The notes under the pieces are model-generated. The model searched no databases and was not told the origin of the DNA. It saw nothing but the letters and a program-made list of their open reading frames with translations. A program made the position numbers and the translations under genes. From an uncultured Gemmatimonadales bacterium (GTDB lineage: Bacteria; Gemmatimonadota; Gemmatimonadetes; Gemmatimonadales; Gemmatimonadaceae), in contig CAWBZV010000004.1 in NCBI GenBank assembly GCA_963793305.1, positions 64,001 to 128,000 of the forward strand: 64,000 bases of DNA, given 5' to 3'. Each line of letters opens with the position of its first letter. The stretch's first letter is position 1. Positions 1-64,000 of this stretch are shown here, piece after piece.

Positions 1-677
1 AGTGGCGGCGGTTCTCCGAAGCGCGGCGACCGCCCTCGTCGTCCCGTGGTGCGCGCCACACCGCGCCGATCGGGAACCTCGGGATGCGTACACAAGCGAC
101 GCGCCACTCTCTGTTCACGCGGTACCTCCAGCATCTCGTGACTTCCGCCTTTCTCGACCGTGACCCGCCAGGCGCTCACCCGGAGTCGCACGGCAGTCCC
201 CGTCTGTAGCGCCTGATCCTCGCCGAGTACGAGCAGTACAGCATCGCTCTCGCGCGAGAGCTGCGACAATCGCATGGTGACCGCCCGTGTCAGCGGCGGC
301 GCGCTGTCGAGCACCACGAGTCCGAATGCCCCGCTCCGCAGCAAGACATCCGCGCTCCAGGCGCCGCGCTGGGGAGTCGGTGGGCGGATGACCCATAGCG
401 TGCTCACGTGTGCCCAATCGCGCGGCACGAGCGTGCGTGTGGCGTCGATGTACGCGACCCGCTGGTTGGATCGCGTGACGATATGGCGAACGAGGGAGGT
501 TTTGCCGCTACCGAGTGGGCCCGTGATCTCGGTCAGCCGGCCTCGGGGAAGCCCACCAGACAGCGCCCGGTCGAGTGCATCGATCCCCGTGGGCACGCCG
601 GTGAACGGAACCGAGGGGTCGGGTGCCGTGACGGCGGCGAGGCGTTGTTTGAGAGCGATGAGAGAGGAGGCCGACAC
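1..677 (-). CDS. imuA: ImuA-like (RecA-fold) protein, 3' end outside the window; not in the ORF track
   Basis: Manual translation from GTG at 677: VSASSLIALKQRL...PTGIDALDRALSGGLPRGRLTEITGPLGSGKTSL...VAYIDATRTL...VLLRSGAFGLVVLD. RecA-type GGLPRGR, Walker A and Walker B are present. The frame is open to the window edge and lies directly downstream of the radical SAM gene. Confidence 0.8.
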   Translation of the reverse strand, partial: MSASSLIALKQRLAAVTAPDPSVPFTGVPTGIDALDRALSGGLPRGRLTEITGPLGSGKTSLVRHIVTRSNQRVAYIDATRTLVPRDWAHVSTLWVIRPPTPQRGAWSADVLLRSGAFGLVVLDSAPPLTRAVTMRLSQLSRESDAVLLVLGEDQALQTGTAVRLRVSAWRVTVEKGGSHEMLEVPREQRVARRLCTHPEVPDRRGVARTTGRRGRSPRFGEPPP

Positions 678-703
678 GTATCATGACACCGGATTCGGAC
701 CGG

Positions 704-1728
704 TCAGAACGCGAGCTGCTCTGGTGCGGGCTTGTCCACGAGATTCCAGAAACGCCGGCGCGGGTAGGCGATACCGTGCTTGGCGCAGATCTTGGCGAGG
801 ACGCGATGCATGCCCTCACGATAGCGATCGCCAACGCTGTGTCCCTTCGCATAGGTCGCGCGATACCGGGGGCCGAGCTCTGGGAACTCGGACTCGATCA
901 GCGGGAGATAGCGCTTCCGGGCATCGGATCTGAGCCGCAGGCTGTCGGCAAAGACCCGCTTCACGCCCAGCGCGGCGACGCGCGAACACAACGCATCGAG
1001 CGATGCGGGATCATCCGTGATCCCTGGCAGCACCGGCGCGATATTGATTCCCACATCGACTCCGGCCGCGGCCAGCCGACCCGCCGCTTTGAGCCGTGCC
1101 TCTGGAGTCGGAGACCGCGGCTCGAGGCGACGGGCCAGGTCGCGGTCAGCCGTGATCAGCGACACTTGCACGATGATCTTCGAGTTTCTCGCGATACGCG
1201 TGAGGAGGTCGATGTCGCGCGTGACCAACGGGCCCTTCGTGAAGATCACGATGCGCATATTGCCATGCTCCGCTAGCACCTCGAGAATCCCGCGGGTGAT
1301 ACGGAATCGGCGCTCGGCGGGCTGATACGGATCAGTAGCCGTGCCGAGCACGAGCGTCTCGCCTTTAATAAGCCCTGTAGGCGGTCGCTGCCATGTCGCA
1401 GCGTGTCGCGCAATACTTGAGGTGCGTTGCGTTTGACGATCACCTGACGCTCGAACGCCAGCCATGACGGGAGGGGCTCGCTGCCAGGGAGTGGCTGGCG
1501 ATCGACGACGTAGCGATGCGTAAAACGAGCGTAGCAATACGCGCAGCCGAACGCGCAGCCGACGTACGGATTGATCGACCAGTAGTCCATACCGGTCGAC
1601 TCCGGCGGGTTGAGTACGGACCGGGCCGCCGCGCCGAAGTACGCGATATCTGCCTGCGCACCCTCAGCAGAGGGTGTGCGGGGAGCCTTTTCGGCTATAT
1701 CATCATCGAAGAGGACAGTCTGCGACAC
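704..1728 (-). CDS. Radical SAM protein, Rv2578c / spore photoproduct lyase-like family (frameshift near 1365)
   Basis: N-half INPYVGCAFGCAYCYAR (CxxxCxxC) is in ORF 1273..2397. C-half GTATDPYQPAE, TKGPLVTRDIDLL, RRLEPRSPTP is in ORF 704..1537. Start is GTG at 1728. Confidence 0.85.
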
Positions 1729-1739
1729 TTCACACCATA

Positions 1740-1755
1740 CCGAACAAAGACCGTA
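1740..1755 (-). promoter_or_regulatory. Candidate SOS/LexA-type operator TACGG-N6-TTCGG next to a TATGGT -10-like box
   Basis: Minus strand reads TACGG TCTTTG TTCGG TATGGT GTGAA GTG(start). It matches the repeat upstream of dnaE2. Confidence 0.55.
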
Positions 1756-1761
1756 GGAGCA

Positions 1762-2121
1762 ATGTACCCGCTTCGCCTCTTCGCTGCCATAGTCATGATG
1801 ACGGCCTGTGCGTCCGGCGGTGGTTCCTTCCCGCCGACCGTTGGAGACGCCCCGTCTAACGTCGCACGTGCCAAGGACTTGATCGCCGCCGCTACCCAAG
1901 CGGGCGCGGACTCGCTGTCGAGGGAGGCTTTGGCCTCTGCTCGCGCCCACCTGACCGAGGCTGACTCGCTGACCAAGGTCAAGAAGCTGGATCGCGCCGC
2001 GCTCGCTGCGCGCCTCGCCGCGGCTGACGCCGCGTTCGCGCAGGCGGATTCCCAACGAGCACTGGCCGAGCGCGCCAAGGCTGCCGAGGCAGCCCGTCTG
2101 GCGAACGTGGGGAGCAACTGA
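1762..2121 (+). CDS. DUF4398-like lipoprotein (OmpA partner)
   Basis: AGGAG RBS then ATG 1762. Signal peptide with MTAC lipobox, Ala-rich helical body, coupled to the OmpA gene (TGATG). Confidence 0.7.
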   Translation: MYPLRLFAAIVMMTACASGGGSFPPTVGDAPSNVARAKDLIAAATQAGADSLSREALASARAHLTEADSLTKVKKLDRAALAARLAAADAAFAQADSQRALAERAKAAEAARLANVGSN

Positions 2122-3008
2122 TGCGGAGTCGATTCGTAGTGACCGGAGCGCTGGTCGTCCTCGGCGCGTGTGGAGCCTCGATTCAGAAACCGGAATCGCT
2201 GACGCAAGCGCAGTCGCTCTACCAGACGTTGCAATCGCAAGGCGCGGATCGGCGGGCCGAAGGCGACATGATCCGCGCGAGGGGCGCGATCGATACGGCG
2301 CAGAGCGCGTTCTCGCAGGCGCAGAACCAGGAGTACGTGAACGGGATCGCGGCGGTCGCGTTGCGCATGACGCAGACGGCCGAGGCGAGCAACTCACGGG
2401 CGGTGGCGCAGCGCTCGACGGACAGCTTGCACGACGCGCGCCTCCAGAAGCAGCTCGCGCTCTCGCAGGCTCAGGGCGCGGCCGCGCAGGCGCGCGCGGA
2501 TTCGCTGCACAAGGTGGCCGAGGCGGCGAACGCGCAGCTCGGTCAGGCGATGCAGCAGCTGCAATCGCTGGTCAGCGAGATGACGAACATCAAGGAGACC
2601 GCGCGCGGGCTCGTGCTGTCGCTCTCCGACATTCTGTTCGACGTCGGGCAAGCGACGATCAAGCCGAGCGCGCAGAATAACATCCGGCAGATTGCCTCGG
2701 TGCTGAAGCAGTATCCGAGCCATCACATCTCGGTCGAAGGGTATACGGACGCGACCGGTGGGGATGCGTACAACCTGAAGTTGTCCGAGGCCCGGGCGGG
2801 CGCGGTGCGCGCGGCGCTCGTCGGTGGCGGCATCGACTCGACGATCATCTCGTCGCACGGATTCGGCAAAGACAATCCGGTGGCCGCGAATACGACCCCC
2901 GATGGACGGGCCGCCAACCGGCGCGTCGAGGTCATCATCGAGGGCGCCGGACTCAAGGACCAGGCGACGGGCAGCACCATGCCCAAAGACTCGGCGGGGA
3001 AGCCGTAG
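2121..3008 (+). CDS. OmpA/MotB C-terminal domain lipoprotein
   Basis: LGAC lipobox, coiled coil, LFDVGQA, VEGYTDATG..YNLKLSEARA, GRAANRRVEV. Confidence 0.92.
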   Translation: MRSRFVVTGALVVLGACGASIQKPESLTQAQSLYQTLQSQGADRRAEGDMIRARGAIDTAQSAFSQAQNQEYVNGIAAVALRMTQTAEASNSRAVAQRSTDSLHDARLQKQLALSQAQGAAAQARADSLHKVAEAANAQLGQAMQQLQSLVSEMTNIKETARGLVLSLSDILFDVGQATIKPSAQNNIRQIASVLKQYPSHHISVEGYTDATGGDAYNLKLSEARAGAVRAALVGGGIDSTIISSHGFGKDNPVAANTTPDGRAANRRVEVIIEGAGLKDQATGSTMPKDSAGKP

Positions 3009-4477
3009 TAAGGCAGTCGCCGCTCGGTACGTCTCGCGCGGTCGCGTCGGTTCTTGCCGGCGCGGCCGCGTTCGCGCTCGTAGCGTTCGCGACGCGGCCG
3101 CCCGGGCCGGGGCTCGATCCGGACGCGGCGTCGTACGTGGGGGCCGCGGTCTCGTTCGTTCGCACGGGCGCGTTCCGCATACCGACGAGCGGGTGGGCGG
3201 CGATCGATACGACTGAGGCCCTGGCCCATTTCCCGCCGGGGTTCCCGATCGCGATCGCCGGTCCGATCGCGCTCGGCGTGTCGCCCGTGCAATCGGCGCG
3301 GGTCGTCATGGCGGTCTCCGCATTTGTGACGGCGGCCGTCATCGGCATGGCGCTCGACACGACGGCGCTCGGGTTGCTCGCCGTGGCGGTCGTCTTCCTG
3401 ACGCCGGCGATCGTCGACGTGCATCTCTCGGTGTTGAGCGAGCCGCTCTTTCTCGCGCTGCTCGTCGCGGCCCTCGCCTTGTTCGCGCGCGACGACGGGA
3501 TGTCGCGGCTCGCGCTCGGTCTCGTCGGCGCGTCGGCCGTCATGGTGCGATACGCGGGCGTCGGCATCGTGGTGGCCGCGGCCCTGTGGGTTGTCGCGCG
3601 CCGTGGTGTGCCATGGCGTCAGCGGCTGCGTGATCTCGTGCTCGTCTCGTTGCCGGCTGGGGTCGTGCTGCGCGTCTGGACCTCGCGGAACGCGGAGATT
3701 CGGCGCATCGCCAGCTATGGACACTTTGGCGCCACGCTTCGCGTTGGCGCGAATACCGTCGCCGACTGGCTCGCGCCCGGCATCACGGCTCCGGCCGTTC
3801 GCTGGGCGGTGGCCGCGGTGATCGTCACGATCGCGATCGTGACGGTTGTGAGAGCGTGGCGCTCGCGGCCGATCATTTGGGCGGCGGCGCTCATTGGAGC
3901 GAGCCTGGCGGCGATCACCGTCGTGTCGCGACTGCGCGCGGACCCGAACATTCCGTTCGACGAGCGCATTTGTGCGCCGGGGTTCTTGCTGGCCGAGCTG
4001 GCGACCGTTGCCGCGCTTGGTCAGGCTCCGCGCATCGCGAAGTTCTTACTCGGCGCCTGGGTCGTCGCGTCCGCCGTCGTGAGCACGGGCGCGATCAAGA
4101 ATGCGCTCGACGATGGGAACGACTTTGCCAGCTCGGACTGGCGGTATTCGCCGACCGTCGCCTGGGTGCGCGACTCGGCGAGCGGCCGGACTATCTACAC
4201 GAATTGGCCCGTGGCGTTGTACTTCCAGGCGGGCCGGAGCGCGCACAGTCTGCCGCCGGTGCTCGAGCCGCTGACGCTGCGTCGATTTGGCGACCGGCTG
4301 GCGCGAACGCATGGGCTCCTGGTGGCGTTCGACATCCCGAGCCCGGATGTCGCGCCACCGGATTCGATCGCCGAGCGACTCAGGCTCGCTCGGGTGGCGC
4401 GGCTCGATGATGGGACGGTCTGGGAGCTTGCTAACCCCGGCGACGCGACCCGCCCAGCAGCGTCAGGATCGCCGTGA
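3005..4477 (+). CDS. Polytopic membrane protein, GT-C (PMT/ArnT-like) glycosyltransferase-like; start uncertain
   Basis: GLDPDAASY, HFPPGFP, LSEPLF, RYAG motifs and many TM segments. The frame is open upstream of the track start 3137 and includes a TM helix there. Confidence 0.6.
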   Translation, partial: VVRQSPLGTSRAVASVLAGAAAFALVAFATRPPGPGLDPDAASYVGAAVSFVRTGAFRIPTSGWAAIDTTEALAHFPPGFPIAIAGPIALGVSPVQSARVVMAVSAFVTAAVIGMALDTTALGLLAVAVVFLTPAIVDVHLSVLSEPLFLALLVAALALFARDDGMSRLALGLVGASAVMVRYAGVGIVVAAALWVVARRGVPWRQRLRDLVLVSLPAGVVLRVWTSRNAEIRRIASYGHFGATLRVGANTVADWLAPGITAPAVRWAVAAVIVTIAIVTVVRAWRSRPIIWAAALIGASLAAITVVSRLRADPNIPFDERICAPGFLLAELATVAALGQAPRIAKFLLGAWVVASAVVSTGAIKNALDDGNDFASSDWRYSPTVAWVRDSASGRTIYTNWPVALYFQAGRSAHSLPPVLEPLTLRRFGDRLARTHGLLVAFDIPSPDVAPPDSIAERLRLARVARLDDGTVWELANPGDATRPAASGSP

Positions 4478-5111
4478 ACAGGTTCAGCAGGTCCAGGTAG
4501 ATATTGACCGCGGCCAGCACGTAGTCATCGGGGCCGAAGTAGTTCCGGATGCGCCACGTGTCGAACACGAGCAGGCCCGAGAAGACCAGGACTGTTGCGC
4601 CCGCGATCCAGAGCTGCACGCCCGTGCTGTGCACGAAAAAGTTGAGCAGCGACGCGACGATCAGCACGATCAGGCCCGTGAAAAAGAACGAGCCCCAAGC
4701 GGAGAAATCGCGGCGGCTGACGAAGGCGTACATCGTCAGGGCGCCAAACGCGGTGCCCGTCAGCAGGCCTGCCTCTTGGAGTACGCCCGGTTGGACGCGG
4801 GCGTAGTACAGCAGCATGGGCGCGAGGAAAATGCCCATCATGAATGTGAAGAGGTACACGAACCCGATGTTCGCCGGGAAGCTGCGGGCAGCGCTCTGGG
4901 CCGCGAGCAGTGGCGCGAACATCACGAGTCCGGCGATCAGCGGATGCTGAACGACAGCCTGCAGGATCGCCGGCTGGGACCACGAGAAAGCGGCGCCGGC
5001 AATCGTGAACAGTATGCCCGTGAAGACCAAGGCATAGGTACGGCGGACGAGGGTCGCTCGCTCGGCGCCGCTCCGGACGACTTGGGTCGGCAGGGCGTAG
5101 GACGTGCCCAT
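4431..5111 (-). CDS. Bax inhibitor-1 / YccA family membrane protein
   Basis: RRTYALV, RRDFSAWG, LVFDTWRI, YVLAAVNIYLDLLNLF. ATG at 5111. Confidence 0.92.
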   Translation of the reverse strand: MGTSYALPTQVVRSGAERATLVRRTYALVFTGILFTIAGAAFSWSQPAILQAVVQHPLIAGLVMFAPLLAAQSAARSFPANIGFVYLFTFMMGIFLAPMLLYYARVQPGVLQEAGLLTGTAFGALTMYAFVSRRDFSAWGSFFFTGLIVLIVASLLNFFVHSTGVQLWIAGATVLVFSGLLVFDTWRIRNYFGPDDYVLAAVNIYLDLLNLFTAILTLLGGSRRRG

Positions 5112-5182
5112 CTTAGGAAAGCTCCGAGAACTGAGGTTTGCTCTAAATATAACGGGCTGCCGAACGCGAATAGCTCGGGGTT

Positions 5183-5245
5183 GGGCGTCATCGCAGGGGT
5201 AGGCGGTCATCGCAGGGGTCGGCCGTCATCGCAGGGGTCGGCCGT
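5183..5245. repeat. 19-bp tandem repeat, about 3.3 copies (GGCCGTCATCGCAGGGGTC)
   Basis: Units at 5183-5201, 5202-5220 and 5221-5239, plus a partial unit. Confidence 0.9.
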
Positions 5246-5299
5246 TCGACAATTGCTTGGCCCTCCGAAAAGCAGTCGGGGCTACGCAATTGTCGAACG
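5243..5299. repeat. Inverted repeat / REP-like hairpin
   Basis: CGTTCGACAATTGC (5243-5256) is the perfect reverse complement of GCAATTGTCGAACG (5286-5299), with further imperfect inner pairing. Confidence 0.85.
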
Positions 5300-5471
5300 C
5301 CTCCCGTGGGCATCCAGCTAATGCGAGCCGCGATGAGCGACCACCGCCAGCCGGCACTGCGGCGAAAAGCGCAAGCCGGCGCTGCGTGATTTTGCAGACG
5401 CCGGCTCGTGTGCGCCCCCCTGAGAGCGCTTGCGCTGTTACGCGAGCGCCGAAGGCGCCGCGAAATGTGCC

Positions 5472-6296
5472 TTACGTTGCTTTCCGCAAATCGATGCTGC
5501 CGTTCACGGTCGAGCACCTCACGCGCGGACCGCCGGTCCCGATCTGTGCATGCAGATGATGGGGATCGATGCGACCACTCAACGCGAGTGGGTAATCAGA
5601 GTGAAAGCTGCCGTTCACCGTCGACATCTCGATGTCCGCATTGAGCTCGGTCGGCAAATACACTTTGACAGAACCATTGACGGTCGAGTACTCCAGGTGC
5701 GTCGCGTCGGATGTCGAATGCATATGCACCTCGACGTCACCGTTGACGGTGGACGCCTCGACGGGTCCGCCCATCGTGGTGGCCTCGACGCTGCCGTTGA
5801 CTGTGCTCACCTCGACCTTGCCGGTCGCACCGTCGACGAACACACCACCGTTGACGGTGGATGTCGCGATGTTGACGCCCTTCGGCAGTTGCACGGTGAA
5901 CTCGACGGAGACGTCGTCTTCGTCGTCCCACCCGTGGTGATGGTGCGAATGCGACTGATACCCGTCCTCGTCGCAACTGGACTCATTGCCCCAGAGCGCG
6001 CAGATGAGAATATCGCCGTCCAATGTCTTGTCGACGGTGAAGCGGACGACAGCCGGATCCCCGTGCCGCCAGCGCTTGTGCGCATCGACGACCACGTCGT
6101 TCCCGCTGGCCGCCTGCACGTGGACCGCCCCGGAGAGGTTCCGCACGCGGAGCCAGTGCCCACTCCCCACGTTGCCGCTCCAGTGGAAGTCCCGCGAGGT
6201 ATCGCCTCGCTCGGTCTGTGCCGACAGGGAGGCGGCCGAGAGGGCGCCGGCGGCGATCACGATGGCGAACGCGCGAATGGTCATGGTCGTTCTCAT
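5472..6296 (-). CDS. Secreted DUF4097 beta-strand repeat protein
   Basis: Signal peptide and six STVNG repeats. Confidence 0.85.
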   Translation of the reverse strand: MRTTMTIRAFAIVIAAGALSAASLSAQTERGDTSRDFHWSGNVGSGHWLRVRNLSGAVHVQAASGNDVVVDAHKRWRHGDPAVVRFTVDKTLDGDILICALWGNESSCDEDGYQSHSHHHHGWDDEDDVSVEFTVQLPKGVNIATSTVNGGVFVDGATGKVEVSTVNGSVEATTMGGPVEASTVNGDVEVHMHSTSDATHLEYSTVNGSVKVYLPTELNADIEMSTVNGSFHSDYPLALSGRIDPHHLHAQIGTGGPRVRCSTVNGSIDLRKAT

Positions 6297-7426
6297 TGGG
6301 AAGAGAGGTGCTCGAGGCGAATATCCCCGCTGAACGTCTCGATCTGAATGTGTGCCCCACCGTGTCCGAGCGTGGTCTCGATGTGCTGCCCACTGCCGTG
6401 ATGCCCGTTGGTGTCCGTGGTGATCGTGATGCGGAACTCGCTCTCGATCGACCCGCTGAACGTCTCCATGCCGAGCGAAGCGCCGATGTCCGGCGGCACG
6501 TGCAGGGTGACATCGCCCGAGTGCGAGTGGAAGTCGTACCGCCCATCGCCGGCGATCGGCCCGCCGTAGGTGAGGTTGCCGCTCACGGACTCCATGCGCA
6601 CGATGCGCGACCGGCCGTTCGGAAGCGAGATGTCGCCGCTGACCGTCGACGCGTCGACATCGCCATGGACCGCCGACAGCTCGATCTCGCCGCTCACGCA
6701 GTTGACCCGCAGGCTGCCCTCGACGTTGCGCACCCCAATGTCGCCGGACACGCCCTCGATGACCGCGTCACCGACGACATCGCCGACGCGCACCTCGCCG
6801 CTCACCGTCCGCACTTCGATCGGCCCTTTGACGCCCTCGGAGTGCAGGTCGCCCGACGTGCTCCTCATAAGCACACGCGTGCCGAACGGGACGGTGATGT
6901 CGAACTCGCTGTCGCCATCGTGGTGCTGCCGGACATCGAGCAGAATGCGATTCGCGCTGTGCTCGAAGTCGACGCGCCCTTCTTCGCTCGACGCGTGGAT
7001 CTTGGCTTCGCTGCGTGACCACCCGCGGACGGTAATGGTGCCCGAGATGATCCCGAGATCGACGATCCCGCCGGAGCCCGAGAACGCGACCGTCGTGTCG
7101 ATCGTCTCGCCATCCTGGTCGTCGCGCTCGTTGTCGCTGTCGCGATCGCGATCGTACTTGCGCTCGTATTTCTGGTCGAGCTTCTTGTCGTACTTTTCGT
7201 CCTGGTCGTACGCGTCGGCGAATTTCTCGTCGAAGTCTTTCGCGTAGTCCTTCATGGCTTTGGAGTAGTTCTTCGCCCAGTCCTTCCACTGATCGCCATA
7301 ATCCCTCCACTCACTCGACGAGGGAGGAGTTGGCGGCACAGGCGGCGTCGGGGGCGTGGGCGGCACCTGCGCCGCCGCGATGAGCGGGGCGGCGAGGAGC
7401 GCCAGGCAGATGAGGGTTGGTTTCAT
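6293..7426 (-). CDS. Secreted DUF4097 beta-strand repeat protein with Pro-rich and charged N-terminal region
   Basis: Signal peptide, PPTPP linker and repeated (T/V)SGD/E motifs. Confidence 0.85.
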   Translation of the reverse strand: MKPTLICLALLAAPLIAAAQVPPTPPTPPVPPTPPSSSEWRDYGDQWKDWAKNYSKAMKDYAKDFDEKFADAYDQDEKYDKKLDQKYERKYDRDRDSDNERDDQDGETIDTTVAFSGSGGIVDLGIISGTITVRGWSRSEAKIHASSEEGRVDFEHSANRILLDVRQHHDGDSEFDITVPFGTRVLMRSTSGDLHSEGVKGPIEVRTVSGEVRVGDVVGDAVIEGVSGDIGVRNVEGSLRVNCVSGEIELSAVHGDVDASTVSGDISLPNGRSRIVRMESVSGNLTYGGPIAGDGRYDFHSHSGDVTLHVPPDIGASLGMETFSGSIESEFRITITTDTNGHHGSGQHIETTLGHGGAHIQIETFSGDIRLEHLSSQ

Positions 7427-7432
7427 CGTCGC

Positions 7433-8137
7433 TCAGGTACGGGCCGGGAGTAACGCGACCGTGCGCAGAAGCGTGAGCTTCGTGTCCAGCGCGTGGTCGA
7501 GCTGATCGGCTAGGAATGCGCTGGAGGAATCTTTCCGCAGCGCGGCGCGGCTTTCGGCGATCGCCGAATCAATCACGCTCAAGTTTTTCTCGATCACCGC
7601 GATCGTCTTGGGATCGAGTTGGGCACGACGGTCGCGGACGATCGTCCGCAAGCCGTCGATCTCTCTCTCATAGGTCACGGTCGCGGGCAGTTTCTCGGCA
7701 ACCGGGATCACCGGAGTCTGGACCGGCGGCAGCGTGTTGTTCGGGTTGTTCTTGGCGAGTTGGATCGTAGGCCGCATAAACCGCATCACCGAGACCGTGC
7801 CGATCGCCGTCGCGAAGATCAGGGCGGCGGCCGCCGCGCCGTTCACCAACCAATGGCGCCGCCGCACCGCCATGCGCTCCCGTCGCTCGTCGAGCGAGAC
7901 CACACCCGTCGACAACCGGGCGGCGATGTCCGGCCACAGATCCCGCGACGGCGTGAGCAACGGCAGCTCAGCCGCCCGCGCCCGAATGTCGTCGAGGTCG
8001 CGGACCAACGACGCGCATCGCTCGCACGTCGCCAGGTGCATCCGCACCGCGGCCATGCTGGCCGCATCGAGCGACCGCTCGAGATAGTCCGGGAGCAACG
8101 CGTCACACGCGTCGCACTGCAATTCAGGTGTCATCAT
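7433..8137 (-). CDS. zf-HC2 (ZAS) transmembrane anti-sigma factor
   Basis: HLATCERC (HxxxCxxC), one TM helix, ATGA-coupled to the ECF sigma gene. Confidence 0.85.
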   Translation of the reverse strand: MMTPELQCDACDALLPDYLERSLDAASMAAVRMHLATCERCASLVRDLDDIRARAAELPLLTPSRDLWPDIAARLSTGVVSLDERRERMAVRRRHWLVNGAAAAALIFATAIGTVSVMRFMRPTIQLAKNNPNNTLPPVQTPVIPVAEKLPATVTYEREIDGLRTIVRDRRAQLDPKTIAVIEKNLSVIDSAIAESRAALRKDSSSAFLADQLDHALDTKLTLLRTVALLPART

Positions 8138-8715
8138 CGTTCCAACGCGCCGCGGAGAAGGAGCCGGGCCCGATGCAATTGCGCTTTGCTTCCGCCCGAA
8201 GTGATTCCCAGCATCTCGGCGATCTCCTCATGTCGATAGCCCTGCACATCATGTAACACGAACACTCGTCGTGCACCCGGTGGGAGCCCCGCGACCGCCT
8301 GTTCCAAGTCCATGATCGTCCCTGGATTCCTGAAGGTCTCGCGCTCTCCACTCGTTTCAGTCCGTTCATCACTCTCTTCGTCCGTCACGAACCGCTTCCG
8401 CGCCCGGCCCGCGGTTTTGCGGGCATTCAAGACCACGTTCACGGCCAGCCGGTACAGCCACGTGCCAAACGCGCTCTCACCACGAAACGACGACAACCGT
8501 TCCCATGCCCGGACAAAGCAGTCCTGAGTCAGTTCTTCGGCCATCGTCCGGTCGCCCGCCATCCGGATGCAGAGCGAGAACACCCGATCGACGTGGACGC
8601 GGTACAGCCGCTCGAACGCCCGTGCGTCGCCCGCCCGGGCGGCCGCAATGTCCGTCGCCTCAGCCGCCCTGGCGGCCTCAGCGTCGTTTGCCGCCTCAAA
8701 AGGCGCCACAAGCAT
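8134..8715 (-). CDS. ECF sigma-70 factor
   Basis: AEELTQDCFVRAW, FRGESAFGTWLYRLAVN, LPPGARRVFVLHDVQGYRHEEIAEMLG..SKAQLHRAR. Probable ATG at 8715. Confidence 0.93.
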   Translation of the reverse strand: MLVAPFEAANDAEAARAAEATDIAAARAGDARAFERLYRVHVDRVFSLCIRMAGDRTMAEELTQDCFVRAWERLSSFRGESAFGTWLYRLAVNVVLNARKTAGRARKRFVTDEESDERTETSGERETFRNPGTIMDLEQAVAGLPPGARRVFVLHDVQGYRHEEIAEMLGITSGGSKAQLHRARLLLRGALER

Positions 8716-8872
8716 CGGTCGGACTGTCCATGCGTCTCGTGTGTTGAGATCGCCGGACCGTCCCGAAGGTTTGCATCTACCGCTCCGCGGTACGTCGAGG
8801 CAGCCAAAAGCCCTGCTCGACTGGTCTATTCGACAGGAGAGTCGGCTGCGCCGATCTCCAGCAACTGGGTTC

Positions 8873-9529
8873 TTAGAGCGTCTTGAGCCGCTCAAGCAGC
8901 GGGGGAAGGTCCCGGATCCGGTCCAGATAGAAGCGTGGCGACGCGGGAAGGAGCGCCGACCGCGGAAACGGCCCCCACAGCGCCCCTACGGTGATTACAC
9001 CGGCGGCGTTTCCAGCATACATGTCGTGTGGCGAGTCGCCCACGAATACGGCGTCGGACGGGGGGACCTGCAACGCATCCAGTGCATATCTGACGGGCTC
9101 CGGATCTGGCTTGTGCCGATCCGTCGAGTCGAATCCCACGACGACGTCGAGATATCGATCGAGCCCGACGAACGTCAGGCTCCGGTTCGCGATGTCGCTG
9201 GCCTTCGAGGTGACGACCCCCGTCCGGTACCCGGCCCGACGCAGGTCCACCACCGTCTCGATCGCGTCCGCGTACGCCCGCGTCAGCTCGTCGTGGTGCG
9301 CGCGTTGATACTCACGGTACCCGTCGATCAGCGTCGCCAGATCCTGCTCGTCCGTCGCGTAGACTCGCATCTGCGTCGCCAGCGGTGTCCCGATTCCCGC
9401 AATCCATTCCTCTCGTGTCGGCACGCGCTCAGACCGGTCACGAAAGGCCCAGCGGACGCTGGCGAGCAACAATTCGATGGTGTCGAGTAGCGTGCCATCC
9501 AAGTCGAACAGAACAGCGCTCACGTTCAT
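8873..9529 (-). CDS. HAD-IA hydrolase (PpaX-like)
   Basis: FDLDGTLLD, VVTSK, HKPDPEP, VGDSPHD. Confidence 0.92.
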   Translation of the reverse strand: MNVSAVLFDLDGTLLDTIELLLASVRWAFRDRSERVPTREEWIAGIGTPLATQMRVYATDEQDLATLIDGYREYQRAHHDELTRAYADAIETVVDLRRAGYRTGVVTSKASDIANRSLTFVGLDRYLDVVVGFDSTDRHKPDPEPVRYALDALQVPPSDAVFVGDSPHDMYAGNAAGVITVGALWGPFPRSALLPASPRFYLDRIRDLPPLLERLKTL

Positions 9530-11608
9530 TGGTGGAACAGTAGCATGGCGAGAATCTCGACGCCTGGACCGCTCCCACGCGCCGGCCGCGGCGGTCGCTC
9601 GTGGTCGTCAGCAAATGCGGCGATCGCCTCGAGCCAGGCCTCGTCTCCCATGTCCGAGTCCGCCAACATCCCGAGTGCGGCCTCGGCTCCGACGCCCAAC
9701 GGCAACGTTGCCGCACGCCTCGCGCGAGCTGCCATATCGGCTAATACCGGGCGCCGATGTGCGTGGGCCTTGCTGACGATACCAGCAATCCGCCGGGCAA
9801 CTTGGCGCGAGCGCACATCACATATGTCCCGTGTTGCTCCGCGACGCTCGCCCCATGCCATGATCTTGCGTTCAGTTTGGGCTCGCACCGCATCATCGTT
9901 CGCTACGGGCTCGCCGTCGCCACACCCGGCCGCCAGGGCCAGAATGTCAGGGTCGTCCGTGATGCCAGAGCCGACGTCGGCGACCAGCATTACCTCGGCG
10001 TCTACTCGCACGGCGGCAAGAAAGCCGGTTCGCTCGGCGCGCACAGAGCCGATGCAGCCCAAGGGAACGCCAGCGGCCGCCCATCGTTCGAGTGTCGCCC
10101 GCATGCTGGTGGCTCTCGGTTGTGGCCAGAGCATGAGGCTCACGCCGACTGTCCGCGCTGCCTGCTGCAGCTTCTCCTGGAGCCGCCGCTCGACGCCGAG
10201 CATCACCTCGGCCGACGCCGGCGGCGCCAGCGCATAGACACTCACACACGGATGCGGGGACCCGATCCGCGCCGCGCGCCCCACCCGTTGCTCCATGCGC
10301 GCGGGCGTCCACGGCAGATCGAGGTGCACGACAACAGACGCGTCCTGCAGGTTGAGCCCTTCACTCAAGAGATCCGTCGCGATCAACAAGTCGATCTCAT
10401 GCGCCGCGGCCGGCGCCGGACAGCCCATGGCGATCGGGGCGAACCGGGCGATCGCCTCGGCGCGCCGCAATCGCCCGCCGGCGACGATGCCACCGCGACC
10501 GCCGAGCGCGCACGTCTTACGGTAGCCGTGATGCCGCGCGATGGCGTGCACGGTATCCTCGTAGGCCGAGAACGCGATCGTTTTGCGACCGGCCGCGATA
10601 TCTCCGAGCGCGGCGGCGCGGGCCAGATCGGGATTCGGTCGCGCGGCCATCTCGAGCCAGCAGTCGCCGCACGCCGTGTGCATGCGCCTCGACCGCCTCG
10701 CGTAGCTCGCGCGTTCCCGCCGGGCCAACGTTGGGGATGAGCAACTCGGGAAAAGCCAGTTGCACAGCGCCCTCGCCGAGACACCACGATCTGAGATCGT
10801 AATACGTGGGATGGCGATCACTCTTGAGGGCAGCAGCCATCGCGATCGCGCGGCTGAGCCGGCGTCTGAGTGCACCCTTGAGCGCACCGGCACTCGATGC
10901 CCATTGCCGCACCAGGCCATGGGCGACGAGCGCGCCGGCCGCATCGCCGTCGCGCGGCGGCACTGGCGCCGGCAGCGCGAGGATGTCGTGTAGCGTGGTT
11001 TCGTCATCCGCGGTGGCGATCCATTGAATCGGCAGCACGCGCGGCCGCGTCTCCGCGGAGTGCTCACGGCGGACGATGACGCGGCCGAGGGGTGGATTCG
11101 CGCGAAAGAGAGCGAGTAAGGCCGTGATATCGGCGCGCGCGTTGTGCACTGGCGTGGCCGAGAGCAGCAGGACTCTCGCGCTGGTCACCAACTCGGCGAG
11201 CGCGGCATATCGGCGCGTCGCCGGGTTGCGAAAATGATGCGCCTCGTCGACGACGATGAAATCGCTCCGTGCCGGAACCCGACCGTAGCTCATCGCCTCG
11301 ATCGAATGCAATCGCGCGGTCACCCCGCTCGCCGAAAGCGCGGAGCGCCACATGGGGAGGAGCGCCGAGGGCGCGACGACCAATGGTTGTTTCGCCTCAG
11401 CGATAAGCGCGACGGCGATGTACGTCTTCCCCAACCCGGTCTCGTCGGCGAGCAGCGCGCCGCCGTATTCGTCAATCGCCGCGCGCAGTCGCGCGACGCC
11501 CGCGGCCTGGTGCGGACGTAGCATGACGTTGCCGAGCGAGATGCTCTGTGCAGGGCCGCCAGAGTCGAGCCCGAGCCACGCCCGCGCGATGGCGGCGCGG
11601 GCGCTCAC
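9526..11608 (-). CDS. SNF2-like (SF2) helicase (frameshift near 10655)
   Basis: LADETGLGKT, VDEAHHFRN and LSATPVHN are in ORF 10517..11809. ATDLLSEGLNLQ and PWTPARMEQRVGRAARIG are in ORF 9526..11067. GTG 11608 overlaps the MTase stop. Confidence 0.85.
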
Positions 11609-14600
11609 CGCGTCGGCCCGAGGATCCATGCCGCGAGCGGTGCGACCGCCGCCGTACTGAGACCGTATACATCCACCGCCGCGTCCCACAACTCGCCCGA
11701 CGTGACGGACTCTCCTCGTTCCGCGAGACACGCGAGTCGCGTGCGCGCGCGGTGCCAGTCGCGTGGAATTGGCAGGAGCCCGACAGTCCAGCCGAGGTAC
11801 CGGTGCCATGAGCCGCGGGCGGGCTCAGCGATGGCGTTGAGCCACGCCGCGGCGAGCGGTCCGTTGAGCAGCGCCGCGAGCGCCAATGCGTCAGTGAGAT
11901 CGGGACAGCGCGCGAGATAGCAGCTATTGAGCGCAATACACGCACTGCCGGCGGACAGCACCGCGGCCCGCGGCGTGCGCCCGAGGTCGCCCCACACGAC
12001 GCGCGGCGTGCGCGCGATGGCGCCGTCGGTGCGAAAGACCGACCACCAGGCCGCGCGTCCCGCATCCGAGCGCGCGCCCAGCCGCCGGCGCCACGGCTCG
12101 AGCCACTCGGCCGCGTGATCGGGCAACTGCTCGACGCCATGCGTCCAGATAAGGCACTCGCGCCCAGGGGCGATTTTCTCGGGCACGACCCACGCGCCGA
12201 GCGTGTCGCCGCGAATGAGCGGTCGGAGGAGCGACGACTCGATGAGGCCGCGCCGGGCCCCACCGCGGTCATCCCGTCCGCGCACGATCGCGAATGGCTC
12301 CTCGATCTCCTCGGGGGTGACGACGAACGCGGCGTTGCATCCGGTCTTCACGCCGAGGGTCGGCGGGCCGAACCGGGAGTAGGCGAGGGGGATCCCGGTA
12401 CGAGAGACCGCATCGAACGCCGCCCGGACGGCCGGCGGCACGAGTACCCAGGGGCTGCCCGGCGTCGTGTCGAACGAGAGCGTGCCGGCTGGCGCCACCC
12501 AGCGGCGTTGGCTCCCCTGGCGCTGGTGGATCGCCAACCGCATCTGCGCCTGCGTGTGCCCTCTCCGCGCGACCAACAGCGCCGGATAGGCCGCGGCGTC
12601 GAATTCTGGCTCGGCGTTGGACCAGTCTTCGAGCGACAGCGGCGTGGTCTCGCGCAGGAGCATCTCGCGGACACCGCCGCCGGCGAGCGCGCGAAAGAGT
12701 TTGGCGGGGACGATGAGCGCGATGATTCCACCCTGGCGAGCGAGCGACAGGGCGCGCTCGACAAAGAGGGCCGAGAGATCGACCTGTGCCGCGAACCCTC
12801 GACCGGCGCGCGCCAGGCGAGCTCCGCTCAGCCATGGCGCGTCTCGGAATGTGCGAAATCGGCTCCGCAGCCGTTCGCGCATTGCCACTGGGATGTTGTG
12901 CAGCCGTACCCACGGCGGGTTGCCGATGACGGCATCGAATGCGCCGACGTGCGCGAATTGGACCGCGTAGGAGAACGGCAGGGCGCCGCCCTGTTCGAGC
13001 GTGCGAATCTCTTGGCGCCGTTCCCTCGACTCTTTTCTCAGCGCGTGGAGCTGTCGCTTTGCCTCCAAGCGGCCGCCGAAGAGGTCGCGCCCTCGGCAGG
13101 CCGCTATGAGATCGATGCGCTGCAGGCGTATCCCGTCCAGCGCTCGCTTCGCTCGCGCAATGGCCAACGAGCGCTCGGTGCGGTCGAGCACTCTCTGCAG
13201 CGCGCGTTTTCGAGCACCGGTTGCCTTGTTGTAGCCGCGCGGAAGGCGGATAGACGCCGGCTCGCAGAAAGCGCTATCGCCGAGCGAGTCCCCAACGCGC
13301 ACGTTTCGATCGAGATTCGGCAGGGCGTCGCTTTCGTCGCTCTCGACGACGACTGACAGCCAGAGGCGCAGCTCGCACAACCAGACCGCGATCGGGTTGA
13401 TGTCGACGCCGTAGATCGACCGCGTGAGGATGCCACGCCGACGCTCAGCGATGGGCCGGGGGTCGCCGAGCCGCCCCGCCAGATCCGCTAGCATCTCCAG
13501 CATGTGCACCAGGAACGCACCCGACCCGCACGCGGGGTCCAAGATGCGTAGGGCCTCCAAGCGAGCGCGTAGAATCGGCGAGAGCGCAGGATCGACCGAT
13601 CCGCCGGTGACGAGCGCGAGCGCCTCCGTTGGTGACAGCTCCGGCCCCGAGAGCAGGTGCGCCAGGGTGGAGGCGGTCGTGGTCTCGACAAGCGAACGCG
13701 GCGTATAGAAGCACCCGGTCGCGCGTCGCTCGGCGCGCGCCATGAGCGACTCGAACGTGGTACCGAGCATCGCAGGATCGACCGCTGACTCCGACCAGTC
13801 CGCGCTGTCCTCGCGAGCCCGGAAGCGGTAGTGCGGAAGCAGCTCGTCGAACAGCACGCCGAGCGCCGCATCGCTGAACCGCACATGCCGCCCGCGCCGC
13901 TCGGCCGGCGTGGGCGTGAACAAGCCGCCGTTCAGAAACGGTACGCGCCCGAATGCCACTGCCCGCGGCGCCCGGCGACCCGGTGGCGTATTGAGGGTGC
14001 CAAAGAAGAGGGGCCGCAGCACGCGCTCATGGACGCCGCCGGCGCCGGCTACGCAGGTGCTGAACGTGCGCGCGAGGAATGCCCGGTCGCCATCGAGCCA
14101 CCCCTTGGACTCGAGAAACGCGAGAAACAGGAGGCGGCAGGTGTAGACCAGCGCGATCTCGCGTTCGACCAATGTCGCGCCGAGGGTCGCGACGGCGCGC
14201 TCGATACCGCGATAGAAGCGGGAGCCCAAGGCCTCACGACCGAGGATGTCGACCCATCGCGCGTGGACGAGGGTCCCGTCGCCGCCCGGCGCGAGGGTGG
14301 CCGCGGCTTCCAGCATCCGGAACGTATCGGCGTCGCTATCCAGGACGCGCGTGCGGTCGATGACGAGCGCCGCGGTCCGCGGCGGTACCCGGTCGGCGGA
14401 CCAAGCAGCGAGCGCGAGATGTTTCGCGGGCGAGATGACACCGAGCAGCCATAGTAGGTGGGGCGCACGCCGCGCGAGCCGTTCGGCGACGGTCGAGACA
14501 ACGTCACGGATCGGTAAGCCGCTCGGCGAAACCGTTACCACTAGGGCCCGAAGTGCTCCGGGGCCCCGAGCGATGGCGACGGTTAGCGGGAGATTGCTCA

Positions 14601-14733
14601 ACCCCAGGGTAGCCTGATCGGCGGGGTCTATGGCCCTCGCCTCGGCGAAGCCAAGAGCGGTCAGGACGGGTGAGAATGTCTCAGCGTCCGTGACGTTGAG
14701 TAAGAGACCGGCAGCAGATCGGAGCGAGCGCAC
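11605..14733 (-). CDS. Large N6-adenine DNA methyltransferase (Eco57I / type IIG-like, gamma class)
   Basis: VPFLNGGLF, TGCFYTP, ILDPACGSGAFL (motif I), IYGVDIN, VIGNPPW (motif IV), and a TRD-like C-terminus with LAALLNG. Confidence 0.88.
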   Translation of the reverse strand: MRSLRSAAGLLLNVTDAETFSPVLTALGFAEARAIDPADQATLGLSNLPLTVAIARGPGALRALVVTVSPSGLPIRDVVSTVAERLARRAPHLLWLLGVISPAKHLALAAWSADRVPPRTAALVIDRTRVLDSDADTFRMLEAAATLAPGGDGTLVHARWVDILGREALGSRFYRGIERAVATLGATLVEREIALVYTCRLLFLAFLESKGWLDGDRAFLARTFSTCVAGAGGVHERVLRPLFFGTLNTPPGRRAPRAVAFGRVPFLNGGLFTPTPAERRGRHVRFSDAALGVLFDELLPHYRFRAREDSADWSESAVDPAMLGTTFESLMARAERRATGCFYTPRSLVETTTASTLAHLLSGPELSPTEALALVTGGSVDPALSPILRARLEALRILDPACGSGAFLVHMLEMLADLAGRLGDPRPIAERRRGILTRSIYGVDINPIAVWLCELRLWLSVVVESDESDALPNLDRNVRVGDSLGDSAFCEPASIRLPRGYNKATGARKRALQRVLDRTERSLAIARAKRALDGIRLQRIDLIAACRGRDLFGGRLEAKRQLHALRKESRERRQEIRTLEQGGALPFSYAVQFAHVGAFDAVIGNPPWVRLHNIPVAMRERLRSRFRTFRDAPWLSGARLARAGRGFAAQVDLSALFVERALSLARQGGIIALIVPAKLFRALAGGGVREMLLRETTPLSLEDWSNAEPEFDAAAYPALLVARRGHTQAQMRLAIHQRQGSQRRWVAPAGTLSFDTTPGSPWVLVPPAVRAAFDAVSRTGIPLAYSRFGPPTLGVKTGCNAAFVVTPEEIEEPFAIVRGRDDRGGARRGLIESSLLRPLIRGDTLGAWVVPEKIAPGRECLIWTHGVEQLPDHAAEWLEPWRRRLGARSDAGRAAWWSVFRTDGAIARTPRVVWGDLGRTPRAAVLSAGSACIALNSCYLARCPDLTDALALAALLNGPLAAAWLNAIAEPARGSWHRYLGWTVGLLPIPRDWHRARTRLACLAERGESVTSGELWDAAVDVYGLSTAAVAPLAAWILGPTR

Positions 14734-14966
14734 GCGAGCACGATGACGTGTTCCGCGCCGGAAACCCGCATCGCTATATCGTGGACCGCATCGTTGACCA
14801 CCACACGGACAGTGTTGAACACACCTGGTTGGTGAGCCATGGTGGCTATCGTCTTTTCCGGATGCCGGTCACCTCTTTTTCCTCGTGGCGTTTCCACTGG
14901 ACAAATCGTCCGGTCACTGTCGCGATGCGCATCGTTGAACCCTTCCAAACTCCGGAGATCGTCCGA

Positions 14967-15914
14967 ATGCATCGTCCGTTCGCAGCCGTTGCGGTGCTCA
15001 GCACCGCGGCCGCCGTGCTCGCCTTAGCGGGTTGCGGCAGCAGCAGCACTTCTCCCTCGCAGACCAACTTCAAGTCGCTCCCCGCCGCCGAACAGACGGC
15101 GTTCGAGCAGTCCGCGGTACAGGAGGTGGAGGCGTCCGTCCTGTCATTTACCAGCACGGATCCCACGTCGTTGTTCTTGTTCAACAAGGTCGCTTCGAAG
15201 CGCTTTACCGGCGGATTGCGGATGGCCGGCAGCAAAACGACCCCGCGCTTCCAAAACACGACCTCGTGTTCCAGTGAGAGTGGCAACTCGAATGACGAGG
15301 ATCAGGACGGCGTCGTCGATGCCGACAGCGTCACGTTTGCCTGCACGGATACGGCGAGTGGCGAGACGATCACGGAGAACGGGTTCTTTTCGTGGGGCGA
15401 CCCCACTCCGACGACGGCGGATCTGGAGATCAACGACGCCGCCAACCTGCAACTCGCGTTGACGGGCTCGACCGACGGCAACATCAGTCTGAGCCTGGTC
15501 GGCAATGCCGCCATCACCCAAACATCGAGCACGCTCAATCTGGCGGGCAACTGGGCGATCGATGAAGCGCTGGCCAACAATCCGCAGAACGAGAACGGCA
15601 CGTTCAAGCTGAGCGCGAACGAGAATGCGACATTTACGTGGACCGGCTCGACGCCGACCTACTTTGGGACGCTGACGGCGGGCACGATCAACCTGTCGGG
15701 TAACTGGTCGTACGACATCAATACGACGCAAACCACCGTCAACCTGGCCTTCTCGGTCTCGACGCCGACCGTCTTGACGATCGATGAGCAGAATTGCACG
15801 ACGAACTCGAGCGGAATCGTGTCGGGCGAACTCGACATCAAGTTCGCTGACGGCACCCTCGTGAAAGCGGTATGGAACGGTTGCCCGGCGCAGCCGTCGT
15901 ACACGGTGACTTGA
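14967..15914 (+). CDS. Hypothetical Ser/Thr/Asn-rich beta-strand lipoprotein
   Basis: GGAG RBS, ATG 14967, LAGC lipobox, DEDQDGVVD Ca-loop-like segment, two Cys pairs, followed by a terminator. Confidence 0.75.
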   Translation: MHRPFAAVAVLSTAAAVLALAGCGSSSTSPSQTNFKSLPAAEQTAFEQSAVQEVEASVLSFTSTDPTSLFLFNKVASKRFTGGLRMAGSKTTPRFQNTTSCSSESGNSNDEDQDGVVDADSVTFACTDTASGETITENGFFSWGDPTPTTADLEINDAANLQLALTGSTDGNISLSLVGNAAITQTSSTLNLAGNWAIDEALANNPQNENGTFKLSANENATFTWTGSTPTYFGTLTAGTINLSGNWSYDINTTQTTVNLAFSVSTPTVLTIDEQNCTTNSSGIVSGELDIKFADGTLVKAVWNGCPAQPSYTVT

Positions 15915-15942
15915 TCACGATCGTCTCGCTGGCGTAGCACAC

Positions 15943-15983
15943 GAGGGGAGGCCCGGTTCGCCGGGCTTCCCCTCTTAGTTTTT
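15943..15983 (+). terminator. Intrinsic terminator
   Basis: 14-bp stem GAGGGGAGGCCCGG / CCGGGCTTCCCCTC, TTCG loop, T-rich tail. Confidence 0.8.
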
Positions 15984-15990
15984 CTCCGAT

Positions 15991-16653
15991 ATGGAAGAAC
16001 CGACCACGCTTTTCCGGCCCGTGGGCCGCGCCGAGCTGGCGCTCATTGCTGCCGCCGACTACTCGGCGTTCCCGCCGCGACTGCCCGAGCAGCCATTCTT
16101 CTATCCGGTCTTAACCGAACAGTACGCCCATGCGATCGCCTCGCAGTGGAACACGCGTGACGAACGCTCGGGCTTTGTCGGCTACGTCACTCGATTCAGC
16201 GTTCAGGCCGCATTTCTACGCGCGTATCCTGTTCGCGAGGTAGGCGGCTCGCGGCACCGGGAGTATTGGATTCCCGCCGAGGAGCTCGAGCAGTTCAATC
16301 GGGCGATCGTCGGGAAGATCGAGATCATCGCCAAGTATCACATCATGGAACGCCTCGGGCCCACCGAAACAGAATTGCTCGAAACCCGCCTCATGGTCGA
16401 CGGGGAGATCCTCCGCGGTCCGGTGGCCCTGCGCATCGACCACCTCATCGCGCACGATCTCGTTGAGATCGGGCCAGCAGACGGCGGCTGGTCGACCCTG
16501 TATCGGGATCCGGCGGATGAGCGATACTGGGAGCTGACGCATCCGATGAGCGACATGCACGGCGGTGGACCGAGGAGTCTCACGCTGGTCAGTGACGCGG
16601 TCGCTGCCCAGAAGTACGGCGCTCGGACACGTCGCGATAATAAAAGCTCGTAG
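15991..16653 (+). CDS. Fusion of a conserved small domain (often labelled ADP-ribosylation/crystallin J1-associated) and an Imm27-like immunity domain
   Basis: N-terminal LFRPVGRAEL..FPPRLPEQPFFYPV..HREYWIPAEELEQFNRAIVG. C-terminal GWSTLYRDPADERYWELTHPMSDMHGGGP. Confidence 0.7.
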   Translation: MEEPTTLFRPVGRAELALIAAADYSAFPPRLPEQPFFYPVLTEQYAHAIASQWNTRDERSGFVGYVTRFSVQAAFLRAYPVREVGGSRHREYWIPAEELEQFNRAIVGKIEIIAKYHIMERLGPTETELLETRLMVDGEILRGPVALRIDHLIAHDLVEIGPADGGWSTLYRDPADERYWELTHPMSDMHGGGPRSLTLVSDAVAAQKYGARTRRDNKSS

Positions 16654-17134
16654 CGCAGAGCCCTCCACCCGGCCACAAGGCGTAGTCAGGGATCACCCCG
16701 ACCAGCCGCCAACCCATTCGCACATACAGCCGCTCAGCGTCCCCACTCGCGGTGTCGAGCACGAGCAGCGTCTTGCCGCACTCGCGCGCGACGTGCTCGG
16801 CCTCGCGCATGAGCGCTTCGCCAGTGCCGAGGCGACGGACGCGGCGGTGCACGAGGAGTTTCGAGATGTCGGCGCGGTGAGGCTGGTTCTCGGGTTGCGC
16901 GAACACGAGTTGCACGGTGCCTACGATGCCGGTGCTGTCCTCGGCGATGAGAAGGGCGCGGGCGCCGTTGGCGACCTCGCGAGCGACGTGGCGCCAGAAA
17001 GTCGCTGCCTTCTCGAGCGACAACGGGAGCATGAAGCTCACCGATGCGCCGCCTTCAACGCAGTCGATCAGGACGAGCGCGAGCTCGTGGACCTGGGCAT
17101 CGGTGACCGTCAGTACGCGACGGACCGTGATCAT
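16589..17134 (-). CDS. GNAT acetyltransferase (tabtoxin-resistance TTR-like)
   Basis: DCVEGGASVSFM, ENQPHRADISKLLVH, LLVLDTA, GVIPDYAL. ATG 17134 is coupled to the XRE gene stop. Confidence 0.88.
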   Translation of the reverse strand: MITVRRVLTVTDAQVHELALVLIDCVEGGASVSFMLPLSLEKAATFWRHVAREVANGARALLIAEDSTGIVGTVQLVFAQPENQPHRADISKLLVHRRVRRLGTGEALMREAEHVARECGKTLLVLDTASGDAERLYVRMGWRLVGVIPDYALWPGGGLCATSFYYRDVSERRTSGQRPRH

Positions 17135-17679
17135 TGCGCGACGACCACGGCGTAGCGGGCCGGCGTACTCAATGGATTCGAGAACGCGATCGGGCGATCG
17201 AGGACGAATGCGACGCAGTCGCCGGCGGTGAGGGCGTAGCATTCGGGGCCGACGCGGATTTCGATCGAGCCCTCGAGGACCCAGACTTGTTGGTGAGCGC
17301 GGGTGCCGCTGTCGAATGCGACGCGAGCGCCCGCGGGGAACTCGACGTCGACGATCTGGAATGGCGACGAGACGCCGCTCGGGCTGACGTTGCGTCGGAC
17401 GTAGCCCGAGGCTGGATCGCGCCATTGGAGTTGGTCGCCGCGGCGCGAAATTGGCTGCGGTCGCGGCGGCGCTTCATCGAAGAGGCTCGCCAGTGGAACG
17501 TCGAGGCCCGTCGCGAGACGCTCAAGTAACACTGCGGTTGGTGTGCTCTCGGCACGTTCGATGAGCGAGATCATCGAGCGGCTCACACCGCTTCGCTCGG
17601 CGAGACTTTCGAGAGTCAGGCCGCGAGATACTCGGAGATCGCGGACGCGCGTAGCGAGTCGCTCGGTGATGTCTGACAT
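17131..17679 (-). CDS. XRE-family HTH regulator with cupin domain
   Basis: LTLESLAERSGVSRSMISLIERAESTPT, then a cupin segment HQQVWVLEG. Confidence 0.92.
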   Translation of the reverse strand: MSDITERLATRVRDLRVSRGLTLESLAERSGVSRSMISLIERAESTPTAVLLERLATGLDVPLASLFDEAPPRPQPISRRGDQLQWRDPASGYVRRNVSPSGVSSPFQIVDVEFPAGARVAFDSGTRAHQQVWVLEGSIEIRVGPECYALTAGDCVAFVLDRPIAFSNPLSTPARYAVVVAQ

Positions 17680-17732
17680 ATTGGAATGTATTCTAACATA
17701 CCGGACGTAGCAGGGAGATTAGATTGCACGAC

Positions 17733-18083
17733 ATGCCGATTCGTTCCGGAAGCGACCTCATCAGTGACGCGAAGACTCGCATCACGGAAGTCGGGATGGC
17801 AGAGGCGACTGCCGCCCCGAATGTCGTGTTTCTCGACGTGCGCGAGCCGAACGAGTGGAATCTGGGTCGCATTCCCGGCGCCAAATTCATACCTCGCGGC
17901 ACACTCGAGACGACCGTCGAAAAACAGATCCCGCGCGATGCGAACGTTGTGGTCTATTGCGCGAGCGGCAATCGATCGGCACTCGCGGCCGACACGATGC
18001 GCTTGATGGGATATGAGCACGTCTCGTCACTCCGCGGCGGATTCCGTGCGTGGGTCGATGCTGGAGGCGAGGTCGAGGGGTGA
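17733..18083 (+). CDS. Rhodanese-like protein
   Basis: LDVREPNEW..RIPGA, VYCASGNRS, SLRGGFRAW. Confidence 0.92.
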   Translation: MPIRSGSDLISDAKTRITEVGMAEATAAPNVVFLDVREPNEWNLGRIPGAKFIPRGTLETTVEKQIPRDANVVVYCASGNRSALAADTMRLMGYEHVSSLRGGFRAWVDAGGEVEG

Positions 18084-18586
18084 CAGTACCGCGGGCCGCG
18101 GTGGCCCTCGTATTACGAGAGGGGCTGGATGGCCTAGAGCTGCTCTTGATCAAGCGGGCTGAGGTCGACGGGGACCCCTGGAGCGGTCACGTCGCGCTCC
18201 CCGGTGGACGCGAGGAGGCCGAGGACGCATCGTTGGAGGACACGGCGGTGCGCGAGACGTTCGAGGAGACGGGGATCGATCTCCGACGGTATGGTCGCAT
18301 CGTGTGGGAGCTGGACGAGCTCCAACCCCGCGGCGGCGCGCCGATCGTCGTGCAGCCGTACGTCGCGACCGTGGGCGCCGATCTTCCGCCGCTCGCGCTC
18401 TCTGACGAGGTGTCGGCGGCGTTCTGGGTGCCTCTCTCGACGTTCACGGCGGCCGGGGCCAGCGTCGAGTCCACGGTCGTGGTTCGGGGGGTCGAGCGGC
18501 AAGTCCCCAGTTTCCGGCATGGGGAATACGTGGTTTGGGGAATGACGGAGCGCATCTTGCGACAGCTGATCGAGCTGGTCGGCTGA
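18080..18586 (+). CDS. Nudix hydrolase, CoA pyrophosphatase-like
   Basis: WSGHVALPGG..EDTAVRETFEETG Nudix box and VWGMT. GTG overlaps the upstream stop. Confidence 0.9.
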   Translation: MTVPRAAVALVLREGLDGLELLLIKRAEVDGDPWSGHVALPGGREEAEDASLEDTAVRETFEETGIDLRRYGRIVWELDELQPRGGAPIVVQPYVATVGADLPPLALSDEVSAAFWVPLSTFTAAGASVESTVVVRGVERQVPSFRHGEYVVWGMTERILRQLIELVG

Positions 18587-18602
18587 GGGGGGGGAGGTCA
18601 CA

Positions 18603-19079
18603 GTGTACGATCGCATTCTCGTGCCGTTAGAGCACTCAGCGGCCGACGCGAGCATTCTCGCCCACGTGCGTCCGCTCGCGCGCATGTGCAGTGCATCGCT
18701 CGTGCTGATTCACGTCGCGGATGGCTGGGCCGCCCGCAACATCCGGCATCTGCACCTCCGCGAGTCCGAGGAAATGAAAAGCGACCGCGCCTACATCGAG
18801 CGCATGGCGGCCGATCTCGAGGCCGAAGGGTTCGAAGCAGACGCGATTCTCGCCACCGGCGACCCCGCCGAGGAGATCGCGGACGCGGCGGAGCGCGAGC
18901 AGTGCTCGCTCATCGCGATGTCGACGCACGGGCACAAGTTTCTGTCGGACCTCCTGCGCGGGAGCGTCGCGAACGAAGTGCGGCATCGGTCCATGGTTCC
19001 CGTGCTGCTCGTACGCGCGGGGTGGCAAGATCCTTCGGCGTCCGTGGCCGAGGCCTCCATGGCTCGCTCGCATAGCTGA
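18603..19079 (+). CDS. Universal stress protein
   Basis: YDRILVPL, GDPAEEI, IAMSTHGH..GSVANEVRH..PVLLVR. Confidence 0.92.
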   Translation: MYDRILVPLEHSAADASILAHVRPLARMCSASLVLIHVADGWAARNIRHLHLRESEEMKSDRAYIERMAADLEAEGFEADAILATGDPAEEIADAAEREQCSLIAMSTHGHKFLSDLLRGSVANEVRHRSMVPVLLVRAGWQDPSASVAEASMARSHS

Positions 19080-19083
19080 CGGC

Positions 19084-19908
19084 GTGTGCCCACGATTTTC
19101 GGCAGTCGTCGCGGGGTTCGCGCTCGTCACTGCCCTCGTCGCCGCCACGGCTCACGCGCAATCGTCCATCGCGATTGACGAGCGCTTGGCGGCCGCCGCG
19201 CACCTCGGCGTCGGCGACCGCGTCGTGCTCACATCCGAACCCGGCGTGCGCGGCGACACCTTCGTGGTCGGCGCCATCACCCGTCGCGGCGCCGACCCGA
19301 GTGAGGTCGCGCGCGACGGCTATCGCGTCCGTCTCCATCTCGGCGATCTGCAACGGCTCCTCGGCGCCGGCGATCGCGTGAGCCGATTCGCGGTCGCCAG
19401 CACCGACCCCGCTCGTACGCTCGCACGAATCAATAGCGTGGCGTTCGGATTTCGCGCGTATCCGTCGGCCGAGATTGCCGTCCGCACCTCGAAAACGTTT
19501 CGTGTGCTCCGGCGATTCCATGCCGCGATTGGCGTGATCACCATCGTGGCCAGCGCCATTTTCTTACTGTGCATTCTGCTGCTCAAGGTCGATGAGCGCC
19601 GGCGAGACATTGCCGCGCTACGCCTCATGGGGGTCTCGCGCACGTCTGTCATCACGATGGTCGTGTTCGAGGCTGCGCTGATATCACTCGTGGGGACCGC
19701 GTTCGGCGCCTTGGTGGGTTGGGTGGGATCTCTCGTGATCAACTGGCACTACCAAGGGGTCTATCACACTCCCCTCACGTTTTCGTTAGTGACACCAGGG
19801 ATACTGGGATTCGCGGCCGGGCTGTCGATCCTGCTGGGGCTCGGCGCGGGACTGACCGCGGCCACGCGACTCGTGCGCCGGCCACCGCTCGCGCTCCTCG
19901 GCCGCTGA
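19084..19908 (+). CDS. FtsX-like ABC permease, C-terminal half with a signal peptide in place of TM1
   Basis: AHA-Q signal-peptide-like start, ERRRDIAALRLMGVSR coupling helix, three C-terminal TMs. Confidence 0.82.
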   Translation: MCPRFSAVVAGFALVTALVAATAHAQSSIAIDERLAAAAHLGVGDRVVLTSEPGVRGDTFVVGAITRRGADPSEVARDGYRVRLHLGDLQRLLGAGDRVSRFAVASTDPARTLARINSVAFGFRAYPSAEIAVRTSKTFRVLRRFHAAIGVITIVASAIFLLCILLLKVDERRRDIAALRLMGVSRTSVITMVVFEAALISLVGTAFGALVGWVGSLVINWHYQGVYHTPLTFSLVTPGILGFAAGLSILLGLGAGLTAATRLVRRPPLALLGR

Positions 19909-19910
19909 CC

Positions 19911-21075
19911 ATGCGTCGCCGTCTCGCCTTCGCCTCGCTTAGACGCCGCCGCGCGCGATCGCTGCTCGCCATTCTCGGCGTCGCGGTCTCGGGCGCGCTC
20001 TTGCTGGACATGGTGATGCTCGCCGGCGGAATGCGCGACTCGTTCCGCAAGCTGCTCCTGGTGCGCGGATTCCAACTGCGCATCGCGCCCAAAGGCACGC
20101 TGCCATTCGACACGCAAGCGACGATCGGTCAGGCGTCGGAGATCATCGCCACCCTGCGCACCAATCCCGACATCGTCACCGTGAGCCCGATTCTGGGCCT
20201 CAAGCTGCACGTGCCGAGTCGCAACGTGACGACCGTCGCGATCGGGCTCGATGGCGACGTGCAAGCCGACTACGAGTTGCTCTCCGGCGGGCCGGTGTCC
20301 GGCGCCGATCACATCGTCGCCAACCAGGCGTTCTTGGATGCGACTCGCGCGCGAGTTGGCGATACCCTCACCGTCGCCGTCGGATATGACACGCCGCGGC
20401 GTCGGGTCGTGATCGCCGGCATCGCTCGATTTTTCTATACGGCCGCCGGCGAGCTGGTCGTCGCCGTGCCGCTCGCGACGCTGCAAGCGATGGGCGGACC
20501 AATGGCGACCGATCGGGTGTCGCTCTTCATGGCGCGCGTGCGCGAAGGCGCCGAACGTCGAGCGCGCGAGACAGTGGATCGCGGACAAGATCCCTCGCAT
20601 CTCGGCCATCTCGACCGGGACGGCCCTGCAGCAGTTTGATGAACGCATGGGCTACTTCCGCCAACTCGCCGTGATCCTCGGCTCGATCAGCTTGGGCGTC
20701 GGGTTCCTGCTGGTCACCACCTTGGTGACGGTCTCCGTGAACGAGCGCGTCGGTGAGATCGCGGTCATGCGCGCGATCGGCGTCAGCCGGCAGCACGTCG
20801 TCGAGCAAATCGTCCTGGAAGGCGTCGCATTGGCGCTCACCGGCACGATCCTCGGCATGGGCCTCGGCCTCGTGACCGCCCGCGCGTTCAACGCGATTCT
20901 GTCCGATTTTCCGGGACTGCCGGCCGCGTTCGAGTTCTTCGTGTTCCGTCCGCGAGACGCATACGCGGCCATGACGATGCTGGCCGCCGCCGGCGTGCTG
21001 GCGGGCATTTATCCCGCGTGGAGAGCCGCGTCGCTGCCCGTGGCCGATACGCTGCACGGCGAGGCCATCGCGTGA
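19911..21075 (+). CDS. MacB/FtsX ABC permease (frameshift near 20552)
   Basis: RSLLAILGVAVS TM1 and periplasmic domain in the first frame. ERVGEIAVMRAIG and YPAWRAA in ORF 20647..21075. Confidence 0.85.
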
Positions 21076-21806
21076 CGATCGCGATCGCCACGCCGACGCC
21101 ACGGCCGCTCCTCAAGTCGGAGTTGCTGAGCGCGCGAGCCTTGGTCCGCGACTACCCGGTCGGTGGCGAGATCGTGCGCGCCGTGCGCGGGATCGACCTC
21201 GAGGTCACGGCCGGCGAGTACGTCGCGATCGTCGGCCCCTCCGGCTGCGGAAAATCCACGCTGCTCAACCTGCTGGGCGCGATCGACCGGCCGACGAGCG
21301 GCACCGTCGCCATCCGCGCGCTCAACGTCGGCGCGATGACCGACACGCAGGCCACGCTGTTCCGGCTGCACAACATCGGGTTCGTGTTTCAGCGCTTCTA
21401 CCTCATGCCGACGCTCTCCGCGCGTGAGAACGTCGAGCTGCCGATGGCGGAAGCCGGCGTGCGGAGCGCCGAGCGCGCGTCGCGTGCCCACGAGCTGTTG
21501 GAGTACGTGGGACTCTCGGACCGGGAACGTCACCGGCCCACGCAGCTCTCCGGTGGAGAGCAGCAGCGGGTGGCGATCGCGCGGGCGCTCGCCAACCGGC
21601 CCGCGCTGTTGCTGGCCGACGAGCCGACCGGCGAGCTCGATGCGCAGACCGGCGCCGAGATCATCGCGCTGTTCGGCCGTCTCAACGCGAAGGGCACGAC
21701 CATTCTCGTCGTCACCCACGACGAAGACCTCGCCGCGGCCGCGGCACGGGTGATCCATATGCGGGATGGACGCATCATCGCCGATGAGACACGGCGGCGA
21801 TCATGA
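21072..21806 (+). CDS. ABC transporter ATP-binding protein (LolD/MacB type)
   Basis: GPSGCGKST, LSGGEQQRVAIARAL, LLADEPTGELD, VVTHD. Confidence 0.96.
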   Translation: MTIAIATPTPRPLLKSELLSARALVRDYPVGGEIVRAVRGIDLEVTAGEYVAIVGPSGCGKSTLLNLLGAIDRPTSGTVAIRALNVGAMTDTQATLFRLHNIGFVFQRFYLMPTLSARENVELPMAEAGVRSAERASRAHELLEYVGLSDRERHRPTQLSGGEQQRVAIARALANRPALLLADEPTGELDAQTGAEIIALFGRLNAKGTTILVVTHDEDLAAAAARVIHMRDGRIIADETRRRS

Positions 21807-23116
21807 TGCGTCTGTTGGCGGTCCGCAATTTCCTGTACAAGCCCTGGCGGTCGCTCCTCCTCTTCCTCGGGTTCGGCCTCGGCGTCTCGGTCATGATCAT
21901 CCTGCTCTCGATCGGCGAGGCCATGGTCGATCAGGCGCAGGACGAGCGGCTGGTCGGCGGCGGGAACATCACCGTGCTGCCGGACGGCATGGACATCGAG
22001 GTCATGAAGACCGGAGGGCTCGGCAGCTTGTTTCTGTCGATCAACAATGCGCGGTTCGTGTATCTGCAACTGCTGGCCAAGCAAAAGGCCGCGCCGCAGG
22101 ATGACGACGAGTTGCTCTATCTCACGACGCCCGACGGCGTCCAGCGACCGGTGTTGGCTGCGGGTGACATTCCGTCGGCGCAACGTGCGGTCGGTGCGAT
22201 GCCCGTGCTGGCGGCTGGTACGTGGACGGATGACAGTGCCGATCGGCGATGGATCGCGCCGACGCCGGCGGAGCTCGAGAACGATATCGACCATTTTCAC
22301 ACGCCGGCGACCGATCCGACCTGGGCCGAGTGGCATTACTTCAACGTGCTGTCGAGTGATCACGCGCGGTGGGCGTTCATCACGTTCATCGTCGGCGCGC
22401 GCGGCGCGCGAATGCTCGTGACCACGCACGCGACTGGAAAGCCGGCGCAACGCTTCACCGCCGACATCCCGCTCTCGGGCGTGCGAACGTCTACGACCCG
22501 CGCTGATGTCACCATCGGGGCGTCCTCGGTCACCGTGCGCCCTGACGGACGGTACGCGGTCCGCGTGCGGATACCCCATCTCTCGACCGATCTCGTGGTC
22601 TCACCACATCCGGGCGCGTACTTCCCCGGGGCGCCCGGCTACACTGTTCCAGCGCTCCTCGCCGATGCGTCGGGACAGCTGTGCATCGACTCAAAATGCG
22701 AACAGTATGATCGCGTGCAGGCGTACCACGACCACAATTGGGGCGTATGGCGCGGCGTCACTTGGGACTGGGGAGCCGCACGGATGGGCCAATATGGCGT
22801 CCTGTACGGACGGGTCAGAGCCCCGGATTCGGTGTCGACGGGCGCGCCCGTGTTCGTGTATCTGGTGGACTCGTCGGGATTCCGGGCGATGTTCCGGCCG
22901 GAGCGCGTCGTCTATGATGACGACAAGCACGCTCCGAGACATGCGACGCTGACAGACGTGCACGGCGCCGACACCTTGCGCCTCGATCTCGACATCCAGG
23001 ACGCCTCGGTGACCGACCATTTCGTTCAGATGAAGGGCATCGCGCACCTGAGCGGCCGCGCGGGCGGCGGCGTGCTCGCCGGACAGGGTGCGGGGTTTTT
23101 CGAGACGTACCGGTAA
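21803..23116 (+). CDS. MacB-type N-terminal TM segment fused to an AttH/CrtC-like (lipocalin-like) domain
   Basis: LAVRNFLYKPWRSLLLFLGFGLGV (MacB TM1-like), then WAEWHYFN, YHDHNWG and TWDWG. Confidence 0.65.
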   Translation: MMRLLAVRNFLYKPWRSLLLFLGFGLGVSVMIILLSIGEAMVDQAQDERLVGGGNITVLPDGMDIEVMKTGGLGSLFLSINNARFVYLQLLAKQKAAPQDDDELLYLTTPDGVQRPVLAAGDIPSAQRAVGAMPVLAAGTWTDDSADRRWIAPTPAELENDIDHFHTPATDPTWAEWHYFNVLSSDHARWAFITFIVGARGARMLVTTHATGKPAQRFTADIPLSGVRTSTTRADVTIGASSVTVRPDGRYAVRVRIPHLSTDLVVSPHPGAYFPGAPGYTVPALLADASGQLCIDSKCEQYDRVQAYHDHNWGVWRGVTWDWGAARMGQYGVLYGRVRAPDSVSTGAPVFVYLVDSSGFRAMFRPERVVYDDDKHAPRHATLTDVHGADTLRLDLDIQDASVTDHFVQMKGIAHLSGRAGGGVLAGQGAGFFETYR

Positions 23117-23737
23117 CTAGCCGGCCGGGGTCAACCGCGCCCCCGCCATCGCCCGGAATGGCATCCCGTTGATCGAGCTCTGATAGCCGAACTGCACGGC
23201 CATGAGCGTACACGCGCCGGTCAGCGTGAAGAGATGCACCAGCGTCACTGGCGTGCACGCGCCGTGTACGACGACGCCCTGCACACCCGCGACCGTATTG
23301 GATCCGGTGAGGCCCGGCGCGGTACTGTCCGCGTAGTACACGACTTGCGACTCGGCCGTGTCGCGCACGTAGTTGATGGTGACCTCGAGAAAGCTGAACG
23401 GCATGAGATCGCCGGTCCACGCCGCGAGCACGTACGTCGAATCCACGCGTGTCGAGATCGGCGTGATCGTCGCGTACGCGACGGCCCAATAGATGTTGGA
23501 CTGGCCCGCGACATCGATCTCGACCGGCGTCCGGGGGGCGCCGAACGCGAGGCCGTTGTCGATCTGCTGGAGCCAATGGATGCGGGAATCCGAGGGCGAG
23601 AGCACCCCCGCCAACGAATCGTAGTGCAATGCCAACTGCGCCGTCGTCAGCGCCGGTGGCAACGGCCCGCTCGACTGATCGCCCACGCAGGCCGCGATCA
23701 GCAGTGTTGCGGCCAACCCTCCCGCACGCCGCCGCAT
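23117..23737 (-). CDS. Hypothetical lipoprotein (LALHxD family, paralog 1)
   Basis: IAAC lipobox, LALHYDSLA, DSTYVLAAW, C-x14-C-x6-F. Confidence 0.75.
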   Translation of the reverse strand: MRRRAGGLAATLLIAACVGDQSSGPLPPALTTAQLALHYDSLAGVLSPSDSRIHWLQQIDNGLAFGAPRTPVEIDVAGQSNIYWAVAYATITPISTRVDSTYVLAAWTGDLMPFSFLEVTINYVRDTAESQVVYYADSTAPGLTGSNTVAGVQGVVVHGACTPVTLVHLFTLTGACTLMAVQFGYQSSINGMPFRAMAGARLTPAG

Positions 23738-23748
23738 ATTCGCACAAT

Positions 23749-26163
23749 CTACTCCGGCCGCATGGCAATAACGGGATCAATGACGGCCGCCCGGCGCGCG
23801 GGGAGCCACGAGGCGAGCGCCGCGACGGCGAGCAGCGCCACCGACACGGCCTCGTACGTCGGCGGATCGTCGGGCCGAACGCCATAGAGGAGCGTGGCGA
23901 GCACGCGGCCGCCCATGATGGCCACCGCGAACCCCAGCACCAGTCCCGCGCCGGCGAGACGCACGCCCTGGCCCACGACCATGCCGATGACTTGTGATTC
24001 GCGGGCGCCGAGGGCGACGCGGATGCCGAGCTCGCGGCGGCGTTCGCGGACCGAGTAGGCGAGCACGCCGTAGATCCCGATCACGGCCAGGATCAGTGCG
24101 ACGATGGCGAAGGCACCGACCACGGTGGCGTAGAGACGCGGGGCGGCGACGGATTGGCGGACGGCCTCGACGAACGTTCCGGCGGCGAACACCGGGATCG
24201 TCGGGTCGATTTGCGCCACGGCCTGCGGCGCGGCGCGCAGCACCGTGCCGGACGCCGCCGTCGTGCGCACGACGAACGTCTCGTAGCCGATCGACATCTG
24301 GTCGTACGCCGCGTAGACGGTCGGGCTGGCGTCAGCCTTGAGATCCCGCACTTTCGTGTCGCCGACGATACCGACGATCTCTCCGCCCATCGTGACCGTG
24401 TCCACTCCCCGCCCGGACGAATCGACTGTCCATCCGACGGTCATGCGCTTGCCGATGGGATCCTCGCCGGCGAAGTACTGCTTGACGAGCGATTCGCTCA
24501 CGACGATGACCTGGTGCCCACCGGGCCGATCGGCATCGGTGAACACGCGCCCTCGGCGAACCGGGATGCCCATCGCCGAGAAGTATTTCGGCGTGACGAT
24601 CTGCACGTAGGCGACGGACTTGTGCTCGGGTGGATCGGGTGGACGCCCGGCGATGTGCAGCGTGCTCCGGGACGCACCGTCGCCGAACGGCACGCCGAAA
24701 GCCGCCGCCGCGGCCACCGTTCCCGGCAGGCGCTCGAGATTCCCGATGACACCGTGCGTGAAGCCGCGGAGCTGCGCAAACGACTTGTATTGTGCGTCAG
24801 GGAGATTCACGTCGAATCGCACGACGTGTTCCGGCACGAACCCCGGATCGACGGCCATTGTCCGCACGAAGCTCTTGGTCAAGAGCCCCGCCCCAATGAG
24901 CAGCAACACGGCCAGCGCTGTCTCGGCGATCACGAGTCCGCTGCGCAAGCGACTGGACCGGCGGTGCGCGCTCGCGCCACGCATGTCCGCCTTGAATGAG
25001 GTCTGCATCGCGGGCAGGATGCCGAACACGAGACCACTCAGGGTGGCCGTGACGAGCGTGAACAGCAACACGCGCGTGCTCAGCGTGACTTCATCCAATC
25101 GCGGCAGATTGCCGGGGTGCGTCGCCGCCAGGAATTGAATGCCAGCGGATGCGAGCAGAATGCCGCAGGCGCCGCCCAGGAAGGCGAGGAGGCCGCTTTC
25201 GGTGAGCAGTTGGCGGATGATGCGCTGACGGCTGGCGCCGAGGGCGATGCGCACGCCGATCTCATTCGCTCGCCCGGTGGCGCGGACCAGCAGCAAGTTG
25301 GCGACGTTCGCGCAGGCAATGAGGAGGACGCAGCCGACCGCGCCGAACAGGATGAGGATCGCGTGGCGGGAGCTGCCCACGATCATTTCCTGCAGCGGTG
25401 TCAGCGTGTAATGAAAGCCGCCGTCATGGAGCATGTGTTGCGCAACGATCCGGTCGCTGACCGTCACGAACTCCTGCTGGGCGCCGGCGAATGTGGCGCC
25501 CGGCGCCAGGCGGCCAATGATCCCGAGATAATGCGCGCCCCGACCGTCCTCGCTCAGCGCTTGTTGAGAGAACGTCTCCGGCATCCAGAGGTCGGGATTG
25601 TCGGGATATCGCAGGGTCGGCGGCGCGATCCCGATCACCGTATACGGCTTGCTATCGAGATCGAGTGTGCGGCCGATCGTCGCGGGATCGGCGCCGAATC
25701 GCGACCGCCAGAGTGCGTCGCTCAAGATCACGACCTTCGCCGGGTCGACTTGATCATCCTCTGGCGCGAACGCGCGTCCGTGCTCGACGCGGACGCCGAG
25801 CAGTGAAAACCAGTTCGCGCTCACGCCGGAGGACTTGAGGCGGACCGGCGCCGCGACCCCGGTCAAATTCACGGTGCCGGGATCGAACGCGGCGAGTGCG
25901 CTCAGCCGATGGACCTGCTCTCTCCAGTCCCGGAAATCCGGAGGTGAGACGGCGTTCGAGTGGCCCTTCGGGTTCACCACAGCCACCAAGCCCTCTGGCG
26001 ATCGGAACGCCAGCGGGTTGAGCAGCACGCCATTGACGACGCTGAAAATCAGCGTGTTGGCGCCGATCGCGATCGCCAGCGTGCCGGCGACGGCAGCCGT
26101 GAACCCCGGCGTCGCTCGGAGGCTCCGCATAGCCGTCCGGAGGTCCTGAAAGAGTGCGTCCAT
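23749..26163 (-). CDS. Duplicated orphan ABC permease (ADOP-like, two MacB_PCD/FtsX repeats)
   Basis: QDLRTAMRSL, LLIACANVANLLL..EIGVRIALGA, second ELGIRVALGA, PARRAAVIDPVIAMR. Confidence 0.92.
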   Translation of the reverse strand: MDALFQDLRTAMRSLRATPGFTAAVAGTLAIAIGANTLIFSVVNGVLLNPLAFRSPEGLVAVVNPKGHSNAVSPPDFRDWREQVHRLSALAAFDPGTVNLTGVAAPVRLKSSGVSANWFSLLGVRVEHGRAFAPEDDQVDPAKVVILSDALWRSRFGADPATIGRTLDLDSKPYTVIGIAPPTLRYPDNPDLWMPETFSQQALSEDGRGAHYLGIIGRLAPGATFAGAQQEFVTVSDRIVAQHMLHDGGFHYTLTPLQEMIVGSSRHAILILFGAVGCVLLIACANVANLLLVRATGRANEIGVRIALGASRQRIIRQLLTESGLLAFLGGACGILLASAGIQFLAATHPGNLPRLDEVTLSTRVLLFTLVTATLSGLVFGILPAMQTSFKADMRGASAHRRSSRLRSGLVIAETALAVLLLIGAGLLTKSFVRTMAVDPGFVPEHVVRFDVNLPDAQYKSFAQLRGFTHGVIGNLERLPGTVAAAAAFGVPFGDGASRSTLHIAGRPPDPPEHKSVAYVQIVTPKYFSAMGIPVRRGRVFTDADRPGGHQVIVVSESLVKQYFAGEDPIGKRMTVGWTVDSSGRGVDTVTMGGEIVGIVGDTKVRDLKADASPTVYAAYDQMSIGYETFVVRTTAASGTVLRAAPQAVAQIDPTIPVFAAGTFVEAVRQSVAAPRLYATVVGAFAIVALILAVIGIYGVLAYSVRERRRELGIRVALGARESQVIGMVVGQGVRLAGAGLVLGFAVAIMGGRVLATLLYGVRPDDPPTYEAVSVALLAVAALASWLPARRAAVIDPVIAMRPE

Positions 26164-26176
26164 GGTCGCTTGTATA

Positions 26177-26190
26177 GGAAGCCATATGCC
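26177..26190 (-). promoter_or_regulatory. Possible sigma-54-like -24/-12 element for the permease
   Basis: Minus strand GGCATATGGCTTCC against consensus GGCAC-N5-TTGC; the conserved -12 G is missing. Confidence 0.3.
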
Positions 26191-26287
26191 GGGAAGTCAA
26201 TCACACCTAACCGACTAAACAGTAACAGTTTACAGTGCGTGACGCAGTCACGCCTGTGTTCATGAGTGGGACTTCCGGTTCGCTTGT

Positions 26288-26303
26288 TTCGGCATATCTT
26301 CGG
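26288..26303 (+). promoter_or_regulatory. Candidate SOS/LexA-type operator TTCGG-N6-TTCGG overlapping a TATCTT -10-like box
   Basis: TTCGG CATATC TTCGG ends 4 nt before the dnaE2 ATG at 26308. Confidence 0.55.
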
Positions 26304-26307
26304 GTGC

Positions 26308-29300
26308 ATGGACTACGTAGAACTCCACTGTCACTCGGCCTTCTCCCTGCTCGACGGCGCCGCATCGCCCGAGACCCTGGTGAGTCAGGCTGCCGCCCTT
26401 GGGTACAGGGCGTTGGCGCTGACGGATCACGATGAGCTCGGCGGGTTTGTTCGCTTCGCACAAGCCGCACAAGAGATCGATGGATTCAAGCCGATCATCG
26501 GCGCCGAGCTCACGGTCGGCGCGCATCATCTCGTGCTACTCGCTGAGACGCGCGAAGGGTACGGCAACCTCTCGACGCTGATCACGCGCGGCCGAATGGA
26601 CTCGCCGCGCGGCCAACCGTCGGTGTCACTCGATCTCGTCGCGCGGCACGCCGCCGGGCTTACGGCACTCACGGGGTGCCCGCGCGGATGGGTGCCGTCG
26701 GCGCTCGTCGCCGATGGACCGCACGTCGCGAAAGCCGCGGCCGGGACGTTGCTCGACATCTTCGGCCGCGAGCACTTGGGCGTAGAGTGCTGGAATCACG
26801 GGCTTCCCGAAGAGCGCCAGGTCGTGCGCGGCCTGATCCCGATCGCGCGAGCGCTCGGCGTTCCTTGGGTCGTCACGAACGACGTGCACTATGCCGAGTC
26901 GCGGCTGGCGCTCGTGCACGACGTGTTATCGAGTCTGCGGCACTCGACGACCCTCGACGAGATGGGGACGCGGCTCAAGCCAAACGCCGAATGGTATCTC
27001 AAGAGCGCAGCCGAGATGCGGCGCCAGTGGCCCGACGCCACCGGGATGCGATCGACGCTCGCCATCGCCGAACGCTGCGCGTTTCGGTTGGCGCAACTCG
27101 AACCGACGCTGCCCAAGTTTCCGGTCGACGAGCCCGATGCCTATCTCGCCGAGCTGGTCGAGCGTGGAGCCACCGAGCGGTGGGGCGCCGATCGGACCGA
27201 GAAACACCGGCGCCAGCTCCAGCACGAGCTGGCGATGATCAAGCAACTCGGCTACGCGGGGTTCTTCCTCATCGTCTGGGACATCATGCGGTTCGCACGG
27301 GACGAAGGCATCCTGGCGCAGGGCCGTGGCTCGGCCGCGAACTCGGCCGTCTGCTATTGCCTCGGCATTACGGCAGTCGATCCCATCAAGATGGGACTCT
27401 TGTTCGAGCGCTTTTTGAGCGAAGGCCGCAAAGAGCCGCCCGACATCGATCTCGACTTCGCGCACCGCGAGCGCGAGCGCGTGATCCAATATGTCTATAC
27501 TCGATACGGGCGCGAGCACGCGGCGATGGTCTGCGAGCAGATCACGTATCGTGGCCGCTCGGCGGTCCGCGATGCCGCGCGCGTGTTCGGATTCTCCGTC
27601 GAGCAAGCCGGCGCGCTCGCCGATGTGAGCGACCGGTTCTCGGCCAAGCAAACCGCTGCGACGCTGCGCGGAGCCGTGGCGCCAACGATGGAGGGCGTCG
27701 GTCGCGATCCGACGACGTCGATCCGGCCGAGAACCGAAGGCTCCGATGACGTGCTGACGCAGGCCGGACTCGATCCCGACGATCGCCGGGTCAAGCTCCT
27801 GGCCGATGTCGTCGAAGGACTCGATCAGCTGCCGCGGCATCGATCGATCCACGTCGGCGGGTTCGTGCTCACCGAGGAGCCGTTATCGACCGTCGTCCCC
27901 ATCGAGCCCGCGTCGATGCCCGATCGCACGGTGATCCAGTGGGAACGCGATGACCTGGATGGCGCGGGATTGATCAAGATCGACCTGCTGGGCCTGGGCA
28001 TGCTGACGCTGCTCCAGGATTGCATCAAGTACATCAAGGAGACCCGCGGGGTCACGATTGATTTCTCGCAACTCGACATGTTCGACAAGCGCGTCTATGA
28101 GAGCATCAGCCGCGCGGACACGATCGGCGTGTTCCAGATCGAGAGTCGCGCACAGATGCAGACGCTGCCGCGGTTGCAACCGCGCTGCTTCTACGATCTC
28201 GTCATCGAGGTCGCGATCATTCGCCCGGGGCCCATTCAGGGCGACATGGTGCATCCGTATCTGCGCCGTCGGGCCGGCGTCGAAGATGTCACGTATCCGC
28301 ACCCCAAGCTGCGTCCGATTCTCGAGCGCACGCTCGGCGTGCCGCTGTTTCAAGAGCAAGGCATGCAGGTCGCGATCTCCTGCGCGGGGTTTTCTCCGAG
28401 CGAAGCCGACAATCTCCGTCGGGCGATGGGGCACAAGCGCTCGCGCGAGAAGATGGCGGCGATACACGATGCGCTCGTCGACGGCATGGCCAGGAACGGC
28501 ATCGCGTCGGAGCTCGCCGAGCGAATTTACAAGCAGATCAATGGGTTCGCGGATTACGGCTTTCCGGAATCGCACGCCGCGAGTTTCGCCCTGCTGGTCT
28601 ACGCCTCTGCCTATCTCCGCTACTACTACGCCCCGGAATTTCTGGCGGCGATTCTCAATGCACAGCCCATGGGGTTCTACGCCGCGGGGACGCTCGTCGA
28701 GGACGCACGACACCATGGCGTCGAGGTTCGCCCGATCGATCTCACGCACTCGGATTGGGATTCCACGCTCGAATGCGACACCGATCCACCCGCGACTCGT
28801 CTCGGGTTGCGCTGCGTACGCGGACTCGGGACCGCGGCGAAGACCGAGTTGGCGCGCGCGCGAGCCGCGGGTCCGTTCGCGTCCGTCGAGGACTTTGTGA
28901 AGCGGGTCAGGCTCGACCGACGGGCGGTGCGGCAGCTAGCCGAAGCGGGGGCGTTTGATACGATGGTCGGTGGGACTCGGCGCGAGGCCTTATGGAATGT
29001 GCTCGAATCGCTGCGTGGAACCGGCGGCCCGCTCGTCGTGCACCGCCCGGTCGCCACGCCACCGGTGTTGCCACCGATGGAGCCCTACGAGCTGACGGCA
29101 GCCGACTACCGCACGACCGGCTTGTCGCTCAACGGGCACCCGATGATCCATCTCCGTGAGACGGTACGACTCAACGGCGTGCGCACCGCGCGCGACATCG
29201 TGGCGCGGGGGAAGGACGGCGAGTCGATCGCTGCCGCGGGCCTCGTCATCTGCCGCCAGCGGCCTGGCACGGCCAAGGGGTTCGTCTTTTTGACGCTCGA

Positions 29301-29502
29301 AGACGAGACCGGCACGATCAACGTCGTCGTGACGCCAAAGCGGTTCGAGCGCCAGGCACTGCTCATCTCGCGGACGCCGATCTTGCTCGTGCGCGGCATG
29401 CTGCAGATCGAGGACGGCGTCGTGAATCTCCGCGCGGAACGCTTCACGGTGCTTTCCGCACCGGTGGGCGCCGAGCACGCCCAGCGGCACGATTTTCACT
29501 AG
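26308..29502 (+). CDS. dnaE2: Error-prone DNA polymerase III alpha subunit
   Basis: YVELHCHSAFSLLDGA PHP domain, QGRGSAANS, PPDIDLDF, PRHRSIHVGG, YGFPESHAASF, RQRPGTAKG, and terminal RHDFH (DnaE2 SRDFH-type motif). Confidence 0.95.
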   Translation: MDYVELHCHSAFSLLDGAASPETLVSQAAALGYRALALTDHDELGGFVRFAQAAQEIDGFKPIIGAELTVGAHHLVLLAETREGYGNLSTLITRGRMDSPRGQPSVSLDLVARHAAGLTALTGCPRGWVPSALVADGPHVAKAAAGTLLDIFGREHLGVECWNHGLPEERQVVRGLIPIARALGVPWVVTNDVHYAESRLALVHDVLSSLRHSTTLDEMGTRLKPNAEWYLKSAAEMRRQWPDATGMRSTLAIAERCAFRLAQLEPTLPKFPVDEPDAYLAELVERGATERWGADRTEKHRRQLQHELAMIKQLGYAGFFLIVWDIMRFARDEGILAQGRGSAANSAVCYCLGITAVDPIKMGLLFERFLSEGRKEPPDIDLDFAHRERERVIQYVYTRYGREHAAMVCEQITYRGRSAVRDAARVFGFSVEQAGALADVSDRFSAKQTAATLRGAVAPTMEGVGRDPTTSIRPRTEGSDDVLTQAGLDPDDRRVKLLADVVEGLDQLPRHRSIHVGGFVLTEEPLSTVVPIEPASMPDRTVIQWERDDLDGAGLIKIDLLGLGMLTLLQDCIKYIKETRGVTIDFSQLDMFDKRVYESISRADTIGVFQIESRAQMQTLPRLQPRCFYDLVIEVAIIRPGPIQGDMVHPYLRRRAGVEDVTYPHPKLRPILERTLGVPLFQEQGMQVAISCAGFSPSEADNLRRAMGHKRSREKMAAIHDALVDGMARNGIASELAERIYKQINGFADYGFPESHAASFALLVYASAYLRYYYAPEFLAAILNAQPMGFYAAGTLVEDARHHGVEVRPIDLTHSDWDSTLECDTDPPATRLGLRCVRGLGTAAKTELARARAAGPFASVEDFVKRVRLDRRAVRQLAEAGAFDTMVGGTRREALWNVLESLRGTGGPLVVHRPVATPPVLPPMEPYELTAADYRTTGLSLNGHPMIHLRETVRLNGVRTARDIVARGKDGESIAAAGLVICRQRPGTAKGFVFLTLEDETGTINVVVTPKRFERQALLISRTPILLVRGMLQIEDGVVNLRAERFTVLSAPVGAEHAQRHDFH

Positions 29503-29740
29503 CCGCGGCCAACTCGCGATCCAACGCTGCCCCGAACTCGGCCCACGGCACACCGATCGCGCCAAGCAATCGGTTCATCGTCACAATTGTCGGGTTCAAC
29601 ACGCCCCGTTCGACACGGCCGACATACGTGCGCGTGACGCCCGCGCGCACCGCCAGCCGCTCTTGCGAGATGCCCGCATTTTCCCGAATCTGTCGGACCA
29701 CGGTGGCGATGATCGCCGCACTCGTGAGCACATTGCGCAC
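29444..29740 (-). CDS. Small XRE-family HTH regulator
   Basis: RENAGISQERLAVRAGVTRTYVGRVERGVLNPT. Its 3' end overlaps dnaE2 convergently. Confidence 0.85.
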   Translation of the reverse strand: MRNVLTSAAIIATVVRQIRENAGISQERLAVRAGVTRTYVGRVERGVLNPTIVTMNRLLGAIGVPWAEFGAALDRELAAASENRAAGRARRPPVRKAP

Positions 29741-30192
29741 GTCAGGTATTAGCAGAGACGGACGCCCGCACTCAACCGTCCATAGGACGTGTCAGCAGAG
29801 GCCGGGTTCGTGAAGGGCTGACGTGGTAGCCGCGGGCGGCAATCCCGATGAGGCGAATATACATCAACACATCTCACAACCGAGAGATCGCACCGGCAGG
29901 CCGGGAGGAGAACTGTAGGGCGTGGGCGTTTACGGTGTCCTAATACGTATGCCGCACGTCGATCGGACCTTCTCTCGGACAGGACAGGAATGACAAAGCT
30001 GCTCGTGATTCTCATTGACCCTGCTGCAAAACGAAGGACGGGCAGGGTAGCAGGGCATCGTCAGCTGAACGTCAGAGCTTTCCTCATCGATATCCGCCGT
30101 CGCAATCACCGCCCACCGCGAGGCAGGCGAATTCCGCACCCGCCCTACGGGCGTCGTCGTGGTCCGACATGCCACTATAGGAGACCGGGTCG

Positions 30193-30660
30193 CTAGGACC
30201 CCGCGCTGAGCTCCGGTAGACCACCGGACTCGGCGAGCTTGAGCGCATGGTCCGCCATTGCCAGCTCGACGGTTCCAACGAACTCGGCGGCCGCATCGGC
30301 GTGCTCACGCGCGACCGGGATCTTGAGCTCCTGTGCGCGGGCGCCGGGAACATCGATGAAGGTTTTGAGATCGCGCGCGGTGATCATCAGTTCGCGCCGC
30401 CGAAGCCAACCATGCCGCCGCGCGCGAATCGAGGAGAGAGACCCGATCGGCACCCGAATCTCACGCACGGGTTCGGTGGAACGGTCAGTGCGAACGCTCG
30501 CCCCACCAACTCGGGTCACGGTGCGAGTGACCAAAACCTGAAACACCAATGCCTCACCGTCGAGCCGCACCAATCCTTCGCACAGTTCGTGCGTCGTGGT
30601 CACCTGGGCCGGGCCTCCGACCTGGGCGTCCTTCGTCTTAACGAACCGGAAAGGAAGCAT
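30193..30660 (-). CDS. Hypothetical protein
   Basis: Protein-like composition (EGLVRLDGEALVFQ...). ATG 30660 is preceded by TATCTT-N6. Confidence 0.65.
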   Translation of the reverse strand: MLPFRFVKTKDAQVGGPAQVTTTHELCEGLVRLDGEALVFQVLVTRTVTRVGGASVRTDRSTEPVREIRVPIGSLSSIRARRHGWLRRRELMITARDLKTFIDVPGARAQELKIPVAREHADAAAEFVGTVELAMADHALKLAESGGLPELSAGS

Positions 30661-30676
30661 CGTCCAAAGATACAAT

Positions 30677-31054
30677 ATGCAAGCACTCGAATACGGACTG
30701 GAAGCGCTGGCGCGCTACGAGAAAGCGGCGAGAGCCTACGATGTGCTCGCGCGCCGATATCACGCCGCGGTCGGCGCCGAGCAGCGACGCATCGATGGCG
30801 AGCGGCGGTTCGTTCGCGTGGAGTTGGAGCGCGTCGTACGGGGCTACGCGGCGAAGCTCCGCGCGAGCGGCGTGCCGGTCGATGAGATGATCGCGACCGT
30901 CAAAGCCGTCGTCTGCCGCGCATTCGTGCGCGTCGGCTGGCGCCACGGTGGCGCGTTGGTCCTCGAGATCCTCGACTGGGGACTGGAGGGGTACTACGGC
31001 GCCCTCAGCGCGGAGAGAACTGCTGGGCCCGAGCCGGCGCGCTGCGCCATGTGA
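30677..31054 (+). CDS. Hypothetical helical protein
   Basis: YAAKLRASGVPVDEMIATVKA...ILDWGLEGYY, an amphipathic helical pattern. Confidence 0.55.
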   Translation: MQALEYGLEALARYEKAARAYDVLARRYHAAVGAEQRRIDGERRFVRVELERVVRGYAAKLRASGVPVDEMIATVKAVVCRAFVRVGWRHGGALVLEILDWGLEGYYGALSAERTAGPEPARCAM

Positions 31055-31970
31055 GCGTCCACCGACGCTCGGCGCCCGGCGCGAGCCAGTGCGCGCTATC
31101 CCACGGCTGCAGCAATGCATTGGTCAGCGAGTCCGGCGCGCCAATGCACGGCGCCAACGACACGTTCGCGTATGGCTTGATCTTGCGGCTCGGACTCCAG
31201 GCGCGGCGGTTGATCCAGAGCGCGCAGTTCGGAATCTCGGTCGAATCGAAAACAGCTTCCAGTCGCGCTGCTCCCTGCTCAATCCCAACCACGGCAGGCC
31301 CCGCCGGCATCGTGAGGAACAGCTTGCACGCGTACGTCTTCGTGACATCGTCCGGCCACGACATGTCGGCGATTTTCTTTTCCAGTCGCGCACGCGGCCA
31401 CCGAAACTCGTCGGACATTCCAATGACCTCGCCGTGCCTGGAATCCGCCCGCACCAGCGCGCCGGCTGGAAGATCGAGCCACGTGTCCTGGGTCAGCGCG
31501 ATCAACGGGTGCGCCGACCAGACAAACGGCAGCGGATCCGCGCCGAGATTGCGGGCGACGTAGCGCATCACGATCGTCCCGCCAGCCGTGACTTGTACCG
31601 TGCGGGTGAATTGGTACGGCATGCGCCGCCCCTCCCACACGCACGTCGCCGTCTGGCCATCCGGCAAGGTCTCGATCGTGACGTCGGGGCGCATGCTCCA
31701 CAGCTCGCCATGATCCGGGAGCTTCACGCCCGCGAATTTCTTGATCGTCGCGGGCACATCACAGGCCGCGATCGTCGGGTAGCACTCGTCGTATCCACCC
31801 GAGTCGACGTAAGCGCCGCCGTCCTCATCTGGCGGGGCCGCCGGTATCTCGGGATTGGACCACAACCACTGCCGCCCCGCGATCTCGAGGACATCGATCT
31901 TGCCGCCGAGGGCGGGAACGATGCGTACGCGCGACGTGCCGCCTTGCAGCTCGGCGAACCCGAGCTTCAC
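31005..31970 (-). CDS. Galactose mutarotase / aldose 1-epimerase-like protein
   Basis: VPALGGKI, GGYDECYPT, LPDHGELW, FVWSAHPL. GTG at 31970. Confidence 0.82.
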   Translation of the reverse strand: MKLGFAELQGGTSRVRIVPALGGKIDVLEIAGRQWLWSNPEIPAAPPDEDGGAYVDSGGYDECYPTIAACDVPATIKKFAGVKLPDHGELWSMRPDVTIETLPDGQTATCVWEGRRMPYQFTRTVQVTAGGTIVMRYVARNLGADPLPFVWSAHPLIALTQDTWLDLPAGALVRADSRHGEVIGMSDEFRWPRARLEKKIADMSWPDDVTKTYACKLFLTMPAGPAVVGIEQGAARLEAVFDSTEIPNCALWINRRAWSPSRKIKPYANVSLAPCIGAPDSLTNALLQPWDSAHWLAPGAERRWTLTWRSAPARAQQFSPR

Positions 31971-31981
31971 TGACCGCTCAC

Positions 31982-33199
31982 CTATCGCGCCTCTTCGACC
32001 GTCACGCCTCGCGTGGCGAACACGCGCGCGACCGCCTCGCCGATCTTGTTGTTCGGCGTGCTCGCCCCGGCGGTGAGCCCCAGGCGCACGGGCCGGTCCA
32101 ACGGGAGCCAACCCGGCGTCTCGATCTCGTCATGCGCGCCGGCCGGCCGATGGCGGATGGTCCCCCGCTCCACATCCAGGCAGCTCGCGTCCTCGACGTG
32201 ATAGGTCGTGACCGTCTTCGCGCAGATCGCCGCCAGCGACAGCGTGTTGCTCGAGTTGTAGCCGCCGACGACCAGCATCACGTCGAGCGGCTCCTTGAGC
32301 AGCGCCTCGACGGCGTCCTGTCGATCCTGCGTCGCGCTGCAAATCGTATCGAACGTCCGAAAATTCGCCGCGCGATGCGCTTCGCCGTGCGCGCGCGCCA
32401 TGGCTTGCCCGACTTCCTCGCCAATGGCCAGGGACTCGCGCGCGAGCATCGTGGTCTGATTGGCGACGCCGATCCGCGCCAGGTCGCGATCCGGATCGAA
32501 GTTCGGCGAGGCGGCCTTGGCGAAGCGCGTCAGAAACGTCGTCCGATCGCCCCGCCCCTCGATGTAGTCGCAGACGATGCGCGCCTCGGCCATGTCGCGC
32601 ACCACGAGATAGTGCCGGTCCTGGTATTTCTCGACCTGCGAGGCCGTGGCGCGGGTCTCTTCGTGATAGTACTTGCCGTGGATCAGCGCCGTATACCCAT
32701 CGCGCGCGTAGGTGTCGACCCGTTTCCACACGTTGAGCACGGAGCCGCAGGTCGTGTCGACCATGATCGACCCTTTCTCGCGCAGCGTCTCGAAATCGCG
32801 CATCGTGACGCCGAACGCCGGCAGGATGACCACGTCCGGCGCCCCGACACCGCTGAAGTCGAACCCATCGCGACCGGACGCGAGGAACTCGATCCCCATC
32901 TCCCGCATCTTCGCGTTCACGTGCGGATTGTGAATGATCTCGCCCGCGAGGAAAATCCGGCGCTCCGGGAATTTCGTGCGCGTCTGATACGCGTATTCGA
33001 CCGCGCGCTCGACGCCGTAGCAGAACCCGAACTCGCGCGCGAGGCGGACCGTGACGCCGCCGGCGCTCAGCTCGTAATCGCGCGCGCGCAAGAGATCGAC
33101 CAACCGACCGGAGTAGTCCGCGGTCAGCGAGTCCTGCACCTCGGACTTGAGCCCGAAGCCCTTACGATAGTACGTGGAGGAGGTCTCGGACGCGGGCAT
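31982..33199 (-). CDS. ispH: 4-hydroxy-3-methylbut-2-enyl diphosphate reductase
   Basis: FGFCYGVERA, EIIHNP, DTTC, NQTTM, DTICSATQDRQ, GGYNSSNT, TAGASTP. Confidence 0.96.
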   Translation of the reverse strand: MPASETSSTYYRKGFGLKSEVQDSLTADYSGRLVDLLRARDYELSAGGVTVRLAREFGFCYGVERAVEYAYQTRTKFPERRIFLAGEIIHNPHVNAKMREMGIEFLASGRDGFDFSGVGAPDVVILPAFGVTMRDFETLREKGSIMVDTTCGSVLNVWKRVDTYARDGYTALIHGKYYHEETRATASQVEKYQDRHYLVVRDMAEARIVCDYIEGRGDRTTFLTRFAKAASPNFDPDRDLARIGVANQTTMLARESLAIGEEVGQAMARAHGEAHRAANFRTFDTICSATQDRQDAVEALLKEPLDVMLVVGGYNSSNTLSLAAICAKTVTTYHVEDASCLDVERGTIRHRPAGAHDEIETPGWLPLDRPVRLGLTAGASTPNNKIGEAVARVFATRGVTVEEAR

Positions 33200-33208
33200 G
33201 GCCGAAAT

Positions 33209-33871
33209 CTAGTGCGTGAGGTGCGTGCCCGAGATCTGTGCCGCCGGATCGATAGTCAATAAGCCGTGGCCGCCAGCGACCAACCACTCGACAATGACCT
33301 TGGAGCAGGGATTCGCCGGCACCAAGAGGTTCTGAAGCGGGGTGAGCACGCATGTTCCGCGACTGCTCAACGCCTCGACCCCAACGCCCGCGGTGCTGTC
33401 GACGAGCAATGTCCCGAGCGTGTCCGTGTACAGCGTCAGGGACCTGGCGAGCGTATCGGCCTGCCCGGCCCCGGCCGGCACGAACCGCACTCGCAGGTCG
33501 ACGAACTCGTTCGGCCTGGTGCTTGGGGCCCACGCCGCGAGCCGGTAGCTCGAGTCGGTGATCTTCTTCCCGCCCACGCTGTCGGGGAATGCGTCGACTT
33601 CGGTCAGCACCTCGAAGACCGCCAGCTCGCCCCGCGCCTGGGCCGAGAGCACGGTCGGATTCGCGCCACGGGCGAGGATACTGGCGATATCCTGGTACCA
33701 TCGCAGGCGGACGTCGGCAGGGTTCGACGCCTGGAGCTCACCCGCCAGGGTGTCGAAGTGCAGCGCCAGCGCCGCCGCCGTTGGGGGCGGCGGAGTGCTA
33801 TTGGTCGATTGATCGCTACTACACGCCACGGCGGCCAGTACCCCCGCCGCGAGTACCACCCGGCGCATCAT
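33209..33871 (-). CDS. Hypothetical lipoprotein (LALHxD family, paralog 2)
   Basis: AVAC lipobox, LALHFDTLA, DSSYRLAAW, C-x14-C-x6-W. Confidence 0.78.
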   Translation of the reverse strand: MMRRVVLAAGVLAAVACSSDQSTNSTPPPPTAAALALHFDTLAGELQASNPADVRLRWYQDIASILARGANPTVLSAQARGELAVFEVLTEVDAFPDSVGGKKITDSSYRLAAWAPSTRPNEFVDLRVRFVPAGAGQADTLARSLTLYTDTLGTLLVDSTAGVGVEALSSRGTCVLTPLQNLLVPANPCSKVIVEWLVAGGHGLLTIDPAAQISGTHLTH

Positions 33872-34536
33872 CGCTCGGCGACCTGAGTCCCAGCGACAGG
33901 CGCCTCCTTCGCGGCCCCCAGATCCAGCCGAACACCTTGAATCGATTGCACCGGCATCTCGATTCGGCCGCCCCCGGCGAGGCGAACGTTGAGGGCCCAC
34001 TGGAGCGTCTGGTGCACGCACCGGGCGCCTGGCCCGAATGGGTCGGAGTGGAGCGCGGAATACGCGCAACCGCCTCCGAGCGCGGACCGCGTCACGCTCA
34101 CGGCACCCGAGTCGCTCTGCCGAAAACCGGCCGCGCCGGTCGTGTAGGTGACGATTCCGGTCGCCGACCCGCGCATCGCGACGACCCCCAGCACGAATGC
34201 CGACGGGTCCCACCCGTCCCATGCGATGACGACGAACTCCGAATCCCCCGTCGCGGGCCCCACGACACCCTCGTAGGACAGCGCGTCGAACCGTCGGGCC
34301 GCGCCGTCGGCCGTGATGACCACTGGTGTCGGCCTCAGGCCTCGCGAGAGACCGACGGCGACCTCGCGCAGGTAGCCGGCACGCACGGCGTCACCATCCG
34401 CCGTGGCGCGCTCCGCCAGGTTGTCGAAGTGCAGCGCCAGCGCTCCGGTCTTCGGACCCGTGGCCGAGCCCATGCCGCATGCGCTTAAGCCTATAGTCAG
34501 GGTTAGCGCCAAAGCGGGCCGTCCAAACCGGGTCAT
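33868..34536 (-). CDS. Hypothetical lipoprotein (LALHxD family, paralog 3)
   Basis: LSAC lipobox, LALHFDNLA, DSEFVVIAW, C-x15-C-x6-W. Confidence 0.78.
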   Translation of the reverse strand: MTRFGRPALALTLTIGLSACGMGSATGPKTGALALHFDNLAERATADGDAVRAGYLREVAVGLSRGLRPTPVVITADGAARRFDALSYEGVVGPATGDSEFVVIAWDGWDPSAFVLGVVAMRGSATGIVTYTTGAAGFRQSDSGAVSVTRSALGGGCAYSALHSDPFGPGARCVHQTLQWALNVRLAGGGRIEMPVQSIQGVRLDLGAAKEAPVAGTQVAER

Positions 34537-34546
34537 CGCACCGAAT

Positions 34547-35275
34547 CTAGTGTACGACAACAACGCCAGGGGAGTAACCCGACGGGAGACTCCACCGCGC
34601 GGACGGGCTGAACCGCAGGCCGAACTGCCAGAGGAGCAGCTCCCGATTGCACATCTGGCCGCTGACGTTGTCGTTCGCGATCGATGACACGGTGACGAAC
34701 GCGCACACCGCGCCAAAGACGCCGAAGTCTCCCTCGATCGATCCGGAGTCCGCCACGGCAACCGTGTTGCCCGCGACCAGCGCGCCGGAAGTCACGGTGT
34801 CCGCCGCGCTCGTGTCCACCAGGTGATTCGCGAGACCCAGGATGGCGAGCTCACTCTGCACTTGCGGCGCGATCCCCGGATCGCCGGTGCGCACGACGAT
34901 CATCGTGTCCGCGTTCGCGCCCCGCCAGCCTACGAAAACGAGGAGAGAGTCCTTGACGCTGTCGGTCTGCGCGGTGGCGTTCACCGCCACGTTCGCCATC
35001 GTCCACGAGACAGTCGTGTAGGTCGCGGTGTCCTTGGCGCCCAATCCGTTCGACAAGATGAGTAACCCGGGGGTCGTTCCGTCGGCGATTGCGCGCAGCG
35101 CCAAATTGAGCGCGGCGACCCGGTTCGCTTGGCTCGAGGCGCTGGCCTGGGCGGACAGCGAGTCGAAATGCAAGGCAAGGGGCGTATCGGGCCCGAGGAC
35201 CTTCGCTGAGTCGTCGTGCAGACATCCGGCGAGAGCACACACCCCGACGACCGCGACCAACCTCATGTGACGCAT
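34547..35275 (-). CDS. Hypothetical lipoprotein (LALHxD family, paralog 4)
   Basis: LAGC lipobox, LALHFDSLS, DSLLVFVGW, C-x17-C-x6-W. Confidence 0.78.
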   Translation of the reverse strand: MRHMRLVAVVGVCALAGCLHDDSAKVLGPDTPLALHFDSLSAQASASSQANRVAALNLALRAIADGTTPGLLILSNGLGAKDTATYTTVSWTMANVAVNATAQTDSVKDSLLVFVGWRGANADTMIVVRTGDPGIAPQVQSELAILGLANHLVDTSAADTVTSGALVAGNTVAVADSGSIEGDFGVFGAVCAFVTVSSIANDNVSGQMCNRELLLWQFGLRFSPSARWSLPSGYSPGVVVVH

Positions 35276-35328
35276 ATAGATAACATAGCCACTATTGACG
35301 TTTGGTGCCCGAGCGTACGTTTCGGCCA

Positions 35329-36315
35329 ATGCGTGAGGCAGAAGGACCGCCCGAGCTGAGCCGGCCCCCGGCGCTGCTCAAGGGCGATACAATCGGCGTC
35401 GTGGCTCCGTCGTACGCGCCCAGACCCGGGTGGTTGTCCCGCGGTGTGAAGGCCCTGGAGCGTGCGGGATACAGCGTGATCCTCGATTCCGAGCTCTCGA
35501 CGCTCCGTCGATTCCAGCGCGCCGAGGACGAGCGGCGCGCTGAAAACTTCATGGGCATGTGGCTGGAACCACGGGTCAAGGCCGTTATCGGCGGCACCGG
35601 GGGATACGGGGCCGTCCGCATGCTGCCGCACTTGGAGCCCGAGATCTTCCGCCTCAACCCCAAGAGCTTCGTCGGCTACTCTGATGTCACGGCCCTGCAC
35701 TTGTGGCTGATGCGTCGCGCCCATCTGCGGGTCTTTCACGGTCCCACTGTCGATGATCTCATACCGAGTACCCGGGATCCCACGATGTCGTCACTTCTCG
35801 CGGCGCTGACGACACCCCGTCCCACGACTCGCATCGGGCGTGATATCGCGCGCGTGGTTCGTCCCGGTCGCGCGGTCGGCCGACTGACCGGTGGCAATTT
35901 GTCGTTGGTGCAACAGTCGATCGGGACGCCGTACGAGATCGACACGCGGGGCGCCATTCTCTTCCTGGAAGAGACGCGGGAGCCCATGTCCGTGGCCGAT
36001 GAGCGATTGGTGCATCTCCGGGCCGCCGGTCTCATGTCACAGGTCCGTGGCGTTGTATTTGGACAGTTATCGCTCGATCGATCCGAAGAAGACGAGTTCG
36101 AGGATTTTCTCACGGATCTCGTATCCGACCTGGACGTGCCGATCATCACGGACTTCCCGTCCGGACACGAGAACCCCAATTTGACGTTGCCACTGGGGAC
36201 GGAGGTCGAGCTGGTCGCCGACGAGCACACGGGTTGGCTCGTGTACAAGGAAGACGCACTGATTGCGCCACCAGCGTTGGTGGGCGCGAACAGCGCCGCG
36301 GCCGCGGCGGACTGA
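35329..36315 (+). CDS. LD-carboxypeptidase (peptidase S66)
   Basis: GDTIGVVAPS, GGYGA, FVGYSDVT, GGNLS, LFLEE, PSGH (Ser-Glu-His triad). Confidence 0.93.
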   Translation: MREAEGPPELSRPPALLKGDTIGVVAPSYAPRPGWLSRGVKALERAGYSVILDSELSTLRRFQRAEDERRAENFMGMWLEPRVKAVIGGTGGYGAVRMLPHLEPEIFRLNPKSFVGYSDVTALHLWLMRRAHLRVFHGPTVDDLIPSTRDPTMSSLLAALTTPRPTTRIGRDIARVVRPGRAVGRLTGGNLSLVQQSIGTPYEIDTRGAILFLEETREPMSVADERLVHLRAAGLMSQVRGVVFGQLSLDRSEEDEFEDFLTDLVSDLDVPIITDFPSGHENPNLTLPLGTEVELVADEHTGWLVYKEDALIAPPALVGANSAAAAAD

Positions 36316-36331
36316 GGAGACGCACACACGC

Positions 36332-36907
36332 ATGCGCCTGTGGTTGGACTTCGTCAATACCGCGGCCGGTCGAGCCGATGTCCTCGATGACTTCTCGGCG
36401 TTCCTCGCGTGGCTCTCGGCCATGGGCGCGGTCGATGGCGATCGCGTCGGCGGCATTCTGCGGCGGGCCGAGCAGCAGCCTGCGGGGGCGGGCGCGGTGT
36501 TGGCGGATGCCCGTCGTGTGCGGGCGGCCCTCCGGACGCTGGCCGAATGCGGCGCGTACGTCGAACGCGCGCGCATCGAGGCCCTCTCGGAGATCAATCG
36601 CGTCCTCGGCCGCAGCGCCGGCACACGCCGCGTCGATCTCCGGCCCGATGGCCGATTCGTCCGCACGTTCGCGCCCGTCGGCGACGCCTTCGCCGGCCTC
36701 ATGATTCCGGTCGTCGACTCGGCCGGCGACGCGCTCGTGACCGGCGAGCTGACGCGCGTGCGGCGATGCGTCGGCACCCGGTGCACGCGCGTGTTCCTCG
36801 ACGTCACCAAGAACGGGCGCCGCCGGTGGTGCGACATGGCGACGTGCGGGAACCGCGCGAAAGCCGCGCGGCACCGCGAAAGACTTCGGGAAACTCGCGT
36901 AAGCTAG
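36332..36907 (+). CDS. ABATE + CGNR zinc finger protein
   Basis: LDFVNT start and C..RC..VFLDVTKNGRRRWCDMATCGNRAKAARHR. Confidence 0.92.
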   Translation: MRLWLDFVNTAAGRADVLDDFSAFLAWLSAMGAVDGDRVGGILRRAEQQPAGAGAVLADARRVRAALRTLAECGAYVERARIEALSEINRVLGRSAGTRRVDLRPDGRFVRTFAPVGDAFAGLMIPVVDSAGDALVTGELTRVRRCVGTRCTRVFLDVTKNGRRRWCDMATCGNRAKAARHRERLRETRVS

Positions 36908-36994
36908 GCGCAGCCTAGCGTTCCAACCGACCAGCTTCGTGCAGCGCGCTGTTTGCGCTGCCCCGAAGCGTCAGCTAGGCGCCACGAAGTGCGA

Positions 36995-38143
36995 CTAGCT
37001 GATCGTTTCGACGATATCGATATCGCGGGCCCGCAGCGCCTCGATGTATCGGCGCGCCGGCATGCTTTCGTCCGGCGTGTACACGCCCGGCTGGCCCGCG
37101 GCGTTGCACGCCTGGAACTGACCGGTAATGGACAGCGAGTAGCCCGTCGTGCGCATCATCGCGCTGATGCCACGCGCGGCATCGTAGTAGTCGATCAGCT
37201 CGAACGCGATGCGCTTCGGCGTGCCCTTGGACGAGCCCTCGACCTCGACGCGGAGCGCGACGAGATCCTTACCCTTGGGGCGGGTCAAGTGCGGGCTCAT
37301 CGCGGCCACCGCGACATTGCGCGGGGCGATCTTCGTCCCCTTCACGTTGAGCGGCGCGAGATCCAGGAGGCCGAGATCGCGAATGGCCTCCATAATATGG
37401 GCGTGACCCGGATAGCGAAGGGTCTTGTACTCCATCTTCGGAATCTTCCCCTCGTACCGGAACGCCATCGTCGAGAGACCGCCGGCCGTGTGGAAGGCTT
37501 CCAACTCGCCGACTGGCGCGGGGAACTTGACCGGCTCGATCTCGGACAACGCTTTCACTTGCTGGCGCTTGCTGTCGCGCAGGACCCACGACAGCGTCGT
37601 GTAGTAATCCAGCACGCCTTCCAGCGAGTAGACGATCTGGTAGTTGAGCGGCGGCTCGGGATTCTGCGGGAGTCCGCCGACGAAGATCTTGACCGACTGC
37701 GTGCGGTCGAGCTGCGAGATACCGTGCTGCGCGAGGATGTTCACCATGCCCGGCGCGACGCCGCAGTCGGGAATCACCGTCACGCCCGCATCCTGCGCGC
37801 GCGCGTGCAGCTCTTTTTGCTGGAACACGATCTCGGTGTTTCCGCCGAGGTCGCAGAAATGAACCTTCGATTCGACGGCGAGACGGGCCAGCTCGAAGTT
37901 GAAGTAGTAGGGGATCGCGCTCATCACCGCGTCACCGTGCTGGAAGAACGCACGGACAGCCGTCGCGTCGCGGACGTCGATACGAGTTGGGATCAGCCTG
38001 TTGCCCACGTATGGCGTGAGAAATTCCGGCAGGCGATCGACGTTCAGGTCCGCGAGGCGGACTTCGGTTACATCCGGATTCTGTAAGAGATCATAGGCGC
38101 ACGCGGAACCCTGGAGTCCGGCGCCGAGAACAAGCATTCGCAT
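36995..38143 (-). CDS. Saccharopine dehydrogenase / lysine 6-dehydrogenase family protein
   Basis: VLGAGLQG, CDLGGNT, DCGVAPG, VGGLPQ, EYKTLRYPGH, SAMMRTTG. Confidence 0.9.
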   Translation of the reverse strand: MRMLVLGAGLQGSACAYDLLQNPDVTEVRLADLNVDRLPEFLTPYVGNRLIPTRIDVRDATAVRAFFQHGDAVMSAIPYYFNFELARLAVESKVHFCDLGGNTEIVFQQKELHARAQDAGVTVIPDCGVAPGMVNILAQHGISQLDRTQSVKIFVGGLPQNPEPPLNYQIVYSLEGVLDYYTTLSWVLRDSKRQQVKALSEIEPVKFPAPVGELEAFHTAGGLSTMAFRYEGKIPKMEYKTLRYPGHAHIMEAIRDLGLLDLAPLNVKGTKIAPRNVAVAAMSPHLTRPKGKDLVALRVEVEGSSKGTPKRIAFELIDYYDAARGISAMMRTTGYSLSITGQFQACNAAGQPGVYTPDESMPARRYIEALRARDIDIVETIS

Positions 38144-38153
38144 GACGGCAAAT

Positions 38154-39224
38154 TTAGCCGCGCGTCACGCGATAAATCGCCCCCGCGGCATCATCGGACA
38201 CGAGCACGCTCCCGTCGCGGGCGACGATCACGTCGACGGGTCGTCCCCAGCGACTACCGTTGTTTCGCTGCCACCCAGTGATGAAATCGTCGTACCCGAC
38301 TGGCGTCCCACCATCGAGGTGCACGCGCACGACCTTCGCGCCGGTCGGGATGCGGCGATTCCACGATCCGTGAAACGCCACGAGGATGTCGCCGCGATAA
38401 AACGTGAGCCCGAGGGGAGCGGAGTGCGCTTGGAAGCCGAGCACGGGCGGCGTCTCGCGTTGACACCGCACGGGATCGTGGTACTCGGGATTGGGCACAT
38501 GGTTGCCATAGCAGTATGGCCACCCGTAGTCCCCGCCGTCGGTGACGATGTCGAGCCGATCGGGCGGAAGATTTTCGTGATTCGGCTCGATGTTATCGCG
38601 CTCGTTGACGGTCGCCCACAGCGCGCCGGTGGCGGGCGAGATGGCGAGACCCACGGCATTGCGCAATCCGCGCGCGAATACGCGCCCGTGCGATCCGTCG
38701 GTATCGTACCGCATGACGACCGCCCGATCGGAATCCTTTTCAACGCACAGGTTGCAGGATGATCCGATCGAGACATACATCGCACTGTCGGGCGGCCCGC
38801 CGAACACGATGGTGCGCGTCGTGTGGCCACCGCCGCCGGTATAGTGATTGAGCACCGTGCGCGTGCCGCCGGCGATGCGCACGACACCGGTGTGTCCGGC
38901 GATGTAGAGCGCTCCGCCATGGAACGCGAGCCCGTGCGGCCCATCGAGCCCGGACGCGAAAACGATGATGCTGTCCGCGACCCCGCGCCCGGTGTCGACG
39001 AGTCGCAAGACCTGTCCGAGCTCCGGCTCGCTCACGTAGACGGCGCCGTCCGGCCCCACGGCCATGAACCGCGCGTCGGACACGTGCGCGAACGTGGCGA
39101 CCTGAAACCCCGGCGGCGCGTGCAGCTCATCGCCGGGGACTCTCCGGTGTCGCATCGTGACCCACGCACCGAGCAGCGCGGCGGCCGCGGCCACGCCAGC
39201 TACGACGCGCAGGACTCCCCTCAC
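38154..39224 (-). CDS. PQQ-dependent sugar / sorbosone dehydrogenase family beta-propeller
   Basis: SIGSSCN, GLRNAVG, NERD, YGWPYC, HSAPLG, HGSWNR, GRPVDV. Confidence 0.92.
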   Translation of the reverse strand: MRGVLRVVAGVAAAAALLGAWVTMRHRRVPGDELHAPPGFQVATFAHVSDARFMAVGPDGAVYVSEPELGQVLRLVDTGRGVADSIIVFASGLDGPHGLAFHGGALYIAGHTGVVRIAGGTRTVLNHYTGGGGHTTRTIVFGGPPDSAMYVSIGSSCNLCVEKDSDRAVVMRYDTDGSHGRVFARGLRNAVGLAISPATGALWATVNERDNIEPNHENLPPDRLDIVTDGGDYGWPYCYGNHVPNPEYHDPVRCQRETPPVLGFQAHSAPLGLTFYRGDILVAFHGSWNRRIPTGAKVVRVHLDGGTPVGYDDFITGWQRNNGSRWGRPVDVIVARDGSVLVSDDAAGAIYRVTRG

Positions 39225-40753
39225 TTCAGGTCACCCGTCCGCGTCTTCGTCCAGACGATGACGGTCGTGCACGACGCCCCCGGCTTCTGGTACTCCGCCG
39301 GTGTATCGACGTTGCTGTAGACCTCGACCGCCTCGACTTCGTTCGGGTGCATGAAGTCATTGATGTCACCAGGCGTCGCTTCCGTATACGGCGTGCCGTC
39401 GATGACATAACTGACGCACCCGTTCCCCGTTGTGCCGCGCGTGCCGGTCAGCACGGGCTGGCCCGATGAGTAGTCGACGCGGATGCCGGGCATGGTCGTG
39501 AAGATGTCCGTCATGTAGGTCGGGATCTTACTCTCGATCTCGTCGCGACCCAGGAAATGGCCGAGGCCCATCTTCTTTCGACGGTCGTAGCCGACCTGCG
39601 CCAGGCCCTTCGCCGCTCCCGTCGCCTCGATCTTGACGGTCGGCAGCGAAGGCGGCGCGACCGGCAGCACCACCCTGGTCGTGCTCGTGGCCCTCGTCGA
39701 CAGGTCGACCGGCTGTGTCGTCGGGGCGTACGCGACCTTGCGAACGAGGAGCGTCTGTGTACCCGAGGGCAGGTTCCGAAGGAAGAAATTGCCGCTGCTG
39801 TCGGTGATGGTCTTGGACGCGGCGCCAATAACGGTCACGTCCGCGCCGGCCAGCGGCCTCTCCGCCGCGTTGATGATCCGACCGGTGAGCATCGCGTGCC
39901 CGGTGCGGAGGCCGACGACTGCCGGCTTGGGCGCCGCGGGCGCCACCTTGGCCGCCGACGCGACGGCCGTCGCCGACGGGAGGGTGTCGATGACCGGGGG
40001 CGGTGGCGCCGTGTCCGGCTTCGCCGTGTGCAGTGTGACCAGCTGAATGGTGTTCTCGCTGAAATTCACGGGAATATCAGCCGTGGATATGCCGCTGAAC
40101 GTGGCGCGCACGGCTGCCTTGGTGCCAACCGGAATGCCACAGATCCGATAGTTGCCGTTGGCGTCGACGATCGATTCGCGTTGGCGCAGGATCGTGTGGA
40201 GACCGATCTCTTTGCCGACCATGATCTGCGACCATGCCAGCGAGACCTTGGCGCCGGTCGACGGTTGGTCGGTGTCCGCATCCCGCACTTGGCCGATAAC
40301 GGCGCCCGGGCCGGTTTTCTGCTTCTCCGGCGGGCAGAACGTGTTGACGATCGTCGTCGCGCTCGGCGTCGCCAGCGCGATCAGCGCGTAGCGGCCGGCG
40401 GGGAACTCGATCTCGTTCGTCGCAATCACCACACCCAGCGAGTCCAGCAGCGGGTGCGACATGTTGAGCTTGTAGTTCCCTGGCGGGATGCTGTCGATTC
40501 GGAATTTCCCCGTCGAGTCCGTCGTGCCTTTGCGGTCCGTGCCGACGAGCGAGACGACGGCTCCAACCAGGGGGCCACCATGGATACTATCGCCAACCAC
40601 TCCCACCGCTCCCGATACCGGCGCGCCGGCGTTCGCCGCTGGCGCCGGGGCGCTCGCGGGTGGTGGCGGCGCAGCGGTGGGTTTGGTTTTCGACGACTGC
40701 GCCTGGACCAGCATCGGCGCGATGATAAGGGCGGTGAGCCAGCGAGACTGCAT
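39221..40753 (-). CDS. Secreted protein with carboxypeptidase-regulatory-like domains and a C-terminal TonB plug-like domain (no barrel)
   Basis: Signal peptide, TDSTGKFRI / TDSSGNFFL repeats, YVIDG..EVEAVEVY..VIVWTK. Confidence 0.8.
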   Translation of the reverse strand: MQSRWLTALIIAPMLVQAQSSKTKPTAAPPPPASAPAPAANAGAPVSGAVGVVGDSIHGGPLVGAVVSLVGTDRKGTTDSTGKFRIDSIPPGNYKLNMSHPLLDSLGVVIATNEIEFPAGRYALIALATPSATTIVNTFCPPEKQKTGPGAVIGQVRDADTDQPSTGAKVSLAWSQIMVGKEIGLHTILRQRESIVDANGNYRICGIPVGTKAAVRATFSGISTADIPVNFSENTIQLVTLHTAKPDTAPPPPVIDTLPSATAVASAAKVAPAAPKPAVVGLRTGHAMLTGRIINAAERPLAGADVTVIGAASKTITDSSGNFFLRNLPSGTQTLLVRKVAYAPTTQPVDLSTRATSTTRVVLPVAPPSLPTVKIEATGAAKGLAQVGYDRRKKMGLGHFLGRDEIESKIPTYMTDIFTTMPGIRVDYSSGQPVLTGTRGTTGNGCVSYVIDGTPYTEATPGDINDFMHPNEVEAVEVYSNVDTPAEYQKPGASCTTVIVWTKTRTGDLK

Positions 40754-40797
40754 ACCGAATAGTACCGGTTGTGCCGCGATTCGTGAACGCGGGACGA

Positions 40798-41850
40798 TCA
40801 GCCCCCGCCGCCGAACAATCGCATGATCCGCGACGCGCGATTCGGGGTCGTTAGGGCGGCGTCGGCGAAGGCCTCGGCAAACTCCGGAGCCGTGCGGTAC
40901 CGATGCTCCGGGTCCCGCTCCATCCCCTTGAGCAGCACTTTCTCGACGCCAGCCGAGAAGTTGAGCTCGGGCTTGAGGCGCCGGATGGGGATGGGTGCAT
41001 CGCGCAGCCGCGCGATCATGAGCTCCTGCTGGGATTTGCCCTCGAACGGCAACTTGCCGGTGAGCATCTCGTACGTCATGAGCGCGAGCGCATAGACGTC
41101 CGTCCGCCCATCGAGCGGCTTCCCGCGCAACTGCTCGGGACTCATGAACTCGGGTGTCCCGAGCACGATGCCGGTCGCGGTGAGCTTCTCCAGCTCGGCC
41201 CCGGCGCGACGCTCCTTGGCAAGCCCAAAGTCCATGACGACCGCCTTGTCGTCCGCCGTCGCGATGATCACGTTCTCGGGCTTAAGGTCGCGGTGCACGA
41301 TCTTGAGATCGTGCGCGACTTGGAGCGCGGAAGCGATCTGCTGCACGTACTTGACGACCTCCGCCAACGGCAATTTGCCGAGGCGATACGTCTTGTCGGC
41401 TAAGACCTCGCCCTCGATGTACGGCATGACGATGTAGACGAGCCCCTCGGCCGTCTGCCCGAGGCGCTTGATGTGGCAGATGTTCGGGTGCTCGAGCCGC
41501 TGGCCGACATTGGCCTCTCGTCTCAAGCGGGCCATCGACGTCGCGTCGGTCGACAGCGACGGCGACAAGACTTTAATGGCCACCCGCTCGCCGTTCTCCT
41601 TGTCGACGGCGAGGTAGACGAACGACATGCCGCCTTCGCCGAGCTTGGACTCGACCCGGTAGCGGGCGTCGATGGTGCGACCCGAGAGCGTCGCGTACTC
41701 GTGCGGCGCGGCGCCGCCGCGGGCCGAGCCAATGGCGCCCGCGTTGACTATGGCCGCCGCCCCTTTGGGTTGCAGCTTCGTCCCGTCGCGTGTGCAGAAC
41801 TTCGCGGTATCCGCGTAGGTCGCGCCGCAACTGGGACAACGAAGGGACAA
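40798..41850 (-). CDS. Hanks-type Ser/Thr protein kinase with N-terminal zinc ribbon
   Basis: CPSC..FCTRDG, GEGGM, VAIK, HRDLKPEN, DFG, GTPEFMSPE. Confidence 0.95.
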   Translation of the reverse strand: MSLRCPSCGATYADTAKFCTRDGTKLQPKGAAAIVNAGAIGSARGGAAPHEYATLSGRTIDARYRVESKLGEGGMSFVYLAVDKENGERVAIKVLSPSLSTDATSMARLRREANVGQRLEHPNICHIKRLGQTAEGLVYIVMPYIEGEVLADKTYRLGKLPLAEVVKYVQQIASALQVAHDLKIVHRDLKPENVIIATADDKAVVMDFGLAKERRAGAELEKLTATGIVLGTPEFMSPEQLRGKPLDGRTDVYALALMTYEMLTGKLPFEGKSQQELMIARLRDAPIPIRRLKPELNFSAGVEKVLLKGMERDPEHRYRTAPEFAEAFADAALTTPNRASRIMRLFGGGG

Positions 41851-41864
41851 TGGGACTCCGGGTG

Positions 41865-43356
41865 TTACGTTCTCACGCAGTTGCGTCCGTCAGCCTTGGC
41901 ACGATATAACGCGGCGTCGGCCTGAGCAAAAAGATCCTCGGCCGTATCCACCCTGACGGAGGGAAAAGTTGCGACGCCGATGCTCGCCGTCAAACGGAGC
42001 CCGCCACTGGACCCTTCCGCGCCGATCACGGCAAACGGTTGGCCCTCGACCCGTTCTCTGATGCGTTCCGCAAATGCGACAGCACCGGCCTCGGCCGTCT
42101 CTGGGAGGACGACGACGAACTCCTCCCCTCCGTATCGGGCCACCACGTCGACACTTCTCACCGCATGTTGCAGTAAGAGTGCAACCTCCCTCAGCGCGTC
42201 ATCACCGGTCAGGTGACCATAGGTATCGTTGATTCGCTTGAAGTGATCGAGATCGATCATGAGCAGCGTCACCACCGAGTTATACCGCCGCGCGCGGTCA
42301 AGCTCCGACGTCAATCGCAGGGTCAACGCCCGTCTGTTCAATACCTGCGTCAGCGGATCAGTGTGTGCCAAGGCCTCGAGTCGGGCATTGTCGGCCTTGG
42401 TCATCTCGATGACCTGGGCCCGTTGGATCGTCGCCACCGCCGCCTTGATGACGGTGTCCGCAAACTCGACATCTTCGGCCGTCAACGGTGGCTCTTCGCC
42501 CGTACGACGTAAGAAAAACACACCCGCTTGCGTCCGATCGAGACTGAAAGGCAGCGCAATCACTGATCGGATCGAGACCCGGGTACCCTCTTCGATCCAC
42601 GACCGCCGGATGTCTTCGTAGACAGGGCTCGTCGACAGATCCTCGATCAAAATCGGCCGCCCGCTATCGAGGGCGGCGCGGATTTCGGGGTAACGCGCGA
42701 GCTCGATCTCCAAATTGCGCAGCGCCGGATTCTCATACGCCGTAGCAACTATTCCCAGTCGATCTCCTGGCCTGGCCAAGATGACGGAGCAGTGGGAAAG
42801 GCTCAGTGCGCGTGCCACGCGACGAGCCAGGATGTGATAGATCTCGTCGGACGAGAGATCCCCGGTGACCTCGTGGAGGATGTCGACGAGCTTGCGGCGG
42901 CTCTCGGCCTCTTCTCTCGCTCTTCGTAACTCTTGTTCGGTGGTCCGCAGCGCCTCATGCGCCGAGCGCAACGCGGCACGAATGCGGAGTTGCGCTTGGA
43001 TTCGCGCGAGTAGCTCGCGAACACGAAATGGCTTGCGGACGAAGTCCGCGGCCCCGAGGCCCAGAGTCCGAACGGCAGCTTCCTCGGGAGGCAAAGCCGA
43101 AACCATCAGAACGGGCAGATCCCGCCACCGCTCGTCTGACTTGATGCGCTCGAGCGTCTGATAGTTATCGGCGCCTGGCAACGAGAACGTTGAGCAGCAG
43201 CAAATCGGGCGGCAGGTCGTGCTCCAGCCGCTCGAACAGGGCCTGGCCGCCGTGGGCGGCGCTGACATCGTAGCCCTGCTCCTTGAGCACCCAAGCCATA
43301 GTCTGCAGCACCGCTGGATCATCGTCGGCGACGAGGATCCGCGTATTCGTCATCAT
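41865..43356 (-). CDS. Diguanylate cyclase, REC-GAF-GGDEF (frameshift near 43182)
   Basis: RILVADDD in ORF 43165..43356. GAADFVRKPF, GAF, DPLT, DLDHFK, RSVD I-site and RYGGEEF in ORF 41865..43322. Confidence 0.9.
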
Positions 43357-43476
43357 GAACGACAGCCGCAGAGGCTCACGCGTGCTCTCTCAGGGTCGGG
43401 TGTGCCGCAAGAAGCGACCTCGACTAATACCCCACGAATCTCAATTCGACTAGAGACGTCCGTTTACTGCCGGGCG

Positions 43477-45984
43477 TCACACTGCGTCATCCGGGGCCAC
43501 GGCCGGCGCCTCGTCGGTCTCACCCTCGCCCTCTTCCTCAGGCACCACCCGAGCCACCGCCGTCACGAGATCGCCCTCATCGAGCTGCACGAGCTTGACG
43601 CCCTGGGCAATCCGACCGGTCACACGCACCTGCGCGACGGACGAGCGGATGATCACGCCGTGCTTCGTGATCAGCATGATCTCGTCCTCGGGCAGGACCT
43701 CCATGATCGTGACGACGTCGCCCGTGCGCTCGGTACGGTTGACCGTGATGATCCCCTTGCCGCCGCGCTGCTGCACCCGGTACTCCTCGAGCTTCGAGCA
43801 CTTGCCCATTCCCTTCTCGGTCACCACGAGAATGGTCGCCTCGCGCTTGATGACGACCATGCCAACGACCTCGTCGTCCGTGCTGAGCGCGATGCCTTTG
43901 ACGCCCGTGGTATCCCGACCCATGGCGCGGACATCCGACTCGTGAAACCGAATGGACAACCCATGCCGGGTCGCCAGGATGATATCGTTCGTGCCGCTCG
44001 TGATCTGGACGTTGATCAGCTCGTCGCCCGACTCGACCTTGATGGCCTTGATGCCATTGATCCGCGGATTGGCGTACTCGGACAGTACGGTCTTCTTGAC
44101 GGTGCCGAGCTTCGTACAGAACAACAAGAACGCCTCATCCGAGAACTCGGTGACCGGAAGCAGCGCCGTGATCTTCGTCTCGGGACTGACGTTGATCAGA
44201 TTGACGATGGGCTTCCCCTTGGTGGCCCGGCCGGCTTGAGGGATCTCATGCACTTTGAGGCGGAAGCACCGGCCGTCATCCGTAAAGACGAGGATGTGGT
44301 CGTGCGTCGAGCCGATGAACAAGTGCTCGATGAAATCCAGGTCTTTGAGATCGGCTCCCGACGAGCCTCTCCCGCCACGCCGCTGGCGACGATATGTCGA
44401 GACCGACGTGCGCTTGATATAGCCGGAGTGGGACACGGTGACGACCATGTCTTCCTCGGCGATCAAGTCCTCGATCGTGAACTCCCCCTCGTCGCTCGTG
44501 ATCTCGGAGCGGCGCTCATCCCCGAACTTCTCGGCGACGCTGGTGAGCTCGTCTTTCAGGAGCTTCATGCGCTTCGGGCGCGAGTCCAATAAGGATCGCA
44601 GCTCTTTGATCGTCGCCTGCACTTCTTTCAGCTCCTCTTCGAGCTTCTCGATCTCGAGGCCGGTCAGCTTGGCGAGGCGCATGTTGAGAATGGCCTCGGA
44701 CTGACGCTCGCTCAGCTTGAAGCGCGTTTGCAGCTGCGTGTTGGCCGTGGGCGTGTCTTTGGCCTTGCGAATCAGCTTGATGACCTCGTCGATGTTGTCG
44801 ACGGCGATCTTCAAGCCCTCGAGGATGTGCTCCCGCTCGAGCGCCTTGTCGAGCTCGAACTGCGCCCGGCGCACGATGACCTCGTGCCGGTGCACGAGAT
44901 AGTGATCGAGCATCTCCCTGAGCGCCATGACCTTCGGCACGAGCTGCCGCGTCTGCGGATCGGGCACGAGCGCCAGCATGATCACGCCGAACGTCGCCTG
45001 CATCGTCGTGTGCTTGTACAACTGGTTCAGCACCACGCGTGGAATCACATCGCGGCGCAGCTCCATGACGATGCGGCGGCCCTCCCGCGCCGTCGTCTCA
45101 TCGCGCAGCGCGGTGATGCCATCGAGCTTCTTGTCGTTGACCAGATCTTTGATCTGCTCGACGAGCTTCGCGCCACTCACCTGATACGGGAGCTCCGTCA
45201 CCACGATCTGCGATTTCCCGTTCTCGCGCTCCTCGATGACCGCTCGCGCGCGCATGACAATGCGGCCGCGGCCGGTCTCCTGATAATCCTTGATGCCCTG
45301 CCGGCCGTAGATGTACGCCCCCGTCGGGAAGTCGGGCCCCTTGATGATGCGCCGCAGCTCGGCCGTCGTGAGCTCAGGCGTGTCGATCAACGCCAGACAC
45401 GCGTTGACGACCTCGCGCAGGTTGTGCGGCGGGATGTTCGTCGCCATCCCGACGGCGATACCCGAGGACCCGTTGACGAGGAGATTCGGGAAGCCGGACG
45501 GCAGGACGCGGGGCTCTTGCAGGCGATCATCGAAGTTCGGCGCGAAATCGACCGTATTCTTGTCGATATCCGCCAACATTTCGATGGCCATCGCGGTCAA
45601 ACGCGCTTCGGTGTAGCGATACGCCGCGGCAGAATCGCCGTCCGCGCTGCCGTAGTTCCCTTGTCCGTCGACGAGGGGATAGCGCAGCGAGAAGTCCTGC
45701 ACCATGCGCACGAGTGCGTCGTAGACCGACGAGTCGCCGTGCGGGTGATATTTTCCGAGGACGTCGCCGACGACCGTCGCGGCCTTTTTATACGGGCGAC
45801 CGGGCACCAACCCCAACTCGTTCATCGCAAACAGCACCCGGCGGTGCACAGGCTTGAGACCGTCTCGCACGTCGGGGAGCGCGCGGGAGACGATGACGCT
45901 CATCGAGTAGTTGATGAACGACTCTTTGATCTCGTCGTCGATGAGCCGCGGGAGAATCCGCTCGCGATTGTTCGGTGCTGTCAT
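43477..45984 (-). CDS. gyrA: DNA gyrase subunit A
   Basis: [31 protein letters not shown], GyrA box QRRGGRG. ATG at 45984. Confidence 0.97.
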
Positions 45985-46056
45985 AGCCTCGAAACTTAAG
46001 CTTTGTGACTGCCTCGGCGCAACGCGAAGCCGACGCGGCAAACGCCGGTCAGCCAA

Positions 46057-46860
46057 CTACTTAGCGGGTGGCGCGGCTCCGCCGCGCGTCGAGGCAGAGC
46101 GCTGCTCTGCTCGACTAGTCGGTTGGACAACGCTCGGCTCTGCCGAGCGTTCATTCTCGTGTTCGCGCTCCCCGCGGGACCGCTCGGCGCGATAGCGCTC
46201 GTACCAGGCGCGCGTGATCTCACCCGCCAGATCGCGGTTGCCGAGCCCGAACGCCAGGGCCAGCGCCAAAGCGACCGCGCCGAACAGAATCGCGAACGCG
46301 GTCGTCACGATCTGGGTCGCGACGCCGAGCTCCTGCAGCGCCATGAAGACGGCCAGCATGATCACGCTCGCCCGGGCCACGCGGGCGAGCGTCGGCCCGC
46401 CAGCCCAGCGGCCGACGGAGGCCGAGATCAGCCCGCCGACGAAGGCGCCGAGCACGTTGCCGATCATGATGATCACGATCGCGCCGATGATGCTCGGGAT
46501 GTAGCCGACCAGCTCCGTGAACACGCCGGACAGCGACTCGCCGAGGGCGTCCGCGGCGACGAGCAGCACCGCGAACATCACGAACCAGAATACGAGGTTC
46601 GCGGCCACCCGCGTCGGGTCCATGTGCGAGCCGGTGCGCTCGACCGCCTCCATCACGCCGCCGCGCTCCAGCATCGTGTTGAGGCGGATCCGCCGCAGCA
46701 GGCGCAGGGTCACGCGCTCGATCAGCGCGGCGAGCAGGTACCCGACAAACACGATCACGAGCGCGCCGAGCAGCGGCAGGACATGCCGCGACAGCTCGAT
46801 AAAGCTCACTCGGATCCGATCGAGCATCGGAGCCGCTGTTACGCTGTCTGCCTGGATCAC
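46057..46860 (-). CDS. Conserved TM-helix (CmpX / MscS-associated) membrane protein
   Basis: Two repeats LPLLGALVI and YIPSIIGAIVI, then IVTTAFAILFGAVALALALAFGLG. Confidence 0.82.
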   Translation of the reverse strand: MIQADSVTAAPMLDRIRVSFIELSRHVLPLLGALVIVFVGYLLAALIERVTLRLLRRIRLNTMLERGGVMEAVERTGSHMDPTRVAANLVFWFVMFAVLLVAADALGESLSGVFTELVGYIPSIIGAIVIIMIGNVLGAFVGGLISASVGRWAGGPTLARVARASVIMLAVFMALQELGVATQIVTTAFAILFGAVALALALAFGLGNRDLAGEITRAWYERYRAERSRGEREHENERSAEPSVVQPTSRAEQRSASTRGGAAPPAK

Positions 46861-47075
46861 GTTCTCGTTCCGCGCTTTATGTCAAAGATCGCACTGCGGC
46901 GGCACGACGGACAGATGAGCCAGTCGCGAGATCTGGCGTATCCGAGCCCAAACGACCCGCCGCCGAGGCGTTTGCGTCGCATGGCGCCGTTGCAGCGGGG
47001 ACAGACCGGATCCTGTCCGGCCGACAGCGCGGCGCGCATGGTGCGCAACTCGGCGACGGTGTACTGATCGGTCAC
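46857..47075 (-). CDS. Small zinc-ribbon protein (72 aa)
   Basis: GTG overlaps the upstream stop and its stop overlaps the downstream start. CPRC...CPSC. Confidence 0.7.
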   Translation of the reverse strand: MTDQYTVAELRTMRAALSAGQDPVCPRCNGAMRRKRLGGGSFGLGYARSRDWLICPSCRRSAIFDIKRGTRT

Positions 47076-48112
47076 GGTGCTATCCGGAGCACAATCTTCC
47101 CGAATTGCTCGGCGGCCGCCATTCGCTCGTACGCGGCCCGCCCCTCCTCCAGGGGATACACCGCATCGATCGGCGGCAAAAGCCGTCCCTGCGCCAACTC
47201 CTCGGCGACACGGTCGAACTCGCGGTCGTTCCCCATGGTCGCGCCATAAATTTTCCATTGGTACCAGAACAATCGCCGGACGTCGATCTGTACCATCGGC
47301 CCCGACGTGGCGCCACACGTCACGAGCCGCCCACCGCGGCCGAGCGCGAGGAGCGATTTCTGCCAGGTCGCCTCACCGACGCTGTCGAGGACGACATCGA
47401 CGCCACGCTTATTCGTCCGTGTACGGACCTCGCGAGCAACGTCCGTCGTATGGTGATTGAACCCCTCATGGGCGCCGAGGGCCCGGGCGCGGGCGAGCTT
47501 CGCGTCGCTGCCCGACGTGACCCACACGCGGGCGCCGCGAGCCAGCGCGATCATCATGGCCTGAAGCGCGACGCCGCCGCCAATGCCCCAGATCAGCACC
47601 GTGTCGCCGGCCTGCACCTGAGCTTTCGTCACCATGAGGCGCCAGGCAGTCAGCGTCGCCAGCGGGAACGCCGCGGCGACGTCCATTGGGAAGTGTTTGG
47701 GGATGCGGCGCACGTTGAAGTGCGGCACCACGATCTCCTCGGCGAACGTCCCGGGCAGTTGCTCGCCGAGCACGCCGAATTTCACGCACTCGGACTGTTC
47801 GCCAGCACGGCAGTACTCGCACGTGCGATCACTGATGCCGGCGTTGACGATCACATGATCCCCGACCGCGACCGAGTCGACAGCCGCGCCAACCTCGGCG
47901 ATCACGCCGGCGGCGTCGCAGCCGAGGATCCACGGCGGGACGATGTGGACGTTCGGCAGACCGCCGACCACGAACAGATCCAGGTGATTGAGCGCACCGG
48001 CGTAGACGCGGATGCGGACGTCGGTTGGAGCGGTCAGCGCCGGAGAGGGCAAGTCGGTGCGGTACTGAAGCTGATCGAGCCCTCCATGCGCGGAGATCGT
48101 GAGTCCTCGCAC
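47072..48112 (-). CDS. Zinc-binding dehydrogenase (MDR family)
   Basis: [41 protein letters not shown]. Confidence 0.93.
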
Positions 48113-48161
48113 CCTGATACTCGTCGGTTATATTTTCAGGCGAAAGCTAGGGGGGAACGCG

Positions 48162-49376
48162 ATGATTGCCATAAAGGTTCCGCCGCTCGGTGAGTCTACG
48201 CCCGAGGCGACTGTGTCCCGGTGGATGAAGCAACCGGGTGACGCGGTGGCCGCGGGAGAGACTGTCGTCGAGCTCGAGACCGACAAGGTGACGGTGGAAG
48301 TGCCCGCCATCCGCGCGGGCGTTGTCGTCTCGCAGTCGCACAAGGAGGGGGACATCGTCAAAGTCGACGAGATCCTCGGCGAGATGGACGATGAGGCGGT
48401 CCCCGCGACGGTCGCGGCTGCCCCGGCTACCCTCGGCGCGACGACACTGGGTGCAGCGCCGGCAGCGCCGGCTGCGCCGGCGATCGCGAGACCCGCACCG
48501 GCGCCCCCTGCGAGCGTGCGCGCGGCACCCTCGGCCCAGCGAGCCGCCGCCGAGCGCGGCATCGATCTCGCGACCGTGAAGGGGACCGGCCGTGGCGGCG
48601 TGGTCAGCAAGCCCGACGTGCTTGAGCAGAAGCCGTCAAAGCCGACAGCGCCTGTGGCGCCCGTGGTGCCGGCGAACGGGGCGCGCGAGACGCGCGAGAA
48701 GATGTCGACGCGTCGAAAGCGGATCGCCGAGAACCTGCTGTTGTCGCAACAGTCGACCGCGCACCTGACGACGTTCAACGAAGTCGACATGTCCGTGCTC
48801 AGTGCCTTGCGCGATCGACAGCGCGACAAGGTCGAGAAAGAATTCGGGGTCCGGCTGACGTACATGCCGTTCTTCGCCAAAGCCGCCTGTCTGGCGTTGA
48901 AACAATACCCCGTGGTGAATGCCCAGATCGACGACGACTCGATCGTCTACAAGCACTACGTGCACTTGGGGATCGCCGTCGCGTCCGATCAGGGCTTAGT
49001 GGTTCCGGTCATCAAGGACGCCGACTCGAAAGGCATTATCGATGTAAGCCGCGAGATCACGGCGGTGGCTGGGCGGGCGCGCGACGGGAAGCTCACGCTG
49101 GATGATCTGGCGGGCGGCACGTTCACGATCACGAACGGTGGGGTGTTCGGCTCGCTCGTCTCGACGCCGATCCTCAACTATCCCCAGTCCGGGATTCTCG
49201 GACTGCACAAGATTCAGGACCGTCCGATCGCGCTCAACGGCCAGGTCGTCATTCGCCCGATGATGTACATCGCGCTCTCCTACGACCATCGTCTGGTCGA
49301 CGGCCAACAAGCCGTGCTCTTCCTGGTCCGGATCAAGGAGCTGATCGAGGACCCCGCGAGCATGCTCATTGACTGA
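48162..49376 (+). CDS. sucB: Dihydrolipoyllysine succinyltransferase (2-oxoglutarate dehydrogenase E2)
   Basis: Lipoyl ETDKV, GTGRGG E3-binding segment, [37 protein letters not shown]. Confidence 0.95.
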
Positions 49377-50763
49377 CGTTGTCATCATCGGGGGTGGCCC
49401 GGGCGGGTACGTCGCAGCACTGCGGGCCGCACAGCTAGGCCTTGAGGTCGTCTGCGTCGAGCAAGACAAAACGCTCGGCGGCACCTGCGTCAATGTTGGC
49501 TGCATCCCGTCAAAGGCGCTGCTCACGAGCTCCGAGCACTTCGAGTTTACGAAGCTGCACGCGGCCGAGCACGGGGTGCAAGCGGGCATTGTCACGCTCG
49601 ATCTGCCTCAGATGCTGCGCCGGAAGGATGACGTGGTCTCCCAAAACACAAAGGGGATCGAGTTTCTCTTCCGCAAGAACAAGATCACATGGGCAAAGGG
49701 CCGCGGCGTGCTTCGCGCGGGCAATCAGGTCGACGTCGCGGCCTCCGACGGCACCGTTACGTCGTACCAGGCAAAAGACGTGATCATCGCTACGGGATCC
49801 GTCGCGATAGAGCTGCCGTTCCTAAAGTTCGATGAGCAGCAGGTACTCTCGAACGTCGGCGCGCTCACCATCCCCCGGGTGCCGGAGCACTTGGTCGTGA
49901 TTGGTGGCGGAGTCATTGGGTTGGAATTGGGATCCGTGTGGCGCAGGCTGGGAGCCAGAGTGACGGTGCTCGAGCTCATGCCGAGCATTCTCCCGGAGTT
50001 CGACGCCGATATCATTCGGGAAGCCGAGAAGATCTTCAAGAAGCAGGGCCTGACGCTCCGGACCGGAGTCCGTGTCACGGGGGCACACCGGCTCGAGTCG
50101 AGCGTCGTGCTGGAGATCGACACTGGCAGCGCGACCGAACAGGTCGAGGGCGACTACGTGTTGGTCTCGGTCGGACGCCGGCCGATCCTCACGGGGATCG
50201 ACGCCGCCGCGCTCGGCCTCGACCTCGGCACGCGCGGCGAGATTCTCGTCGACGAGCAGATGCGCACGAATCTGCCGCACGTCTACGCCATCGGCGACGC
50301 CGTCGGCGGAAAATTGCTCGCGCACAAGGCGATGGAAGAGGGCGTGGTCGCCGCCGATACGATCGCTGGCCGCGCGGCGCGCATGCGCTATCACTCGGTG
50401 CCGAACGTCGTCTACACGTGGCCGGAGATCGCGTCGGTCGGCTGGGCCGAGCACGAGGTCCAGGCGTCCGGGCGACCGTTCAAGGTCGGCCGGTATCCCT
50501 ATTCGGCCAATCCTCGCGCGCGGACCATGGGCGAGAGCGGCGGCGGGTTCGTGAAGTTCATCGCCGACGCCGAGACCGACGAGATTTTGGGCGCGCACCT
50601 CATCGGGCCGAACGCCTCGGAGTTGGTCGCCGAGATCGTCCTGGGCGTCGAGTATCGGGCGACGGCCGAGGATATCGGGACCATGATACACGCGCATCCG
50701 ACGCTGGCTGAGGCCACCAAAGAGGCCGCGTTGGCCGTACACGGCGAGGCCCTGCACATCTGA
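49369..50763 (+). CDS. lpdA: Dihydrolipoyl dehydrogenase
   Basis: [36 protein letters not shown]. Confidence 0.97.
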
Positions 50764-51233
50764 CCAGTATTCGGGCGCTCGGGAGTCATGATGAACGAGC
50801 GGCTCGGGCGCTGTTCACCCAAGCGTTCGGGAACACTCTCTACGCCGCGGCGCCGCGATTTGCGTTAGCTCGCGCGCTCGGCGCCGAGTCTCCGTCCGAG
50901 TCGTCGGGATTGGTCGCTGAGGCCGATGGCCGGCTGGTCGGCGTCGCGGTGTTCGGCCTCGTTGCGGGCGCCGAGGGCGCCGCCAAAATGCACGGCATGG
51001 CGGTGGCGCCCGATGCGCAGCGGCATGGCATCGCCCGCGCGCTGATCGAGGCGTTTGTCGGCGAGCTCCAACGCCGGGGCGCGAGGTTTGTGCTGGTGGA
51101 GTTTCCCGATGCGCCCGAGCTCGCGGGCGGCCGCACGCTGCTGCAGCACGCCAAGTTCGTCGAAGAGTCGCGGATGAAAGACTATTTCCGCGACGGCATC
51201 GCGCTCGTGTTTTTGAGACGCGACCTGGCGTAA
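50760..51233 (+). CDS. GNAT acetyltransferase (probable CTG start coupled to the lpdA stop)
   Basis: AVAPDAQRHGIARAL motif A and DYFRDG. The frame is open from CTG 50760 (CTGA overlap), giving [18 protein letters not shown]. Confidence 0.75.
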   Translation: MTSIRALGSHDERAARALFTQAFGNTLYAAAPRFALARALGAESPSESSGLVAEADGRLVGVAVFGLVAGAEGAAKMHGMAVAPDAQRHGIARALIEAFVGELQRRGARFVLVEFPDAPELAGGRTLLQHAKFVEESRMKDYFRDGIALVFLRRDLA

Positions 51234-51285
51234 AACACATAGGCCCACTCGTCGCCGAGCGGGCCTACTGTTGCGAAACGATTCG

Positions 51286-51726
51286 CTAGCGGCGAATCGT
51301 CGCGCCGATGGCGGCCCCGAGGGCGAGCAAGCTCGTCGCGGCAGCTGCCACGGCGATCGGGCTCATGGCGATCGGCCGGCTCCACCACGGCGTCGCCGTC
51401 GCGGGCGTCGTCGCCGGCAGCGCGTCCATGATCTTCTGCGTCAGGTCGGCGGGCGTCACCAGGTAGCGCCGCTGCTCGAGATCCCGATCGACCCGCTTCC
51501 AGAACTCGACCTGCCGGGTCGCGTCGGCACCAGATACCGCCGTCTCGGGAAGCTCGCCGTCGAGCCACGCATGCACGAGATCCGACGTGCGCGTGCTGTC
51601 CGTGCCGCCGATCGGGACTTCCCGGTCGGAGACGCGGCGCACCGGCTCGCGCGACGACGGGCGCTTTGCCTCGCCGTTGTTCTCGCGCGACTCGGGGGTT
51701 GGCGCGTTCAGGTCATCATGCATCAC
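51286..51726 (-). CDS. Putative anti-sigma factor
   Basis: VHAWLDGEL, TPADLTQKIMDALP, C-terminal TM, ATGA-coupled to the ECF sigma gene. Confidence 0.65.
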   Translation of the reverse strand: MMHDDLNAPTPESRENNGEAKRPSSREPVRRVSDREVPIGGTDSTRTSDLVHAWLDGELPETAVSGADATRQVEFWKRVDRDLEQRRYLVTPADLTQKIMDALPATTPATATPWWSRPIAMSPIAVAAAATSLLALGAAIGATIRR

Positions 51727-52289
51727 GCGTATTTCTCCTCTAAAAGGACCTGGAGCGCCTCTCGAGCGCGATGTACGCGCATCTTGAGTGCTCCGACTGT
51801 AGTTCCGAGCAAATCGGCCATCTCTTCGTACGACCGCCCTTCGACGTGCTTCATCACGAACGCCTCGCGAAGCGACGGGGCCAACGCGGCGAGCGCGCGG
51901 TCGAGATCGCTTCTCAGCTCCGTCCGATCGAGATCCTCGTCGGGGGTCGCGTATCCAGACGGTTGATCGTCCTCATCGTAACTCAAATGGGTCCGCCGAA
52001 TGTTCTTCAGCCAGTCCTTGCACCCATTTGCCACGATTCGAAACACCCAGGCATCGAAGCGTCCCCGCACCTCAGCGAGGTGTTGGTACGCTTTGATGAA
52101 AGACATCTGCAGGATGTCTTCCGCAACATCAGGGCTCCCGGTCATGCCTAACGCGTGCCGATACAGCGGATCGCTGTACCGCCCGATGAGCTGGCTGAAG
52201 GCTTCGCGATGCCCCGCCAGGACCCGGGCGATGATCTGCTGGTCTGCTTCCAACTGATCGGCCTGAGCCGCCGTGACCGTTGTTTTCAC
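51723..52289 (-). CDS. ECF sigma-70 factor
   Basis: AEDILQMSFIKAY, FDAWVFRIVAN, SYEEMADLLG..LKMRVHRAR. Probable GTG at 52289 (track start 52379). Confidence 0.92.
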   Translation of the reverse strand: MKTTVTAAQADQLEADQQIIARVLAGHREAFSQLIGRYSDPLYRHALGMTGSPDVAEDILQMSFIKAYQHLAEVRGRFDAWVFRIVANGCKDWLKNIRRTHLSYDEDDQPSGYATPDEDLDRTELRSDLDRALAALAPSLREAFVMKHVEGRSYEEMADLLGTTVGALKMRVHRAREALQVLLEEKYA

Positions 52290-52394
52290 GGCGTTACCAT
52301 AACCTGTTTGGCTCGTACCGGATAGCCCCACGGACGTGCCTGCGTCCTTGACTGGTGCTGTCACGCCGTGATGACGCATTATGCAATACAGAGG

Positions 52395-53483
52395 TCACTT
52401 TCTGATCCGTAAGTAATAGATGAGTTCGGTAACACCCGATGCCCGGTATCGCCGATTCTCTCCATCCTGGTCGGCCCGATATCGTTTGTACAGTTGTTTG
52501 AACTGTCGTACAGGCTCAACAGCCCGTTGACCGAGAATGTCAAGAAACTCGTCATCGGACAGGATTCCTTCAGTGTTGTAGCTCACCAGGACGTGCCGAG
52601 CTCCCGTAGCGCCCAGAAGCTCCTCCAGCGCCCTAGCAGCCCCAGCTTTATTACACCAGAGGCTGGAAGGCGGCCTATCCACGGGAAGCCCTGTCTTTCC
52701 CTTGAGGACGGGCAAAGCCTCGAACCACCCCTTGGCGATGATCTCCGGTATATGGTAGTAGCCAGAGTACTGCCGGGCGTTATAGGGTGGGTCCACGTAG
52801 AGCAGGTCAACGGGTCCCACCTTCCGGGCGACCGTGGTCGCATCATCCCGATGGGCCCTGGATCCCGCAGCACGCGAGACTGGCCTGGCCGGTTGCATCC
52901 GAAATGTCTTCGTCGCATTCGGCTGCCACTTCTTGATGTAGGCGGCGTAGATGCCCGCGGTATTCGCCACCCGATCCGCGGCTTCGATAATCGAGGCCAG
53001 CAAGAGATAGTACGCGTCCTCGCTGACCAACTCGGCCTCTCTCCACCGGTGGAGCGCATGCCGAGCCGCATCGATGCGTCGTGCGTTCTCGTCGGTGAAG
53101 TACATCCGGCCACCGGTGGCCGAGAAATGTTGCGAGATGAATCCGTGCTCGGGCTCCACCCAGGCCGACAAGTACTCGGCGAGCACCGAGAGTCCGTCTC
53201 TCACCACCGGCATGTGCGCGATGGCGCGACGCAGATCGGCATCGCCGGCGGCGGCACGACGCGCATCCGGACCATGGCGGGCGACGACGTACGCGCGCTG
53301 AAACACGTAGGAGTACGTCATGACGTCGCTCGACTCGACGCGCCATCCGGCGGCTTTGAGCGAGCGCGCGACGGATGCGGTTCCCGCGAAGGCATCGTGC
53401 GCTCGACCCGGCGTCACGCCGAGTTGGAGCAAGACATCGCCGAGAAAGGGCAGGAGCTTTGTCTTATTGCCGATATACCGCAC
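52395..53483 (-). CDS. Orphan DNA adenine methyltransferase (D12 / alpha class)
   Basis: MRYIGNKTKLL, DAFAGTASV, LYVDPPYN..Y..YYH, VSYNTEG. Confidence 0.92.
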   Translation of the reverse strand: MRYIGNKTKLLPFLGDVLLQLGVTPGRAHDAFAGTASVARSLKAAGWRVESSDVMTYSYVFQRAYVVARHGPDARRAAAGDADLRRAIAHMPVVRDGLSVLAEYLSAWVEPEHGFISQHFSATGGRMYFTDENARRIDAARHALHRWREAELVSEDAYYLLLASIIEAADRVANTAGIYAAYIKKWQPNATKTFRMQPARPVSRAAGSRAHRDDATTVARKVGPVDLLYVDPPYNARQYSGYYHIPEIIAKGWFEALPVLKGKTGLPVDRPPSSLWCNKAGAARALEELLGATGARHVLVSYNTEGILSDDEFLDILGQRAVEPVRQFKQLYKRYRADQDGENRRYRASGVTELIYYLRIRK

Positions 53484-53492
53484 GCCGGCAGT

Positions 53493-54435
53493 CTACCACG
53501 TCGCTAGATGCCCGACAATCACAGATCCGACAAACCGCGCGACGGGCCCGCCGCGATACTCGCGGGTCTGGGTCGTGAGCCGGAGCTCCACGGTGTACCC
53601 GAACACGCGCGTCGCGGGCCCGATGTCGTAGGACGAGGTGAATGGCAGTGCGTCGGTGTGGCTGCTCGACCGAAACGTGCTGCCGTCGAGGAAGATGTTG
53701 CGCAGCACCCAGTCCTCGTGCGCGCCCACGACGACATAGAAATCGAACGGCCGCACCGTGGTATCGCCCCACGGCGTCTCGGAATGCAGGCCGAGGCGCC
53801 CGCGCGCGCCGACGCTCGTGCCCGTGCGCACGTTTCCGATGGCCGCGTTCCAATCGGGCGCGAGCTCGAATGACAACCCGTGCGGGAGCGTCGACTCGAG
53901 CAAGAGATACTGCTCGCCATAGCGCACGATGAGCCCAGGCTCGAACGTGAGCTGATTGCGCCAGCCAGGTACGGGGGGCCCGAGTCGCGTGATCTCGTGG
54001 AAGGTGTTCTGCACCCATCCCGCGAGGGACTGCGGACCGATCACGCCCAGGTCGGCGCTGAACGAGCGGAATCGTTCGCCGGACGTGGTCGAACGTCATG
54101 AGCTCGCCGTACAACCATCCCGCGTACGGCCGCTGACCAGGACCAGGATCAACAGGGTATCGCGTCGGTGTGTAGATCTCCTGCCCGAACGCGAATTGCT
54201 GCGAGGCGGGGGACTCGCCATCCCGCGACGAGCCGAGTATCTGGGAGAACAACTTCCACGGGTGCGCGATGCCGGACGTTATCCGGAGACCCTGGGTATA
54301 ATTGTCATCCGACCGTCGATGCGACGGCACCCAGACCGCGAGATTGCCATTGTCTTCCTGCACCGACCATTGCGCCATCCCAACGCTCGGGACGATCAGC
54401 AATGCGCAACATATCAGTCGGTCCAGTCGACGCAT
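53493..54435 (-). CDS. LpxR-family (lipid A 3'-O-deacylase-like) outer-membrane protein (frameshift near 54093)
   Basis: Signal peptide, EDN, DDNYTQG, GQEIYTP and RPYAGWLY, then LGVIGP..VQNTFH..GWRNQL and NIFLDG in the second frame. Confidence 0.82.
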
Positions 54436-54477
54436 TTTCCGCCTACGTGCAAGCGTTCGGTCGATAGAAGTCGACGC

Positions 54478-55582
54478 TTACGGAATAGGTTCCTCGGCGA
54501 ACGCTCGCCAGCGCGCCGCACGAATGCGCTCGCCATGCTCATCCAGTTTCGGTGGTGGATAACGTACAGCGCCCGGGACACTTGGGCTCACGCCCGAAAG
54601 CGGCGAGCACTCAACGTCCCGTAACGATTCCAAAACCGATTTGACAACTCCGTTCGGAACGCCGGCTCGGTCGAGCCGTTCGATCCAGTCGGTCGCCGAT
54701 CGCTCCCGGAGCCGTGTCGCTATCGTCTCGACAATGCGCGCTCGCTGCTCGAGCCGCCCCGCGTTGGTCGCGAGGTCGGCGTCGGCCGCCAGGTCGCCGA
54801 GCTGCAACGCTTCGGCGCATCGCTTCCATTGGGCATCGCTGCCAACGGCCAGCACGATCGGCCGGTCGGCGGTCTCAAAGAGTTGATACGGCACGAGATT
54901 GGGGTGGGCATTCCCCCAGCGCTCGGCGTCCGTCCCACTCACGAGCGCGTTCTGCGCGACGTTGACCAGCGCGGCGGCGGCGCTGTGGGCGAGCGAGATG
55001 ATGATCCTCCGTGGGCCCGACGTGCGACCGACCAGTGCGCCCAAGATGGCGATGGCGGCGTCTTTGCCGGCGATGACGTCGGCGAGCGCGACGCCCACTT
55101 TCATTGGCTCGCCATGGCGCTCTCCGGTTATGGCCATCCATCCGCGTTCGGCTTGCACCGTAAAGTCGTAGCCCACACGCGAGGACTTTTCACCGAACCC
55201 GCTGATCGTGCACCAGAATGAGGCGCGGGTACTGTTCGAGGATCGTGTCCGGGTCCAACCCACGACGGGCCAAGGCGCCAGGGAGAAAGTTGTCGACGAC
55301 GACATCGGCTTGAGACGCGAGCTCGCGGACTAGCGCCTGATCAGCCGGGTCGTCGAGGTCGGCTGCTACACTCCATTTGTTTCGGTTGACGCTGAGGTAG
55401 TAGGCGCTCTGACCTCGAGCGTCGAAAGGGGGTCCCCATCCGCGGGTATCATCCCCCATGCGCGGGCGTTCTATTTTGATGACATGGGCGCCCATGTCGC
55501 CGAGCATCATAGTACAGAGAGGGCCAGCGAGCACCCTCGTGAGATCGAGTACTTTGATCGAACTGAGATATAACTGATTCAT
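54478..55582 (-). CDS. CaiB/BaiF CoA-transferase family III (frameshift near 55216)
   Basis: VLDLTRVLAGP, GDDTRGWGPP, NRNK and VDNFLPG, then CTISGFG, GYDFTVQA and GNAHPNLVPY. Confidence 0.9.
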
Positions 55583-55735
55583 TACTGTTGCTATAGAGTC
55601 GTAGCTTTCATGGCAATTCGGCTATGATCGGCATGCTTGCCGCTTGGGCCTCGAGGGAGCGCCGCTTGCGTAGATGACGAACAATCATATACTTACCGCC
55701 GCGCGTGGGTCTTAACCACACGGAGCACGCTATTC

Positions 55736-56374
55736 ATGGCGGATAAGCCGCATATACCTGACGCGAAATCCTCAGCGGACCCAGCCGCGTCGACGACCAA
55801 CTCGTCGACTCCGGTGGCGCCGAAGCGCAGTCCCGGCCATCGGGGCGCCGACGTTCGGGATACTGTCGCCGAAATGGCGGCCAAAGCTCAGGAGATCAGT
55901 CAGGAAGCCGGCAGCAAAATGGCAGCGGCCATGCGCAATGTCATCAGTGCCGCGGCCGGCATGTCCACGTTTGCCGCGGATTCCGCGCGCGACCTTGTCC
56001 AGTATATGGTGCGGCGTGGGCAGATGACGCAGGAAGAGGCCGACAAGCTCATCCGCGAGGCCGAGGAGGCAGCGGCGAAGCGCAATGTGAACCTGCCGCC
56101 GCCGCCGTCAAAGGTGCCGAAGCCGCCGCCACCACCACCACCGGTTGCGGTGATCTCTGCGCCGGTCGCGATGGTGCCAACTCCGGCCATCCATCACCCG
56201 GTTCCCGTCGTCAAGCCCGCACCGCAACCTGCGCCCGCGGTAGCGAAGCATCCCGCTCCCGTGAAGAAAGCGGCCGCACCCGCGCCCGCGAAGCACGTGC
56301 CCCCGCGGCCGGTCGCGAAGAAAGCAGCGCCGGCGAAGGCAGTCGCGAAGAAGAAACCGGCGAAAAAGCGCTAG
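55736..56374 (+). CDS. Phasin-like helical domain with Pro-rich linker and histone H1-like Lys/Ala tail
   Basis: MVRRGQMTQEEADKLI, PPPP linker, KKAAPAKAVAKKKPAKKR. ATG at 55736. Confidence 0.65.
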   Translation: MADKPHIPDAKSSADPAASTTNSSTPVAPKRSPGHRGADVRDTVAEMAAKAQEISQEAGSKMAAAMRNVISAAAGMSTFAADSARDLVQYMVRRGQMTQEEADKLIREAEEAAAKRNVNLPPPPSKVPKPPPPPPPVAVISAPVAMVPTPAIHHPVPVVKPAPQPAPAVAKHPAPVKKAAAPAPAKHVPPRPVAKKAAPAKAVAKKKPAKKR

Positions 56375-56381
56375 CGATCAA

Positions 56382-56408
56382 GAGGCCAGCTCGCCGCTGG
56401 CCTTTTTA
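56382..56408 (+). terminator. Intrinsic terminator
   Basis: AGGCCAGC-tcgcc-GCTGGCCT followed by TTTT. Confidence 0.8.
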
Positions 56409-56525
56409 TCGAGAGGGTGACAATCGCACTTTGACGCGCACCGTCGATCCTGCGACTTTGTCCGTATGCCTCAATCATCGCAGGGGGAGGGTAGTATTTT
56501 TGGTATTCCTCTAAGAAGAGGCGGC

Positions 56526-56768
56526 ATGACGACGTATACGGCAATCGTCGAACGCGACCCAGATACTGGACTATACGTCGCCTATATCCCGGGATGGCCG
56601 GGGGCACACACGCAAGCGGCGACCCTCGATGAGCTACAGCAAAATTTGCGAGAGGTCGTCGAGCTCCTTCGCGAGGACGGCGAACCAGAGCTCGAAGCCG
56701 AGTTTATCGGCACCCAGATCGCACGGGATGTCCGGCTGACAGTGGAGGAGTTGCTCGCGGCCAAGTAG
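56526..56768 (+). CDS. hicB: HicB-like antitoxin ending in a HicA-like C-terminal remnant
   Basis: GAGG RBS, YTAIVERDPDTGLYVAYIPGWPGAHTQAATLDEL..NLREVVELL, tail QIARDVRLTVEELL. Confidence 0.8.
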   Translation: MTTYTAIVERDPDTGLYVAYIPGWPGAHTQAATLDELQQNLREVVELLREDGEPELEAEFIGTQIARDVRLTVEELLAAK

Positions 56769-56803
56769 CAGTCGGCCAGCACGTCGAGCACGCGCGCGCG
56801 AGA

Positions 56804-57898
56804 TCAACGCGTTGTGGGTAAAGGCCTGTGAGAGGTTGCTGAGGAACTCTTCGGCTGCTTATACTCGAACCGCTGCCCACGGAAATTCCGGAAGACCACG
56901 CGGTCGTCCGTGATCTCCTCGACGTACTCGGGGAGCAACGGCACCTTGCCGCCACCGCCCGGTGCGTCGATCACGAAATGCGGGACCGCGAGCCCCGAGG
57001 TCCAGCCGCGGAGCGCCTCGATGATCTCGAGCCCCTTCTGCACCGTCGTGCGGAAGTGCTCGCCGCCGGCGACCTGGTCGGCCATGTAGATGTAATACGG
57101 CCGCACGCGCGCCTTGAGCAGCGCGTGCATGAGCGCCTTCATCACGACCGGGTCGTCGTTCACGCCCTTGAGCAAGACAGTCTGACATCCGAACGGGACG
57201 CCAGCCTTCGACAGGCGATCGAGCGCCGCCACGGCCGCCGGCGTGAGCTCGTCGGGATGATTGAAGTGCGTGTTCATGAACACGGGATGGTACTTCTGCA
57301 CCATCTCGCAGAACTCGGGCGTGATGCGCTCGGGCAAATGCGATGTGATTCGGCTCCCGATACGAATAATCTCGATATGCGGGATCGCCCGAAGCTGCTG
57401 AAACAGATACTCGAGCCGGCGATCCGAGAGCATCATGGGATCGCCACCGCTCAGAATGACGTCGCGGATCTCCGTGTGCTCCCGGAGATACGCAAACGCC
57501 GAGTCGTATTGATTGAGCGGAATCTTCTCCGGATCGCCGACTTTGCGGCGCCGGGTACAAAAACGGCAATATGACGCGCAGACGGGACTGACGAGGAAGA
57601 GCGCGCGATCGGGGTAGCGATGCGTGATGTTCGGTACCGGCGAGTCGGCATCCTCGTCGAGCGAATCGACGATCCCGTCGACGATATCCAATTCTTCGAC
57701 CGTCGGCACATACTGACGCCACATGGCGTCGCCCGGCGTTTTGATGAGATCAAGCGCGGCGGGCGTGATCCGCATCTGGAAATTGTCGAACGCAGGACCG
57801 AGAGCAGTCACGTCGATCTGCTCCGAGCCGAACCGCTCGGCGAGCTGCGCGAGCGTCGCGACGCTCCGATCCTTCAAGATCTGCTGCCAATCACTCAT
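56804..57898 (-). CDS. kamA: KamA-family radical SAM/PLP aminomutase (lysine 2,3-aminomutase-like)
   Basis: THRYPDR, CASYCRFCTRR, LSGGDP, THFNHP, QTVLLKGVND, RPYYIYMAD, RGWTSGLAVP, IDAPGGGGK (PLP Lys). Confidence 0.9.
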   Translation of the reverse strand: MSDWQQILKDRSVATLAQLAERFGSEQIDVTALGPAFDNFQMRITPAALDLIKTPGDAMWRQYVPTVEELDIVDGIVDSLDEDADSPVPNITHRYPDRALFLVSPVCASYCRFCTRRRKVGDPEKIPLNQYDSAFAYLREHTEIRDVILSGGDPMMLSDRRLEYLFQQLRAIPHIEIIRIGSRITSHLPERITPEFCEMVQKYHPVFMNTHFNHPDELTPAAVAALDRLSKAGVPFGCQTVLLKGVNDDPVVMKALMHALLKARVRPYYIYMADQVAGGEHFRTTVQKGLEIIEALRGWTSGLAVPHFVIDAPGGGGKVPLLPEYVEEITDDRVVFRNFRGQRFEYKQPKSSSATSHRPLPTTR

Positions 57899-58395
57899 GC
57901 CGCACCAAACCGTTTGGTGTACAACACCCGATCGTCGTCCGCGGCGTAGAAGCTCTGCACCCGAGCCGCCTCGGCGTACCCGCGCTTCTCATAGAACGCG
58001 CGAGTGGACGCATACGAGGGGCGTCCCGACGTTTCCACGATCAGCATCCGCGCGTTCCACGAAGCGAGGCGAGACTCGACGTCGGCCATGAGCGCGCCCC
58101 CGATGCCGTGGTTTTGGTGCGCGGGATGCACCGCGATCCAATAGAGGTCGTACCCGCGATCAGTGCCGAGCGTCGGCCCGAAGCAGACATAGCCAAACAG
58201 TCGCGCCGGATCCGTCGGATCGAACGCCCCGAGGAAGATGTAGTCGGGATCGCCGTCGCCCTCGTCGGGCGGGAAGGCATCGTCGAACACCTGCATCGCG
58301 ACCTCGGTCTCGGCGGCTGAAAACGCCCCGGTTTCGAGGACGAGTTTCTCCAACGCCTCACGATCAGACCGTCCGAGCGACCTGGCTGGCGTCAC
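57895..58395 (-). CDS. GNAT acetyltransferase
   Basis: GYVCFGP, YDLYWIAVHPAHQNHGIG, VETS..Y..TRAFYEKRGY. Confidence 0.92.
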   Translation of the reverse strand: MTPARSLGRSDREALEKLVLETGAFSAAETEVAMQVFDDAFPPDEGDGDPDYIFLGAFDPTDPARLFGYVCFGPTLGTDRGYDLYWIAVHPAHQNHGIGGALMADVESRLASWNARMLIVETSGRPSYASTRAFYEKRGYAEAARVQSFYAADDDRVLYTKRFGAA

Positions 58396-59429
58396 CCGTT
58401 CGCCAGCGCGAGATCGACGCCGGAGAGCCGCTGCGTGAGCGTCCAGTCATCGGCCCGCACGCCGTCGCGCGCCGCCAGTGCATGCGTCGCGATCAGCCGC
58501 ACGAGCGCCGGATAATCGAGACCGGCTGCCAGCGCCATCCTCGAAAGACCGGCACCCGGACTGGCGTCGGGGTTGGCATTCACCTCCAACACCCACGGAC
58601 GCCCGTGCCGGTCTATGCGCATGTCGACCCGGCCGTATCCTGCGCCACCCACGGCGCGCCACGCGGCGAGGGCAATCGACCCGATCTCGGCCGTCAACGC
58701 GTCCCCGAGATCGGCCGGGCATCGCGGCGCGGCGCCCAAGTCCTCGTCCGACCCGGTGACCCACTTGGACCGATAGGAGACGATACGCCACAGACCGCGC
58801 GGCATCGACGTGAAATCGACCTCGGCGATCGGCAGTACCTGGTTGCCGACGATGCCGACGTTCACCTCGCGGCCGTCGATGTAGCGCTGTACGAGCACCT
58901 CGTCCCAACACTCGTGCATTGCATCGACCCGTTCGGCCAGCGCGCGCGCCGTGCGAACCACCGACCGCTGCTCGACGCCAAGCGACGCGTCCTCGGCCGC
59001 CGGTTTGCAAATCGCCGGAAAGCCAACGGCCGGCAGACCCGTGCCGCCATCGCGACGGACGATCGCCCACCGGGGGACCGGCAGCCCCGCACGGTCGAGC
59101 ATCGTGTTCACGAGATGCTTGCGGAGGCAGAGGGTCGTGGTGGCCGAGGAACTGCCGGTGTATGGGAGCCCCATGAGCTCCAGCGCCGCGATCACCGCCG
59201 GCTCGAGCGCGGCGACGCCGTCGACGCCCTCGCACAGATTGAACGCGAGATCGAACTTCGCCTTGCGGACACGCTCCATCCATCGCGCATCCGGGTTGAC
59301 CGGAATCCGCACGGCCTCGTGGCCGTCCTCGGCGAACACCTGCTCCACCGCCTCGACCGCCTCGAGGATCAGCATGTCGGGCGTTTTGCCGAGCGCCGAG
59401 GCGCCGTCGAAGAGGATCGCGACTTTCAT
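58392..59429 (-). CDS. Ddl-like ATP-grasp ligase B
   Basis: FNLCEG, PYTGS, CKPAAEDASLGV, QRYIDGRE, SYRSKW, YGRVDMR, VLEVNANPD. Confidence 0.9.
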   Translation of the reverse strand: MKVAILFDGASALGKTPDMLILEAVEAVEQVFAEDGHEAVRIPVNPDARWMERVRKAKFDLAFNLCEGVDGVAALEPAVIAALELMGLPYTGSSSATTTLCLRKHLVNTMLDRAGLPVPRWAIVRRDGGTGLPAVGFPAICKPAAEDASLGVEQRSVVRTARALAERVDAMHECWDEVLVQRYIDGREVNVGIVGNQVLPIAEVDFTSMPRGLWRIVSYRSKWVTGSDEDLGAAPRCPADLGDALTAEIGSIALAAWRAVGGAGYGRVDMRIDRHGRPWVLEVNANPDASPGAGLSRMALAAGLDYPALVRLIATHALAARDGVRADDWTLTQRLSGVDLALANG

Positions 59430-60550
59430 GCGGCCCCCCGCGCGGCAAATCGCACGGCGCTCCGGAGCGGGATACCCTGACGCTGCGCCGCCAGCATCGA
59501 ACAGGTCTGAATCAGCTCGTCGTACGACATACCCGCGGCCCGCGCGGCTTTCGGGAAGCAGGAATTATCTGCCGGGTCTGGAAGAATGCCCGGGAGCGGA
59601 TTGATCTCAACGACGCACGGGACGCCATCGGCGTCGAGCCGGACGTCGACGCGCGACCAGTCGCGGCAGCCGAGGACGCGGTATGCGGCCAGCGTGACGC
59701 GCTCGATCTCGAAGCGGAGCTGGTCGTCGATCGGCGCCGGGCAGGCAAAGATGTCGAGCGGATGGTCGGGGCGATCCCAGAGCCACTTGGCTTCGAACCC
59801 GTAGATCGGGAGCGCACCAGCCGGCAGCGCGCTGAAGTCGATGCCGACGATCGGCAGCACCTGAGCATTGCCGCCGTTGCCGAGCACCGCGCAGGTGAAC
59901 TCATCGCCGGGCAGATACTCCTCGACGAGTACGGGCTGCGTGTACTTGTCGAGCAGGAACCTGACCTGAGCGTCGAGCTCCGCCGGAGTCCGGCAGAGGT
60001 TTCGCTCAGTGATCCCCTTTGACGATCCCTCGTGCAGCGGCTTCGCGAACAGCGGGAAGCGGAGGCGGCGAAGACGCGTGAGACCGCCCGACAGGTCGTC
60101 GCCGTGGTTGACGACCTGGAACGCCGCGGTCGGGATGCCGTGGTACGACAGGACCTCCTTGGTCCGCGCCTTATCCAGGCAGAGGGCCAAGGTGAACGGG
60201 TCGCTGCCCGAGTAGGGAATTCCATAGAACTCGCAAATCGCCGGCACCAGCGCCTCGCGATTCGCCCCACCCAGTCCTTCGACCATGTTGAACACGATGT
60301 CGGGGCGCGTCTCGCGCAGCCGCTCCGGGAAATCCATCGTGGCCTCCAGTCGGACTACCTCGCCGAGCGCCGAGAGGGCGTGCTCGACGGCATCGATCGT
60401 CTGCTCGTCGTCCCACTCCGCGAACTCATCGTCGGGTTCGCCCAGACTGGGAGGTTCCTCGGCCCGCGGGTCTCCTTCGTCCTCACCCGCTGGTACGAGC
60501 ATCGCTTCGGCGTCAGGCTTTTGATTGTACGTGAATCCGATTCGCGTCAT
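59426..60550 (-). CDS. Ddl-like ATP-grasp ligase A
   Basis: FNMVEG, PYSGS, KPLHEGSSKGI, EEYLPGDEF, YGFEAKW, SRVDVR, VEINPLPG. AAGGA RBS and ATG at 60550. Confidence 0.9.
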   Translation of the reverse strand: MTRIGFTYNQKPDAEAMLVPAGEDEGDPRAEEPPSLGEPDDEFAEWDDEQTIDAVEHALSALGEVVRLEATMDFPERLRETRPDIVFNMVEGLGGANREALVPAICEFYGIPYSGSDPFTLALCLDKARTKEVLSYHGIPTAAFQVVNHGDDLSGGLTRLRRLRFPLFAKPLHEGSSKGITERNLCRTPAELDAQVRFLLDKYTQPVLVEEYLPGDEFTCAVLGNGGNAQVLPIVGIDFSALPAGALPIYGFEAKWLWDRPDHPLDIFACPAPIDDQLRFEIERVTLAAYRVLGCRDWSRVDVRLDADGVPCVVEINPLPGILPDPADNSCFPKAARAAGMSYDELIQTCSMLAAQRQGIPLRSAVRFAARGAA

Positions 60551-60726
60551 CCGGTCCTTGCGTGCGTTGAGCCTCGTGCGACCGACGAGCAAGAGCGATG
60601 CCAGTTACGAATTGGCGGGAGTATACCGGTCGCGAATTTGTAGCGCAATGACCTTTATCACGCGCGCGGCGAAAAAGTTCGCGATGTGCGCGAGAGTCTC
60701 GCGATATGCGAGGCGTCGAGGCTCGG

Positions 60727-61476
60727 TCAGACCTTGTGATAGCCGACGCGCGCGGCTTCGCGACGGTCGCTCGCGTCGTAGATCTCGAAGTCGGAGAAGA
60801 ATCCCGGCGCTTCTTCCCGGAGCAGCTTGAGGACCGCGACGGCCATCCGACGAATTTCCAGATCGGCGCCCTCACCGGCCCGGAGCTCCAGCATCGTCCG
60901 CCAGGCGCGGGCGTTCGCGGTGACCACGATCTTCGTCTCCGTCGAGTTCGGGAGGACGCCACGCGCCGCTTCCCGCGCCATTTTCCGCCGGTGCACGCGC
61001 TCCGGGATCCACGCGTACTGCTCCATGAGCTCCCCGACGAGCTGCACGTACGCGGCCAGCGCCCGATCGATCTCGCCTTTCCAGGTTTTCTCCAGCGCCT
61101 CATCGCCAAGAATTGCCGGAGGGACGACAAACGCGGCGTCCGACTCGTCCACGTACCGCTGGCTGAGTTGGGAATACGCGAATCCCGCTCGGTGGCGCAC
61201 CAGCTCGTGGGTGAGCGAGCGGCTCACGCCTTCCAGGAGCATCGTGTAGTTGGCGTGCTCCAGGACGCTGCCGTGTCCCTGCCTCTTAATGTTCTCGAGG
61301 TAGTCGCGCGTGCTGCGGCCGGCGGGATTCGCCTGACTCATGTAGCACAGCCGGCCGGCAAACTCGGCGAGCCGCTCGCCGTCCGTGCTCGGGCCCAACC
61401 AGTTGACCTCGAGGTGCTCGGGCGCCGAGAAGCTGGGCCGGGCAAGCATCGTCACGATCGGAGCGCGGTAGAGCAC
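60727..61476 (-). CDS. thyX: FAD-dependent thymidylate synthase
   Basis: AGRLCY, HGSVLEH, THELVRHRAGFAYSQLSQRY, EAARGVLPN, ADLEIR. Confidence 0.96.
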   Translation of the reverse strand: MLYRAPIVTMLARPSFSAPEHLEVNWLGPSTDGERLAEFAGRLCYMSQANPAGRSTRDYLENIKRQGHGSVLEHANYTMLLEGVSRSLTHELVRHRAGFAYSQLSQRYVDESDAAFVVPPAILGDEALEKTWKGEIDRALAAYVQLVGELMEQYAWIPERVHRRKMAREAARGVLPNSTETKIVVTANARAWRTMLELRAGEGADLEIRRMAVAVLKLLREEAPGFFSDFEIYDASDRREAARVGYHKV

Positions 61477-61479
61477 GGA

Positions 61480-63009
61480 TCAGGAATTCTCCGCAAGAAG
61501 AGTGAGCCGCGGCGTGGCGTAGGCCCGCTCGCGTTCCACGCGCGCGAGCGCACGCGCCGCGGCCGGGGGCGGCGGCGGGAGCGCGGGGTCGTACTTGATG
61601 TCGCCGAGCGGTTGTTGGCCCGGCAACGGGACCTTCACGCCCGGATTGAGCCGGTGGTCGGGATCGAACCCGCGCTTTACCTCAGCGAAAGCTGCGAGTG
61701 TCTCCCATTGGTGCCAGACTGTGTCCAATAATGGCGTCCGCAGGCGGCCATCGCCGTGCTCGCCCGTCAGCGTTCCGCCGAGTCGGGCGGTGAGCGCCGC
61801 GACGTCGGCGAGCAGCGCGGCGACACGGTCGCGCCAGGATCCGTCGCGGACGTTGATCAGCGGATTGACGTGCACGTGCGCGTCGCCCGCGTGGCCGAAG
61901 ATCACCCCGCGTACGCTCTGATTCGCCAACGCCGTCCGTACGCCCCGCACATAGTCAGCCAGTCGCGCCGGAGGGACGCAGCCGTCTTCGATGAACTGCA
62001 TGGACTTCAAGCCCGGATCCAGCCGATTCAATATGGGGCTGGCCGCGTGTCGCAGCTCCCAGAGTGCGCGCTGCGCCTCCGGCTCGCGCGCAATATCCAC
62101 GCGGGTGGCTTCCGCCAGATCCAGACCGGAACGCGAGGACTCGAACTCGATCAACAACACTGCTTCAGTCCCGGCCGGACATTCGGCTCGGGCGAAATCC
62201 AGGAAAGTCTTGTCGAGCAGCTCACAGGCCGCGGCTCCAGCCTCGCGGGCGACCGTGGCCCCATTGACCGCCGTCTCCAGCGTTGGGAATGCCGCGAACA
62301 TGCTGGTCGTTGTCGTTGGACGGGGGTCGAGGGCCAATTCAATCCCAACGAAGAAAGCGAGCGTCCCTTCGCTCCCGACCAGCAGGTCAATGAGATCGCC
62401 GCCCAAATAATACCCCGACGAATTCTTGCGCACGGCCAGTCGCTCCGTCTCGCTCCATTGGTGCGGCACGCCCCGCTGAATCACCTCACGCCGGCCGTCG
62501 GCGAAAACGCAGTCGAGCGCTGTGACCCACGGGCGCATTGAACCATGACGGAGCGAGTGGGCGCCCGCGGCATTGGTCGCGGTCATCCCGCCGATGGTGC
62601 AAAACGCTCCACTCGATGGATCGACCGGAAAGCGGAGTCCAGCGCCAGCAGCCGCGGCATCGACCCGAGCGCGGATCGCACCTGGGCCAACCATTATGTG
62701 GCCTTGAGCAACAGGGCCGATCGTGTCCAGCCGACCCAGATCGACAATGACACCGTCGCCGACCGCACCGCCGGACATGCTGCTCCCCGAGCCGCGGGGA
62801 ATCAGCAGCGTACCCGTCTCGTGGGACCAACGCGCGAGGGCGACGACGTTGGCCGCGTCAACGGGGACGGCGATCGCGAGCGGCGTCGCGCGGGCGATGC
62901 CAGCCGCCTCGGCGTACACCGCCCGGGCATCCAGATCATCGCGAAACACCCCGCGAAATTCAGAGGGCGGTCGGAGTGGGTGGATCAACGGTATAGTCGT
63001 AGAATCCAC
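61480..63009 (-). CDS. FAD-binding oxidoreductase (GlcD/VAO family); start uncertain
   Basis: PRGSGSS, DPSS..CTIGG..TNAAG, GSEGTL, GHAGDAHVH, GEHGDGR, LNPG. Confidence 0.9.
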   Translation of the reverse strand: MDSTTIPLIHPLRPPSEFRGVFRDDLDARAVYAEAAGIARATPLAIAVPVDAANVVALARWSHETGTLLIPRGSGSSMSGGAVGDGVIVDLGRLDTIGPVAQGHIMVGPGAIRARVDAAAAGAGLRFPVDPSSGAFCTIGGMTATNAAGAHSLRHGSMRPWVTALDCVFADGRREVIQRGVPHQWSETERLAVRKNSSGYYLGGDLIDLLVGSEGTLAFFVGIELALDPRPTTTTSMFAAFPTLETAVNGATVAREAGAAACELLDKTFLDFARAECPAGTEAVLLIEFESSRSGLDLAEATRVDIAREPEAQRALWELRHAASPILNRLDPGLKSMQFIEDGCVPPARLADYVRGVRTALANQSVRGVIFGHAGDAHVHVNPLINVRDGSWRDRVAALLADVAALTARLGGTLTGEHGDGRLRTPLLDTVWHQWETLAAFAEVKRGFDPDHRLNPGVKVPLPGQQPLGDIKYDPALPPPPPAAARALARVERERAYATPRLTLLAENS

Positions 63010-63835
63010 GGCCCGACTTCCGGCCGAACCACCCGGCCAGCACCATGCGCCGCAACAACGGCGGCGGCGCGAACCGTGTCTCGCGATACTCGTCGAACAT
63101 GATCTCGGCGATCCGACACGCCGTATCGATCCCCACGAAATCGAGCAGCGTCAGCGGCCCCATCGGATGCCCGGTACCGAGCCGCATCGCGTTGTCGATG
63201 TCGACCGTGGATCCCACGCCTTGCTCCACGGCTCGCACGGCATCGAGCATATACGGCACGAGCAACCGGTTCACGATAAACCCGGACGCGTCTTTCGCAC
63301 GCACGGGTTCTTTGCCCAGTCTCCGGGCAAAGTTGTCGGCCGCTTCAATCGTCGCGAGACTGGTCCCGATGGTCGGGATGACCTCGACGAGCGGCATCAC
63401 CGGCACCGGATTGAAAAAATGGAGCCCGATGAGGCGATCCGGACGGCCGCTGGCGGCCGACATGGCCGCAATGGTCAGACTCGACGTATTCGAAGCAAAA
63501 ATCGTCTCGGGCTTGGCCAGCCGATTGAGCTCGCGCCACAGATGATTCTTGACCTCGAGGTCCTCGACCACGGCCTCGATGACGATCTTCCCGACGGCCG
63601 CCGCCTGGAGATCGGTCCCGAAGGCCAGACGGGCCAACGCGGCCTGGCAATCGTCGTGGCTCAACTTCCCGCGCTCCACGGCGCGCCCCAGCGACTTCTC
63701 GATCGTCTTGCGGGCCCGGTCGGCCAACTCCGACGAGACTTCGCGCACGTACGTGCCGAATCCCGCGCGAGCGGCCACTTCGGCGATGCCGCTCCCCATG
63801 AGCCCACCGCCTAGGACGCCGACGGAATCGATCAT
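62960..63835 (-). CDS. 3-hydroxyacyl-CoA (3-hydroxybutyryl-CoA) dehydrogenase
   Basis: GGGLMGSGIA, EAVVE..K, SNTSSL, GLHFFNP, GFIVNRLL, HPMGP. Confidence 0.95.
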   Translation of the reverse strand: MIDSVGVLGGGLMGSGIAEVAARAGFGTYVREVSSELADRARKTIEKSLGRAVERGKLSHDDCQAALARLAFGTDLQAAAVGKIVIEAVVEDLEVKNHLWRELNRLAKPETIFASNTSSLTIAAMSAASGRPDRLIGLHFFNPVPVMPLVEVIPTIGTSLATIEAADNFARRLGKEPVRAKDASGFIVNRLLVPYMLDAVRAVEQGVGSTVDIDNAMRLGTGHPMGPLTLLDFVGIDTACRIAEIMFDEYRETRFAPPPLLRRMVLAGWFGRKSGRGFYDYTVDPPTPTAL

Positions 63836-64000
63836 CGGCGGATGTCTCCATGTTCGAGGCGATCGAGCACTTGCTCGAGCGCCAGTTGCGTACGCTCCAC
63901 CGTCTCGCGGTGGCGCCGAGCCAGCGCGTATCCGCCGGCGAGTCCGGCCACGACGGGTACGGCGGCGATGGGAAAGATCGCGAGAACAGCGAAATGGGCA
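63832..64000 (-). CDS. 3' end of a hypothetical membrane protein (partial)
   Basis: Manual translation ..AIFPIAAVPVVAGLAGGYALARRHRETVERTQLALEQVLDRLEHGDIRR*. The stop overlaps the next ATG. Confidence 0.65.
   Translation of the reverse strand, partial: AHFAVLAIFPIAAVPVVAGLAGGYALARRHRETVERTQLALEQVLDRLEHGDIRR

Follow-up and report, generated by a model that had tools for sequence, protein, structure and literature searches.

Two Ddl-like ATP-grasp ligases, a GNAT and a KamA-type aminomutase in one operon of Gemmatimonadaceae: a candidate pathway to a beta-lysine peptide

Which product could be made by four coupled genes that encode two Ddl-like ATP-grasp ligases, a GNAT acetyltransferase and a KamA-type aminomutase? 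The genes lie in a window of 64,000 nucleotides (the whole stretch of DNA that was analyzed) from a Gemmatimonadaceae genome that is 92% complete. In the initial annotation, they had been proposed to make beta-lysine, to ligate it with two ATP-grasp domains that are no true Ddl, and to acetylate it.

Structure and conservation of the operon

The four genes are located at the following positions of the window:
59426-60550, minus strand: ligase A, 374 amino acids, open reading frame intact
58392-59429, minus strand: ligase B, 345 amino acids, open reading frame intact
57895-58395, minus strand: GNAT, 166 amino acids, open reading frame intact
56804-57898, minus strand: KamA, 364 amino acids, open reading frame intact

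Neighboring genes overlap by 4 nt each (ATGA at 59426-59429, GTGA at 58392-58395, and ATGA at 57895-57898), and the earlier description of four genes joined in this way was borne out when reading frames and overlaps were re-read. A TTG at 60592 is also possible as an alternative start of ligase A. The promoter scan found no sigma-70 sites, one terminator-like hairpin was observed in the scan against 2.8 expected by chance, and no Rfam matches were found in five loci, the operon among these. Among soil metatranscriptomes, 22 runs had small shares (0.05-0.14), and contigs from four metatranscriptome runs touched all four genes with 85-99% likeness; contigs cannot show transcription, and nothing is concluded from them.

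A survey of gene neighborhoods, as had been suggested, found that the four-gene arrangement recurs. The order A-B-GNAT-KamA was found in 62 of the 80 related loci compared, which argues against a chance arrangement; in 12 others the GNAT was absent or decayed while B, A, and kamA stayed, and 6 were cut by contig ends. The site was fixed behind thyX in 76 of the 80 loci. Across 301 genomes of the phylum, which are relatives and not independent samples, ligase A was present in 136 and operon-type kamA (a set leaving out G114, G011, and other matches at ≤50% identity) in 118, among the matches listed, from which 33 weaker ones are left out. Both occurred together in 117 genomes and at most 5 kb apart in 112, again among the matches listed, with the other 5 split across contigs; the concern that KamA might usually be unlinked from the ligases is not borne out. 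On the same basis, some aminomutase accompanied ligase A in 135 of the 136 genomes. The distribution of the operon in 300 relatives was patchy: ligase A was found in 30 of the 70 genomes of one family and in 102 of the 125 genomes of another.

Other arrangements were found as well. A-K and A'-A-K operons occur, so B-type ligases are not universal. Of the metagenome loci of at least 9 kb, 10 of 35 showed no KamA, and some KamA-free metagenome loci were ligase fusions beside S58 peptidase and RimK/GshB-like genes, which indicates that the ligase family works in other settings too. One genome (G033) carried the ligases while no KamA was found, its operon running off the contig, and another (G094) carried a KamA of the long type described below without the ligase pair. 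Fusion of A and B is frequent: two ligase domains were fused in 39 of 150 representatives, ligase and GNAT in 2, and ligase A and KamA in 3, the last fusion also occurring in locus L137.

The aminomutase and its replacement

KamA scored above the TIGR00238 cut-off (285.5 vs 199.2 bits) and keeps the CxxxCxxC motif and the PLP lysine; CASYCRFC, YMAD, VID, and GGGK, all reported before, were found again in the translation. Among the specific models, lysine 2,3-aminomutase AblA/KamA (TIGR03820) ranked first with 427.8 bits, under its cut-off of 525.4, the match spanning profile positions 19-366 of 417 with the C-terminal part missing. Glutamate 2,3-aminomutase (TIGR04368, 383.2 bits, cut-off 650), arginine 2,3-aminomutase (TIGR04468, BlsG, 317.6 bits, cut-off 600), and EpmB (218 bits, cut-off 369) followed. 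As KamA lies below every specific cut-off, the scores leave room for ornithine or another basic amino acid as substrate. In a quick tree with long-branch warnings, the operon KamAs were not resolved as a single clade apart from AblA, BlsG, and EpmB, and residues and scores were used in its place.

Asp293 and Asp330 of lysine 2,3-aminomutase bind the side-chain amine of the substrate, and both are replaced in glutamate 2,3-aminomutase, a residue rule taken as background. Against lysine 2,3-aminomutase 2A5H (368 bits), KamA D274, D311, and K318 aligned to D293, D330, and K337 (numbering counted from the alignment), in agreement with the earlier claim of Asp at both sites. All 69 genome loci have the Asp293 equivalent and 68 of them the Asp330 equivalent (the other shows a gap), and both residues are present in all 38 metagenome loci. 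Beta-arginine is an unlikely product, with KamA under the TIGR04468 cut-off and Asp standing where both of two annotated arginine aminomutases (BlsG) have Thr. In 61 genomes the glutamate-aminomutase model gave no match at E ≤ 1e-150, but so strict a threshold is uninformative. KamA shares 46% identity with an annotated AblA and is the sole KamA-family gene found in the source genome, in single copy. On residues and scores it is an enzyme of the lysine 2,3-aminomutase type, and on residues and the replacement described next it likely turns L-lysine into beta-lysine.

Ligase A occurred without operon-type kamA in 19 genomes among the matches listed, and 18 of these carried a long KamA type (a set leaving out G114, at 35% identity) that is about 30-31% identical to operon-type KamA. 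Both types together were found in none of the 301 phylum genomes, among the matches listed. In one genome (G143) the long KamA directly follows the GNAT, in the kamA slot. The distribution of KamA types requires four changes on the A tree and four on the B tree, each change forced by branches with support of at least 95. The long KamA shares 60% identity with an annotated lysine 2,3-aminomutase from Streptomyces; the cluster around that gene also has genes for capreomycidine synthase, VioC, NRPS, and glycosyltransferase and is read here as streptothricin-type. That the aminomutase was swapped reciprocally and repeatedly for a type like that of the streptothricin cluster narrows down the substrate and supports beta-lysine as what the ligases use, and we strongly infer that beta-lysine is the aminomutase product and that the ligases depend on it.

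The ligases and the acetyltransferase

Both ligases belong to the Ddl-fold ATP-grasp enzymes, ligase A to an EGSS...NPLPG type (PF07478, 118.8 bits) and ligase B to an EDAS...NxNPD type (PF07478, 94.6 bits). With the best Ddl/Van model, whose cut-off is 243 bits, A scored 180.5 and B 156.2, and all other models gave lower scores. The earlier motifs FNMVEG/FNLCEG, YGFEAKW/SYRSKW, and RVD..EIN/RVD..EVN are all present in the translations. The view that neither is a true Ddl is supported, as both lie below every Ddl/Van cut-off and their signature motifs differ. The true ddl of the genome, with GGSSSERDVS, LHGGQGEDG, and YDYECKY, lies on another contig.

The ligases share with Ddl/Van enzymes the ATP-grasp fold, the ATP, metal, and Arg255 residues, and a predicted dimer surface, and the equivalents of DdlB K97, K144, E187, K215, R255, D257, E270, and N272 are kept in both. 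They differ in consisting of two different subunits, in lacking the GGxS (GGxSxE) motif, with the Glu15 column not confidently alignable, and in two pocket positions: all 44 A and all 39 B sequences have Glu in place of DdlB His63, and Trp replaces Tyr216 in 24 of 44 A and 38 of 39 B sequences. The Glu at His63 suggests an acidic pocket that would fit a polyamine-like substrate. Ligase A also has an acidic N-terminal cluster (E45, E91, and E99); these three residues and R98 are the same in all 44 relatives that were aligned. Ligase B has Asp at DdlB G149 and G276 and, in 31 of 39 sequences, Gln in place of Glu180. Candidate amine pockets are placed at E45/E91 of A and at D147/D288 of B.

The model of ligase B (pLDDT 91.4) was best matched by DdlA (Z 32.6, rmsd 2.6, 302 residues aligned). 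For the A family, the model of P0147, a 46%-identical relative and not the window protein itself, gave a Foldseek TM of 0.77 to the Ddl fold. All clusters retrieved from the ESM Atlas were Ddl-like and automatically named, and ligase B fell on a branch separate from the A-type ligases in a quick tree. Modeling of the A-B heterodimer, as proposed earlier, predicted that the two pair like a Ddl dimer, with a complex score of 0.66 against 0.00 for the best control, at least 89% contact agreement between runs, and partner pLDDT of at least 85. Of solved pairs, 116 of 157 reached the mark for this score, as did 2 of 215 mismatched pairs, and the pass may reflect likeness to solved Ddl dimers. Because KamA has ligase A as its constant partner and the two also occur fused, ligase A is with moderate confidence taken to be the ligase that handles beta-lysine. 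Ligase B would, with similarly moderate confidence, form a second bond, with the GNAT going with B.

The GNAT matched Pfam GNAT families and PDB 2R7H (E 7e-28 by sequence), and in the profile search 2R7H was by far the closest solved relative (E 5e-49 vs 1e-8 for the next). Its label, "putative D-alanine N-acetyltransferase of GNAT family", is itself putative; 2R7H is a structural-genomics target from a Desulfovibrio that was probably named after neighboring Ddl-like genes. A 2R7H-type GNAT stood behind a B-type ligase in all 18 metagenome loci that carry a GNAT of this type, 4 of them showing no KamA. Compared with annotated AblB, the hhalign probability was 17% over 24 columns; among curated models the AblB model gave no match for the GNAT, and tblastn with annotated AblB found no match in the source genome. 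A riboswitch in the gap that replaces the GNAT was rejected, as the gap aligns collinearly with DNA that codes for the GNAT and Rfam gave no match for it. Of the acetylation step proposed earlier, an accessory acetyl cap is kept, while the GNAT is dispensable (12 of 80 loci having lost it or holding a decayed copy) and is not of the AblB type; from the loci compared, it would add a cap optionally.

The candidate product and its alternatives

We consider it somewhat probable that the operon makes a small intracellular peptide containing beta-lysine, a di- or tripeptide that is optionally acetylated. Beta-lysine would likely come from L-lysine through KamA, the predicted A-B heterodimer would use ATP to make the amide bonds, and a free amine would optionally be acetylated by the GNAT. 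The core of the initial annotation is supported by the linkage in 112 of 117 genomes and by the separate ddl, while its cell-wall and protein-modification options found no support in the gene context.

Alternatively, a cell-envelope polymer or precursor, such as an alternative stem-peptide terminus, a surface glycan, or a lipid, could receive beta-lysine or a beta-lysyl dipeptide from the ligases. The Ddl fold as nearest structure of both ligases and the D-alanine label of 2R7H would agree with this. It is nonetheless unlikely given the canonical ddl elsewhere, the patchy distribution in relatives, and the absence of matches to Mur, Fem, or VanX/Y families in the 46 flanking proteins scanned (from a selection of 85 across the 80 metagenome loci, many of them short); a Mur ligase several kb from the operon recurs in 5 loci.

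That a protein or carrier protein is tagged with beta-lysine in the style of RimK, LysX, or tubulin ligase, with the GNAT capping the tag, seems decidedly unlikely. Many B homologues have a precomputed TTL match (PF03133), and RimI is the nearest NCBIfam model of the GNAT, though far below cut-off; against this, the ligase B fold is nearer to Ddl than to LysX/ArgX (Z 22.4) or RimK (21.8), and neighbor clustering (ORFs of at least 70 amino acids) contained no conserved substrate or carrier gene. The EpmB/EpmA/EF-P system likewise has a KamA-family enzyme making beta-lysine, but KamA falls short of the EpmB cut-off. EF-P modification is unlikely and was rejected: no EpmA scored over cut-off, the top GenX match (243.7 vs 286.9 bits) looks like a LysRS encoded behind prfB, and the EF-P loop (PGN) is without the lysine that EpmA modifies.

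An exported bioactive peptide from the same pathway, with the GNAT as a self-protection or prodrug acetylase like streptothricin acetyltransferase, is judged very improbable. According to the excerpted text of bioRxiv 10.1101/2025.05.27.656397, the negamycin cluster combines beta-lysine synthesis with ATP-grasp enzymes, and this carrier-free combination is seen here and also on a Thioflavicoccus plasmid, where an A-like ligase and KamA occur with diaminopropionate and diaminobutyrate genes. The GNAT also weakly matched nourseothricin acetyltransferase (E 0.012). Unlike negamycin-type clusters, the operon has no hydrazine, hydroxylase, methylase, or export genes, its ligases are Ddl-derived, and its chromosomal position behind thyX is fixed and housekeeping-like; the GNAT can be lost, and no recurrent tailoring, export, or resistance genes were seen among the 46 of 85 flanking proteins scanned, in loci that were often short.

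Least credible is that KamA and the GNAT make N-epsilon-acetyl-beta-lysine with the ligases in a separate or side role: AblA and AblB do form one operon for this osmolyte (excerpt of PMC1224877), which shares the pairing of a lysine 2,3-aminomutase-type enzyme with an acetyltransferase, AblA is the top specific model for KamA, and 2 loci have a mechanosensitive-channel-type helix protein upstream, but the GNAT differs from AblB in family and in size (166 vs about 280 amino acids), it is the part that is lost and follows the B-type ligase even without KamA, and two ligases that AblAB lacks form the core here and can be fused to KamA.

The small intracellular peptide may, on slight grounds, be a recyclable cytoplasmic solute (a stress protectant, a polyamine-like cation, or a nitrogen store) and not an exported antibiotic. 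A wider reading is offered tentatively: a widespread acetyl-capped beta-lysine di- or oligopeptide, from a heterodimer repurposed from a D-Ala-D-Ala ligase, might act in Gemmatimonadales and many other lineages as a compatible solute that resists proteases or as a substitute for polyamines, and be important enough for its aminomutase to have been exchanged several times for a foreign one instead of being lost. No published description of the four-gene set was found, with genomic-context surveys of ATP-grasp ligases incompletely covered. If the proposed pathway is right, a common four-gene module now annotated as extra D-Ala-D-Ala ligase copies would make a new beta-amino-acid peptide in 136 of 301 Gemmatimonadota genomes and diverse other lineages, many annotations would be corrected, a carrier-free route to beta-peptides would be added, and the beta-lysine-accepting ligases could be useful as biocatalysts. 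Among the 80 metagenome loci, an HDAC-family deacetylase neighbored the genes in 2 and a peptidase S51 in 2, while peptidase S58 adjoined kamA-free ligase fusions in 4; these sporadic and few hydrolase neighbors would fit turnover of an acetylated peptide.

Gene content and conservation of the operon

The four open reading frames and three 4-nt overlaps described in the initial annotation were all read in the window sequence, and every motif quoted there for the ligases and KamA was present.

59426-60550, minus strand: ligase A
58392-59429, minus strand: ligase B
57895-58395, minus strand: GNAT
56804-57898, minus strand: KamA

A gene-neighbourhood survey recovered the A-B-GNAT-KamA unit in 62 of the best 80 genome loci and A-B-KamA without the GNAT in 12, and six were truncated at the locus end. 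thyX adjoined the operon in 76 of these best 80 loci, and the titles of the closest loci were nearly all Gemmatimonadaceae, Gemmatimonadales or Gemmatimonadetes (top identity 94%). Of 80 more distant metagenome loci, which carry no taxon names, 49 have KamA and 18 have the GNAT, including 14 with both; among the 35 that span 9 kb or more, 25 have KamA. Their gene orders included K-A-B-G, A'-A-K, A-K and a K~A fusion (K, KamA; G, GNAT; A', second A-type ligase). ESM Atlas clusters resembling the B-type ligase were most commonly labelled, automatically, as Pseudomonadota, Planctomycetota and Myxococcota. The operon is real, conserved, uncharacterised and biosynthetic, and it belongs to neither Ddl nor AblAB nor EpmAB; no published account of the four-gene set was found in a literature search whose reach excluded supplements and Iyer et al. 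2009.

Both ligases matched PF07478 with scores below every Ddl and Van cut-off, in agreement with the proposal that they are not true Ddl enzymes, and a canonical ddl lies on another contig of the same genome (92% complete). Glu15 and Arg255 are named for the DdlB active site in an excerpt of PMC5717164. The ATP, metal and Arg255 residues of E. coli DdlB are kept in both ligases, which therefore look active as judged from sequence. The DdlB His63 position is Glu in 44 of 44 A rows and 39 of 39 B rows; ligase A adds invariant E45, R98 and E99, and ligase B has Asp at the G149 position in 38 and at the G276 position in 35 of 39 rows, 25 of which are close relatives. A quick tree separated A-type (EGSS, NPLPG) from B-type (EDAS, NPNPD) ligases, and some operons hold two A-type copies in place of A and B. 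Among 150 representatives, fusions joined ligase to ligase in 39, ligase to KamA in 3 and ligase to GNAT in 2. The predicted B structure matched Ddl best (Z 32.6, rmsd 2.6, 302 aligned), with LysX/ArgX (Z 22.4) and RimK (Z 21.8) both below. Prediction of the A-B heterodimer gave a score of 0.66 against 0.00 for the best control; at least 89% of contacts agreed between runs, and partner pLDDT was 85 or higher. Of 157 solved pairs, 116 passed the mark for this score, as did 2 of 215 mismatched ones. Since Ddl dimers are already solved, this pass may reflect mere likeness to them.

The closest solved relative of the GNAT is 2R7H, a putative acetyltransferase. A B-type ligase preceded the GNAT in 18 of 18 metagenome loci carrying it, and a different GNAT family stood upstream of kamA, or was fused to A, in other loci. 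The 12 GNAT-less genome loci carried a frameshifted GNAT relic in nine cases and a short clean gap in three, and one metagenome locus held such a relic too.

L012:8235-8575, L017:10374-10711, L048:10400-10762 and seven more loci: GNAT-derived relic of about 335 nt, before kamA

Two short blocks of the relic are invariant over the 10 loci despite the broken frame. It folds into several hairpins with double changes in 6 of 82 pairs, and no Rfam match to it was found. The relic may be a decayed gene or a gene re-used as a structured RNA.

Two aminomutase types across the phylum

An even draw of 301 phylum genomes, which takes in the unpublished G155 and the genome of the window itself, yielded ligase A in 136, operon-type (short) kamA in 118 and both in 117. 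Of these 117, 112 have the two genes within 5 kb, in line with the expected KamA-ligase linkage, and five have them on separate contigs; in the sole operon-type-kamA genome without a scored A, the operon is split at contig ends. The 19 genomes with A and without operon-type kamA showed A-B-GNAT in all 17 regions read, and 18 of these 19 genomes encode a long KamA of about 460 aa with only about 31% identity to the window KamA. Long and operon-type KamA were co-present in 0 of 301 genomes. No KamA was found in the nineteenth genome, G033, where the operon sits at a contig end. The long gene directly follows the GNAT in G143 and lies 11-19 kb from the operon in five other genomes; G094 has a long KamA and no ligase pair.

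The KamA-type label required four changes, every one forced by well-supported branches, on FastTree trees of both ligases: A with 17 long and 18 short rows, B with 16 long and 18 short rows, the short rows being sampled from the 118 genomes of that type. The aminomutase may have been replaced four times, or gained on fewer occasions with reciprocal loss afterwards; under either history the two types behave, by their distribution, as interchangeable. The long KamA shares 60% identity with Streptomyces proteins annotated as lysine 2,3-aminomutase, and one Streptomyces cluster holding that aminomutase reads as streptothricin-type. Streptothricins contain beta-lysine. In G043 (L094:2714-5613), an ORF reading as a class III aminotransferase comes after the long KamA, with CoA-transferase-like genes nearby, possibly a beta-lysine catabolism neighbourhood.

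Proposed pathway and alternatives

The window KamA, the only KamA-family gene in its 92% complete genome, scored highest with the AblA profile (428 bits), followed by glutamate (383), arginine (318) and EpmB (218) profiles, all below their own cut-offs, and aligned to the lysine 2,3-aminomutase structure 2A5H at 368 bits. The two Asp residues initially reported were recovered as the Asp293 and Asp330 equivalents, together with that of Lys337, and all three are kept in 68-69 of 69 genome and 38 of 38 metagenome loci. In lysine 2,3-aminomutase these aspartates bind the side-chain amine of the substrate, and they are replaced in glutamate aminomutase. Both annotated BlsG arginine aminomutases examined have Thr at the 330 position.

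KamA likely converts lysine to beta-lysine, which ligase A would likely activate as an acyl phosphate and couple to an amine acceptor. A further bond would come from ligase B in the same dimer, and capping of a free amine from the GNAT. This scheme, with an amide-bonded beta-lysine product, is the reading we modestly favour, and the physiological role is its weakest link. In pairing an aminomutase with ATP-grasp ligases, the operon works like carrier-free peptide clusters. One report notes both kinds of enzyme in the negamycin cluster (bioRxiv 10.1101/2025.05.27.656397), another places kamA2 within the region required for negamycin (10.1101/2025.07.31.667836), and PMC4431377 presents linked ATP-grasp ligases with a GNAT cap as a general theme.

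Modification of the envelope is an unlikely alternative, and a scan of 46 of the 85 flanking proteins found no recurring exporter or wall enzyme. Protein tagging is rather less probable. Its EF-P form is unlikely because the best EpmA-model match is below cut-off and reads as LysRS, and the own-genome EF-P (L203:1498-2109, contig C2) has PGN at the loop position modified in E. coli, where the modified residue is a lysine. An exported bioactive peptide, on which the same flanking scan bears, is more doubtful still. Plain AblAB-like osmolyte synthesis, which shares the operon's first step (PMC1224877, in part), is the least probable; profile scan, genome search and hhalign ruled out the GNAT as AblB.

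Variant loci and neighbouring features

Occasionally, an HDAC-family deacetylase or peptidase S51 neighbours the operon (2 loci each), and peptidase S58 occurs in 4 loci, beside kamA-free fusions. In these (L171:7002-14430, L120, L125 and L183), a fused A-type ligase pair precedes the S58 gene, followed in L171 by genes reading as ATP-grasp, M14-like hydrolase, RimK-like and GshB-like. L137:6954-12034 holds a KamA~ligase A fusion with two B-type ligases after it, and with the 2R7H-type GNAT absent. Thioflavicoccus mobilis plasmid pTHIMO01 (L088:5611-12475) offers, in a named strain, a candidate cluster for a beta-lysine/diamino-acid peptide: an A-like ligase and KamA occur there with genes for SbnA, an ornithine-cyclodeaminase-like protein and a diaminobutyrate transaminase, plus a 451-aa ORF that matched no Pfam family. 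The annotated ablA of an Ilyobacter polytropus plasmid (L196:2929-5079) is a 716-aa aminomutase~GNAT-domain fusion. Rhizobial plasmids carry Ddl-like ATP-grasp genes of the wider family (L089:7773-8783, L090:7791-8798, L198:6491-9095), and on one Rhizobium plasmid a more distant ATP-grasp gene directly precedes a KamA without the Asp330 equivalent.

Other features lie near the operon in the window:

56466-56768, plus strand: short HicB/UPF0150-like ORF converging on kamA, Pfam scores below cut-offs
55637-56374, plus strand: Pro/Ala/Lys-rich ORF with histone-H1-like tail, no convincing Pfam match
54478-55582, minus strand: family III CoA-transferase, split over two frames
53464-54435, minus strand: LpxR gene, split over two frames
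52395-53483, minus strand: D12-class adenine DNA methyltransferase
51723-52379: ORF reading as ECF sigma factor, adjoining the methyltransferase

Unlike the split genes nearby, the operon genes are intact. lysS on contig C11 is apparently split over two frames too, and the split CoA-transferase, LpxR and lysS are assembly indels or pseudogenes. The tail of the HicB/UPF0150-like ORF resembles a HicA end, so the ORF is possibly a collapsed toxin-antitoxin pair. The 5' part of the Pro/Ala/Lys-rich ORF is covered by contigs of four soil RNA runs.
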